A stretch of DNA of 64,000 nt from Malacoraja senta (Eukaryota), in assembly GCA_038087875.1 (NCBI GenBank), contig CM075979.1, forward strand, positions 9,610,001 through 9,674,000. The letters are read 5' to 3'. Of the stretch, positions 1-64,000 are shown piece after piece. Position 1 is the stretch's first letter; each line of letters starts with the position of its first letter. Both the position numbers and the translations under genes were made by a program. The notes beneath the pieces are model-generated. The model was not told where the DNA came from. It saw only the letters and a program-made list of their open reading frames with translations, and made no database searches.

Positions 1-370
1 CTGCCTCCTGTGGTCTTGGAGTGACCACCTGTCTGTAACTCCTCTCAATGACTTCCTCGCTCTCCCTGACCAGACGGAGGTCATCGAGCTGCTGCTCCAG
101 GTTCCTAATACGGTCCTGAGGAGCCCCATCTCGACGTCTGGAAGGCTATCAGATTCCTTGACCTCCCCACATCTGACATCCAGAACAGTAAACTGCCCTG
201 GCACTCATACTCCCCTCTTACCTAGGATACAATACAAAGTACAGTACAATACAAAGTACAGTACAATACAATGTACAATACAATCAGCAAGGATCCGACT
301 CCCAATCAGCTGCTCCCTCTTGTCCGCTTCCACCAATCAGCGGCTTCCTCAAGCCCACTTGTTTTGAAAT
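1..370 (-). mobile_element. 5' end (5'UTR and ORF1 start) of a CR1-clade LINE running off the left edge
   Basis: Minus-strand ATG at 208 gives MSARAVYCSGCQMW (CxxC). After a disruption it continues IRNLEQQLDDLRLVRESEEVIERSYRQVVTP, a coiled-coil segment typical of fish CR1 ORF1. A short tandem repeat lies at about 228-283, and CCAAT motifs lie at about 302 and 333. Confidence 0.7.
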
Positions 371-479
371 GCGAATGGAACTTAAACGTTACAGATTTCG
401 GTTCCTCCTCCCTATTTCGGTTCCTCCTCCCTTGGAGATGACAGGAGAAATGACAGATTGGTTTTTATTACAAAATAAT

Positions 480-1040
480 TTAAGGCAGCAGTTTTGGTTG
501 TTATATAAAGTCTTGGTGAGACTGTACCTGAAGTTGTATGTACAGTTTGATCTCCTTATTTAGAAAAAATATTGCGCAAGTGGGAGAGCAGTTAAGATTC
601 ATTAGATTGATTCCTGGGATGGTGGACTTACTATATGATAGAGATTGAGTAGTCTAGGCTTCTGTTCTTGAGACTTTAAAAGATTGAGAAGAGAACTCAC
701 TAAAATAAACACAATTCCTACTTCGCACAAATGGATGTATTCAGGCCATCTCCCATCGTTTAGGAGTCTAGATTCAGGGGACAGTGTCAGAACGATGGTT
801 AGACCATCCAGGACTGATTTGAAAGAAATTTCTTCATGCAGAGAATGGCAAATCTTTGGAAGTCTCTATACCAGTTGTTCTCACATTGAATTCATTCAAG
901 ACAGAAGTTGATCGCTATAGAAATCTTGAATGAATCAGGGGATTTTGTGATAGTGTCGGAATATGGCATTGAGGAAGAATATCAGCAAGAATTGATGAAT
1001 TTGGAAATGGTCTACTCCTGCTTCTATTTCTTATGTTCTG
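480..1040 (+). mobile_element. Old degenerate CR1 ORF2 3' end and tail
   Basis: LYKVLVRLYLKLYVQF resembles the CR1 motif LYKxLVRPHLEYCVQFW. It ends in a CR1-type tail (ctcctgcttctatttcttatgttct). Confidence 0.65.
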
Positions 1041-1484
1041 ATTCAAAATACAGCTGGCTGTAAATATGCAGCTTTTTTTAGTCTTCTTTCACATAATGGA
1101 ATGTATGTTTGCCACCGGGATCTAAGTGCCTTTCTTCATAGGTTCTCGCTGTGGGAAGCGAAGATAACTTTGAATTAATTCAGAGATCAGTGATGACTAT
1201 GCACAGCTTACTCCTGACAGAAAAATACGCAGGCCGTAGTAATATATATTTTATACAATTTTTGTTGTTACCATAATCTTGCATCTCCAATTTATTTTTT
1301 CTGGAAAATAAGTTAAATAACTTAGAAGTAATTAAGGCAGAATGGAAGGTCACAGAGTTTGGGTGGACGGGGGAGGAAAGTGAGAGGGATAGTAAAATAG
1401 TATTTCAAGGGATAAAAATCCATGACTGGATCACTGTCAAAGTAACATTTTTTGTTTTAGTGAGTCTGATTGTTTCACCTACAC

Positions 1485-1632
1485 CAGTGGCTCTCAATCA
1501 ATTTAAATAGTCACACTATCAACTCTCAATGCGTAATGCAGGGCACACACACACAACTTAAAAAATGTTTTTAACAGGATGTCACGTGGGCTGTTGTAGT
1601 ATGCTGGTGGAGTTGTGGGTTGAGAACCACTG
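1485..1632. mobile_element. hAT (Charlie-like) MITE, 148 bp
   Basis: Terminal inverted repeats cagtggctctcaa and ttgagaaccactg. The 8-bp flanks acctacac and atctagac match at 6/8 positions and resemble the NTCTAGAN Charlie target. Confidence 0.7.
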
Positions 1633-2769
1633 ATCTAGACTGACAATCTGATATCCCTTTTCTGTCACTGCCCCAAGACAAATTAAACTATTTCCTAGAA
1701 AAGTGCTCTTATGTGACACTAAACTGGCAATCTGAATCAGAAGACCTGCTATACCTCGACGCAGTGCTCACTCTAAGATTAAATATATCATAGGAAACAC
1801 AAATATATTTAAAAATTCCAGATCCTCTGCTGCGTCCAGTAATGACTATTTAGCTAATGAAACAAATAAGATTGAAACAAATAAAATTGAGTTGGTCATG
1901 TGCGAGATTGAGACACTCGGTTAAATTAAGGAAGTCAGCATTTCATGTATCATTTAGACTGATGACTAATTAATAATGCACAAAATAAAAAGGTTTTGAT
2001 TATTTTCAAGCTGTGGTACAATCATAAAACTTTGATCTGGGAGATCTTGCAGAGACCATCAGGTGGTCCACGTGATTGCAACACTCGTGACTAATTGTTG
2101 GTTTATGATGAGTTTTTATCACTGGAACATGTTTTCCCAAAGGTAAGCACTGCTCCTTTTCAAGATTTGCACAATGAAAAATAGGAGGAATAGGTCCTTC
2201 AATCCTGGTCTATCATTCATTGCAATCATGGTAGATCATCCATCTCAATCTCTGTTACCAATCTTTTTTCATACCCATTCATGCTTTTTGTGTTAAGAAA
2301 TGTAATTGCCTCCTTAAATATAAGCGACATGGCTTCCAGACCCCTTTATGACAGTAAATTATGCGGGTTTGTCAACAGTCCGTGAATTTTTCTTTCCTCT
2401 GCTCACCTCTATGTCTTACCCCATATCCTGAGACTTTAATCCGTCATTCTAGACATCCTAACAAGAAGAAAACTTATCCTTGCATCCAGTCATTAATTTG
2501 CCATATTCAATACTAAACTATTGCATCTGGAAACAAACTTATTAAACTTTTCCTATAGGTAAGCCAGGAGTTCAAAATAGGCACTTTTTACTTTGAGTAC
2601 CCTTTGGTGGCAAACAAATAATATCTGGAGATTCAGGGAACTCCCATTTACGATGACTGATACATGTTTTGAGATTACATTCGGAATTTCAAGTAAACAA
2701 CTTTAAAATCTGCTCATTATAGGTGTAACCAGCAAAGCTGTAAAATAACAGAATCATTAACAATATGAA

Positions 2770-3230
2770 GACATAAGAAAATAAGAGCAGGTTACTCAGC
2801 TATTCTAGCCAAACCCACCATTCAATATGATTATAGCTGTTCTGCCCCAAGGGTCATCTCCCCATCTGTGCCAGTTCCTCATATTAGTCCTTGATTCCCT
2901 AACCTTTCAAAAATGTCAATACTTCCTCTTTACATAACTTCGAGATTTAACCCCCACAAATCTCCAGGAACAGAGATAACCCACATCACTGTTTTAAAAG
3001 ATGCTCCTTAAACTTACAACCATGTCCCCATATTCAAGATTCTATCACCAATGGAGACATCTTGACATCAATCTTCTTATGCCTTGTTAAGATTGTACAT
3101 ATTTCAATAAGGTCACCCGTCATCTTCTAAATTCCAAAAAATTCCAAAAAATTCCCCAAAAAGATCAAAACAATGCACTCATCCCAGGCATTAGCCTGGT
3201 AAATCTTATCAGACTGCCTTCAATGCCACT
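2770..3230 (-). mobile_element. Degenerate CR1 3' end, host of the MITE pair
   Basis: Starts with a reverse-complement CR1 tail (acataagaaaataagagcagg...) and continues into eroded ORF2-like sequence (atcccaggcattagcctggtaaatct). Confidence 0.55.
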
Positions 3231-3232
3231 AA

Positions 3233-4051
3233 AGGGCCCGTCCCACTAACGCGACTGTCTTTGACCTTCAAGCTCGAGGGCACTCACCTGAAAAACCTCG
3301 AGCTGGATAGACTATCAGCGATGAAACCACGAGCCGGATTGACCGTCTGTGCGCGCACACACACATATCGCAAAGGCGGGGGCCAGGGAAAGCGGGGGAG
3401 CGCTGTCTGAAATTCACATCCGCGATGAACAGGAAGGTAAAAGACGGCTGGCACAGTTACGGTAAGGCCTTTAGAGAGCACAGGGGGAGGGGGGAGGGGG
3501 GGAGAGAAGGGGGGGGGGAGAGAAGGGGGGGGGAGAGAAGGGGGGGGGAGAGAAGGGGGGGGAGAGAAGGGGGGGGGAGAGAAGGGGGGTGGGGGGAGAG
3601 AAGGGGAGAGAAGGGGAGAGAAGGAGAGAGAAGGGGTGGAGACAATTTTAAGAAGCCAGAGAACTTTTAATAAAGTTTAGCGGGCATTTAACATTACCGG
3701 TCGGTTTACTTACCTTTTTTTTCTCAACGAGCTTTACCTTTGACTACCTTCAATTGCCTTTGTCTACCTACGATAGCATTACGACTTACTACGACCTACC
3801 TTGACTAAACCTATGAGTAAAAAAAATATCGCTTTTTTCCCATGGCGACCTTATTTTACTCACGGCATTTTTCAGCATGTTAAAAAAAACGCTGCGACCT
3901 ACCTGAGGTCTCGAGTACGCGGGGACTACTCTCGAGCATGAAGGAGAGTTACAAAGACCTCCTAGGACCTCGTGTCGACCATGCTGCGAGTATGAGTCGA
4001 GTCAAACTCTTCTAAACTCGCAAATTAGGTTGCCGCAGTGGGACAGGCCCT
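3233..4051. mobile_element. PIF/Harbinger-like MITE with internal G-rich expansion
   Basis: TIRs agggcccgtcccact and agtgggacaggccct; TAA immediately to the left (3230-3232); no transposase coding. Confidence 0.75.
3482..3640 (+). repeat. Polypurine minisatellite, about (G8-AGAGAA)n, with G-quadruplex/triplex potential
   Basis: Direct reading of the repeated gggggggg-agagaa units. Confidence 0.9.
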
Positions 4052-4088
4052 TCGGAGTTGAAGGCAGTCTACTGAAGAGTCTCCTTAA

Positions 4089-4582
4089 AGGGGCTGTCCT
4101 ACTGCGGCGACCTAATTTGCAAGTTTAGAAGAGTTTGCCCTCGACTCAAACTCGCAGCATGGTCAACACGTGGTCCTAGGACGTCCTATGAGGTCACTGG
4201 AACTCTCGTTCATGCTCAAGGGAAGTTCCCACATACTCGCGGCCTCAGTTTGGTCAAGGAAAAATTTTCAGCCTGTTCAAATATTCCCCCCGAGTAAAAA
4301 GTGGTCAGCATGGTTCTTTTGAACTCGTAGTGCAGTGGGGTCGCTATGTAGTTATAGGCAGGCCAGAGCAGCCGTAGGCAATCTCCCTCGCTGACTGGGC
4401 ATTTTAATTGGCTCTTTTTTTTTGTGTGTGTGTGCGCGCGCGTGCGTGCGTGCGTGTGTGTGTGTGTGTTCGATCCAGCGCATGGTTTCTTTGCTGACGG
4501 TCGATCCAGCTCGAGGTTTTTCAGGCGTGTGCCCTTGAGCTTGAAGGTCTAAGACAGTCGCTGAAAGGTCGCATTAGTGAGA
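4089..4582. mobile_element. Second PIF/Harbinger-like MITE, related to and inverted relative to 3233-4051
   Basis: TAA (4086-4088) followed by TIR aggggctgtcctactgcggcg. Both ends are reverse complements of the ends of the 3233-4051 element. It contains an alternating (TG/CG)n tract at 4423-4469, and the right TIR is eroded. Confidence 0.75.
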
Positions 4583-6049
4583 GCAAAAAGTGTGGTCCCA
4601 CACCGTTCCACTTTTTTTTACCTATGAGGAAAAATTTATAAGTGCATTTGTGTTTCCAAATGCAATACTTCCCTATTTCTAAACTTCAATCTCTCTTGCA
4701 ATAACAGTCAATATGCCACTTGACATATCAACAACTTGTTGCAATTTCTGGTGAATGTTTTGTGATTTGTGCACAAGAGATTCCCAGATTTATCATGTGA
4801 ATTAGCAAAATGATCAAAATATCTTGCATCCAAAGGTATGATTATGAAAAATATTAATTGTTTAAGTGAATCTCTACAGAATTTCCATTAAGAATTTATT
4901 ACACCTGGAACACATATTTGTTTTTATATTGGGTAAAGTGCTGTGCTGCTGTTCTGACGCACAAGTCTTGCATGGTTGGCAGCAACCTGATAAAGCTATT
5001 CAAACTAGCATAGCCTGGCAAAGAATGAATATCATCATGGATATCATGCAATATAAAAGCAATTTTATTTGGAAGAAAACCTGCAAGCTAGATTCACAAA
5101 AGAAATATTGATCTCAAATGTAAAAATACCTTCATAATTATCGCTATTGTCATGCCAGGAAGCAGTGTTGGGGGATTGGCTCAACATCTAAGTGGCTTCT
5201 AGTCAACTGAGCTGATGTCAGTTCAACAATATTCTGGCTCCTGGGAGCCAATAGAAATGTTACTATTCAAGCTGAAATAATCTCCCCATTCACTTAAACC
5301 ACAATGGATATTTCTAGATATCACATTAACACATATCAAACATTTATGTTGTTATAACTTGCAAAGCTATGGTTCCAACAAACCCCACATGTTAAAGCAA
5401 GAGAAAGAAAAGGTAGTACATCACTTACCTGCACTCACCTTTTCACTCAGGGTCGGCTACGCTATTCAAATGGATTTGACTGCCCATTTCTGCCAGCAAG
5501 ACCAAAGTGCATAGGGCTACGCATGGGCCAGGTGTTCTGTCCCTATACTCAGTGGCAAATCCGACACTGGACCCCCAACCTCCAACTCATCTCTGAATAT
5601 TGTTTTTCATCGCACTAGCTTTGAACATCGAAACAAGCGGAGCAGAAAGGAAGACATAGTTGATGGTTCCCAATGGAACTTCCAGCAAGAGATGAGCACC
5701 ATTCTACGCAATACAAATGTGCTGGTGACTGACAAACACAAAACCTCTAGATATTTAAGTGACCCCAAAGAAAATAATCTAAGGTCCATTTTTGTTAGAC
5801 TAATATAAAATGCACGTTCTCTTTTATTCCCACTGGGATAAAGTAGCAACATAGGAAATAGGGCAAGAGTTGGCCATTTGGTCCTTTGAGCCTTTAAATT
5901 CCAAATTTAACAAGGTCACTCCTGATCTTCTTAGACAACACAATTTTGCTGCAGTGAGCATTTTGTAAATTTCAATGAGATCCCTCATTGTTCCAAGTCT
6001 ACACAAAGAATACATCAGCAAAATTCAATGTTAGAATAACTCAGTGGGC

Positions 6050-6265
6050 CAAGCAGCAGCAGCGAGGGAAGGGGCAGGTAACGTTTCAGATTAGGACCCT
6101 TCTTCAAACCCTTCTTCTTCTTCTTCTTCTTCTTCTTCAGGAGTCTGGAGAAGGGTCCAGACCAAAAACATCAGCTGTCCATTCCCTCCCCAGATTCTGA
6201 CTGACCCGCTGAGTTCCTCAACCACTGGTTTGTTCAAGTTTCCAGCATCTGCAGTTACTTGTGCC
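6050..6265. mobile_element. Penelope-terminus-derived palindromic short repeat with internal (CTT)n, inserted in an old minus-strand CR1 relic (about 5840-6710)
   Basis: Shares gacccttcttca / gaagggtc...gctgagtt...cagcatctgcagtt with the terminus of the GIY-YIG element at 21880; (CTT)n at 6111-6138. Confidence 0.6.
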
Positions 6266-9119
6266 TGTAGAGAATACATGTCTAGTCTAATCGATGTCTC
6301 ATAATATGACAATACCATCATCCAGTAAACTCTGTCAATGCACTAGTTGTCCTTTTTTAGATAAGGAGACCAACACTATACACATCGTGATGCAGTCTCA
6401 CAAAGGCTGAAAATTAATGTATTCCGGCACTCAAATCCTCTTTTAAAAAAGGCCAACATACTATCTGTATTCCTGATTGCATGCTGAAGCTACATATTTT
6501 CTTTCAATGGCTTGTACACAACCATATCAATCCCTTGGAACATCAAATTAACCAATCATTCGCCATTAAAAAAAATACTCTACTTTCCTGTTCAAGCATC
6601 AAAACGGATAACTGCAGATCTTCCACATTGTATTGCATCTGCATGTTCCTTCGCAATTAGTCAGCCTGGCTATTTTTCCTTGACGCCTCTCCACATCTTC
6701 TTCTGTACTCACAAGATGCCACTTCCTTAGGCACAAGTTGAGGGTACAGGAACATTAATTGTTTGCATGGATACTCTTGCTGTTTAACAAGCTAAAATCC
6801 ATATTGCAATCCACATCCATAATCCTAACATTTCAGAACACTGGCAAACCTCTTAATGATTGTCCAGTTAGAATGCTACCACTTATATGGTTGTCCAAAC
6901 ATCTGATCATAAGCACATACGAATTCCAAAACACTCTTGGCTTCAGTATTGAGGCAATTCTTCACATTTGTGTTCATACGTCTTCCTTATTAATGCATCC
7001 TTTTGAGTTTTGTAGACAAATATAGGGTAATATATGTTCATATACAGAAATGTATATTCATAATTTTCTAGCCTCAATAAGGGATACATCCATAAGCAGA
7101 TCATGGGGATCTGTTGGTGCAAGTGTCAGGGTAGTTTTGGCCCCAAGATGGCATTCGCACCTCGGAGAAAGAATGTAATATGATCAAGTGTATATCGATC
7201 CATATGCATATTGTAGGTTCCAGCTCCACATGAAACATAAAACTGGATTCCTGTCTTCTCAAGTGGACATGGCACTATTTGAGAAACAGAACAGCAATTC
7301 TCTATACGTCCTAGGAAAGCATTTCCTTTTAATCCTGTTTATGTGTTCTTACTTTGGTCAAATTGATTTGGGACATCAGAATAATGACCACTTTCCAAGG
7401 AGAATTCAAGAGCCTTGGAACATCTTGATAATGTGTTGTTGCTATTTAATTGCCAGTTCTTTCTTTCTCTATATCTTTACAACTAAAAGCAGTAACATTA
7501 TTACTTATCTACCATCTGCTCAATGAAAAACCATTCAGAGAATCCTCCCCATTTGGTAGAAGGTAGAACCATCTTTGGAAGAAGGGTTCCAACCTGAAAC
7601 GCCAACTATTCTTTTTCTCCAGAGACGCTGCCAAATTCGAAGAGTTACTCCATCTTTTTGTATCTATCTTTGGTAATAAAGGTGTTGATTTCAATTTCCT
7701 ACATTTTCAAGATAACCACTAAATCCAGGTCACAACCATTGGGATAGATTTCATCTTTAACAATTGTTTTACATTTTAGAAACTTGCCACTTCAGCATCG
7801 CTAATATGCATAACTATTTCTGTTAGTATGACTTCATTATATTGATCACCACTGACTGAAAAGGAATGTAAAACATATATAATGCTGATTGAGGAAAGAG
7901 TGCACATGGATTAGGATTAAAACTGATTTTCTCTTGGCTCAGTGATGCCTGAATCAGGTAGATCAACTAATAGCTTGAGGCTTGCAAAGCCCAATAAAAA
8001 TCTACTTTTGGAAACAGGTTTCCTAAAACCAGGTTCCAAAAAGATAGAAATTGAGCCATTCTGCCTCCTTGACCTTATTCTACTATTTAATTATATACAC
8101 TGCCTTGATCCATAGCTCTTAGCATCCTTCACTTTACAAAAATAGATCAATCTCAGTCATGCCAATTGTAATTTATCACCATGAAAAGGGAGGATAATGT
8201 TTGGAGAATAAAATGATCGTTTTTACCTTTGATCCATCAGAAATTGCTGACAGATGCATGGGTTTCACAACAAATAAATTAATTGGACATTAAAATGTAA
8301 AAAGTTGCGGATGACGGAGACGAAAAAGACAACTGAAAATTGTAAGTTTTCAGCAGACCAAGCAGCATCTGTGAAGAGAGAAATGTTGTCGATCTTTCCA
8401 GATGAAGACTTTTCATCACAATGATAAAAATGTTGATAAAAGGTCATAAATCTGAATTGCTAGCACTGTTTCTCAACCTACAGATGCTGTGTAATCTGGT
8501 GACTGTCAATTTAGAGATCTTGCGGTGCACTAAATGACAGTTTTATTTTCTGCTCTATACATGTGCATAATTATCATAGGTGAACATGATACAGTGAAAA
8601 TAAAGAACGTTGCTCTTATTTTCATGATGCTTCAACATGTGTGTGTTAACAACTGGGAAAACTATGCTTTGAGTTATATAATAATGACATTTCAAGCTCT
8701 CTATCGGATAATACACAGCAGTAGCATTCAAACCAATGTTAAAATTAAAGTCTCAATGCATGTAAAACAAAGCATATTCATTTTATCAAGTAAATTAAAA
8801 ACACAATGCACTGCCAGTCAAACTGCTGACAGCATTTTGTTTGGTGCAAGCTTTCACTTGTTATATCACTGTTTCATTAAAAATTATTTCCACAAGTGAT
8901 CTAACCATTCTAGAGTTCATGTTACAATCGGCAGACTTGGATGAACATTTTTTTGTCATTTTCCTAAATATTTACTTTGCAAGCTTTTAAAACTGAATTA
9001 TTCTTGCATGTTCTGTATTGCAAACCTAAGACAGCACTTCACATTATATCTTCTGATATAGAACATGAAAGGTTTAATAGGCTAAAACTAATTTGGGTGA
9101 TTTTCGTCACCTCCTTAAA

Positions 9120-9620
9120 CATTCTGATTCAGTAATCTGGAACCAGCTTTCAGAATTTATTTATGGCATTTTATAGTGACATGTGGGCAAGTGACTTTTA
9201 AAAAAAAAATATAAAGACATGATGCACCACAAATGGGGCTGCTTTTTTTTCTTCTCTGCCTCTGTTGGCTAAAGGTCTCTTGATAAAAATAAAACGATCC
9301 CAGCATATGGAGTAGTTGCTATGTCCTTCCGGGGATGGTCTGCAGCTATGCGCACCACAGGCACGCCAAGGAGAGGTGACTTGTCAAATGCAATTTCAAT
9401 CATTGGGTGGGTTGGATGAAGCAGATTAGTTGTATGCAATCATGATAGATAGTTTATCCCAGCCCCAAACCGCCGCTTGGGAAATCTTGCACGCAAACGA
9501 ACAGAAACTCAGTCATTATTAGTGTCAAGAAGCCATATGGAGACACAATTTGGTTGCCAGCCAGGCAACGTTGAATCATGCCGAAAAAGAAGTGACCAAT
9601 TGCAGTTTTAAAAAGGAAAT
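9120..9620. promoter_or_regulatory. Candidate conserved PAX6 long-range enhancer (SIMO-like) in the last ELP4 intron
   Basis: High-complexity, transposon-free block about 16 kb beyond exon 9. It has a PAX6 paired-domain-like site (minus strand TTTTCGGCATGATTC, 9573-9587) and MEIS-type TGACA cores (9381-9386, 9523-9527). The position fits the known SIMO location; identity is not verified by alignment. Confidence 0.55.
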
Positions 9621-11149
9621 GGATAGTGATGTTGTTATTTGGAATTGTTTCAGAGGGAAAATAAAATCATAAACGTTGAATATTTTACTCATTAAATTTT
9701 AATGCCCCTCACTGATGTTAGACTGAGTGAATGTAAATTAAGTGCATTAGTGCCCTAATTCTCTTCACCTTGATCCTAGATGTTGCAAAGGGGCAGTAAG
9801 CAGTGTGTACTATATTACTCATTCAAAATTTAAAAAAAACCTTCAATAAAGCAACTGCAGAATTTATCTGCCACTTTAAAAATCATATTTCTTGCATGAG
9901 GTTAAAAAATGCTTGTGCAGAATAATTGTTCTTTTCTCCTTGCATTCAGTCTTCTAAAAATAAAACATATTAAAAATTAACAAAAGCAGAGAAGGCCTTA
10001 AGTCCAATGCCTGAAGCAAAATGCTTTGACAAACCTAGCAGCTCTTTCTGTGCTTTTCCAAATGCACTTGTCACTCAGTATTATCCATCCTCATTAATGA
10101 CAATGGGAAAGTTTATCTTAGAAACAGGTTTTAAATCATCTACTGTTTACAAGGGGAGCATGAAATCTCCTACAAAACAGAAGGCGGGAACAACTTCCAC
10201 AACAAAATCACTTTTGGCAGATATAATGTCTAAATCACATTGCACGTTAAAATTTGAACTTCTTGGGTTTCATATTTTTTAATGAAACATTCATTATTGA
10301 TTTGTGACTGACAGCAAAAATAATTTCTAATGTAGTAAAAGAAACACCCAGATCGAAGGTGTGGGAAAGTTATTTCTAGCCATAGTTTTTGTGCAGATGT
10401 AAACGCAGACAAGCAGAGATAGCCTGTGGCTACAGTGTTGTAACAGAATGGATGAACATTCCTCCATGTATCAGCCCAGCCCAGATAATTAAACAGCTCT
10501 ACAGTAATTGCACTTGTTTGAAATCATCTGCAAAGAACTGGGCTTTTGCTAGGCATGATAGAATTACTAGTTATTCATTTTGGTTGGGTGATGAATTTTC
10601 AAGCCTCAAAAAAAATCTAACATGCTCACAATATGAAAATCAGTCAATGTAGACTTTTGCAAATAAATCGTAAGATTCAACATCAGTTGAACTCAAAAAG
10701 CAGTAATCAACTGAAATATTTGAAACAGGTACCAAACAATATCTCAAACACTCAACCTATATTGCAATGGATCCTAGTCACAATGTTACTTGAATCTCAA
10801 TCAACATGTGCAATAGGGAGTAAAGTTATTGCTTTTAACTCTACATTCTCATGACTCCCTCTAGCACGCTAATTCAGCATTCACGTCGCTGCACACTTCC
10901 CATTTTCCTGAAGGCATAAATTTCTATCAGAATCATGCCCCACAGCCTCCTGATATCTTGCAGTACCTCCTCCAAGTGGTCCTTTTTCATTTAACAGGCA
11001 CCAAATATCAGCAGCTTCCATAGTAATGCTAACTTTAACACTCAAATACATTTTCCACTTGGAAGTGCAAGCAAAAGGAAGGGGTAACAACAGCTCATTG
11101 TTTCCTCCCTGAGATCCACGGACTCCAAAACCAGTAATATTTTTGCAGA

Positions 11150-11590
11150 GGCCATGCTATGTGGAATTTAAAAAAAATAGAACAATGGAAGACCTGAGTT
11201 GGTTAGGTTGTATCCATGGAAGCATGAGGTGTAAATTGACATTAAGGTGAAGATCATGCATCAGGACTGAATGGAAGAGAAAATATTGCCAGTAGGTAGC
11301 AGTATGAGAATGGAGGTTGGGACAGAGGCAATGTAAGTGATAGACGGAACAAGATGGAGAAGGGATGACGGGTAGATGGAACCAGTCGGGTAGGAGAATG
11401 GGAGAGATGATCAAAGGTTGAAGAGAACTACTGGGTGACCTGAAATTGAAAATTTCAATATTCATACCATTGGATTATAGGCTGCACAAATGAAAAATGA
11501 AGTTTTCTTCCAATTTGGCCTCTCGGTAGAGAAGGCCAAGGTTAGACAGGTCAAAGTGGAAGTGGGAAGTTGTGTTAAAATGAAATGCAG
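11150..11590 (-). mobile_element. Old degenerate Penelope-like 3' region
   Basis: cctgaaattgaaaatttcaatattcataccattggattataggctgc is an eroded match to 22077-22130 of the Penelope copy; the purine-rich spacer is similar. Confidence 0.55.
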
Positions 11591-14139
11591 TGGAAGCTCA
11601 AAATACAAAGAACTTTAAAATTTCCTGAATTCTATGTACAATTATAAAATATTCTGTCTGTTTTGCATACTTTAATTACATTTATTTCTTAACTAAGGGC
11701 AAGAGACAATGACATTTCTTAGACAATTTTGACAGCATCCTACTGTAAATTAATTTTCCGAAAAACTATTGGTCCACTTTAGAATGCAAGACAGATTTTA
11801 AATTACATTAGCTTTTCTCTTCCTCAGTTGCATTCACTTCTTCCAAATGTTGTGGACTATCCATCAAGATATCATCCTTGCAGCATAATGGCTGAATCTG
11901 GTCACCAACTTCCTTGACATGAATGGTTCGTTCAGGTTGACATTCAGGGTCCTTATATGGTTATCAAATATAAGAATCCAAGTTATATTTGATAACAATT
12001 ATATCAGTTATATCCTCATTACAAAGATATTCTGGGATAAACTATGTCCTCTATCACTGCCAATAGATAGAAATCTCAGAATCGAACCGACAATATTCTT
12101 GGTCTGCAAAAACTTAAAGAATTTCAAATAACGATTGAGAAAATAAAAGAATGGATACACGTTTGTAACCAAGTTCATCCAGAACCAGAATGGATAGATA
12201 ATCCATATTGTCTTCCAATTGACCTCCTCACCTCCTACATGCTAGTCTTCAGCCAAGTTGATTTGCTCTATGGAATATTGAGAAATGTCTGAACTGAAAT
12301 GCTCATAAACTCCTGGATCAGTTTGTTTGCTCTATGTAATCTGTTGGTGCTGTACAACATTGTCCAAAAATAAAGATCCTGGAAACTGTGGACCACAGGA
12401 CCCTCTGCTCAACAAATACGGATGGAGGTGATGAAGTTAATTGCAGCCTGCATTGCAACAGTTCAGCCTTTAACCATTTGAGAAGGAGTAAAATGAAGGA
12501 GAAGTGTCGAGGATGGCATGGGGAAGAGCAAATCGCTCTGCAGGAACTGATGACATGGAACTAATAGCCTTCTTCTATGTTGTAATGAGTGTTTATCCAG
12601 TTGCAAATCCTCTATTAATGAAGCAAGTTCTGGCCTGAAATGTGGCAGATAATGTCCTTACTTCATATGTGCCAGGGGATGACCACCATCAGTAACACAG
12701 AGTCCCATCAGCTCCCTAACAATTTTCAAAGCTTGCAGTATGCGCTATTTGCATGCTCTTTGCTGGGGTACATGCTATATGGTACAGTATGTATTAACAG
12801 CACATCAGTGATGGATGATATCAAATTTTAGCCAGTGTTAGCTAACTAACATTATGCTGAATATTAGCTGGACTCCTGATATGCCAAATTGCTTTGACCT
12901 TGATATGCCAAGCTGGTTCAGTCTGGTGTAGTCTAAGCTTTGTACATGGTGAAATGGCTATAGGGAGTTAGCTGAGCAACAGGTAACATTCACCAGGAAG
13001 TGAACCACTCCACATAGAATGTTCCAGTAGTCATTCCAATTATTTCGTTATAGAGTCACATTTTCTAATCATTACTAGGATGCCAAGTGTATGCTCTATG
13101 CCATTCTGTGAGGAACACTGCTGCAGTATTGACCATCTGAAATTAGCTATACTTCATATCCATTCTGGTTCAATCTTGACACTGTTGTTAAAATTACAGA
13201 CAAAGACATTGATATTTATTGAGCAGATTTCTGTTGAGCAGGCTGAATATCAACACCCAACACCACACACTAATATTCTCTGGTCACTGAACTTTAAGCC
13301 ATCGTTTTGTCAGACTTCACCTACTCTAGCAAATCTGGTTGCCAAGGCCTCAAACATCATTGTCCCTGCAACCACCCCTCTCCTTTCCCACCCCACAAAC
13401 ATTGAAGTTTAATCTTTTTGATAATTCACCAAAAGTGTTGCTACGGAAAACACAATGTGTCAGCCTGCTTTTAAAATACAACATTTAATTATTCACGCCT
13501 TAACTATTTTTTCTCCTCTTGTTCAGTTCCTTCCAGCCTTTGAAACTTTCTGATGCCTTCCACGTCCATAAAAAAAAAAGTTTCTGAGAAGTAATTATCT
13601 CCTCTAACAGGGCACATCAATTTCCTTCATCCAGAACAGGACAGTTTATGTGGTTTCCACAAACAAAGGCATGACTAGCTTACATCCATCACCACCCACT
13701 TCCAGCGCAGCCTGGCTGAATTTGATCTTACGTTGAACAACTCGTGAGTTGACATCTCTCTTGACTACACCTGCCTTTTCATTGAATAAACAGAATAATA
13801 CGTGGTCAACCACAGACAAAAAAAAAGAGCAGGCAGGTTGTTCAGGAGACCCATGAGGGCATCTTGCTCTCTAACCAGTAATCAGTTATGAATAATGATG
13901 GGGGAGAAGAATCCCCTGGGGAATGCAGCCAGGGCCAAGGCCATAATGCCATGGGTGGATCGGCTGTACAGGGAGTAAAGTAAAAGGTCAAGAAAGCAAT
14001 AGTTAACGGGATTTTGCACAGAGGTGTAGGCAGGCATTTCTGCAATAGCTCATGTTATTCTACAATGATGCATTTCTGCTTGATGCCAGGATCAGGATAT
14101 CACAGCACATCTGTCGAACGTTAGGGCTTTATGGCAAAG

Positions 14140-15090
14140 AAATGGTAGATGGGGGCGGAGAAATGGCAGATGGAGGTGGCGAGATGGCAGATGGAGTTTA
14201 ATCCGAGTAAGTATGAGGTATTGCAGTTCGGGAGGTCGAATGTAAGGGGAAAGTATTAAAGATCATTAAAAGCATTGACATGCAGAGGTATCTTGGGGTT
14301 CAAGTCCATAGCTTCCTGAAAGTGACAACATAAGTAGATAGAGTGGTAAAGAAAGTAAATGATATGTTTGCCTTGATCAGTCGAGATATTGAGTATGTCA
14401 GGATGTTGTGATGCAGCTCTATAAGACTAGTTTGGCTACATCTGGAATATTGCGTGCTGTTCTGGTCGCTCTATTACAGGATGAAGAGACTTTGGAGATT
14501 ACAGAAGAGGTTTACTAGAATGCTGCCTGGATTAGGGCATATTAGCTACAAGGAGAGGTTGGACAGACTTGGATTGTTTGTTCTGGAGCATTGGAAGATG
14601 AGGGGAGAACAGATAGATATATATAAATTTACAAGAGCCATAGATAGGGAGACAGTCAGAACATTTTTCTCCAGGGTGAAATGTCAAAGACTAGAGGGCA
14701 TATATTTAAGGTGGAAAGGATAAAGTTTAAAGAAAATGTGTGGAGCATTTTACACAGAGTGGCGGGTGCCTGGGGCATGCTGCCAGGGGTGAAGACAGGT
14801 GATAGGGGCTTTTTAAATAGGCACAAAGTCATGCAGTCTGAAGAAGGGTCTCAACCCGAGACGTCACCCATTCCTTTTCTCCAGAGATGCTGCCTGTCCT
14901 GCTGAGTTACTCCAGCATTTTGTGTCTACCTTCGATTTAAACCAGCATCTGCAGCTCTTTCCTACACATAGGGAATTGAGAGATATGGATCATGTGCAGG
15001 CAGATAAGATTAGTTTATCTTGGCATCATGTTTGGCACAGTCGTGGGCAGATGGGTCTTTTTTTGTGTCATACAATTCTATATTCTACGT
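14140..15090 (+). mobile_element. CR1 LINE 3' fragment, interrupted at about 14837-14968 by a Penelope-terminus repeat
   Basis: ORF 14454..14723 (LQKRFTRMLPGLGHISYKERLDRLGLF) is CR1 ORF2 C-terminus, followed by a CR1/HE1-type tail. A roughly 21-bp unit is triplicated at the 5' junction (about 14139-14198). Confidence 0.85.
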
Positions 15091-15570
15091 TCATTCTGGA
15101 GGAGAAGACTAAGCTGTGAGGGTTTTCATCAATACTGAAAACAATGGTAGAAAAAAGAGTTTGTAAAGAGATTTAGAAGTTGCACTTTAAAGGTAGTCCT
15201 AGATCCATGCACCAGCCATGACCAAAAAAGGTGAATAACACAGATGAAAGCATAGCTAGAGAATTAATACAGGTGGGTGGGGGTTGCATTCCCAGAGCAA
15301 TGGAACCAGTGCTGTGGAACGTGGAATCTGTACAGGCCAGTAAGAGCCAATATCATCACGTCATTTTACCAGTACTGCTAGGTTGGATTTAAAGGGAAGG
15401 GAATTCGAAAGCTGAGCAAAGATTCAGAAAGGATGAATGGAAGTGGAAGGTTGAAAACTAAAGCGATATTTTTTAAATGAAAAGGGACAAAAAAGGTGTC
15501 TGATCTGCTTAATGCCAATATTTTAGTTTTAGTTTAGTTTTAGAGATACCGTGCGGAAACAGGCCCTTCG

Positions 15571-16198
15571 GTGGTGGGTGAGAAGACTTTTTATGTAGGT
15601 GGGGGCAAGCCCATTGAGGGCTTTGTAGACATGGAGGAGGATCTTGAAGTTTATATGGAACCGCACCGGGAGCCAGTGGAGAGAGGCCAGGATCGGGGTG
15701 ATGTGGTCCCTTTTTCGGGTGCCCGTCAGGAGTCTCGCTGTGGCGTTTTGGACCAGTTGCTGGCGGGACAGGGAAGATTGGCTGATGCCAGTGTAAAGGG
15801 AGTTGCAGTAATCTAGGCGGGAGGAGATGAATGTATGGATGATCTTTTCGAGGTCATCAAACTGGAGGAATTGTTTTATTTTAGCTATCGTCCGAAGCTG
15901 AAAGAAGCTAGCTTTTACCATGGCATTGACTTGGTTGTCAAATTTCAGTGCCGAGTCAAATATCAAGCCAAGGTTTCTTACGTGAGGTTTGGGTAGTGGG
16001 GTAAGGCTTCCAAGGCTGCCTGCTATCATTTTGATTGAGTCCGAGGGGCCGAGAAGGATGACCTCAAACTTACTCTCGTTTAGTTGGAGGAAGTTCTGGG
16101 TCATCCAACACTTTATATCCTCGAGGCAGCGGGTAAGGTTAAACAGATTTGATTGGTTTTTGGGCTTCAGGGGGAGATAGAGTTGTGTATCGTCTGCG
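15571..16198 (-). mobile_element. L2-clade LINE reverse transcriptase C-terminal fragment
   Basis: ORF 15529..16257 contains YADDTQLY, SRLDYCNSL and HITPILASLHWLPV, which are hallmark L2 ORF2 motifs, with no internal stop. Confidence 0.9.
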
Positions 16199-16508
16199 TA
16201 GCGATGGAGATTGCCTACGGCTGCCCTCGACTGCCTATAACTACATGGCGACCCCACTCCTCTGCACTACGAGTTCAAAAGAACCATGCCGACCAATTTT
16301 TACTCACGGAAGTTTTTTCAACATGCTGAAAAATTTTCCTCCACCAAACTGAGGCCGCAAGTATGCGGGAACTTCCCTCGAGCATGAACGAGAGTTCCAG
16401 TGACCTCAAATGACCTCCTAGGACCACGTGTCGACCATGCTGCGAGTTTGAGTCGAGGGCAAACTCTTCTAAACTCGCAGATTAGATCGCCGCAGTGGGA
16501 CAGCCCCT
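16199..16508. mobile_element. One arm of a PIF/Harbinger-like MITE (same subfamily as 4089-4582)
   Basis: Reverse complement of about 4089-4392; ends in TIR gcagtgggacagcccct followed by TAA (16509-16511). Confidence 0.8.
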
Positions 16509-18699
16509 TAACACTATCCTACACACACTAGGGACAATTTACACTTATACCGAGTCAATTTACCAAAATACTTGTATGTCTTTGTAGTGTGGGAGGAAAC
16601 CGAAGATCTCGGAGAAAACCCGCGCGGTCAAATTCCATCGAGACAGCACCCGTAGTCGGGATTGAACCTGGCTCTCTGGCGCAGCAAGCACTGTAAGGCA
16701 GCAACTCTACCGCTGCACAACCGTGCCGCAGAATGGCAAAAAGCATAGTGAATAAAGCAGATGAGCGCACTAAAAGTTGCTTAGAAGTATGACATCACAG
16801 CTATTATAGAGATGAGGCAGATGGAGGATTAGCACTGGAAGCTATTGTAACAGGTTCCAGAGTTTTCAGATGTTTTCAGATGTGCTCTCCTGAGCTCTCC
16901 TTGTGCTCAGGAGAGCACAACAAAGGGCAGTCATGAATAAGGAAGTGACAATATTTTTGTTTTAATGCTTTTTTCCAGACCTATGTACCGTTGGCAAGGT
17001 CAACATGTACTGCTCAACCTTAAATGTCCTCCAACAGAGTAGCTTGCTGGTTATTTCAAAGGACCTTTAAGAGTCAACCACATTGCTCCAGGTCAAGAGT
17101 GATCTATAGGCCACGCTGCATAAAAAATCTCAAATCTCAGGAATGTTACAACGATTATCGAGAAAAAGGGAACAATAAAGATGTACTGCAGACCACAAGC
17201 AGTCTGAAGGAAATAAAAAAACAAATTTGTAAACACATTTCTGATAAATGCAAAAACATTAGGGCAGTAACATGTGGGAATTTAATTTATCGTAATATTA
17301 ACCAGGATACTGTCTGTGTAAACAGTTTCAAGAAGTTGCAGATTACAGAAGAACCCTTTAAACTAATTACCAAGCGAGACTAACCAGAGGAGTAACGAGG
17401 GGAAATTCTGGTTTTAGTTCTAGGAAATGAAGTTGGATACATGGTATGAGTTTTAGTTTGAGAGCGTTTTTGACATCTTTCAATCAGGTTTAAAATATTT
17501 ATGGAAAAGGACCAAGATAAAATAGAAATAAAGTGATTAAATTAGAATCAGCCCAATTGTTCAAGATGGCAGCTTACTTAAAAACCTTTTCCAGGGCAAT
17601 TGGTGATAGGCAATAAATGATGATCCTTGGCAGTAAGATCCCAACAATAACAAAGTCCTTCTCGTCTTTCCTACCTTCCATGTTACAGTAGAAATCAGAT
17701 AATCTGGCAATTGATTATTCGGAAATCCTAATGGTCCATCATCTGGTTCACTCATGGAATGTGAGCTGGGGTTCTAGAATGCATATACATGCATAGGGTT
17801 TGCATAGGGTCTATGGCCAAAGCCAAGGGTCTGGAGGGTAGCCAGGGCTGGGGATAAGGTGTGTGGGTGGAGCTGGGTTGGTTCTGGACTACCATGAGTT
17901 ACAAAAGTGAACACATTTGCAAATACAGCCAGGGACTCGAGTGCTTGTAAATTTATCACTCCAGTTAAGTTCATTGGATTCATTGGAAAATTTGTTGTAT
18001 GACTGTTGTATAAATAGAGGGTATTATTTGGAGTAACATCCAATAATCCGGAAAGCTTGCTAGTCTAGAATCACCAATGTTGAGTTTTATTGCAATACAA
18101 ATCTTAGGTTTTATTCTTTCCTTCTTACTCTTACCCACTCCTTCATCACCACTTTCCCTGCATCTATACTTGGTTGCTACTTCTTTAACATTTTCCAGTC
18201 CTAACAATACATATTGGGCTGAAATCTGAACTTTATTTCTCCACTTTATTTTATCCTTTCCTTTACTGGAAAAAAGTTATATTGATGATGATAATCACCA
18301 CTCACTTTGCTGTCAACAACACATGCTAGATCAGGTGTACATTTTCAGGTACGTTATCCTTGGCTCTTTACAATCTACATATCGAATTGATACCAAAATA
18401 TAATGCTGTGTAATTTCAATGCAGACTTATTATTGGAAATATCAAGTGGTGGTGATTCACATGTTTATTGGCTAGCAAATGCCACTGCATTTCAACTCAT
18501 GCCATTGACCTCAAACATAATAATGTCCACATTTATCTAGAAGTTCAGTCTGTTCACTGTGCCCTATTTCACTCATTTCTCATCCAGGGTCTCAACCCGA
18601 AATTTCACCCATTCCTTCTCTCCAGAGATGCCGCCTGTCCCGCTGAATTACTCCAGCATTTTGTGTCTACCATTTCTCATCCAATGCTGCTGTGTTTCT

Positions 18700-19090
18700 G
18701 CTTGAGTTAGCATGTACCAAGATATAGTGAAAAGATTTGTTTGCATGCTATCCAGGCAAATCATAGCATATATGGTAAACTCAAGCTGTACACAAGTATC
18801 ACACGTATTGCGAAGAGAAAAATACCAGAACACAGAGTATAGTGTTACAGCATTGAAGCGTTACAGTTCCAAATGAAAAATGCAAGGTCCACACTCAGGT
18901 AGGTTGGAAGATTAATTTATGGGAGGACCATTCAATAACAGGCAAGAAGCTGTTCCTGAATCTGGTGGTATGTGCTTTCAAGCTTTTATATATTCTGCCT
19001 AATGGGAGAGGGGAGAAGAAGAAATGACCGGATTGATAACGGTCCTTGATGGTGGCTGTTTTTTTCAAGTCGTGTGAAGTGCAGACGGAG
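18700..19090 (-). mobile_element. Degenerate Rex1/Babar-like LINE 3' end
   Basis: ORF 18895..19146 contains IKDRYQSGHFFFSPLPLGRIYKSLKAHTTRFRNSF, similar to the C-terminus of the Rex1 copies at 40 kb and 59.6 kb. Confidence 0.7.
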
Positions 19091-21029
19091 TTTGGAAGAT
19101 ATTGCCATCTCCCATAACAATGTTTTGTTAATGGTACACAGTGCATCCAAAGAGTAGGGCCTGAATATGTACTGTAACGAATTGGTGGTAAATGTGATGA
19201 AAGGTTCTATATGAATGAAAATCTTTCTTTCTTATTAAATGCAGTGGTTCTCCATGATATAAATGCAAACTAGAATACTAAAGTGGGAAATACGGTAATA
19301 TTTGCTGCTGTGAGACCAGGAATGAATATGTGTATCTTCGGTATATCTGGCCCTCAGCAGAGACAGAATTTTACAGGACTAGGAACAAGGGATAAGATCC
19401 TGCACATGAGAAAAAGATGGCATGGCGTATGGCAAATAACTTTTTTTTTTCCTTCTTCAATTTTTGACCTGCCATTTCAGATGTTTCCTCTGCAAATCAG
19501 TGATGAAATGTCAATGTGTACCTGAGAGTATATGTCACTTGAATTTATTTTTGGTTACAAACTTTAAACTCTTGTTTCTTACTTCAATCCAACTATTTCT
19601 CTGCCTTCGTCTCTTTTGTTTGTTCACTTTCCTGCTCTTTGTTTATAGCTGCTTTTTTCAAACACTCCCATCATTTTATGACTCATTCTGCTCCCTCATT
19701 CTTTGTGTTCCGATGACTGTTTAAGCTTGGAACATTTATGCAGGCATACATATACTCTTGCTGCTAATGAATGACAGAAGATAAAATAACCAAAATACAG
19801 AAAAAGAAAAGTTACCTTATTAAGATGACTATTCTTTCCTTAATTATAGGTGAACGAAACTGAGAAAGGAGCTGCTATAAATTGGTACAATTTCACTACC
19901 CTCCCCCTTCTGCTTAAGGGTGCTGAGTTGTGATATAGGCAGCTCAGCCTAAATTATATCAGGATCTCTGAAGATACTTGAATGATACTAATGTGTTAAC
20001 TATTCTGTAATTAGAAAACATACAATGGCATACGTCATAGCTAAACACTCCACTTTATATTGAGGAGTTTAGAGGAAGGCAGGATTCTGTGGATATAATC
20101 CAACAAACATGTGCCACATTATCTTGGATACTTAGAACCTCAGTCAAAACCTCAATAAACCGCCTGAGAATGTGGCATGTGTGCATGCGCACATAAGCAA
20201 AGAAGTTATGGAGCGAGTATGTGCTTATGCATGAAGGAGAGTGGTATGCTTGTTTGCATTATTTGTGGCATCATAAGTCCTTTGGTCCATCAAATAATAT
20301 GCATTATGTCAGGTAACTTACCAGCAAATACGCTGAGATAATGCATATCATCTGATAACTCAAGAAACTTTAAATAAAACTTCAATAAAGCTAACATGCT
20401 TGCGCTCTCTTTGTCTCAAACAAAACCACATTGGAGATTTTGAATAGGATTCTAAATATTAAAGGTAATATGGCAAATATGCTGATTGATACAAGTAGCT
20501 AAATTACGAATCAGAACAAAGCTGTGGGTTGACCCAATTTTTTGAACAGTTTTCAGCTAAAATTCATTACCACCAAGAATTTGTATAGCTATATATTTAC
20601 AATTAAATCTGTATTAGTAATATGGCAGTGACTACTTTGTCAAGTTGTGTCAGAAGCTTCCATGTTCTGCTCTGTTTAAAGCCAGTTGGAATGTGTAAGA
20701 GACACAAGTTAGGGAAGCCTGCAGCAGCCTTAGGGAAAGTCATTGGGATGGCAGTTTTTCTTGTTCACATCAACACCAGTGCTGCTGTAGGCTGTTCTTA
20801 AAATGGAAACATTGTGACATTACCAACCATCAACTAAACAGGAAACAAAATACAAAAGTGAGAGACAATTAAGCAACCAAGGCAGGAGGAGTTCCAAAGG
20901 TATTCCATAACATTTTCAGAAGATCATAAGAAAAATGTGGTAAGTCGGATCCTGATGATCTCATCTCAGATGTCAAGTAAAACCTATTATCTTGGCCTTC
21001 ATAATAAAAAAAAGCAAAAATGTTTTAGA

Positions 21030-21460
21030 TAGCGTTCAGCTTACCTAATCGGGAACGTTTGAGTATGTGTCTAGCTGTATAGGCATCCTTTGGTCAATCA
21101 TCAGAAAATCAAAGGCAATTGGCATAACTCAACTGAAACTTTAATGCCGCATGATTGTGTCGTGTAAGCTCGTTTTGTGCGAGGAGCATTGCAGTTTAGC
21201 AGGGAGATTAACAGACGGACCAAAAGTTGGCCTCCAAACCTTGCCCTGCTGATGCCTCAAGCCCTTTGAAGTCTGACCATCATACCTGGCAAAGCAGCAG
21301 TGGGAACTAGGCTGGTGTCAGCTCTAATCACATTGCTTGCCTCAGCATGGCTAACTACAGGGTGCACTAATTGGCCCAATTGCGGATTATACCTTTTGCT
21401 ACAGATTCAAGACAATAATTTAGTCAAATGATGGTTTTTATCTCCTCCTAATTAAGATTC
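21030..21460. promoter_or_regulatory. Candidate conserved non-coding element (PAX6 downstream regulatory region)
   Basis: Transposon-free and complex. Motifs include TCF/LEF-like ATCAAAG (21108-21114), OTX/CRX-like TAATC (21325-21329) and GGATTA (21384-21389), and paired/LIM homeobox CTAATTGG (21367-21374). Function is inferred. Confidence 0.45.
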
Positions 21461-21879
21461 CAAAGTGGAAAGAAATAGGATTAGACAGGCAGACTTTTTC
21501 GTTGTTTTTCCCTCGATCTTTTAATACTCTGTTCACTTATGTATGTTTAGTTCAACATTTCGTTCCCCCTTTTTAATAAACTTACAAAAACTTTACTCTC
21601 GTCATGCAAATGCACTACTTGCATAATCCCTTAATAACCTTATGTTTAGTAAAACAGCAGTCTGCAATAGAAACTTGTGAAATAAACTAGTTTGCAGTGA
21701 TCTTATAACGTTATACAACAAAAGCTCATTAGTCACTAAATGGGCCTTTCAGTAACATGCCTTCAGTGTATGTGGTGGAATGTATGGAAAGAGGTAATGC
21801 ATAGCTCTCTAAAGTCAAACTGCACTTCTGTGTAGAATGTGCTAACACTTACAAGTTTTTAAAAACATGTGGAGTGTTA

Positions 21880-22638
21880 ATGGTAGACAAAAATGCTGGA
21901 GAAACATAGCGGGTGAGGCAGCATCTATGGAGCGAAGGAAATAGGCGACGTTTTGGGTAGAGACCCTTCTTCAGATTTATGTGGGGGGGGGGCGGTAAGA
22001 AGAAAGGAAGAGGCGGAGACAGTGGGCTGTGGGAGAGCTGGGAAGGGGAGGGGAAAGAAGGGGAAAGCAGGGACTACCTAAAATTGGAGGTCAATGTTCA
22101 TATCGCTGGGGTGTAAACTACCCAAGCGGAATATGAGGTGCTGCTCCTCCAATTTACGGTAGGCTTCACTCTGGCCATGGAGGAGGCACAGGACAGAAAG
22201 GTCGGATTCGGAATGGGAGGGGCAGTTGAAGTGCTGAGCCACCCGGAGATCAGGTTGGTTATTGCAAACCGAGCGGAGGTGTTGGACGAAGCGATCGCCA
22301 AGCCTACGCTTGGTCTCACCGATGTAGAGCAGCTGACACCTAGAGCAGCGGATGCAACAGATGAGGTTGGATGAGGTGCAGGTGAACCTCTGCCGCACCT
22401 GGGATGACTGCTTGGGTCCTTGGATGGAGTCAAGGGGGGAGGTAAAGCGACAAGTGTAACATTTCCTGTGGTTGCAAGGGAAAGTATTGACCAGGGAGTT
22501 ACGGAGGGAACGGTCTCTGTGGAAGGCCGAAAGGGGAGGAGATGGGAAGATATGGCCAGTGGTGGGATCCCGTTGGAGGTGGGGAAAATGTCGGAGGATT
22601 ATTTCTTGGGCGAAAATGTCGGAGGATGATTTGTTAAA
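21880..22638 (-). mobile_element. 5'-truncated Penelope-like retroelement (GIY-YIG endonuclease region and terminus)
   Basis: ORF 22078..22398 reads CTSSNLICCIRCSRCQLLYIGETKRRLGDRFVQH...EEQHLIFRLGSLHPSDMN. It is flanked by the 9-bp direct repeat ggagtgtta (21871-21879 and 22639-22647). Confidence 0.9.
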
Positions 22639-23739
22639 GGAGTGTTATTAATAGTGGCTATTTAATTTGCTACCCAAAATATTTGTAATAAAAGCTCCTT
22701 GCGTAAATAAAAATATATTAGCTGGTTACATTTGCATTGTAGTCGGGGAGCTTGCTGAGCACAAACTGGTTGCCTCATTTTCTACATCACAAATTGATTC
22801 TGTAATGCGCTTTGGTTCCTGATATCGTAAATGACAGACATAAGATACATCTCTGATAATACATTATTTTTTTTGGCCTGTATGAGTCAACAACTCCCTT
22901 TTAGTACTTTATAATAATAATAATAGATTTTATTTATGGGTGCCTATACAAAAGTCTCAAGGACACCTTACAAAACTTTGACATAGGTTTAAATCTACAT
23001 GGATAGAATAATAAGTACATTGGGAAACTGTATTTGTATTGGTAAACTGAGGGACGCATTTTAGCAATCAGTTTTATTTGATCTAGATTGCAGGTTGTGT
23101 GAAAGAAATGAATAAACAAATTGCATTTGCAATTTTTGTAAAGGAATTCAGAAGAAATTAACACTTTCAAATATTTACCTTTTCCTCTGGAGAACACCAG
23201 CATGCTTCAACATTTTTATTGCTGAGCGTGAAATATCTAAATATCTCCATTGAAAGTAAGTTAGGGGAAGTGCAACAGAGTAGCTGATTAACTTGCACTC
23301 AGCAACATTTGTGATATATGCAGGAGGGGACTAATCACCTGTTTAACTGTTTGCTTTAGGTCACCTTTGTTTTTGGTCCTACCAAAATTATTGAGGCAAC
23401 CACATGATTTGGGGTGGGGGGTCTTGTTTAAATAACTTTCACTGGAATTTAAACTGGCAATAAAGATTCAGCAATGTTCACAAATCTGAAAAAGTAGATT
23501 TAAAATACTTCTTTAAGTATCCTAAATGCATTTTTATCAATTTTGCAAGTAGGACATAAAGGTAGAAGCCAAATGTTTGATTTGAACTTTATAAATGAAT
23601 TCAATACAGTACTGAACTAAGCTGGGTGAATGCAAGTTACAGCTTTAAAAAAATCCCATGTATGTTCCTCAACATGAAACTCTTTAAGAATCTTAATTTT
23701 ATGGAAAATTACATTCCATTACATTAATGTGTTAAGAAA

Positions 23740-24480
23740 TCAAAAAGTTATTCCTGACAGACACTTAATTTTATGACTGCTATGTGAGTTGCTAAGTGGG
23801 TATAACAGGGAAGAATCCCAATCAAAACATCTTCAGCACTGCTCCCAAAGTGACCCAATCGGACAATTGCCCACCCGATTAACTATTAACCATTCTCAAT
23901 GCAATTAAATAATGAAAACCACTGATGACCATTAATTAAGAAAAGGGCATCCTAATTGTCAGTGGACTGCGTATTTAATGATTAATAGATTTTTTTTAAA
24001 GGGTAGATTGGGTGGTTGTAGAGGTGGGAGCACAGAAAGCAAAAAAGGATAGAAAAACTGAAAGAAAAAGAGGGATGGTGACAACAGTTGCCTTATCAAG
24101 TGGTTAGTTAAGAGGCCAGAGGGTCATTGAAGGGCCACAGTGGTCACTCCAGGGTGAAGTACCAAACACCAAAGCGATGCCAACCCAAATTGACCAGCAG
24201 CTAGTGAATAAGACAAAATATGCTAATTTATTTGTGCTGCATTCCCTTGTATAAGCTGAAATAGCCAAGACAAGTGGCCTGCTTAAATGCTTTCCACTTG
24301 ACAGGAGATTAAATAATATGGTTTGTCAGGGCTGCCCACTTATTTTATCTCCAGTGAAGACTCTACACAAGGACTAGAGAAGAAATAATTATCACATCAC
24401 AAAAAGCCACTCCTCAAATACGCACTCACCTTTTCATGCTTAGTTAATTAATACTTCAGCCTTAATTGGTTAACAGTTGT
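23740..24480. promoter_or_regulatory. Candidate conserved non-coding element, dense in homeodomain sites
   Basis: Cluster of TAAT/ATTA cores (gattaac, caattaaataat, cattaattaag, cctaattgtcag, ttaatgattaat, gttaattaat, cttaattggttaac) about 1 kb beyond exon 9. Function is inferred. Confidence 0.45.
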
Positions 24481-25352
24481 ATGCATTTGCTATTTAGTAA
24501 CAGAGGAAAGATGGGAATGGATTCATTTCACTCCTAACACGTCAGGATTACTAACACTACAAATATCTTGGATCACTGCTGAAGTTTGAATCTGGTAGAA
24601 CAGGAGAATTAACCTCTATAATCATTTTTTAAATATTCCCAGGCCAGCCACATTTTGCTTAATAAAACTGAGGAAAATAATTGTAGCGGCATTTACAGCA
24701 GAAAATATGTTCACAGTATATCATGTCCGTTATCAATCAGCTCACAATGCATGTTAAACTATTTTCTCAAAACTAATGTAGACATGAGGAATTGCAGATG
24801 CTGCTTTACAAAAAAAGACACAAAGTGCTGGCGTAATGCCCTAGTTAATGCAAGCCTGTGATCAGTAGTAGGAATTTGTAACAATATTAACATTAAGTAC
24901 TACATTGAGATTTCTATTATTTTCGTTCAATACAACATATGCTAGGAATTGCAAATGATGAATAGCAAAAATTATTAATATGCCAGACTGTATTTTGTTG
25001 CAAAGATATTTTAATTCAGATCTACAGCAAAGAGATGGAATAAAGTACCAGCCAATCTAAGCAATTAATTTGACAAATGACCCGCAGACATATAATAGTG
25101 CACATCCTTGCCTTACAGTTTATTCACGAGAGTTACAGAAAAATTCTTGACCCACAAACTGAAAGTGTAGCAAAGAGTTCTTTGCCCTCCCCCACCCCAA
25201 ACGCTTCTTCCTTTTGGGAAGATAATAGCTTCTATGAAAAATAACTTTCTGCACAGTCAAATGTAAGACATAGCTCATTTTGTTATTAACTTGCAAAACA
25301 ACTTATTCTTTTGTAGATTTATTTTTAAAAAGTAAACCTCAGTGTTTCCTAC

Positions 25353-25459
25353 CTCAATAGTGAACAATTTTCGTTTCAATTTGAATGCAAGATCCTTTGT
25401 ATCAGGCACATCAGAGATTAAACAATTAAGCCGAGGAAGCTGGCGAACATGGAATAAAC
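25353..25459 (-). CDS. ELP4: ELP4 internal coding exon (equivalent to human exon 9), 107 bp
   Basis: Acceptor ttttccttaag| and donor GAG|gtagga. Encodes (G)[35 protein letters not shown]; the phase-1 junction matches the preceding exon. Confidence 0.96.
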
Positions 25460-26485
25460 CTTAAGGAAAATTTAAATTAAGAAAAAACATGCTATCATGC
25501 AGCTGCATAAATTAAACAAGCTGATAGCAGAACTCTCCACAATTACATTCCTCACTGTCCCTTTTTAAACCAGGGATCGCCATCAGAAGCAATGAAGCAA
25601 ACAGTGTGATTATGCTCAAGTAATCAAGCAGAATAAGATAAACAAAAATCCTTGTTCAAGTAAAACTAATTATATTTAGGTACAGATATGACATCCACAA
25701 AAAGAATTCTGACGGTTGTCAAAACGGAGGCCCATTTGTGATATTTTCTCTTATATTTACAGTAAGCAAATGTGGCTATCACCTTGCTTGCTGCCCAAAA
25801 GCATTGCTGAATGATCTTTATTTTATTAAATGCACCAGTAAGCAGCCACGAAAACATGGCTTATGGGTTGGAAACCTTGACTGACTGCAGCTTTTATAAA
25901 TTAAATGTATTTTGAGGCTTCAGCCATTGACAAATTGTCACATGCTGTTGTGGTAAATAGCCCTTAAAATGGGGCACAAAATTCAGAATGGATGTGTAAA
26001 ACAAATGAATATTTGGAAATGAAGCTCATTTATGACCGTTAGGAACTGGTGTATACATGAGGTCTGCTTTTAGCTTCGAGCGGTGTGAGCTCAAATCTAA
26101 GCTGATCTTTTGTGACAGGAACATTGGCTGAGTTGGTGCAGTCTAGTCATGGTTAAGGGAATTGGTAAGCTCACTGGCCGAGTGGCTGCCTGGCTTCCTC
26201 TGCGCGAGTATTCCCAAAAGCCTGCCTACAATGATGCACATCTGATTGAGCACTGTCTTGGTAATTTGGCTTGACAACATGCGAGTAGTTGCCATGTTAC
26301 TTTCACAGTCCTAATGCACAGTAAAAGATAAACAGTCTGACCAATAGATTGCTACATTGGGAGACCGTCAAAATGCAGATTCTGAAATGAAATCAATTAC
26401 TACCTTATGGCAGACAAACTAATTAAAGAGCAAACTGTTAAATATCTATAAATCACTTGGGTACTTTGGTCACAATTAGACTTAC

Positions 26486-26594
26486 CATGATAGTCCTTGT
26501 AGATTGGATTGGTTTCTCTCTCAGAAGCATTAAATGATTCGAGACCAATCACAGTATCTGATAATTTTACCACACGGCCTATAACTGCTTTGTT
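26486..26594 (-). CDS. ELP4: ELP4 internal coding exon (equivalent to human exon 8), 109 bp
   Basis: Acceptor ctacag| and donor CAT G|gtaag. Encodes [36 protein letters not shown](G), within ORF 26400..26702. Confidence 0.96.
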
Positions 26595-29500
26595 CTGTAG
26601 AGGATAGAAGAAAATAGATTTAAAGAATTTATAAAAAGGAAAAGAACAGAATAAGTTTAGGTTACCCCCATAAATAAATAAAGGTAACTTAAAGCTTATC
26701 AATGATTAGATAGTTCCCGAATTCATCTTTGTTAAGATTAAAATTTTAGTGGAAAAAATATTTTGGTTACAAATACATACAATGTTGATTTATGTGAAGT
26801 AATGAAATTAAGTGAATACTTAGTTATTATTTTACATTTAAATATTTCAATTGCATTAAAAGTCACATTACTGCTGTTAGTTTTTTTTCACTGTTAGCTT
26901 CCATTGAGTAGATTTTATGGACAGCATAATGCTTTCTTTCATGCCAATTCATCTGCTATACACCAATTGTAAAAGGAAAACAGCTTCAAAGCTGCAAAGT
27001 CATTGCCCTTCAATGCATCGTTTCTTGGTGCATTTTAATAAAAGAAAACACAAAGCGTACAAAGTGTCCTGCATTAAATTATTACTGTTTAGGATGGATT
27101 GCTATTGCTAATCTATCTCTAAAGATCTTCATGTTCATGTAAAATTATCTATCCTGTAATGCTACGTATTAGGAAGAAAATGTACAAATAATAGCAGGCT
27201 CTACGAAAGCTGACATCTTAAAACATAACTTAATTTTGCAGGATTCGTTTCTTGTTTTGTTTCTTACTGTGTCCTTTTTGTTTTAAGCCGTGCCTGCCTT
27301 TTATCTATTAAGACAGACTGCATTTTAGGCTGCTTTATATTCTTTCGGTTTTTACGAAACGTTTCCCATTTCTTATGCTATTTCCATTTAAGTTGTTTGA
27401 GCCTTGGCTTCTATCTGTTTTTTTTTATTGTTTCAGCGTGATTTGATTTTATACACTGGACTTCTGAGTTGCTGTTGGCTCAGGTTGGGGGAAGTAGGGA
27501 AATAAGAGAACTAACTGGACATGGTATTGCTGAGGCTGGGCTGGAGGCAGCAGTGCTGGCAACCAGTACTGAGGTGCCTCATGTGCAAAATATATTGGTA
27601 GGCAAGGCCCAGCTGAAGGGTGAGAGCTCCAGGAATACAGCAGAAGGCAAGCTTAAGGTCCCCGAGAGAGGGAAGGCCTGCACAGGAAAAAGCTGTTGGA
27701 GGTATTGAAAGATTATGCATTGAGTTGATTAACAAAAAGACCAAGTCTATCATGGTTAAAGAAGGTAATTTAAAGTATAATTTAGGGTCATATTGTCAAC
27801 ACGAGAACATTAAAAGGAGGTATGCACAAAACTTGAGATTTCATTTATATAGGTGATCGAAGAAACTAAAAAAATGAAAATAACATCTGCTTTATTCAAT
27901 ATAATGAAATGTTTTGTGCTGATTCACACGGGCAATAATTTTTCAAGGTTTTAAATTGCAGATAAATGATTCTTGGTTATAAAATGGGTTTAGCTAATTT
28001 TTCTGTTTTATAATCAGCTAGTACTTTGTAACGGAAATCACAATGTTTTTAATGCACATTCCTGATATAATATTGGCACATACAAAATGTTGTTAGTCAT
28101 GAATTATAGTATTTGACATAATCCAGTGCTGCAAGTACATTAAGCTGTAAAGCTGTACAAATGAACTTCATTTACAAAGATAGCTTAAAGCTGGATGTGC
28201 ATTATGATGGGAGATAAGACATGTACATTGATAAGTCAATTTGTAAAATAATCAACTTGCAATACATGTCATTCTACTCACTTAATCACCATTTTGTATT
28301 ACCAGAAAATACCTTACTATCCTTATTAATAAGTTCATGCCCAAAGGCAGTGTTACATCGCCTTTTAAGAGGACATAGTTTACCCTTTATTCTGGTTTAT
28401 ATTAGAGAGGGATATCATATGTTCCAAAATAAATTAATTGTTTGGAAGGCTAGTCAAAATTATGCAGTTGTTTTTCTTTAGGGAAAAAAATTCTAACGTG
28501 TGCTAATGTACTTAGGTGAAAGCAGAGTAAGCAATAAATGACAATATTCAGGGTGTTGCACAAGCATTGAAAATAAATAAAACTTTATACTTCGGTGTAA
28601 AAAAAATCTATAGTTTACACAAATGATTCATAATTCAAAAGTCAATAGACAAAAAAACCCAATAATAAATCTGTGAATCCTATGACACTCTTCAGATTGT
28701 AGGTACCCAGGTGATTTACAGTCTTACAATTATAGTGCCAATATTATGCACCATCAACATTCTATTTATTCAGCAGAAGAATATTTGTCATCAATAAATC
28801 TCTGACTTGATAACCAACTATGAAAAAAGATACAATTCATTTTCTGGGTTTATATTGTCAAAATCTCCCAACTGAATTAATTGGTTGAGTCTTTTCACAT
28901 TTCCTACTTTTGCAACAATGATTAGCGATTGTTTTATTGTCAGTCTATGCTTGGCCTGTGGAAAAGTTCCTCCATAAATAATGTTATCAAACTACGTGAA
29001 ATGACTTAACATGAAGATAGTCGATGATGCCATCTTCAATTTAATGTCATCAATTCCCCATGTTATCAAGATCTAAGTGAATGTACAGAAAATTACCATC
29101 AAGATGGTACCATCAGTGTATAACTCTAAATGGACCATGGGTCAATAAACAGACAAATCAATTATTTAAACCTTGTAAACTCAAGACTGTTAAAACAAAA
29201 CAGGGAAGAAAAGGGTGAGATGAAAATATTCAGACTAACGTCAGCAAATACATACACAAAAGCTGTTCAAAATTTAGGAGGCAATAAAAACAGCTGACTC
29301 CTGTAATGAAGGTGCTGGCTACAGATATTGAAACTTCCAAATGAGCTTATACTAATCCTGTACCAAGTGTTCGCACGTTGATGGGAGAAAAATGATAGCC
29401 TGTCATCAGAAGCAGACAGGCAGGCCTCGGTCCAGATGGGAGACTGGCTGGAAGAGGGGGCAGGTGGGAAGAATGATGGGAATGTGCTGGTATACAGAAG

Positions 29501-32500
29501 ACTACTCCCTCTGCTGGCCAGATTGTCACCTGTTATGATTTGAGCAGCCTTGTGTACCATGACATGAGTAATATTAGTATTCTATGATTCTTTAAATAAT
29601 ATTCTGCACTGCCCAACCCCCTCCCAGTCTGAAGGATTTTTTAAAAAATATTTCCTTTAGGCTTTCAGATAAAAACAGCCCTTTACTGTAGTGGAAACAT
29701 CCACCAGTCCTTCAATCAAGCTCACATTTAAGTCAATGTTCTGTTTCTAGGGATTAATTACCAGCAATATGTGAAATGATAAAGTTGCTATTAATTAAGT
29801 TAAAAAGGGCATTAATACCACCGTGATGCTCATTCACTACTTTCTAAATAAATCATTTCATCTCTGCACAAGAATTCTTTAAGTAATATGTTATTATCCA
29901 CAATGATTTATACCAATTCAGTGATGAGCATGATAATTAAGACATCCAAGTCAGCCGAATGTGAAAACTAATAATACACAGATGTGACAGTAATGCAAGT
30001 TTTCTGTATTTTGATGGATACAAAGAGCATATTGGACACAGGAAAAATACAAGTGAGTGCTCTTAATTACAGCTACAATGAAGCATTTCTTTGATTTTTG
30101 TTCCCAGAAGCAGCCTTTTTCTTTGCCCCCTCCTTTGCTTGCCAGGTTATTAGGGCTACCAGTGCCTTCTGTTACAGGATCTAACTGCACTTCTGTTTCA
30201 TGAGATTTTGGCCTTAAACCAGCATCTCCCAGAGCAGGAGGGATCAGCTTTTTCCCCACTGTTTTCATATAAAGCCTGGCTTCAAAGTTACTCCAGCTCC
30301 TTGCTTTCCAGAAGGTTCCATCCCAGGAACTCTCGCCTGCCATTTGGTTTGCTTTCTCATCTCAAAGGAATTGGCTTGCAGTGTTTCCCGATGTTGAACT
30401 GGCATTTGCTCTATGGAGTGAGTTATTATTAAACTTTTAGGTCAATTGTGGCACTAACAACTCTTCAGAAGCTTTCAGACACACAGTACAATTTGCCTGC
30501 TAATTAAATATTAATATAAAGTGGTGCATTTGTAGATAAGAGCTTTCATGCTCTTTCTTCTCTTTCAGATGGGGGAGTAACGTTCTAAAGCACATTTCAA
30601 GAGTTCTATATTGCAATACACACTTCAGCCTGTGAAAAAAGCCACATGCTTGTGCAGTAAAAATACTAAAATGAAAGTTAAAAATGGAAACAGGCAAAAC
30701 AAAGAAAATAGAATTTTCATCCTGCTCCTACCCTTCAGGTCTTTCAATTCATGGTTAAGCAAATATCCAGTAGAAACAAAATTTGTATGTCCACATTATG
30801 TTGTATAATGATGACACGGACAAGACACAATCAACAAACCTAATACTTGAAAGTCAGTGCCATATGTATACAATTTCATATACATGCCTTGTGTCTGCGT
30901 CTCTAAATGGGGCAAATCCAGAGGTTGTTTTGTCCCTTTGTTCTGAATAGTTTACCAATGACCGAGTTTCTGTGTAATTACCGACTGTAGAGTATGGAAG
31001 CCAAAGATTCCATATGCCTGAACAGATGACTATTCCCACACCATGATGAGAAGTTGACTGACTCAGGCTTACATCATTTAGTTGTGGACCTAAAAACACC
31101 AGGCCTTGTTCCCAGATATGTTTTGTCCAACTCTATTTCACTTACGTATATTTAGACAAATTAATTGGATGATGTTGCACAACTAAGCTTAATCCCGGGG
31201 AGTCTTTTACAGGTGCTTCTAAAAAGTTCTGCACTTTTAACATTGTGGAAATTTCTAAGAATTAATAAATGGACTGAATAATAGTAACACAATATCTAGT
31301 GAGCATAATATTGTTGCATTTACTTGATCCGTATGTTACTTCAGAATAAATAATATTAAATAAACATGGGTTGAAATCAGTCCTAGACACTTGCAATCTG
31401 ACTCTGACCCCATCCGGATAAGTAATTCCATTCAAAACTGCTGCTGTTAGTTCTATGGGCACCCATCAGGTTCCAAAAGAGAGTTGAATATGGAATCTAT
31501 ATCTCTCTCTCAACACTTTGAAGTAAGTACTTGAATGAACAATCCTATACTTCATGTTATGTGAATTCTCTTTGTGTACCAGATATAGATGCTTAGTCTT
31601 GTAACCAGCAATAAAGAAAGCTATCTGTTGAAAGGGTATACTTATTTTAACTAATTTACCATTTATATTCAAGTAACGTTCCATGACAAATAATGTTGAC
31701 ACTGATAGCGCCTTCCCTACATGTTTTCTTTTTTTCTGTCATAATCATTGCAAAGGAAATAAAACAGTATGCTAGATGTACGGTTATGAGATCCCACACT
31801 GTCTCCAATGATTGGAGAATTAGCAGCACGTGATGTTGTTTGAAGTTGTGGCAGAGCAGGAGCAGCAGGGGAGCTCTCTACTTTCCAATAAAAAGGCAGG
31901 TTTCTGAGGAATCGTTCTTCTTTTCATCATTTGTGGAACTGAAGAAAACAAAGTTGTTCAACAATGTGAACAGCTGCTATTATTAAACTAAAAGTCCACC
32001 AGTGCTTGAGACTGAGAGGCCCACATGTTCAGCTGTCCTCTCATCTTGCCATCCTATCCAATTAACTATTAACATGGAGGGCTTTACACATGCTCTCAGG
32101 GACTCTTTAACAGGCTTCTTGGAGAGTTAAACAACTGCACAGCAGGGACTCTGGGAACTGAGTAGCACTGACTGCATGAAAATTCTTGCCAGCTTCACTC
32201 CACTTAATGACAGCTCACTCTGCAGTTCAGTGTTTGATTGAGACGGTCAGAAAATTTAACCATTTTTTTCAAAATAGATCTGCCTATCAGAAACTTCTGC
32301 TTGTAAAACTAAACACAGTAATTCTTAACAAATACATCCGCCCCTTCAAAACATTGATACAACAGTGGAATGCAGAAATAGTTATTTTTACTGACGCTAA
32401 TAATGTATCTACATTTACAGCAACATTAACAGCTGTCCATGCAACCAATAGTGAGCACAGCTGGAGTCTGAAGTATTCAATTTTTGGTGCAACTTAAATT

Positions 32501-33564
32501 AGCCTAACGTTTATGGATTATTCGATGTAGAATGTTCCTGCAACCATCGTATTTTCAAAAGTAAATTTGAATGCCCATCAACAGAGTCCCTTTATAAAGA
32601 TTTTATTTGGTTATTCACTCTTGTAGTTTCTTGATTAGTTTTACAGATTTCTCCAAGTAACCAGGACATCAGTTCCTCACTGACTTTGCCAATAGTCACT
32701 TTGACAATACTTTGAATTCTTGTCTTTTTTTTTTAAAGGAACTTGATAATTTGCAGATAGAATAAAACTCCTTAAAGAACTCATTAAATGTTCACAATAT
32801 TTGCTTGGCATGTCTCCAATATGTCTTTTCCCTTCATAAGGAACATTAGAGCACTTCCTCTGAATTTCTAAGAAACCCCATGAGAACCAAAACAGTTCAA
32901 CGTCTTAGGATTAGTGCAGTCACTGCCACTCAAACAGAAGTATCAACTGAATCTTAAGTGAATCTAAGTTAATTTTAGAGAGGATTGGAACACAATTTAG
33001 AAACTACCAAATAACACTGTCCAATTCTGATGTACTTTATTTGTATATATATATTAAGCTAAGCAGCCATCAAGTTAAGGTGTTTTTTACTTTAATTACT
33101 AATTATTTTGTACAGGTTTTGAGCATACAACATAATGTTAGGCCAGGACAGGTTGTAAAATATTACAAAGTGTAATGCCAAAATAGTTGGCTTAATTGAA
33201 GGCTTCCAGTCTGTGCTGAGGTTTCTCTTGACTGCACTCTTGACATTGGCCACACGGTCCAGCAGTGGAGCGTAACCTTGATGCTACAACCCAGTGGCGA
33301 TGCTGGGAAATCTGCTTAATAAACCTGAAGCAGGAACAGCCCATTAATTCCAATGAAGAAGAATGGCCGATGAGAACCAGGATTTTAATAAATTTTTCTA
33401 CTTCTTATTAATTGGATTTTCGTGCTCTTGTTAATTGTATTTTATTGTTTTTTCCCCAGTGTTTGAGGGTGTTCATATTCTTTAAAGCTCTTGACATGTT
33501 TCATAGTCATCAAAGACTTGGGACATCGTTTAGCTGACTTGCAATGTTTTTCAATTATTTTGAG

Positions 33565-33735
33565 AGCATCTCTGGAGAAAATGGACAGGTGACGTTTTGG
33601 GTCAGAGTCTGAAGAAGGATCCCAACCTGAAAAGTCACCTATCCATTTTCTCCAGAGACACGGCTTGACCCGCAGAGTTACTCCAGTATTTCGTGTCTAT
33701 CTTTGGTATGAACCAGCATCTGCAGTTCCTTTTTA
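33565..33735. mobile_element. Penelope-terminus-derived palindromic short repeat
   Basis: tctctggagaaaatggacaggtgac ... gtcacctatccattttctccagaga inverted arms; same family as the copies near 6050, 14837, 18585, 34385, 43300 and 46790. Confidence 0.65.
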
Positions 33736-34171
33736 TTACAGAACCATTTTCTTGGAATGCACAAGGATAGACAACAGTGAATGAAAATCAAATTCCAAAT
33801 TTGTGGTGCAATTTAGATGGAACTAACAGAGAAAAGGCTGGAATTACTCGACAAGTCCAATTGCATGTTAGAGTGGAGTGGATTTAATATTTTGTCTTTC
33901 ATCATAAATGATATGAATATTTTCAAAGTTTTGTTTTTATTTCCGATTCCTAACATCTGCAATGTTTTGCTTTTGGATTACAGAATAGGCAGAAATTGTT
34001 CACAGATCTTTCTGTCTATCCAAGAAAATAGTTGTTGCGTTGTTGCTGGAAAAAATAGCTCTGAGAAGTGGACTACATTTATATACACTATTTTATCAAT
34101 AGAAAATAATTATTTAATCATTTCAGGTAGTTAACCCAGCCATTTAAAAATGTAGCAAATGACTTGTAAAA

Positions 34172-34230
34172 ACACACACACATGTGTGTGCGTGCGTGCG
34201 TGCGTGCGTGCGTGCGTGTGTGTGTGTGTA
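34172..34230. repeat. Alternating purine-pyrimidine microsatellite (AC)n-(TG)n-(TGCG)n-(TG)n
   Basis: Direct reading; about 59 bp of uninterrupted alternation. Confidence 0.9.
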
Positions 34231-34794
34231 AAAATAAAAATACATTACAGAATTTAATGGATAATGGATAATGGAAATGTTAACGACTTGGTCAAATACC
34301 TTGACCATTTCAATGAACTTGAATATAACTTGATCTTCAATAGAACTTGAAATTTCAACAATATGTAAAAAAAAAAAAAAAAGGGACCCCGCAGATGCTG
34401 AAAATACTCAGGTGGTCAGGCAGCATCTGTAGAAAGGGAAACACGATGAATGTTTCAGATTGAAGACCCTTATTGGATCTACCGGGAATGAGAGAAATAT
34501 TTATGAAGGGTCTTTCACTGGTAACATTAATTCTGTTTCTCTTTCTGTTGATCTGCTGAGTTTCCAGCATTTTCTATTTTTATTGCAGCATTCCAAAATC
34601 AGCATTTAAAAATGTTCAATGGTGGAAGATTGATAAATATAGATGTCTATTATCAAAGAATAAAACTAATTTGATTGAAAATGCCAAATTCTTCCAATGT
34701 GGAGGCCCAAGAAAATGATCAAATAAGGCCATATCAGACTGCATTACAATGTAAATTCCATTGAAAAGTCATCCATCCCAATAAATTTCCAAAT

Positions 34795-35191
34795 TCTCCC
34801 CTACTTGCGCAAAAGGCAACTTGCGTAAACTTGCACTTACATAAACAATTTTGTACTCAGTCCATTGTGCAATCAAGGCAATTTGTAATTTCTACAACAG
34901 GATCATTCAAGTCTATATCGTAAACAAGCCGGTAATGGTGGCGGTGCTTACCCAGAAGGCCGCACGCCACAGAAAGTGCCCCAAAGGTGAGATGGAACTC
35001 AAGCCTGCAATGTCGGTGCTTATCCAAAAGGCCACGTTCTGGAGAAAGTGCCCCAGACGCAACCAAACGCTGCTGAGACGGTTCTCACTGAGTTATTTCG
35101 GAGGGAATGGGGATGGCAATTCCAACATGCAAAATTTGACTTATGTAACTGTTCACAGAACATAACCCTTACATAAGTCAGGGAGAGCCTG
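34795..35191. mobile_element. Tc1/mariner superfamily (Tigger/pogo-like) non-autonomous element
   Basis: Right end cataagtcagggagagcctg|TA; left end tctcccctacttgcg is a truncated inverted copy. The paralogous empty site at about 35679-35684 reads TATATA. Confidence 0.6.
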
Positions 35192-35939
35192 TATCAAAAC
35201 TTCTTTAAAAAACAAAGTGAAACAATAGAAAAACTAAAACAAAATAAAGCCATAAAATGAAAATGTGCTTTCTTGAACAAGAAACAAAAGAAATAGGTAT
35301 GGGGGCATTTAGGTCCTGTTTCCTGCTTCACCATTCAATAAATTAGGGTTGATCTTTTATGTCATTGACATTTTTCCATACTAAATCTGTATCTATTGAT
35401 TCCTTTAATGTTAAACAAATATACTAATCTTTTCCCAGGGTATACTGGATTACTGAGCCTCCACAATTCTCATGTTCTTTTTTTTCCTTTGAAGAAATTT
35501 CTCATCCATGTTCTGATTGGCCTGTTAATTTGAAACCTTGGCCAGTCCATCTACCCTATCCAAAGAAATGTAATTCCAACATTGCAGTCCAAACTCCTCC
35601 TCAAGCCTTTTAACCAGATACAGACTGCACTTCAATGTAAATACCATTCAAAAATCATCCATCCCAATAAATTTTCAAATATATAAACTTCTTTAAAAAA
35701 ATAACAGTGAAACAATGGAAATATAACAAAATAAAGGCAGAAACAGAAAATGTGCTTTCTTGAACAAATCTAAAACTGTCACCTCTAGATAATGTTAGAA
35801 GATTGTGAAATAAAATCACTAATTTGCCGAGTTATTTCCTAGACGTAAAATATTTAGAGTTATATTTGCTGAAGAGAAGAAAATAATACATCACAAAGTA
35901 TTTCTCCTTAACTGGGTTTATAATTACTGCTTAAATGGG

Positions 35940-36340
35940 TTGGTTTGCTCGTTTGCAGATGAAACAAAAATTGGAGTTGTGGACAATGAAGAAGGTGTAC
36001 AGTATCATCGGTTGGGGCATTGAGTATAAAGTCAGGAAGTCATAATGCAATGAGAACTTTATAAATCTGTGGTTAAGCTGTATTTGGATTGTCTGCAGTT
36101 CTGGTCGCCCCTTCTGGAAGGATGTGGAGGCTTTGGAGAGGGTGCAGGAGATGTTTAGAGATTAGAGATTCCTTTATTTGTCATTCAGACCTTTCGGTCT
36201 GAACGAAATTTACCAGAATGCTGCCTGGATTTGAAGGTATTAGCTATAAGGAGGGTTTGGACAATCTTGGATTGTTTTCTCTGGAACATCAGAGGCTGAT
36301 CGGAGACCTAATATAAACGTATAAAATTATAAGAGCCAAA
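35940..36340 (+). mobile_element. Degenerate CR1 ORF2 fragment with a short nested LINE-tail insertion (about 36157-36210)
   Basis: tttgcagatgaaacaaaaattgg (FADxTK-like), gcagttctggtcgccc and accagaatgctgcctgga are CR1 landmarks. Confidence 0.7.
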
Positions 36341-38188
36341 AGACAAGGTAGTCTTATATGTAATTATCTCATGCAGAACATTGTTTCATAAAAATTCTGG
36401 TGGATAACTGGAAAGTGATGATAATGAAACTTCCATTGAATTTCAAAGATTATCACATTAGCCCTATTATAAATTCCAGTAAATTCTGCAATTGAACAAA
36501 GACTCAGTCATTGCTCGGAAATAGTTTATGAACATTGGTAATTGATAATGCAAAAAAATAGAAAACCATGTCAAGCAATCTCCCAAGTCATAGTTGTTGT
36601 TTTACAGTGAAAGAAATGTGAACCCAGAGGCTGACTTGAAGACTGTTGTGAAGTGCAGTGCCGCAAGGAACTACATCACCTTATTGCTAATGTCACATTG
36701 ATAGATGGCATGTTATTTTACGGAAAAGACTTCAATCTGAAGTCTTGTCCTTTACAAATGCGCCGCTGATTTAATACATTCAGAAGCAGACATGAATTGA
36801 AAATGACATTGTTAAAAATTATTGGAGAATATTCTCACAACCTCATTTTAATTCAAACATGTTTTGAATAATCTTCATATTAGTGTTAACAGATGAAAAT
36901 GATGAGTTCTGGCTTCTGAGTTTAAGTTTATGTAAGGGTAATTGGTTAAAATGTTAGCTACACCAGGCACAGGTCTCAATTCTCGCCAAAAATTTCCAGA
37001 ATGCTATGGAGGCAAGCATTTATAAAGTAGATTGTCCCAGAAAGTTACAGAACGTAGCTGCTTATAAAGGGCGAAGATTGTAACTGCACCGAGGCAAAGC
37101 AACAATAGCATCCCGAAATAAGTGTGGAAGGAACATTAACTGTATAAATATTTACATTCATATTTGGTATTTGCCAAATGATTCTTTGAGAAACCAATCT
37201 GGGATGTCAGCATTAATTCTTGATCAGTAAGGGTGTCAGGGGTTACGGGGTGAAGGCAGGAGAACGGGTTTGTGAGGGAAAGATTGAATGGTGGAGTAGA
37301 CTTGATTGGCCGAATAGCCTAATTCTGCTCCTAGAACTTATGAACATTGGTAAAAAGGATGAAATGGTAAACCGCAACTATGACTCTTGACATGAGAGAA
37401 CATAGAACAGTACAACACAGGAACAGGCCAAACATGATGCCAAGTTAAACTAATCTCATCTGCCTACATGTGATCTATATTGCTACATTCCCTGCATATC
37501 CTTGTGCTTATCCAAAAGCCTCTTAATCCCATACCATATAGCACAGAAGACCTGGTGGTTTACCCGTTGAGTTATTAATAAGTTATGCACGAGATGATGA
37601 AATACATCATCTGTATATCATAGTTTGACTACTGAGGTTCAAATGACCATGGTACTGGAATGCAGTTGCTATTGGTTGAACAGTTTCCAATAGTTCTGAA
37701 AAATCAGCTCAAATCCCAAGGGGAAGTTTGTTGGAGGTAAGATGCAGCACTGAGGTGAAAAAATGAGGAAAAACCTCACCAATTATTAATTAAAGCATAC
37801 GAGGCGATGGGCCTTACACCCAACAGCTGTGAGAGCAGGATCCTCCATCACCTGATCTCCACTGTACCACACTGCCCTCTGACAATAAAAAAAAATCACA
37901 GCTAGATCTTGGAAAATATGAACCATTTGCATACATAATCAAATGAAAATCACTATCTTCTCCTTGGTCAACATCCCTAGAATTAAAAATCTTAATTATT
38001 ATTTGTCTGCAATGTTGGGCTGGCTGTGTCATTCGACTCCTGAAACAGACAATCTATTGCACGCCCTGTTATGGCAAATTACCCGGTTGGACCCTTGATT
38101 TATCGAAAAGGAGCATTTGAGATGTAAAAATAACAATCTCAAACATTGTATTGATCAGTAGGAGGATGAAATACCAAATATTGATTAA

Positions 38189-40620
38189 TTCGGTAAGTCC
38201 GACCATGCCGCCATACTACTCATGCCAAAATATAAACAGAGACTGAAACGGGAAGTTCCGGTAAGGAGGGAGGTGACGCGCTGGACCGACCAATCAGAGG
38301 CCTCTCTACAAGATGCTCTTGACACTGCTGATTGGGACATGTTCCGTTGCAGCTCTGATGACATCAACATGTTTACGGAAGCGGTGCTGGGATTCATTGA
38401 GAAAGTCACGAACGACTGTGTCACCAAACCCACTGTCAGAATGTTCCCCAATCAAAAACCGCGGGTGGACAAAAACATTCGTGACGCTCTCAGGACCCGC
38501 ACCGCTGCCTATAACACAGCGCTGGCAACCGGAAACAAGGAGGATTTCAAAGCTGTCTCCCACTACGTCCGCAGAGCAGTAAAGGAGGCAAAACAACGCT
38601 ACGGGAGGAAACTGGAGTTACAGCTACACCAGTCGGACTCTAGGGGGCTATGGCAAAGTCTTCACACAATCACGGACTATAAGCCCAAACCCACATCCAT
38701 CCCAAATCCGAACACCTCCCTCGCGGACGAACTAAACGTCTTTTATGCGCGCTTTGAGAATAACACCCAGGCCCTCGAAGCCCATCACATCTCATCCAGC
38801 AGCGAGGAGGTGACATTCCAGGTGACGGAACATGATGTGAGGCGCACACTCAAGCGGGTGAACCCCAGGAAGGCTACAGGTCCGGATGGGATTACTGGGC
38901 GTGTCCTCAGAACCTGCGCAGACCAACTAGCCCCTGTATTCACAGACATTTTCAATCTCTCCCTCTCCCAGTGTATTATCCCCACCTGTTTTAAATGGTT
39001 CATCATAGTCCCTGTCCCCAAAAAACCCCAACCCAGCTGTTTAAACGACTACCGCCCCATAGCCCTGACCTCCACAGTAATGAAGTGTTTTGAGAAACTC
39101 ATCAAAACTTTCATTACCTCCTCCCTACCCACCACCCTGGATCCACTACAATTTGCATACCGCCCCAATAGATCCACTGACGATGCCATAGCCCACCTAC
39201 TCCACACCACTCTCACCCACCTGGACACCAGGAAAGGGGCTTATGTTAGACTGCTGTTCATAGATTACAGCTCAGCGTTTAACACCATAGACCCCTCAAA
39301 GCTGGCCTCCAAATTGTACAACCTCCACTTGTGCCCATCCCTGAGCAAGTGGATCCACAATTTCCTGACCAGCAGACCATAGGTGGTGCGTGTGGGCCAT
39401 CACATGTCATCCTCCCTCACCCTCAACACTGGGCCCCCCCAGGGCTGTGTGCTGAGCCCTCTGCTGTATTCTCTCTACACCCACGACTGCAAGGCCATCT
39501 CACACTCTAACATCATAGTCAAGTTTGCCGATGACACAGTAGTGGTAGGCCTAATCTCAAACAATGATGAGGCAGCCTACCACTCTGAAATCATCCACCT
39601 GGCAAACTGGTATAGGGAGAATAACCTGGAGCTGAACACCTCCAAGACCAAGGAGCTCATAGTGGACTTCTCCAGGAAGTAGCAGAGGAGCTTTCTCCCC
39701 CTCAGCATAAACGGGGCCCAGGTGGAGAGGGTGGAGAGCTTCAGGTACCTCGGCATCCACATCTCCCAGGACCTGACATGGTCACACCACCTCAGCAGCC
39801 TGGTAAAGAAAGCCAACCAGCGTCTTTACCATCTCAGACGGCTGAGGGACTTCAAGCTCCCCCTCAGGGTGCTCAAGAACTTCTACACCCATACTGTGGA
39901 GAGCATCCTGAGTGGGAGCATCATCACCTGGATGGGGAACACCATCAAGAGGGACCAACTGGCTCTGAGGAGGGTGGTTCGCTCAAAACCACCCTTCCCA
40001 ACCTGCAGGACATCTACACCAAGCGCTGCAGGTCAAGAGCCAGGAGGATTATCCAGGACCACACTCACCCCAACAACAGACTGTTTTCCCTGCTGCCCTC
40101 AGGGAAACGGTACCGGCTGCTCAGGGCCAACACGGAGAGAATTAGGAGGAGTTTCTTTCCCCAGGCCATGAGACTGCTGAACGAGGATGGAGTGTCGCCG
40201 CCCCCCCTCCCCCCCAGCCCCCCAACGCCCAAACCCTCCCCACCCTCCTCACCAGCACCTCACCAGCACCTGCACCCCCGCCCAAACCCCCCGCCCCGCC
40301 TCGCCACCATCAAACACACACACATGGGACTGAACTGGATGGAACATGCTGTCATCACAGGTGTTCCACGGCACTTGTCACTTTGCTTGCAACAGCACTA
40401 CTTGTTATGTGGTATATTTATGGGGTATGTGTCATATGTAGGTATTGTTTTATGTGGGTTATGTGGTATTATGTGTTATATGTGGGTATTGTTTTATGTG
40501 GGTTATGTGTAAGTGGGGAACCATGCACAACTGGACAGGCACTTAAGCATTTCACTACTGGTTATACCGGTATAATTGAGTATGTGACCAATAAACTTGA
40601 ATTGAATAAACTTGAATTGA
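38189..40620 (+). mobile_element. Rex1/Babar-clade LINE, 5'-truncated, with lightly mutated ORF
   Basis: Starts FGKSDHAAILLMPKY (end of the AP endonuclease). RT motifs include GPDGI, NDYRPIALTS, QFAYR, DYSSAFNTI, GPPQGCVLSPLLYSLYTHD and KFADD (39521-39535). In-frame TAG stops lie at 39380 and 39680, a frameshift at about 39985, and the tail ends aataaacttgaattga repeated. Confidence 0.92.
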
Positions 40621-43299
40621 AAGCAGGTTACATGTGGTAATACTCAGCAAATCATCCCAATCTGTCAAACAAGGTATATTGAACAGCTCAGTCAAGAGTC
40701 AAGAGTGTTTTATTGTCATATGTCCCAGATAGACCAATGAAATCCAATCCAATCCTGAATGTTCTATCAGACCATATACCAATCTGACTGAGTCTACCAC
40801 CTCGGATAATGTCCAACGTGACTCAAATTGGGTGGCCAGATTCTATACTAAAAAAGTGACAACATTTTTGCATGCTGAACAACAATGCTATTGATGGAGG
40901 CATCTGCTTGCAATTATGTAAAAGAGTGCCTGAGGATGTTCGTTGACGCTTAACCCTCCTTTTTATAGTAGATCCCAGACCCATCTCCCACCAAGAATGA
41001 CAATAATCCCAATTTCACTGGATTGCTAACAATTATGAAACATGCACATCATGCCTTGAAACTTCTGAACTAATACCATCAAGGGGTCATCATCATCATC
41101 AGAAGCATTGAAAGAGCAGCAACAATAATGTGGATGTACATAGCAGTTAGCATGAAGCAGAAAGTTAACAAGGCACCAAAACAATTCATGAAAGATTTAT
41201 CAGAACAAATTTGACACAAAGCACGAAGACCTTTGTAAAAGAGGTGGGTTTTAAGGAGACAATTACAGAAATGTTTGAAGATTTCAGCATCTGTGGAAAG
41301 AGAAAAAAAAATGTCATTGGAGCAAGGGAGACATCTTCGTTAAGGGAGACATGCCTGGAAGAGAAGCGACAGTGAATTTAACAGTGATAGAAAAAATAAA
41401 ACTCTTAAATACTGGAATTTGAAACAGAAATTCTGGATAAACGCAGCCAGTTAAGCAGCATTTCAGAGTCATCCTGCACAAAACAGCCCCTTTGGCTCAA
41501 CTCATCAATGCCAATCAAGATGCCCTACCCATGCTAGTCCTGAGAAAAGAGAACCCAGTTAACGCTTTAGGTTGAAGAGTCTTCGTCTGAACTGAGGAAG
41601 AGAGAAAACAATTGGTTTTGAATAGAACAGGAACTATGGAGACGCTGCTCAGAAAGGGGCAATTTAGACCATTGTAACTATGCTGACTGAAAATTAAATT
41701 AGATTTGCTCATTAGTTTCTGACACCAGCCCTATAAGCACATTAAGAATGGAGAATGGGGTTAGAAGGGAGAGATATTTCCGCCATGATTGAATGGCAGA
41801 GTAGACTTGATGGGCTGAATGTAATAATTCTGCTCCTATTACTCATGACCTTAAGTGCTCATACATATACTTTTGAAAATGTGATAAGGGAAAATGTGAT
41901 TCAGGTATTGAAAGTGAGACATGCAGATGTTTAAGGAAGGGATTTCTAATTTAGCTAGGCAGCCAAAGGCATTAGGAATGCACTAGGAGTCAACCTGGAG
42001 GATCAAACAAAATTAGAAAGATTTGTGGGGGTGCAGTTACAGAGAAAGGATAACAGGACAACCGAAGTATTTGAAAACAGATAGGAGAACTTTAAAATCA
42101 ACGTGTTGATTTTACAGTGAACACAATGATTTGGTGTACTCTACATGGGCAGAGTTTGCTAACAGCTCAGGTTTACTTGTATGCATAGTGAAAGGCCAGC
42201 AAAGTGCATTTTAAAAGGACAGGCAAGATGAATAGCCCAAATATTTATGAAAGAGATAAAGGCATTCAAGAGGAAGGATCACTTTGCAGGTAGCCAAGAA
42301 GAAGCAAGAGGAGTTATATATGGGCCTGAAGAAAGTGTAAATGCAGAGTATACCATAAATCAAGAAACTAAAGGTGCATATAACACAACACAATAATCAG
42401 AGGGGACTTTAATTTAGATCGGGCAAACCAAGCGAACAGTGAAATTGTGAAGAATAATTTCATGCATTGTTAAAGAGCTGATTTCCTAGATCAGTACAGT
42501 TAGGTACCAATGCAGGAAAGAGTTATTTCAAATCTAGCAGCATCATGAGCAAGGATTTACTAGTATTCATGGATTTAAGGAGCCTTTAAAGGCACGTGAT
42601 CATAAAATGATCAGAATTTTCTACAAAAATTGAAAGTGATTTTGTTCAGTCTATTGGGGAACAAGTAAATGGTTGAGAAATAAAACAAATATTTTGTATC
42701 TGGTTTTAAATGCAGCATTACAAATGTTCCGGAAATACTGGAAAACAGCAGCTCTTGAATGAATGAGGAAATAAAATAAATTCAAAATTTATTAATAAGG
42801 AAAATTAATCCCATTCAATGATATTAAAACCTGACGCATTTATCCTCGGATTTTGAAGGAGATGATGTTTAAGGAGATAGTAAATGCATTTAGGTGTCAT
42901 CTTCAAAAGATCCAGCATGGCTAATGAATGAATCTAGAATGGCTCCTGCAGCTTGGAAGACAGCATATGTAACTCCACAATTTAAGGAAGGATGTAGATT
43001 AAAAACAAGATTCTATACACAAGTTCACTTGATATTAGTTGTATGGTAAATGTTGTAGTCTACACTGAAATTAGTGGCCAAAGCATACTATAGAGTTGGA
43101 ACTGAGTTTGAATTCAGGGGACATAGGTATTTTTGTACAAAAATGTGTGAACATTCACATGTATAGCAAAGAATCAAGGTCAAAATGAATGCTGGGCTTT
43201 ACATAAAAGGATTTTAGTACAAAAATATATTGTTCCTATTGGATATAACCTTGGTGAGACCAATGTCTGAAAATAATATGTGCAAGGACTGCATTTGGA

Positions 43300-43475
43300 A
43301 GATAGACACAAAATGCTGGAGTAATTCAGCAGGACAGGCACCGTCTCTGGAGAGTCTCTGGTGATGTTTCAGGTCGAATTCCTTCTCTCCAGAGATGCTG
43401 CCTGTCCTGCTGAGTTACTCCAGCATTTCGTGTCTATCTTCGAATTTAACCAGCATCTGCAGTTCTTTCCTACAC
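43300..43475. mobile_element. Penelope-terminus-derived palindromic short repeat
   Basis: gatagacacaaaatgctggagtaattcagcaggacaggca ... tgcctgtcctgctgagttactccagcatttcgtgtctatc inverted arms. Confidence 0.7.
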
Positions 43476-43727
43476 AGGACTGGATTTGGCTTGTTTTCTA
43501 ATTATGCTATACTTTATCTCAGAGCTCTGTATCTTTCCTCAATTTGAATATGTCTTTTTTTTCTAATCATTCATATCAAAATTGACAATTTACTATGCTC
43601 ACATTATAGTCATTTTTTCAGATTTTTGCTTACTTAACTATATTCTTACGCAGCCTCCTTATGTCCCAGCTTACTTTCCTTCTTCGTATCATGGCAGCTT
43701 TGAAAATTAGACCTTTGGTGCCATTAT

Positions 43728-44608
43728 GATGATGATACAATCGTTAGTGGTTTTGCAGATAGTGAAGAAGGTTGTGAACAATTGCAGCAGGATCTGGATC
43801 GATTGGCCAGGTGGGTGGAGGAATGGTTGATGGAATTTAATACAGAGAAGTGTGAGGTGTTGCATTTTGGGATGTCGAACAAGGGCAGGACCTACACAGT
43901 AAATGGTAGGCCTCTGGGTAGAGTGGTAGAGCAGAGGGATCTAGTGCATGGTTCCTTGAAGGTCGAGCCACAGGTAGATAAGGTGGTCAAAAAGGCTTTT
44001 GGCACTTTGGCCTTCATCAGTCAGAGAATTGAGTATAGAAGTTGGGAGGTCATGTTGCAGTTGTATAAGATGTTGGTGAGACCGCATTTAGAAGATTGTG
44101 TTCAGTTCTGGGCACCATGTTATAGGAAAGATATTGTCAAGCTTGAAAGGGTTCAGAAATGATTTACGAGGATGTTGCCAGGACTAGAGGGTGTGAGCTA
44201 TAGGGAGAGGTTAAGTAGGCTGGGTCTCTATTCCATGGATCGTAGGATGAGGGGAGATCGTATAGACGTATACAAAATCATGAGAGGAATAGATCGGGTA
44301 GATGCACAGAGTCTTTTACCCAGAGTAGGAGAATCGAGGACCAGAGGACATAGGTTCAAGGTGAAGGGGAAAAGATTTAATAGGAATCCGAGGGGTAACT
44401 TTTTCACACAGAGGGTGGTGGGTGTATGGAACAAGCTGCCAGAGGAGGTTGTTGAGGCTGGGACTATCCCATTGTTTAAGAAACAGTTGGGCAGGTACAT
44501 GGATCAAGTGTAGGCAAGTGGGACTAGGGTAGCTGGGACATTGTTGGCCGGTGTGGGCAAGTTGGGCCGAAGGGCCTGTTTCCACAATGTATCACTCTAT
44601 GACTCTAT
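43728..44608 (+). mobile_element. Relatively young 5'-truncated CR1 (HER1-like) LINE
   Basis: ORFs 43782..44162 and 44172..44513 are CR1 ORF2 C-terminus (QQDLDRL...FNTEKCEVLHFG...LVRPHLEDCVQFW...FFTQRVVGVWNKLP). The tail gggccgaagggcctgtttcc...actctatgactctatg resembles the SINE tail. Confidence 0.92.
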
Positions 44609-45316
44609 GCATGTTAGTTATAAAAGGAAGCTTGACTGCCAATGATATTTACACTGATCAGGGCATCTAAACCTGGGATTAGCAGTTTATTTATCAGTAA
44701 AATAAATTTCTTTATCCCGGGAGAAATAAATCTTTAGAAATCTCTGGCTGAGATGACTGAGCAGGCCAAGTTGCTGCATATGCTCATGGATGAGATTGAT
44801 ACATTTTTAGATATTAAAGAAACCAAGGAATAATTCAGGAGAATGGTGTCACAATCTCAATGAATATCAAAGTAGGCATGAAGAGTGAATGGCATACACT
44901 TTCTGGGCCAGTTCCTCATATGCTGGAATTCCCAGAAATTTATTTATTTCCTCTTTGAAAATCGCCAATGAGCTTTCCTCCACAATACTCTAGCATAGAT
45001 AATTCCAGCGATTCACTGCATATAACAGCATTTAAAAGATTATTGGACAGTTAAATGGACAGGAAAAGTTTAGAGAGATATGGGCCACATGTGGGCAAAA
45101 GGGACTAGTTTATATAAGGCATCTTGGCTGGTATGACTAGTTAGACCAAAGGGCCTATTTCCACACTCAATTACTCGAAGAGATTCCTATACGCCAGTAA
45201 ATGCCCTTCTGCCCCACCCCACCACTACCTCCTTATATTTTAACCATGGAAACTGGTGGTTTCAGGAGTGAAAATTACGGGTCAGACACTCAACTGAAGA
45301 GTCAAGTCGTATTATT

Positions 45317-45656
45317 TAGTTTTTTTAGTTTAGTTTAGAGATACAGTGCGGAAACAGGCCCTTCAGCTCATTGAGTCTGTGCCAGCCACTAATCCCCACA
45401 CACTAACATTATCCTACACTCACTGGGGACACTTTACAATTATATCAAGCCAATTAACCTACAAACCTGTACGTCTTTGGAGTGTGGGAGGAAACCGGAG
45501 TACCCAGAGAAAACCCATGCAGGTCATGGGGAGAATGTACAAACTCCATACAGACAGCACCTGTAGTCAGGATCGAACCTGGGTCTTTGGCACTGTTAGG
45601 CAGTAACTCTGGCACTGTTAGGCAGTAACTCTACCACTGCGCCACTGAGCCATCCT
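45317..45656 (-). mobile_element. Full-length HE1-like tRNA-derived V-SINE
   Basis: Minus-strand head tggctcagtggcgcagtggtag with B-box ggttcgatcct, V-domain-like gggttttctctgggtactccggtttcctcccacactccaaagac, and a CR1-like tail with (CTAAA)n. The 11-bp TSD gtcgtattatt is at 45306-45316 and 45657-45667; there is an internal 22-bp tandem duplication. Confidence 0.88.
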
Positions 45657-46295
45657 GTCGTATTATTGTTGGATGATGTTGTTCAGGGGCAGCATGTGAT
45701 TGAGAACCAAGAGATGTGTATACAGCGATTCCTTTGAGGCTCCAGAGGTGGCTCTTTCTCAGAGAACTAGGGATGAGCACTAAGTGAGAGCTTATCAGTA
45801 TTGTCTATATTTTGAACAAATTTTCTCAATGGTAAACAGACAAAATAAATTGCTATTAATCAAAGTAATGACATTGTTGTGTTTTTCAAAGTATTTAAAG
45901 TGAATGATTTTTTTAATTCACCTCAAAAAGATCAGGTGGTGCTCCACTTTCTGAACAGTTCATTTACCTTAAAAGACAGCTGAAAAACATTTACTGCCAG
46001 AACATACTGGACTTTAAATAAATGAATATACTCAATAATTATCTGCTACATTAAGCCTTTGTACCAATTAAATGTGGTAGCTATAAGTGCATATTCCCTT
46101 ATTAATGCGTTAATAGAATTCATAAAAAAGTTATTCCATTCTGAAGCCATTGCCAAGCCAAGTTATCCACCACAGAAAATGTAAAATTATAGCCACCTTA
46201 TTTGTATGTTCTTTTTAAAAGATATTTTGATACGCTGATTTATTATTGCTGCAAGAAAGTCAGGGAATTAGTGCCATTCCTGGTTGAGAACATAA

Positions 46296-46658
46296 AGGGC
46301 CTGTCTCACTTACGCGACCTCTACGGGCGACTGCCGGCACCCGTCATAGGTCACCGAAGTTTTCAACATGTTGAAAATTCAGCGAAGACCAGAAAGACGC
46401 TACGACTCTTTGGAGACCTCTCACGACCATAGGAGACCTCTCACGACCGTACAGGCGACCCCTGGCGACATGTTGCGGGTGACCTCTCACGACCATAGGA
46501 GACCTCTCACGACCATACAGCCTATGGTCGTGAGAAGTCTCCAAAGAGTCGTAGCGTCTTTCTGGTCGCCGCTGAATTTTCAACACGTTGAAAATTTCGG
46601 CGACCTATGACGTGTGCCGCCAGTCGTCTGTAAAGGTCGCATAAGTGGGACAGGCCCT
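46296..46658. mobile_element. Palindromic PIF/Harbinger-like MITE, 363 bp
   Basis: TAA target duplication (46293-46295 and 46659-46661). TIRs agggcctgtctcactta and taagtgggacaggccct extend into inverted arms of about 140 bp. Confidence 0.88.
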
Positions 46659-47245
46659 TAAGAAATCACGTCCTTAATGTCAATTTAAATCTGAGTTTGT
46701 TATCGGACATCCATCGAACTTCACTAAATCATCACAAAAACAGTTTTGGGACAGTGTAAACAAACCTCCAATTCCAAAGTGAAAATTTAAAAATACTGCA
46801 GATGCTGGAAAAATGATAAAGTTCTGACAAAGGGTCTTAGACCTGAAACTGTAACTTTGTGTTTCTCCCGAGTGTCTAAGTGCTTCCAGCATTTTGTGTT
46901 TTTATTTTATCACCCTAATTTAATAGTTCATTTAAGAACAATTTACAGCTACTCCACTGTATCAAATGTAAAGTGCATACTTTGTTGCTCGACCAATGTC
47001 CATGCAGAGAAACATATTCAGTATATGAAATGGTGACAACATTTTTTGCAGTTTGAAACGGCAGGGTAATAAAACTTTTAAAAAAAATAGAAATAATTCG
47101 TTTTTTCTCAGGCATTGTTGCTGGAAAAACATGCTGAGAAATCTCAAAATGAAATAAGCAAGTTTGCTCTAAGGAAATATGGTCTTATCACTCCTATTAA
47201 ACAGAAAAGATAATTCGAATAACTATTCCACTTAAGGAGTCTAAC

Positions 47246-47434
47246 CTGGATAAGGTATGATGGCACAGTAATCATACAGGCAGAGAGAGATGTTCTGAGA
47301 AGTCCACGGAGTGCATAGAGAAATCTAGTGAGACTGTATGCAGATTCTGGGTTTTCATTAAGGCCAACATCGTCTCCCCATAACACTGAGCCAAGTGAGT
47401 GGATTCCTATTCGCAGGATGTTCCTCTGTTTAGT
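47246..47434 (-). CDS. ELP4: ELP4 internal coding exon (equivalent to human exon 7), 189 bp
   Basis: Acceptor ctcttcctgcag| and donor CAG|gttag. Encodes [63 protein letters not shown] (63 codons, within ORF 47144..47491), recognisable as ELP4. Confidence 0.96.
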
Positions 47435-48886
47435 CTGCAGGAAGAGAGGTGCAAATGAATGTGACAAAACAGCAGGGGTTTGCTTATACATGACACCCTT
47501 CCTACCCAGTTTGCATTCTAACTTACAAGATCTACAACAGCTACTGGACAGGTGACGAGTCTTTGAAATTTCTGTCTGGACTTGCTTTCCAGCTGCCTAA
47601 CGGCTCATAAAACAGCTTGTTTCCTTGGCATATCAACAGGGAAGGATACCAGTAGAACCTTAATAAGAGCTGCACTTTTGCAAAAGCCTACATAGCTGCT
47701 AGCAAAGTGCCAAGAAAGGATCAGCGTATGCTAGACTTCCAGCTGGTTTGGGCTAGGATTCTGTTAACAAAAGCTGCCTGTGGTATCACAAACGATTCAT
47801 GCTACCAAAAAGGATAGCTTATTCTACACTTTTACTTACATGGAGAGACCAGTTGCCTAGACACACAAAAAGCATTGTGTAAATTTTTGTTTGATCATAA
47901 GCGACTGGTTGTGACAAAGAGTCAAACTGAGATAGAAATCAGAAGGAAATGTGCACAAATTAATTGCTGAAAAAGATATCCAATAAAATACACATAATTG
48001 AGCAAATCAGATGAGTTTGCGAAAGATTCTGTGTGTGTGTGTGTGTACATATATATGGATTCACCGTATATGCTGTCGGTTTTTGACATTCCCTGCTTTG
48101 GAAAACCTGTCATCTTGCTACAGAAACAGCTAGGCACACTGTACTGTGGGAACTGTTAAGACATGCCTGTTGCCATGGTTACTACTGGGAAGGGGAGAGG
48201 TGTCTGTCAGGGACCAATTTACTTCCCCAAAGGGGTTTTGCCTCCACAGGGAAAGACAGCCTGTCCAGATCTGTGTCGAAATCTCAGTAGAGATTGTGAG
48301 CTGAGCAATAACAAGCTAAATTAAGACACAAGTATTAGTAAAGCTAAAGTTGCTATGAAGTTTTTCTTCAGTCAGAGGCTTGGGCTCAGCCAATTTAGTT
48401 CACATTTTGATGAAATGGTGACTGAACAGCCTCCTACAAACTTAAATTATCAGATTTTTCTCTGTAACAAAACAAAGATTTTCTTGGTCATGGTTTTGTC
48501 AAGGCTACAAGTTTTACAACAAGGATATTTTCATTACATCAATGAAAAACGCCCAATGTAGCTTAATGTGGAGTCAGGCTAAGCCACTTTCTCGAATGGA
48601 CAGCTCCTTTTTAGGTGCTCAGTGACTAATGATGCCAGAGCACACTGCTTATGCACATCAATGCTTGTACCCAATAGAGTTGAGGAAAGCTCAAAACGTG
48701 AGGCAAATGCATATTAACATATGACCCATACTCTGTCTTTGCAATGCTTGTTTACTTCATCCATGCTTAGAAACAGCTTGTTCATTGTTGATTATTCCAA
48801 GCCCTTCCGGCTGCACCCTGGAGAGCGCTATGAAAACAACATTAGTTACTTGATTACAGAAGACACGAAGGGCTTGTGCACCATAC

Positions 48887-48971
48887 CTGGGGACTGGATC
48901 CATCAAATCCTTCCTCACGGATGACTCTCTGTATGGCTCGAAGCAGCTTGACGTAACCAAAGTTCATGTTA
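48887..48971 (-). CDS. ELP4: ELP4 internal coding exon (equivalent to human exon 6), 85 bp
   Basis: Minus strand reads ttttttttgatag|T AAC ATG ... GAG GAA GGA TTT GAT GGA TCC AGT CCC CAG|gtatgg, giving (x)NMNFGYVKLLRAIQRVIREEGFDGSSPQ. This resembles the ELP4 'EEGFDGSNPQ' segment and joins the next exon in frame. The ORF track misses it. Confidence 0.93.
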
Positions 48972-51699
48972 CTATCAAAAAAAAGTGTGAAAAGGAAGTC
49001 ACAAATTTAAAACATCACTTTAGCACCCTGATGGTAGTTTTATGCTAATGAAAGATGGGACTCAATCCACAACTTTGTACATGGCCATTCTCTATTGACA
49101 GAATCTGGGGGGAAGTTGATGAGAATGTGGGGAGAGAAAAAATGAGATTAATGTAGAATTAGTGCATCTGGGTGATTGACGGTTGGTGTGGATTCAATGG
49201 GCTGAAGGGCCTGTTTTTGTTCCATATCTCTCTATGACTCTAATATTAAAGTGCATGTCTTTTCTCCAAAACAACCTGAAGGAAAATTGTGATCTTTACC
49301 CGGTCTACATTAGTCCAGTAGAATTTCATTTATCCAAACTGAGAAACTTTCAGTTCAATGCCAATATAGCTGACTTATGATAAGCACATAACATATTATT
49401 AATATTTTATTAATTAATATTTTGCTTTGGGTTACAATTATAATTGGAAAACCACCAATCCATTAGATGCAAATGTGGGTATACTTTGCGTGGACCCAAT
49501 ATGAATCTATTACATATTTGTTATAAACAAATTAAAAACTAGCCAAAGTGTTTTTTATATAACTTGTGGACTAATTACGAAGATTTGCCTAAATTGGCTC
49601 AGATTTGAGTGCAATACAAAATACATGTCTTTTGCCTTCCATCAGGTTTCTGCAGTACTAGTTCTATTTATAATCAGTGGTCCCAAGCCAGAGCAAAATC
49701 TTAATTTCATTCTAAACTGCTTAAGTGAAAAATAAACCGAACTAATAAATTGAGTTCACAGCACAGCCGTATAAATAAAATGCACCCTGGGAGGCAGCAT
49801 TCATTCGCTTGTATTAACTACCTCAGTGACCTGACACCATATGAAAGGGATATTCTGCAGAGACAAGGATGCCTTAATTATGTCAGGCTCACTTACCTCC
49901 TAGAAAATTAATGATTTAATGAAGCAACTTAAAAGATGAAACCACTACAGCATTTCTGTGTTAAATCATAGATTAATTAACATATCGTTAATGAACTGCC
50001 ACAGCAAGCACACCTGATCAAAGTCCTAGTCACCTGAGCTTATCTTGTTGAAAATTTGTAATTTTAATAAAAACATTTTGCAAAATGTTTTTTCCCCCCA
50101 TCAATAATAAACTTGTTTGTGCCAAAATATGTTATTGTTCTAGTCAAGAAAATTAAAATAGTGACATGCAAATATCCATTTTAAACTACATCCAGGTGAA
50201 GGTCAACGGAACAAATATTTACATTAATGGAGAAAAATATGCTCCAAAATTTTAGATGTATAAAGTTAAACAACATACATATTATAACCTGATGTATAAA
50301 GTAAACGGCAGATGTCATATGACACATTTTTTTAAAGAGTAAAACAAAGAATCTATGCTAAATAGAACACAGTAAATGAAGTGAAAAAATATATATTGGC
50401 AACTAAATGATTAAATAGCTCAGATAAAAGGCACAAATTAATTTCTGCCATCTTGCATGTGTAAACATACAGCAGGCTATGTTGTTCAGTATTTATTGTT
50501 CTATTTAACGTTCATTAATTTAAATGATATTTTTGTCAGTTCCAGGTCCCAAGAACTATCCATTTCTTTTGAAGTGAAGAGAAACTTAAAACCTTCAAAT
50601 GTGTGGACAGAGAAAATAGTGAACATGATTAGGCCAAGTTAGTAACATGTAACATATGGAAATAGCAGAAATATTGGCTTTGTTCTTATCATACTTCCAA
50701 AATAAATCTGCCCCTTCCTTCGCTTGACAATGATGTTCTCCCCCAATCTTCTTCACTCATCAAGCAGATATCAAAAGTTGATGGTATTAGATTAACAGAC
50801 CCAAGGTGAGCATAAAGGATACAATAATGATGCAATGTTTCAAACGGATTTACAAGAAAAAAACATCAATCATTGAGAAGTTTATGTTTTCATCTCCATT
50901 TACCCAAACGATAACTAACATTCCAATTACCTGTGAAAGAATTTCATTGAGATGAGGTCTGATCAGAAAAGAACAGCCACTGCAGTTTGGTTATGAAAAC
51001 GTAAGTGTCAATTCAAATTGATCTAAAAATACCATGCCAAAAGTCTTGGTTTGCACTGTACAATAAGCCTGTGCTAAGTAATAAATGCAAGTTAAGAATC
51101 CCGAGGTTCTTTAGATTAGATAATCATCATTTAAAAACTGTTAACCAATTAGAAAATCAAATCAAGAGATCAAGTGGAGTTGAGGTTGCCCTGTGTACTG
51201 ATTATCTGGAAATTACAATATTAAGGTGGGGGTAGGTGTGGGGAGGGAATCAACCCATTTAGAGGAGGACTAGCATGAAACTATTCACCTTGCAACACTT
51301 ATCCTCCGGAACCATGGTCACTCCAACTTCAGTCACTGAAGTGCAGCGAGTAAGTAAAGCAGGACAATAAAGGGCTATCTATCTAATTATGCACAAACTT
51401 CAAGTTATTGTCAACTGGATCAATGAAACATACAGAAGAATAAGTCCTGTACTTAACATATGTAAAACAAAGATCTTCTACTGAACTGCCTATTTGTAGA
51501 ACATTACCCTTCAATAATAAAGGTGCATACTAAAACCCTGAAAATACATCTTTCCCATATCGTAGGAGTTATTTCCCAATGAATTCAGACACTGATGACA
51601 AACAGTGCACTCGCATTACTTTTGGCCAAATAAGGAAAGGAGTGTTTGAGGTTTAAGACCTCTAAGCAAGCACAAAGCTTATAGCCTAGAAGACAGCAG

Positions 51700-52070
51700 T
51701 GATCTGTCCTCCTGAGTGCTTTAAAGATGTGGATACCTATAGCAGGTACCGACGATACCATCAATGCTGTCTTGTCAAACTTCACTGGCATGTGAAGCAA
51801 TCCAATGTCAGCATCCTATCCCTGATCAACATCCCCAGCATTGAGGTCCTAACTGCATTTGATTCTGAAGGGAAGGTCCCATTGTTCTGTACCCGGCAGC
51901 ACGCTTCTGAAACTGTCTACACTGAACACGATCATGGAAAGAGACTACTAGCTGGATGGAGAAACCCCCCCCAAGAATAATACTCTTTGAAAAATACAGT
52001 GTATGTTAATCTGTCATATAACATAATTAATCAAAAATGCAATAGCATCCCCACCAACCTTTGTGAATCC
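51700..52070 (+). mobile_element. Old RTE-clade LINE 3' fragment
   Basis: ORF 51699..51980 retains YHQCCL..LHW..KQSNVSILSLINIPSIE..GKR, an eroded RTE ORF C-terminus pattern. Confidence 0.55.
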
Positions 52071-52214
52071 CTGTCCCATGGTTATTGAAAATAGAAAAAT
52101 ATATTATAATACTGAAAACCAATGCATAAATGTGGTGTATGCAAGTAGGGTACTAGTTCTCATCACCTCTGCCTGGATAGTCTACAATCAAAAGGCATGA
52201 AGAAAGTATTCTTC

Positions 52215-52700
52215 AACTTCAGGTAACCCACTTCCTCTCATTCCCTTTCTGTCTTTCTTATCTATCCATTTAGCCCTTTCCAATCACCCCGTCAGCCTCC
52301 ATTTGCATGGTTTATTTCCCCTCCTCCACACTCATCACCTACACATTGTTCCCACTAGGTCCCCTTCTCTCCGTCCATTGTTCCAATCTGCCCATTTCTC
52401 CCTTATTAAATTTAACTCTTCCTTTCTTATACACCATAATCTGCAGCTCTTTGTTGTCTTCACTTATCCACTCCCAGCCTCTGTCAGTGTTTCCACTTTT
52501 CCCTCTCCACCTGACTCCATTTGCCAATTAACCTCTCCTCATTTGGAACCACCAATTGTTTGCCAGCTCTTGCAAAATCCTCCACCTCACCTCTTTATAC
52601 TGTTCATCTTCCCCCTACTCTTTCAGTCCAGATGAAGGGTTTTGACTGTCCATTTCCCTCCACAGATGCTGCCTGACTTGTGTTCCTCCAGCAATTTGTT
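52215..52700 (+). mobile_element. Degenerate Penelope-like 3' region and terminus
   Basis: Pyrimidine-rich spacer ending in cagtccagatgaagggtt...tttccctccacagatgctgcctgac...ctccagca, matching the terminus family. Confidence 0.55.
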
Positions 52701-53334
52701 TTTTCCTCACACACTGCATGCATCTCCTAAACCAACTGCGGCATAGATTAAGGGTTCCACAATGGCTTCATCAGCATTCTCAGAACCGGTGTGGAAGCAA
52801 GTTAATTTCAGTCCTGGGGGACTGTTTAAATTGATGACCATCGGGTCTTCTGATTTAAAAAAACTGTAAAGAAAACTGCATGTTATATGTACCTATGTTT
52901 GTTGAATGTTTTTTTCCAATCTTTGTTCTGAGAATAGTTACCTTCATCACAGATATCCACTTTGTTAATACCCATTGCATCACCTGCAAAACAAGACTAT
53001 ATCTACTTAAAATCACTTACGTGAATTTAGTGTATCCTTAAATGGATGCCTTGGAGTGGGTTAACAAAGAATATCAGTTGCACAATTGTTGTAAGCCATT
53101 AAATTTGTTTGAAATCAAATGAAATTGGAAGTAATTGATCAAAAAGAAAACTCCATCAATAGTTTAATTATATCAAAAGTTATGCTTAAAAAAAATAATG
53201 GCAGCAATAGCCTTACGTCGACTGGATACCAATAGCTCTGATGTCCAAAAAATCAACTGATGAACATGAAGACAGAATAGCAATAAATGTTTTTTTTTTT
53301 ATTGCTGGTGATTCAGAATAATTATGTTATGTAT

Positions 53335-53756
53335 CAAAAAGGCTTTTGGCACATTGGCCTTCATTAATCAGAGTATTGAGTATAGAAGTTGGGAGGTCAT
53401 GTTGCAGTTGTAAAGGACGTTGGAGAGACCGCATTTAGAGTATTGTCTTCAGTTCTGGGTACCATGTTATAGGGAAGATATTGTCAAGATTGAAAGGGTT
53501 AAGAGAAGATTTACGAGGATGTTGCCAGGACTAGAGGGTCTGAGTTATCGGGAGAGGTTGAGTAGGCTGTGTCTCTATTCCTTGGAGCGCAGGAGGGTGA
53601 GGGGTAATCTCATAGAGGTGTATAAGATCATAAGAGGAATAGATTGGGTAGATGCACAGTCTCTTGCCCAGAGTAGGGGAATCGAGGATCAGAGGACATA
53701 CTGTAAAGGTGAAAAGGAATAATGTTCAAGGTGAAAAGGAAAAGATTTAATAGGAA
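53335..53756 (+). mobile_element. CR1 (HER1-like) ORF2 fragment, ending at the Helitron junction
   Basis: ORF 53420..53722 (RPHLEYCLQFW...RRFTRMLPGLEGLSYRERL) is highly similar to about 43988-44386. Confidence 0.9.
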
Positions 53757-55064
53757 CTAGACTATGTGGGACCCGTTGGGCCCCTGTCACACGGGAGGCC
53801 TGGTCCCCCAACGCAACCCGTTCCCCAACGCAATATTCCACCACTCACCCGTTCCCCAACGCCACTCCCCAACACAGTATTCCACCACTCACGCCTATCC
53901 TCCTCCCATCAAATCCACCCCTCCCTGTCCTCCTTCTCCCTCTACTCCCCCCCCTCTATCCCACCATGCCGATCACCCCGGACCCCTACCCCCTCCATAC
54001 CCCCCTCCACTCCACTACCTCTCTACCACACTCCCTCCCTCTCTTTTCCCCCTCCCTCCCTCTCTCCCCCGCTCCCTCATCCCTCTCTCCCTTCTCCCCC
54101 TCCCTCCCTCATCCCTCTATCCCTGCCCTCATCCCTCTCCCTCCTCCCTCATCCCACTCTCCCCCCTCACTCCCTCATCCCTCTCTCCCCTCATCCCTCT
54201 CTCCCCTCATCCCTCCCCACTCCCTCCCTCCCCTGTGCTGTGGGCTGGGCTGCGGCGCTCCCTCTCTCCGTGTAATGGTGCGGTGCATTAGGGCCGCTCC
54301 CGGTGTCCGCGGCCACAGGCAGGAGCCGCTGGAGCGCTGCCCTTCACGGAGCCGGGCTCGCTGTGCCGGGGGCTGGGTGAGGGTGGCGGGCGGCGGGCGG
54401 CCAAGCCAGAGCTGCCCGCAGAGCAGGAAGCGGAGGCTGTGCTGCAGGATGGCGGCGGCCGGGCAGCCCCCGAGGCGCTGGTACACCTTGACCCAGGCCC
54501 CGGGCTTGGGCACGACTCCAGCCCTCAGCTCGGCCTCCGCCTGGGCTCCAGTCCAGGCCCCGACTTCATCTCCGGGCTCGTCCGTGAACCCGGACCCAGG
54601 CTCGTTCTTGGTTCCTGCCTAGGCCCAGTCCCCGGGCTCATCCTTGGCTCCAGTTCGGGCCCAGTCACCAGGCTCAGCCTGCGGCGCCACCCTCCCCACC
54701 AGATACTGCGCAGCCGTAGCTCCTCGGGCGGTGGCGCCACTCTTTCATGGCGACCTCCAGACGATTGACAGCGGACGCGGCCAATCAGTGCGGCGACGCC
54801 CCTTCCTGACTGACAGGAGAGGAGACCAATCTGCATGGCGGTGAAGAAAAGCAATCTGCGCATACACGTTTTTTTACTATTTTTAAACCTTAATAACTTT
54901 TACAATATACCATCGATCGGAACAAAATTTGTAGCACTCGCAGCACAGGAGAATGGTGAGTAAGCTGGCGAAAAATCATAGCGCTATCTCGTACTGTTTT
55001 TGCACAAATAGAAAAACCACGCAAACCAGAAGAGCACAAGATCAGAGTTTTATTTATGTATAGA
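53757..55064 (-). mobile_element. Non-autonomous Helitron (rolling-circle transposon), 1308 bp, with GC-rich internal cargo
   Basis: On the minus strand it begins A|TCTATAC and ends CTAG|T with no TSD. A GC-rich hairpin GGGGCCC-AAC-GGGTCCC (53768-53784) ends 11 nt before the 3' terminus. All canonical Helitron terminal hallmarks are present. Confidence 0.8.
53930..54235 (+). repeat. CT-rich low-complexity tract, approximately (CCCTCATCCCTCT)n, inside the Helitron
   Basis: Direct reading; it generates the spurious Pro/Ser/Leu-rich ORFs. Confidence 0.85.
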
Positions 55065-55573
55065 TATTTTTCAAGGTACTTTATTTGAACAATTTTGTCC
55101 AAATAAGTATTTCAACAGAGGAAATACCAAAAGTATTATATGTTTCTCACAGATTAAGATAAAATCTCACAAAATATGACAGCTTTCCAGCAACCAACCA
55201 GTAATTAATTCTGCACAACCCTGCGTTAGAACATAGGGCAATACAGGAGAGAAACTGGCCCTTCAGCCCACAATGTCCTTGTCAAACATGATTTAAAGAT
55301 AGACTAATCACATCTGCTTGCACGTGACCCGTATCCCAGAATACTCTACATATCCATGTGGCTATCTAAAAGCCTCTTAAGCCTTTTATATCTGCCTCCA
55401 CTACCACTTCTGGCAGTCCCGCACATCTCCTTTAAACGTGACCGTCTCATCTTTAACCTTTCAGTACTGATTCCACTATACACCTAAGGTACAAAACCTG
55501 CCTTATAATATGCATAATTGTACCATCTTGGTAATTCATCTTCTAATAAAGACTGGCTCGTTATTAGAAAATA

Positions 55574-55901
55574 CCGTTTGACCTGTTTTTACAAAATGTT
55601 AAATGGCCAGCTCGACATAGATTACAAAACCTACAACAAACCCAAACCAGGAGCAGACGAAGGCATTCGATCCAATTGAGATACCAGCTACCAAGACAGA
55701 TGTGTACAGCAATTCATTCTTCCCCCGCACAATTAAAGCATGGAATAGTCTTCACCCTACCATAGTTACCCAACCAGATGCAACTAAATTTAAGGTAGCT
55801 CTTTCTTCCCAAGAACCCTTTCTGGCTTAAGTCATCCCTCCACCACCTCCAGTTTAAATTCCATTTGGAATATTTTGGAGGACCAGGAAACCAAGAACCA
55901 A
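55574..55901 (+). mobile_element. 3' end of a non-LTR retrotransposon, possibly RTEX-like
   Basis: Frameshifted translation RLTCFYKMLNGQLDIDY...IPATKTDVYSNSFFPRTIKAWNSL...KFKVAL, followed by a short UTR and an aaccaag repeat tail. Clade assignment is tentative. Confidence 0.6.
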
Positions 55902-58900
55902 GGCTCCCCACTATCCATATCGATTCCTATTTTACAAAGCTGATCACCTAGTGATCATAATTAACTGAAGCATAATTTATTTTAAAATAGAAGTCTGAGG
56001 AGTGAGAAATCTTTTTAACCAGTAATTAGTTACAATATTAAACTGACAAATACAAACAGTAATTGAGGTGATTATCAATGGCACGTTGCGAGAAAGCAGA
56101 TGTACACAGGAGGTAAACGATGAAAAGGATGTTTCTTAGAATTACTTTACGATGGCAAATGTATTGGTTTAGGCCAGTTGGACAGAAAGTAATTTCTGGG
56201 TATACATTTTATGTAATGTCAATAAATTATAACAAAAGAAATGTACACATTGCACAATACTCTATACATAGATACAGTTAGAAGACTTAACTTGCAAACC
56301 TTTGTGAAAAAGAAACATTTTAAGAAATCAATTTTACAGGTAGGATTAATGTTGCCAATAATGTAAAATTTACTCTTTCAGCTGCTCAGTTCGTTTTAAT
56401 TATAACTGAAATTTTTGTTATAAAATTACATTCACACTTTATTTTGAGTAAACTGTCAACTGATAAAACGACAGCAAGCAGCTTGGTATCCTGGTAACGA
56501 ACAAGTCTTATGCTGTTCCACTATGCTGTTTCCAAGCAGTTCCCCAAAGCAGAGCATCAAGAACATGACAAATAGAGTCATTATCTTTTCGTAGATCACA
56601 TTAGAAAGATTTTTAGCTGATTTAACTGTTTTTAGTTTAAGATGGAGCCATAATGATAACCTATGTCCATACCAATCTGAGGTGTAATCAAGACACTTTT
56701 TAGTTACCTTTACACAGTTTATAAATAAAATGGTTCCAATATTTTCAGAGTCCAAATCATTTCATAGAAAACAATCTGTATTACAAACTCAATTTAAGGA
56801 GCAGAATAGTCAACAATCATGCAGATGGTTGCAAATCCAGTGCAAAAGGACCAGTCGTCAAGGGGCAATGATCAATGTAATTGCCAAAAGAAAATAAAAT
56901 TAATTGTTTTTAATGCATGAGATCCCATTATGTTAGAACCAGTTCACTGCAAGGCATCATGATTGTATTATGCATGCATTATGTATCAAGTAGCATTGGT
57001 CATTTGTGTAACATTAAACCACTGGCAGGTAAAACAAAGAGCACTGCAATTTATAGCTAAACATTTGCTTGTATGGTATGATTTCTCTCGATAGAATACA
57101 AAACAAAGTTTTGCAAACTGTCTGTACTTGTACAAGGTTGACCTATCTGTACTTGTACAATGTGTCAACCATTCCAAGAAATTTAGGATGGATCTTCAGT
57201 AGTACTGGTTTAACTAATCTCAGCTGGGACATCACAATTAGCCTCAGCGTCTTCAGGTTAGGCACATGCTTTATCACTATTCAATGACTCAATGCTGCAG
57301 GTTCGTAAGGGTGAAACTTGGCTGAGGCCAGGGCTCAACTGTAGAGGCCTCTATGGTCAAAATTGCTGTAAAATGTCTGTGCAGGGGCCACACATAAAAA
57401 GAAAACTTGGAAAAGGAGTGCAAAGAGACAGAAATTTGTAGAGTAATGCTCCACCAAGGAATTAGCAGTTTCTGGAGAATTATAGAAAAAATAGCAAGAA
57501 GAAAGCTCTCAAGTAGTTTTAGTGACAATTGGAATTAATTTTAATACAAGATTTCTCCCTGAAAATACTTGTTTCAATAAGAAAGTACTTATGACATTTG
57601 AGACCAAATGGCTTGGAGGAGTCACTGTTTGCAACAATACAAGAAAGCTCAAACAAGAGAGTTAAAATGACAGGGTTACTGAAGCATCGTGAATTAATTA
57701 CTGCATTTCTACAGATTTAATTCAGCTATCTTGCTGTTTGGCATGGTAGCTCCTCCCATCTAATTCTCCCAATTATGTTCTTAACATTCTTTAAATAAAA
57801 CTTACAAAAACAGCACAAAAAAAGTCAAATTTAATGAAGTTAATCAGAGTTCACATATGGTTTGACCTTTAAATGGTGACAAGATTACGCTTTTATGATC
57901 CAACCATTAACATGAATGTATAAGCCACCATTACAAAATTGTAAATCTTTCTCCATCTACTGTCCAACTTTTAATTACTGATTAGATGAATAATTTCAAT
58001 GCAAACTGAAACATATGTACTCTTTCTTTCTTCACAGATGCTGCCTGCCTTGGTGAGCCTTTTCCAGTATTTTTCTCTGTTTAAACTCAGACGTGCATCA
58101 AGCAGGACTTTGTTTATGATAGAAAAATATCCTTATCTGCTTTTTTACAGATAACTGCAGCAAAATTCTATGTTTGCCAATTATTTTAAATGACAGTTAA
58201 TGTCAGAAAGTTGGGTAAATATCATTGCATGTAATAATGCAATCTGAGGAGGTTTGGGTGGCTGAATACAGAAAGTTCTTGATGATATTATTAATGCTGT
58301 AGGGAGACCGGAAATCTTGTTGGCAAGAATATATTGGAAATTGATAAAAGAGATGAGAAAGGATGAAGCAGATTGCAATCAGTCATACCAGTTCCTTAAA
58401 GCTGTGCTATACCTTATCAATGTGATTTCATCCAGTTGCCGGATGTTTTGAACCATGCTCAGAGAAATTAGCAATGAACTCCAGGAACATTTGAGAATCA
58501 ATCCAATTAAAATTTTAAATCTATCTCCATAAAGGTGGTTGGCCACTACCACCAATCCCATGAGGATCTCCTTTATATACATTGCTAAGAAATATTGGGG
58601 CTATGCACGTAAGGCATTTGGGGGTCAAGATTTTTTATTTTGAAATGTCCGCATCCATTCCCTGTATTTGTAGAGAAGGGAGTGGACATTAAAATGTTTC
58701 TTTATGTTAGTCTGATGTTCCAACACGATGAATGATGTTCAAAAATATGCCAAGTCGGAATAGAAAATAGCATCTAATGTTTAAAACTGTACTTGATAAG
58801 TTCATAAGGTCTAGGAGCAGAATTATTCGGCCCATCAAGTCTACTCCACCATTCAATCATGGCTAACTTTCCCTCACAACCCCATTCTCCTGCCTTCTCC

Positions 58901-59451
58901 CCATAATCCTTGACACCCGTACTAATCAAGAATCTGTCAATCAATGGTGATTAATTAATGGGTAATTTCTTGAAGATAATTAAAAAAACACCTTCCCATC
59001 AGTGCTATCAAAAATACAGAGAAACATTCTTATTACACATTCTTATTTTGTTTACATTCTCTTTTCCAAATTCGTCAGGTCGTCCAGCACTGATTTTGTT
59101 TTTTGTACAATAACCTCATCACTGTATGATGGTTGCTTGTTTGGCATCCAAGTTTTGGATGTCATAATTTCTCCACTTAAACAGTTTATGGCTGAAATCT
59201 CTCATAAAACTTTGAGTCTCCTTTGAACCCATTCCCCTCCATGTCCTGCCTCAGGGTGAACCAGACTATTTGCAAATGAGTGGCGTTCAGCACCAAACAC
59301 CACAGTTCTTCATTTGCAAAGGCTACTGTTTCTATCACTGTAATATGCCTGCATCTTTTTTGTGGAGAAGAGCCCAGTTGAGGCCAATTTTACATTGCCA
59401 TCAAGTAATCAAAGGGAATGCAGAAGAAATGTCTTTGTTCAGTAGTGGGTT

Positions 59452-60027
59452 GGTATGTCAAGGAGGACTCACTCGAACTTCTACAGGTGCACAGTAGAGA
59501 GCATGTTGACCGGTTGCATCGTGGCTTGGTTCGGCAACTTGAGCGCCCAGGAACGGAAAAGACTGCAAAAAGTTGTCAACACTGCCCAGTCCATCATCGG
59601 CTCTGACCTCCCTACCATCGAGGGGATCCATCGCTGTCGCTGCCTCCAAAAGGCTGCCAGCATCATCAAGGATCCATACCATCCTGGCCACTCACTCATC
59701 ACCCCGCTGCCTTCAGGTAGAAGGTACAGGACCCTGAAATCTGCAACATCCAGGTTCAGGAATAGCTACTTCCCCACAGCCATCAGGCTATTAAACTCAA
59801 CTCAAACAAAACTCTGATCATTAATAGCCCATTGCACTTTACCTGTTTATTTATGTGTGTATATATATATATTCATTGGTCAATGATCACACTGATCTGT
59901 TCTGTTCTGTTCTATATTTATTCATGCCTACTATATTCTGTTGTGTTGAAGCAAAGCACGAATTTCATTGTCCTATCTGGGACACATGACAATAAACTCT
60001 CTTAAATCTTGAATCTTGAATCTTGAA
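59452..60027 (+). mobile_element. Rex1/Babar-like LINE 3' fragment, copy 1
   Basis: ORF 59455..59817 (NFYRCTVESMLTGCIVAWFG...HPGHSLITPLPSGRRYR...RFRNSYFPTAIRLLN); tail aataaactctctt followed by (gaatctt)n. Confidence 0.88.
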
Positions 60028-60107
60028 ATACTTAAATAGACACAATATGCTGAACACAAGATGGTCTTGGCAGGCTCAATCCTTAACAGTGACTCAACTT
60101 CAATGTC

Positions 60108-60331
60108 GGTATGTCAAGGAGGACTCTCTCGAACTTCTATAGGTGCACAGTAAAGAGCATGCTGACCGGTTGCATCGTGGCTTGGTTCGGCAACTTGAGC
60201 GCCCAGGAGCGGAAAAGACTGCAAAAGTTGTAAACAATGCCCAGCCCATCATCGGCTCTGACCTCCCTACCATCGAGGGGATCTATCGCACACGATAATA
60301 AACTCTCTTGAATCTTGAATCGAATCTTGAA
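60108..60331 (+). mobile_element. Rex1/Babar-like LINE 3' fragment, copy 2, internally deleted
   Basis: About 180 bp nearly identical to the start of copy 1, then a jump directly to the aataaactctcttgaatcttga tail. Confidence 0.85.
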
Positions 60332-62333
60332 ATTTACTACTCGAGAAAGTAGTTGAGAGAAACAGCCTGGTATGTTTAAGGAGAAACTAAATTAAGAAGA
60401 TACAAATAGATGTTGGGAGAGGAAGGGCGTATGAGTGGGCATGACTACAAGCTTGAACTTTTTGAGCAGAATTGGATATTTCTGTACATACTACACAAAC
60501 ATGTTTAAAATTAATATTGACAAATAATATTAGAGGTTATGAAGGGGTTAGGCGAAGGAATTCCAAAATTAGCAGTACTGATCTAGGAAATACCAGCAAT
60601 GTATAAAACATAAAAGTTATTTATTCACAGATTTCTTTGATATTTTGTGCTAATAATGGATACTATGTGATACTTACACCACTTCGGGATTCAAGAAATT
60701 CTGAGCCCTTTCATTTTTTTAATATCCAGCCTAAAAGTAGAAGTGTTAGTGTTGATTTAATCTCATTGGCAAATGCTTTTGGAGTTTGGATGAAATTGCC
60801 AATATGATTATTACCAACTTCATGCTACGAAGCAATGTTTTGGATGGCTATGCAATGTAAATGGAACAATTTTAAAATCCTGTCAGTAGTACAAACTCAA
60901 ATTACACCGTCTGTATGTGAGAGAGGGAAATATGTTTCAAATTTCATAAAAATACATATTTCATAAAATTATGACTTGCAGAATTAAAAATATTTAATAT
61001 TTTCCATTACATATCTGCCTTACCTGTCAACAAAGATAATCAGCAATACCACCATAATAAATAATTAACAGTTGTTTAACAAAATCTTCATATTGCTGTT
61101 ACAAATAATTAACTAACGTTTAATAAAAGCTGCTGTAACACTGCAATAATCAGTTAACAATATTCCTTAAATACAAACAACTGCAACATTTGCTAATTGT
61201 TCATAGGTCAACAGTTTTGCTGAAAATTGATCATGGAAGCTCCTTTATAAATATTTAATAACCAACAATTAAGCTGTTAATCACTTGTAGCTACAGTGCA
61301 ATTAAATGTATAATGCTAGCTCAGAGTTTCGCACTTAAAATTGAAGTGTTTCTACTTGGAGCTACCCTGAGGTTAGAAATATTTGAGGTTACTGACCAGT
61401 TTCGAGATTGCAATGGCAAAGATCTGATGCCATAAAATCGATATGCCCTCACATTGTCAGAAAGCTTTGGCAGATATATTTTATAAAAATTTACTGGTAT
61501 AATTGACGTTTTGTAAGCCTGGCCATCTCCAAAGCATTACATCTGGCTGGAATTGGAAATATAATTCAATTGGATCAAGTTGGATTGGAAATATAATTCA
61601 CAACTAAAGTTTTAGATCTTTTACCCTCGTTTCAATGCCAGTCGCTTGCAATAGAAACACACTTGTAGATTGCATGTGAAAGAATTATTTGGCCATAACT
61701 CCCAAAGAAAACCATTGTCACATTAACTTGAAATGGAGATAAAAACACTCCAAAATCACAGGTGTAAAAGTTCAGAGAAAATTTCTAAAACTATTCTTCA
61801 GAACTTTAGAAAATATTAACAGGATTAGACAAAATCAACATGGATTAATGAAAGATAAATTAGATTTGAAAATCTACTAGATATTTTGTGGATGCATCAG
61901 GAACAATAGATAAGGGAGAACTGCTGGATGTGATGTGTTGTATTTTCATGATATTCTTTTATAAAGTTCCAAATTAGAAGTTAAGAGCGCAAAATGCAAA
62001 CACATGGGAATGAGGGGCGAAATACCAGCATGGATTGCTAACAGACAGTATTGATGGATGGGTCTCTCTCAGGGTGGCAGGAGTGGCCAATTGGTACCGC
62101 TTAAGCTGTATCTATTCATACAATACATCAATGATTTAGTTGAGGGAACAGAGCATAATATTTTGAAGTTTGCTGAAGACATGCAATTGACTGAGATTGT
62201 GAGATGTCAGAAGGATGCAGAGGCTTGAAGGTGATGCACACAAGTTGATTGAATGGGCAAATACATGGCAGAGGCAGTATAACATGGAAAAATGTGAACT
62301 TATCCACTTCCGTAAGGCAGACAAGCAGAGAAT

Positions 62334-64000
62334 TAGAGTCATAGAGTGATACAGTGTGGCAAAACAGGCCCTTCGGCCCAACTCGCCCATACCAGTCAAC
62401 AATGTCCCAGCTACACTAGTCACACTTGCCTGCGCTTGGTCCATATTCCTCCAAACCTGACCTATCCATGTACCTGTCTAAATGTTTCTTAAACGATGGG
62501 CTAGTCCCAGCCTCAACTAACTCTGCTGGCAGCTTGTTCCATACACCCACCACCCTTTCCTATTAAATCTTTTCCCCGTCGCCTTGAACCTATGTCCTCT
62601 TGTCCTCGATTCCCCTACTCTGGGCAAAAGACTCTGTGAATCTACCCGATCTATTCCTCTCATGATTTTGTATACCTCTAATAAGGTCTCCCCTCATCCT
62701 CATGTGATCAATGGAATAGAGACCCAGCCGACTCAACCTCTCCCTATAGCTCACACCCTCTAATCCTGGCAACATCCTCGTAAGTTTTTTCTGAACCCTT
62801 TCAAGCTTGACAATATCTTTCCAAAACGGTGCCCAGAACTGAACACAATATTCTAAATGCAGTCTCACCAACGTCTTATACAACTGCACCATGACCACCC
62901 AACTTCTATACTCAATAATCTAACTGAAAAGCCTTTTTGACCACCTTAACGACCTGCGACTCGAGCTTCAAGGAGCCATGGACCTGTACTCCTAGATCCC
63001 TCTGCTCTACAACATTACCCAGAGGCCTACCATTTACGGTGTAGGTCCTGCCCTAGTTCGACATCCCAAAATGCAACACCTCACACTTTTCTGTATTAAA
63101 TTTCATCAACCATTCCTCTGTCCACTTGGTCAATCGATCCAGATCCTGCTGCAATCTTTCACAACCATCTTCACTATCTGCAAAACCACTAACTTTTGTA
63201 TCATCAGCAAACTTGCTAATCTTGCCCTGTATGTTCTCATCCAAATCATTGATGTAGATGACAAACAGTAACGGGCCAGCACTGAACCCTGAGGCACCAC
63301 GAGTCACAGGCCTCCAGTCCGAGAAGCAACCTTCCACCATCACCCTCTGCTACCTTCCATTGAGCCAATTTGCTATCCATTCAGCTATCTCTCCTTGAAT
63401 CCCATGCGATCTAACCTTCCAGAGCAGCCTCATGCGGAACCTTGTCGAACGCCTCACTGATGTCCATGTACACAACATCTACAGCTCTGCCCTTATCAAC
63501 CTTTTTGGTCACGTCTTCAAAAAAATCACGACACGACCTCCCATGTACAAAACCATGCTGACTATCCCTAATCAGCCCTTGCCCATCTAAATGGCTGTAC
63601 AACCTATCGCTCAGAATATTCTCCAGTACCTTCCAACTACATATTTTTAAGCTCACCGGCCTATAGTTTCCAGCATTTTCCCTGCAGCCCTTCTTGAAAA
63701 GAGGCACAATATTTGCCACCCTCCAGTCTTTCGGCACCTTTCCTGTATTTAAGGACGACTCGTAAAATTCAAACAGGGCTGCCGCAATTTCTTCTCTAGT
63801 TTCCCGCTATGTCCTCGGATATATCTGATCAGGCCCTGGAGATTTGTCTACCTTCAAACACGACAGTACCTTCAGTACTTCTTCGACAGTAACCCTGACT
63901 GTTCTCAAGACACTTCCAGTGACTGCTCCAATGTCCTCCGTCTTACTACGGTAAATACAGAGGAGAAATACTCATTTAGGACCTTACCCATCTCCTGTGG
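62334..64000 (-). mobile_element. CR1 (HER1-like) LINE, 3' 1.7 kb, continuing beyond the right edge; abuts an older plus-strand CR1 relic (about 61800-62330)
   Basis: ORFs 63411..63737 (PKDWRVANIVPLFKKG...NYRPVSL...SQHGF...AFDKVPH), 63053..63343 (GPLLFVIYINDLD...SKFADDTK) and 62590..62898; reverse-complement tail at 62334-62380. Confidence 0.93.

What the first reader, a model, noticed from the sequence alone, without database searches (positions are those of the whole stretch)
54235..54865. Captured CpG-island promoter or first-exon-like cargo inside the Helitron
Seen: about 630 bp of very GC- and CpG-rich sequence in an otherwise AT-rich, CpG-poor window. It has two CCAAT boxes (54781-54785, 54826-54830), GC boxes, an ETS-like CAGGAAG (54424-54430) and a YY1-like GATGGCGGC overlapping a plus-strand ATG GCG GCG GCC start (54449). 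On the minus strand a Kozak-like gccATG at 54748 opens, with one frameshift and one TAG, a GC3-rich frame: MKSGATARGATAAQYLVGRVAPQAEPGD...AEAELRAGVVPKPGAWVKVYQRLGGCPAAAILQHSLRFLLCGQLW. I cannot name the source gene or resolve the orientation. Inference: a housekeeping-type promoter/5' exon was transduced by rolling-circle transposition. Placed among PAX6 enhancers, it could act as an ectopic promoter, enhancer decoy or alternative ELP4 start. This is the best candidate here for an undescribed system (Helitron-mediated promoter shuffling in elasmobranchs).
Basis: partly seen in the sequence, partly recalled or inferred. Interest (0 to 1): 0.8.

Follow-up and report, generated by a model that had tools for sequence, protein, structure and literature searches.

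The report
Helitron carrying a SAC3D1 exon fragment
The CpG-rich block is a decayed piece of the first coding exon of the host gene SAC3D1, picked up by a rolling-circle transposon (Helitron) that has spread through skate genomes; it looks like a promoter mainly because its source exon is very GC-rich, so it is a new example of a well-known process.

Summary

The block lies inside a 1308-bp non-autonomous Helitron on the minus strand (55064 to 53757).

The source gene is now named. Window 54775-54346 derives from coding exon 1 of SAC3D1, roughly codons 26-250 (HMMER E 7e-14; tblastn E 3e-31 against skate SAC3D1; core DNA block 92-93% identical). The fragment lacks the parent's start codon and promoter.
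- The "Kozak ATG" at 54748 is the parent's Val36 codon.
- The ETS, YY1 and GC-box motifs are the antisense strand of conserved codons.
- The fragment has several indels, several frameshifts and a copy-specific TAG.

The two CCAAT boxes belong to a separate module that is shared by Helitron copies carrying other cargo. They are not SAC3D1's promoter.

All parts are multi-copy in at least two related species. About a third of the well-supported copy-specific changes are CpG decay. No RNA read supports transcription of this locus.

Verdict: an ordinary decayed passenger and a new member of a known kind (Helitron gene capture, as in bats and maize). I found no paper on it in skates. This scan had already noted SAC3D1-carrying Helitrons elsewhere in this genome.

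The parts
53757..55064 (-). Complete non-autonomous Helitron copy (1308 bp), inserted between host A and T
   Evidence: 5' TCTATACATAAATA..., 3' ...GGGGCCCAACGGGTCCCACATAGTCTAG, host flanks A| and |T. Depth drops from about 10^4 to single-copy exactly at 55064-55066, with heterogeneous loose ends there.
54871..55064 (-). Helitron 5' terminal region (LTS), AT-rich
   Evidence: 71% identical over 184 nt to a Helitron copy in Rhinoraja (L002 13967-14150), score 66 against a shuffle maximum of 32. Summed contig depth is 10^4 to 2.7x10^4 against 3.25 for the single-copy flank in run X1.
54778..54870 (-). CCAAT-box (NF-Y-like YGATTGGYC) module with two boxes 45 bp apart; shared by the Helitron family, not derived from SAC3D1
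   Evidence: 42/52 identical to Rhinoraja Helitron copy L002 14499-14552, including both boxes (score 35; shuffles mean 16.5, max 26). There is no match to the SAC3D1 5' region. Depth of 54778-54845 is about 900-3700, against about 230-340 for the SAC3D1 core.
54346..54775 (-). Captured fragment of SAC3D1 coding exon 1 (about codons 26-250 of 444-462), decayed
   Evidence: phmmer against 1.8 billion proteins gave SAC3D1-like of Rhinoraja at E 6.9e-14 and SAC3D1 of Mobula at 2.6e-4. tblastn with Amblyraja and Leucoraja SAC3D1 gave E 3e-31. DNA 54493-54346 matches L001 1077-1217 at 88.5% including a 7-bp insertion, or 92-93% without it. The fragment is colinear with the parent from RLEV onward, with deletions.
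54748..54750 (-). Apparent start codon; corresponds to the parent's Val36 codon (GTG AAG GAG TGG in the parent, ATG AAA GAG TGG here)
   Evidence: Alignments; protein P0001 reads ...AAVKEWRRP.
54618..54620 (-). In-frame TAG, specific to this copy
   Evidence: At 54620 all laid contigs of X1 (112.3 of 112.3) and most of X4 read C, which gives TGG.
54595..54680 (-). 36-bp tandem repeat encoding the skate-specific EPGD(E/W).. repeats of SAC3D1
   Evidence: TRF reports period 36, 2.4 copies. The same repeats occur in P0001, P0006 and P0015 and are absent from the SAC3D1 of sawfish, manta and sharks.
54235..54345 (-). GC-rich tail of unknown origin; it stands where the last 115 bp of parental exon 1 and its splice donor would be
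   Evidence: No significant match in L002, L003 or L004. Multi-copy, with depth 41-137 against 3.25 for single copy.
53900..54233 (-). G-rich (C-rich on the plus strand) microsatellite; same type and orientation as the start of SAC3D1 intron 1 in skates
   Evidence: TRF. blastn hits fall only on the plus strand of intron 1 in L002, L003 and L004. This is low-complexity sequence, so it is only suggestive.
53757..53899 (-). Helitron 3' terminal region: 17-bp repeats, hairpin GGGGCCC-AAC-GGGTCCC (53784-53768), 11 nt, then CTAG
   Evidence: Sequence and TRF. The hairpin is short and its fold energy is not above shuffles. There is a weak match to a Rhinoraja Helitron 3' end, 20/23.

Best explanation
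The CpG-rich block is the passenger of a non-autonomous Helitron lying on the minus strand. In element orientation the order is:
1. A family-wide 5' end.
2. A family-wide module of CCAAT (NF-Y-type) boxes.
3. A 430-bp fragment of the first coding exon of the host gene SAC3D1 (SAC3/GANP family), starting about codon 26.
4. A 111-bp tail of unknown origin.
5. A G-rich microsatellite like the one that opens SAC3D1 intron 1.
6. The 3' hairpin and CTAG end.

The fragment was captured in the skate lineage, because it carries the skate-specific EPGDEVGAW repeats. It was then amplified with the element to tens of copies per genome.

The island-like composition is inherited from the source exon (GC 0.76, CpG o/e 0.8) rather than maintained by promoter function. 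This copy has lost reading frame, start codon and the parental splice donor, and it shows CpG-to-TpG/CpA decay. At this locus it is most likely inert DNA. Identity and structure are shown; inertness is inferred.
For: Helitron:
- Termini, A|T insertion site and hairpin.
- Sharp multi-copy boundary at 55064-55066 in two species.
- 5' end homologous to Helitron copies in Rhinoraja.

SAC3D1 origin:
- phmmer gave E 6.9e-14 to a protein that NCBI names SAC3 domain-containing protein 1-like, carrying PF03399.
- tblastn gave E 3e-31.
- The core DNA block is 92-93% identical to exon 1 in three skate genomes.
- The fragment is colinear from RLEV to EPGS.

Not the parent's promoter:
- No homology to the parent's upstream DNA or first 25 codons.
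- The CCAAT module matches a Helitron copy with a different cargo and is about 10 times more abundant than the SAC3D1 core.

Amplified with the element:
- Contigs of two species run across the position of the 48-bp deletion without a gap, so the deletion is a family trait (records 3, 17, 19-21).
- Cargo depth is 13-100 times single copy.

Decay:
- 10 of the 31 well-supported differences from the family majority restore a CpG.
- The TAG is specific to this copy.

No transcription seen:
- No RNA read was 99% or more alike, every laid read ran on into unlike sequence, and no read fell on the unique flank.
Against: - The window's own genome could not be searched, so the parental locus was examined in three other skates rather than in the species of the window.
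- Copy numbers come from summed contig depths and are rough.
- The RNA runs are from other species and only 6% of the raw-read run was read, so absence of transcription is weakly supported.
- CpG o/e is still 0.68-0.93 in the parts, and in the best-aligned 148-bp block CpG number is unchanged (15 vs 15). Partial protection from methylation is therefore not excluded.
- The 111-bp tail is unexplained.
- No empty site was recovered.
Confidence: 0.85

Rival explanations
1. One reading: the Helitron transduced a housekeeping promoter with its first exon, and here it acts as an ectopic promoter, enhancer decoy or alternative ELP4 start. A weaker version also fits: the CCAAT-box module is an older captured host promoter that the family keeps upstream of varying cargo exons and that still fires in some copies.
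For: - Two well-formed NF-Y-type boxes (ACTGATTGGCC, CAGATTGGTC) sit 45 bp apart, 30-80 bp upstream of the pseudo-exon.
- The same kind of box array stands upstream of a mini first exon with ATG and GTGAGT donor in a Rhinoraja copy.
- A 200-nt RNA-library contig of organism B carries the Helitron form of the SAC3D1 fragment, with the 48-bp deletion (record 9).
- Bat HelibatN3 shows that such a design can drive chimeric transcripts (PMC4778049).
Against: - The SAC3D1 piece lacks its own promoter and ATG.
- The other 'promoter motifs' are antisense coding sequence.
- This copy lacks the parental splice donor.
- CpG decay is present.
- There are no RNA reads from this locus or its flank.
- The source of the CCAAT module is unknown.
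- ELP4 orientation in the window was not determined.
Confidence: 0.1
2. A genuine host CpG island: an unannotated promoter or first exon of a local gene that only happens to lie between Helitron-like ends.
For: It meets CpG-island criteria over about 600 bp.
Against: Every part of it is multi-copy in two species. It is homologous to an exon of a gene located elsewhere. It is bounded by canonical Helitron ends.
Confidence: 0.02
3. A processed (retroposed) SAC3D1 pseudogene, or a segmental copy, that landed inside a pre-existing Helitron at this locus and so is not true Helitron cargo.
For: The fragment is coding sequence only and is decayed.
Against: - The same deleted form occurs in tens of copies in two species.
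- There is no poly(A), and exon 2 is absent.
- It is followed by an intron-1-like satellite in the parental orientation.
- Other notes of this scan report SAC3D1 pieces in other Helitron copies of the genome (unchecked by me).
Confidence: 0.03

Closest known systems
HelibatN3 and related bat Helitrons that captured the NUBPL promoter, six codons and a splice donor (Pritham and Feschotte 2007; Thomas et al. 2014, PMC4224331; Grabundzija et al. 2016, PMC4778049)
   Same: A non-autonomous Helitron carrying a host-gene 5' fragment between its terminal sequences, amplified to many copies and often sitting in introns. A promoter-like module lies upstream of an exon piece.
   Different: Here the identified cargo is an internal part of a long coding first exon, without the parent's promoter, ATG or donor. 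The promoter-like CCAAT module has no identified host source. No chimeric transcript is shown. The host is a skate, not a bat.
Maize and other plant gene-fragment-carrying Helitrons (e.g. PMC2575219, PMC4528327)
   Same: Capture of exon fragments, pseudo-exons that decay, and family members with differing cargo.
   Different: Plant elements often chain fragments of several genes. Here one gene fragment is identified, plus one unexplained tail.
SAC3D1 (SHD1), a SAC3/GANP-domain protein (Pfam PF03399), the parental gene
   Same: 92-93% DNA identity in the core block. The colinear protein match includes the conserved QRLGG..AAILEHSLRFLLCGQLWLGRPPP stretch and the skate-specific EPGDEVGAW repeats.
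   Different: Codons 1-25, the DRLRSVRQD motif (48-bp deletion), the end of exon 1 and all of exon 2 are missing. The frame is broken, so it cannot encode the protein.

Membership tests
Helitron (rolling-circle transposon), non-autonomous copy | 5' end TC, 3' end CTRR | tested here: met
   Minus strand reads 5' TCTATAC... and ends ...GTCTAG 3'.
Helitron (rolling-circle transposon), non-autonomous copy | Insertion between host A and T, with no target-site duplication and no terminal inverted repeats | tested here: met
   Flanks are ...AAAAATA| and |TTCCTAT on the element strand. No empty site could be recovered.
Helitron (rolling-circle transposon), non-autonomous copy | Short GC-rich hairpin 10-12 nt before the 3' end | tested here: met
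   GGGGCCC-AAC-GGGTCCC at 53784-53768, 11 nt before the end. The 7-bp stem includes one G-T pair. The fold energy of the 54-nt end is not better than shuffles, so the feature is weak on its own.
Helitron (rolling-circle transposon), non-autonomous copy | Many copies sharing the ends, with the boundary exactly at the terminus | tested here: met
   Depth of about 10^4 stops at 55064-55066, with heterogeneous flanks, in two species. The 5' end is homologous to copies in Rhinoraja.
Helitron (rolling-circle transposon), non-autonomous copy | An autonomous partner encoding Rep/helicase in the genome | not tested
   The genome of the window could not be searched with these tools.
Helitron-captured host gene fragment | Cargo homologous to a host gene whose own locus lacks Helitron ends | tested here: met
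   SAC3D1 exon 1 in Amblyraja (L003) and Leucoraja (L004) has no Helitron 5' end within 8 kb. In Rhinoraja (L002) unrelated copies lie downstream of the gene. This was tested in relatives, not in the window's own genome.
Helitron-captured promoter plus first exon (HelibatN3 type) | Cargo includes the parent's promoter and transcription and translation start | tested here: not met
   Homology starts about codon 26. There is no match to the parent's ATG or to 150-480 bp upstream of it in three species.
Helitron-captured promoter plus first exon (HelibatN3 type) | Cargo keeps the exon's splice donor, so that it can trap downstream exons | tested here: not met
   Parental exon 1's last 115 bp and its donor (CTGG|GTAGGT or CTGG|GTATGT) are replaced by an unrelated 111-bp tail in this copy. 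Loose ends show that other copies do keep ..VYSQGWAEYEN.
Helitron-captured promoter plus first exon (HelibatN3 type) | Transcripts that start in the element | tested here: inconclusive
   No read came from this locus. The family is present in RNA libraries of two other species, but strand-symmetrically and only partly matching.
Functional vertebrate CpG-island promoter | CpG o/e above 0.6 and GC above 0.55 over more than 200 bp | tested here: met
   GC 0.70 and CpG o/e 0.71 over 631 bp.
Functional vertebrate CpG-island promoter | Single-copy, with CpGs protected from methylation decay | tested here: not met
   It is multi-copy. 10 of 31 copy-specific changes are CpG to TpG or CpA. The composition is explained by the source exon.
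Functional vertebrate CpG-island promoter | Unmethylated, open, H3K4me3-marked, with a TSS | not testable with these tools
   No methylation, ATAC, ChIP or CAGE data were available.

The most novel reading that the evidence does not exclude
The CCAAT-box array is a mobile NF-Y-dependent promoter cassette that this skate Helitron family keeps just inside its 5' end, upstream of interchangeable captured first-exon pieces (SAC3D1 here; ALG13, HTRA2 and others in other copies according to unchecked notes of this scan). The family would then be a genome-wide promoter-plus-exon-trap system in cartilaginous fishes, and some copies, possibly this one in the PAX6/ELP4 domain, would start chimeric or antisense transcripts.
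Probability: 0.12. Interest if true: 0.6.

Novelty: new member of a known kind. Interest (0 to 1): 0.33.

Why it matters
It also shows that a convincing-looking "CpG-island promoter" can be a GC-rich coding exon read on the wrong strand.

At family level it documents Helitron gene capture in skates, which I did not find in the searched literature. The capture has a datable marker, the skate-specific SAC3D1 repeat, and the family carries a shared CCAAT-box module that deserves a promoter test.

For PAX6/ELP4 regulation there is at present no evidence of any effect.

Tried and rejected
- Pfam scan of four ORF pieces: no family.
- ESM Atlas look-alikes: nothing above 0.65.
- The search for homologous proteins with the 112-aa ORF: no hit, because of the tool's length window.
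- First HMMER job lost on the remote machine and re-run.
- HTRA2 and ALG13, suggested as cargo by other notes of the scan: by eye (recalled human sequences) I saw no resemblance in any of the translated frames, and neither was tested with a tool; the HMMER hits were SAC3D1 only.
- Tail 54345-54235 against the three parental loci: no significant match.
- Empty-site test using paralogous LINE copies at 44320-44470 and 62471-62625: the LINE does not resume beyond the Helitron, so the test is inconclusive.
- Within-window search for further copies of the element: none.
- ORFs in the Rhinoraja Helitron copies: uninformative.
- ELP4 exons and orientation in the window: not determined, because no ELP4 protein could be fetched with the tools.
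- Literature on Helitrons in skates or sharks: only passing mentions.

Full report
**Observation.** The stretch 54235-54865 is strongly GC- and CpG-rich.
- It has GC 0.696, 54 CpGs and CpG o/e 0.71. The 64-kb window as a whole has 0.395 and 0.37.
- It is the only place where consecutive 200-bp windows (54201-54800) meet CpG-island criteria.
- The minus-strand frame with GC3 up to 0.97 exists.

**Setting.** The block lies inside a 1308-bp element on the minus strand, running from 55064 to 53757.
- The element begins TCTATACATAAATA and ends GGGGCCC-AAC-GGGTCCC-ACATAGTCTAG. It sits between a host A and a host T. This is the canonical Helitron layout.
- Laying contigs of two DNA-like runs on 54200-55200 gave summed depths of 10^4 to 2.7x10^4 over 54880-55066. 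Depth fell to the single-copy level (3.25 in X1, 46.4 in X4) exactly at 55064-55066, with heterogeneous loose ends there.
- The X1 contig over the unique flank has no differences, so organism A is probably the window's species. The X4 contig has 4 differences in 161 letters, so organism C is a close relative.
- Both flank contigs reach 27-28 nt into the element. That suggests a shared orthologous insertion, but it is below the tool's 31-nt bridging rule.
- The 3' hairpin is short, and on energy alone it is not better than shuffles.

**Source of the cargo.**
- Pfam and the ESM Atlas gave nothing.
- An exhaustive phmmer search with the 109-aa open stretch (54618-54292, minus strand) against 1.8 billion representatives returned three hits. 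The best was a 444-aa protein at E 6.9e-14. Another, of 309 aa, was 77% identical over 31 residues.
- NCBI names these two "SAC3 domain-containing protein 1(-like)" of Rhinoraja longicauda and Mobula birostris, and they carry PF03399.
- tblastn of Amblyraja radiata and Leucoraja erinacea SAC3D1 against the element gave E about 3e-31.
- I fetched the genes from three skate assemblies (L001/L002, L003, L004). Each has two coding exons. Exon 1 is 855-1004 bp long, with GC 0.76 and CpG o/e 0.80-0.83.

**How the cargo matches the parent gene.**
- DNA 54493-54346 aligns to exon 1 at 88.5% identity counting a 7-bp insertion, or 92-93% without it. The three parental sequences are 96-99% alike among themselves.
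- Upstream, the element stays colinear with the parent back to the codons RLEV at about 54775, with several deletions.
- Relative to the parent, a 48-bp deletion removes the FVHDFVMDRLRSVRQD codons.
- The reading moves through three frames.
- The TAG at 54618-54620 is peculiar to this copy. Essentially all family contigs read C at 54620, which gives TGG.
- Contigs of both species cross the site of the 48-bp deletion without a gap (records 3, 17, 19-21). The deletion therefore predates amplification.
- The cargo carries the EPGD(E/W)VGAW-type tandem repeats. These occur in Rhinoraja, Amblyraja and Leucoraja SAC3D1 but not in sawfish, manta or shark SAC3D1. Capture therefore took place within the skate lineage.

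**What the "promoter features" are.**
- The ATG at 54748 aligns with the parent's Val36 codon: GTG AAG GAG TGG in the parent, ATG AAA GAG TGG here.
- CAGGAAG (54424) is the antisense strand of CGC TTC CTG (RFL).
- GATGGCGGC with the plus-strand ATG GCG GCG GCC (54448) is the antisense strand of GCC GCC GCC ATC (AAAI).
- The GGGCGG boxes at 54388 and 54395 are the antisense strand of the GRPPP codons.
- These motifs, other than the GGGCGG at 54726, fall in the core block (54493-54346) that aligns with the parental exons of three species.
- The parent's own ATG, its first 25 codons and its upstream DNA have no counterpart in the element.

**The CCAAT boxes.** The two boxes (54781 and 54826; ATTGG on the element strand, 45 bp apart) sit in a separate module.
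- The module matches a Helitron copy found by chance downstream of the Rhinoraja SAC3D1-like gene. It is 42/52 identical to L002 14499-14552, including both boxes, with score 35 against a shuffle mean of 16.5 and maximum of 26.
- It does not match the SAC3D1 5' region.
- That Rhinoraja copy, and a second one nearby, carry arrays of four to five YGATTGGYY boxes. In the first copy the array is followed by a different mini exon, ATG ACA GCC CGG AGC CCG G|GTGAGT.
- The module's depth (about 900-3700 in X1) is roughly ten times that of the SAC3D1 core (about 230-340). Some of this excess may come from tandem units within copies.
- I conclude that the module belongs to the Helitron family and not to SAC3D1. 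Its ultimate origin is unknown. That it is a promoter, captured earlier or the element's own, is inference from its NF-Y-like form.

**Downstream of the SAC3D1 piece.**
- Homology ends at 54346 (..EPGS). The last 115 bp of parental exon 1 and its splice donor are absent.
- A 111-bp GC-rich tail (54345-54235) stands in their place. It has no match in the three parental loci, yet it is itself present at about 13-40 times single copy.
- Loose ends at 54514 in DNA and RNA contigs read ..YSQGWAEYEN, the parental exon-1 end. Other family members therefore keep more of the exon.
- The G-rich microsatellite that follows (54233-53900) resembles the satellite that opens SAC3D1 intron 1 in all three skates, always in the same orientation.
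- That would fit capture of exon 1 plus the intron start. However, the sequence is low-complexity, and a similar tract exists at 3482-3642 of the window.

**State of this copy.**
- Of the 31 best-supported positions where the family majority differs from the window, 10 are TG or CA here and CG in the majority. By my rough estimate that is several-fold more than CpG positions would contribute without hypermutability. It points to germline methylation for at least part of the copy's history.
- The table showed only the best-supported 40 of 112 differences, so this sample is biased towards high depth.
- In the best-conserved 148-bp block the CpG count is unchanged, so decay is moderate.
- Most family contigs are 90-95% alike to this copy.

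**Transcription.**
- In a poly(A) RNA-seq run of organism C (6% of the run read), 69 reads were laid. None was 99% or more alike, and all matched only in part and ran on into unlike sequence. Both strands were about equally represented, and no read fell on the unique flank.
- RNA-library contigs of organism B include a 200-nt contig with the Helitron form of the fragment (record 9). Family copies therefore appear in RNA libraries, but this says nothing about this locus.
- The relation to ELP4 and PAX6 was not tested. I could not map ELP4 exons with the tools at hand.

**Comparison and novelty.**
- The closest known case is the bat HelibatN3 family, which captured the NUBPL promoter, six codons and a splice donor and drives chimeric transcripts (PMC4778049; PMC4224331).
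- This element shares the overall design: a non-autonomous Helitron with a 5' gene fragment and a promoter-like module.
- This copy fails two defining points of the promoter-plus-first-exon type, namely the parent's promoter and start, and the splice donor.
- Helitron gene capture as such is well known. I found no paper describing it in skates or sharks.
- Other notes of this scan had already reported SAC3D1-carrying Helitrons on other DNA of the same genome. I reached SAC3D1 independently through the HMMER search and verified it on this copy.

**Verdict.** It is not a captured promoter or start of that gene, and it is not a new kind of system.

Noticed in passing
L002:13967-14812, L002:~15600-15990, L002:16001 onward (Rhinoraja longicauda, just downstream of the SAC3D1-like gene): Two to three copies of the same Helitron family sit within 2.5 kb downstream of the parental gene. 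The first has an internal 3'-end-like hairpin (CACAATGGGGGCCCAAACGGGTCC, about 14227-14252). This is followed by a CCAAT-box array and a mini first exon with ATG and GTGAGT donor, a layout that would fit capture by read-through of the 3' end. No such copies lie within 8 kb of the gene in Amblyraja or Leucoraja.
   Followed up: partly
L001:700-1030, L003 and L004 exon 1 (proteins P0001, P0006, P0015): Skate SAC3D1 carries a lineage-specific tandem repeat (EPGDEVGAW.. or VVPEPRVGAQATAEPGAR) whose unit and number differ between Rhinoraja, Amblyraja (446 aa) and Leucoraja (462 aa). The repeat is absent from sawfish, manta and shark orthologues.
   Followed up: partly
window 53420-53756: A LINE 3' fragment (ORF ..RFTRMLPGLEGLSYRERLSRL..) stops exactly at the Helitron 3' end. 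In other copies (44320-44470, 62471-62625) the LINE continues TCCGAGGGGTAACTTTTTCAC, which is not found beyond the Helitron at 55065. The insertion may have come with a deletion, or the LINE was already truncated.
   Followed up: partly
window 53806-53899: Near the Helitron 3' end, a unit of about 45 bp is duplicated, each copy starting GTGAGTGGTGGAATA (strong splice-donor-like GTGAGT at 53848 and 53892 on the minus strand). It is interleaved with 17-bp CCCCAACGCAACCCGTT repeats. Its origin is unknown.
   Followed up: no
window 3201-3500, 22101-22400, 38701-38900, 46301-46500: Other short windows meet CpG-island criteria (CpG o/e 0.76-1.12, the highest at 46301). They were not examined. A C-rich satellite like 53900-54233 lies at 3482-3642, next to the first of them.
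   Followed up: no
window 54514 (loose ends in runs X1 and X20): Some family copies, including contigs from an RNA library of organism B, join the repeat region directly to ..YSQGWAEYEN, the end of SAC3D1 exon 1. This is a second structural variant of the SAC3D1 cargo that keeps the exon end which this copy lacks.
   Followed up: no
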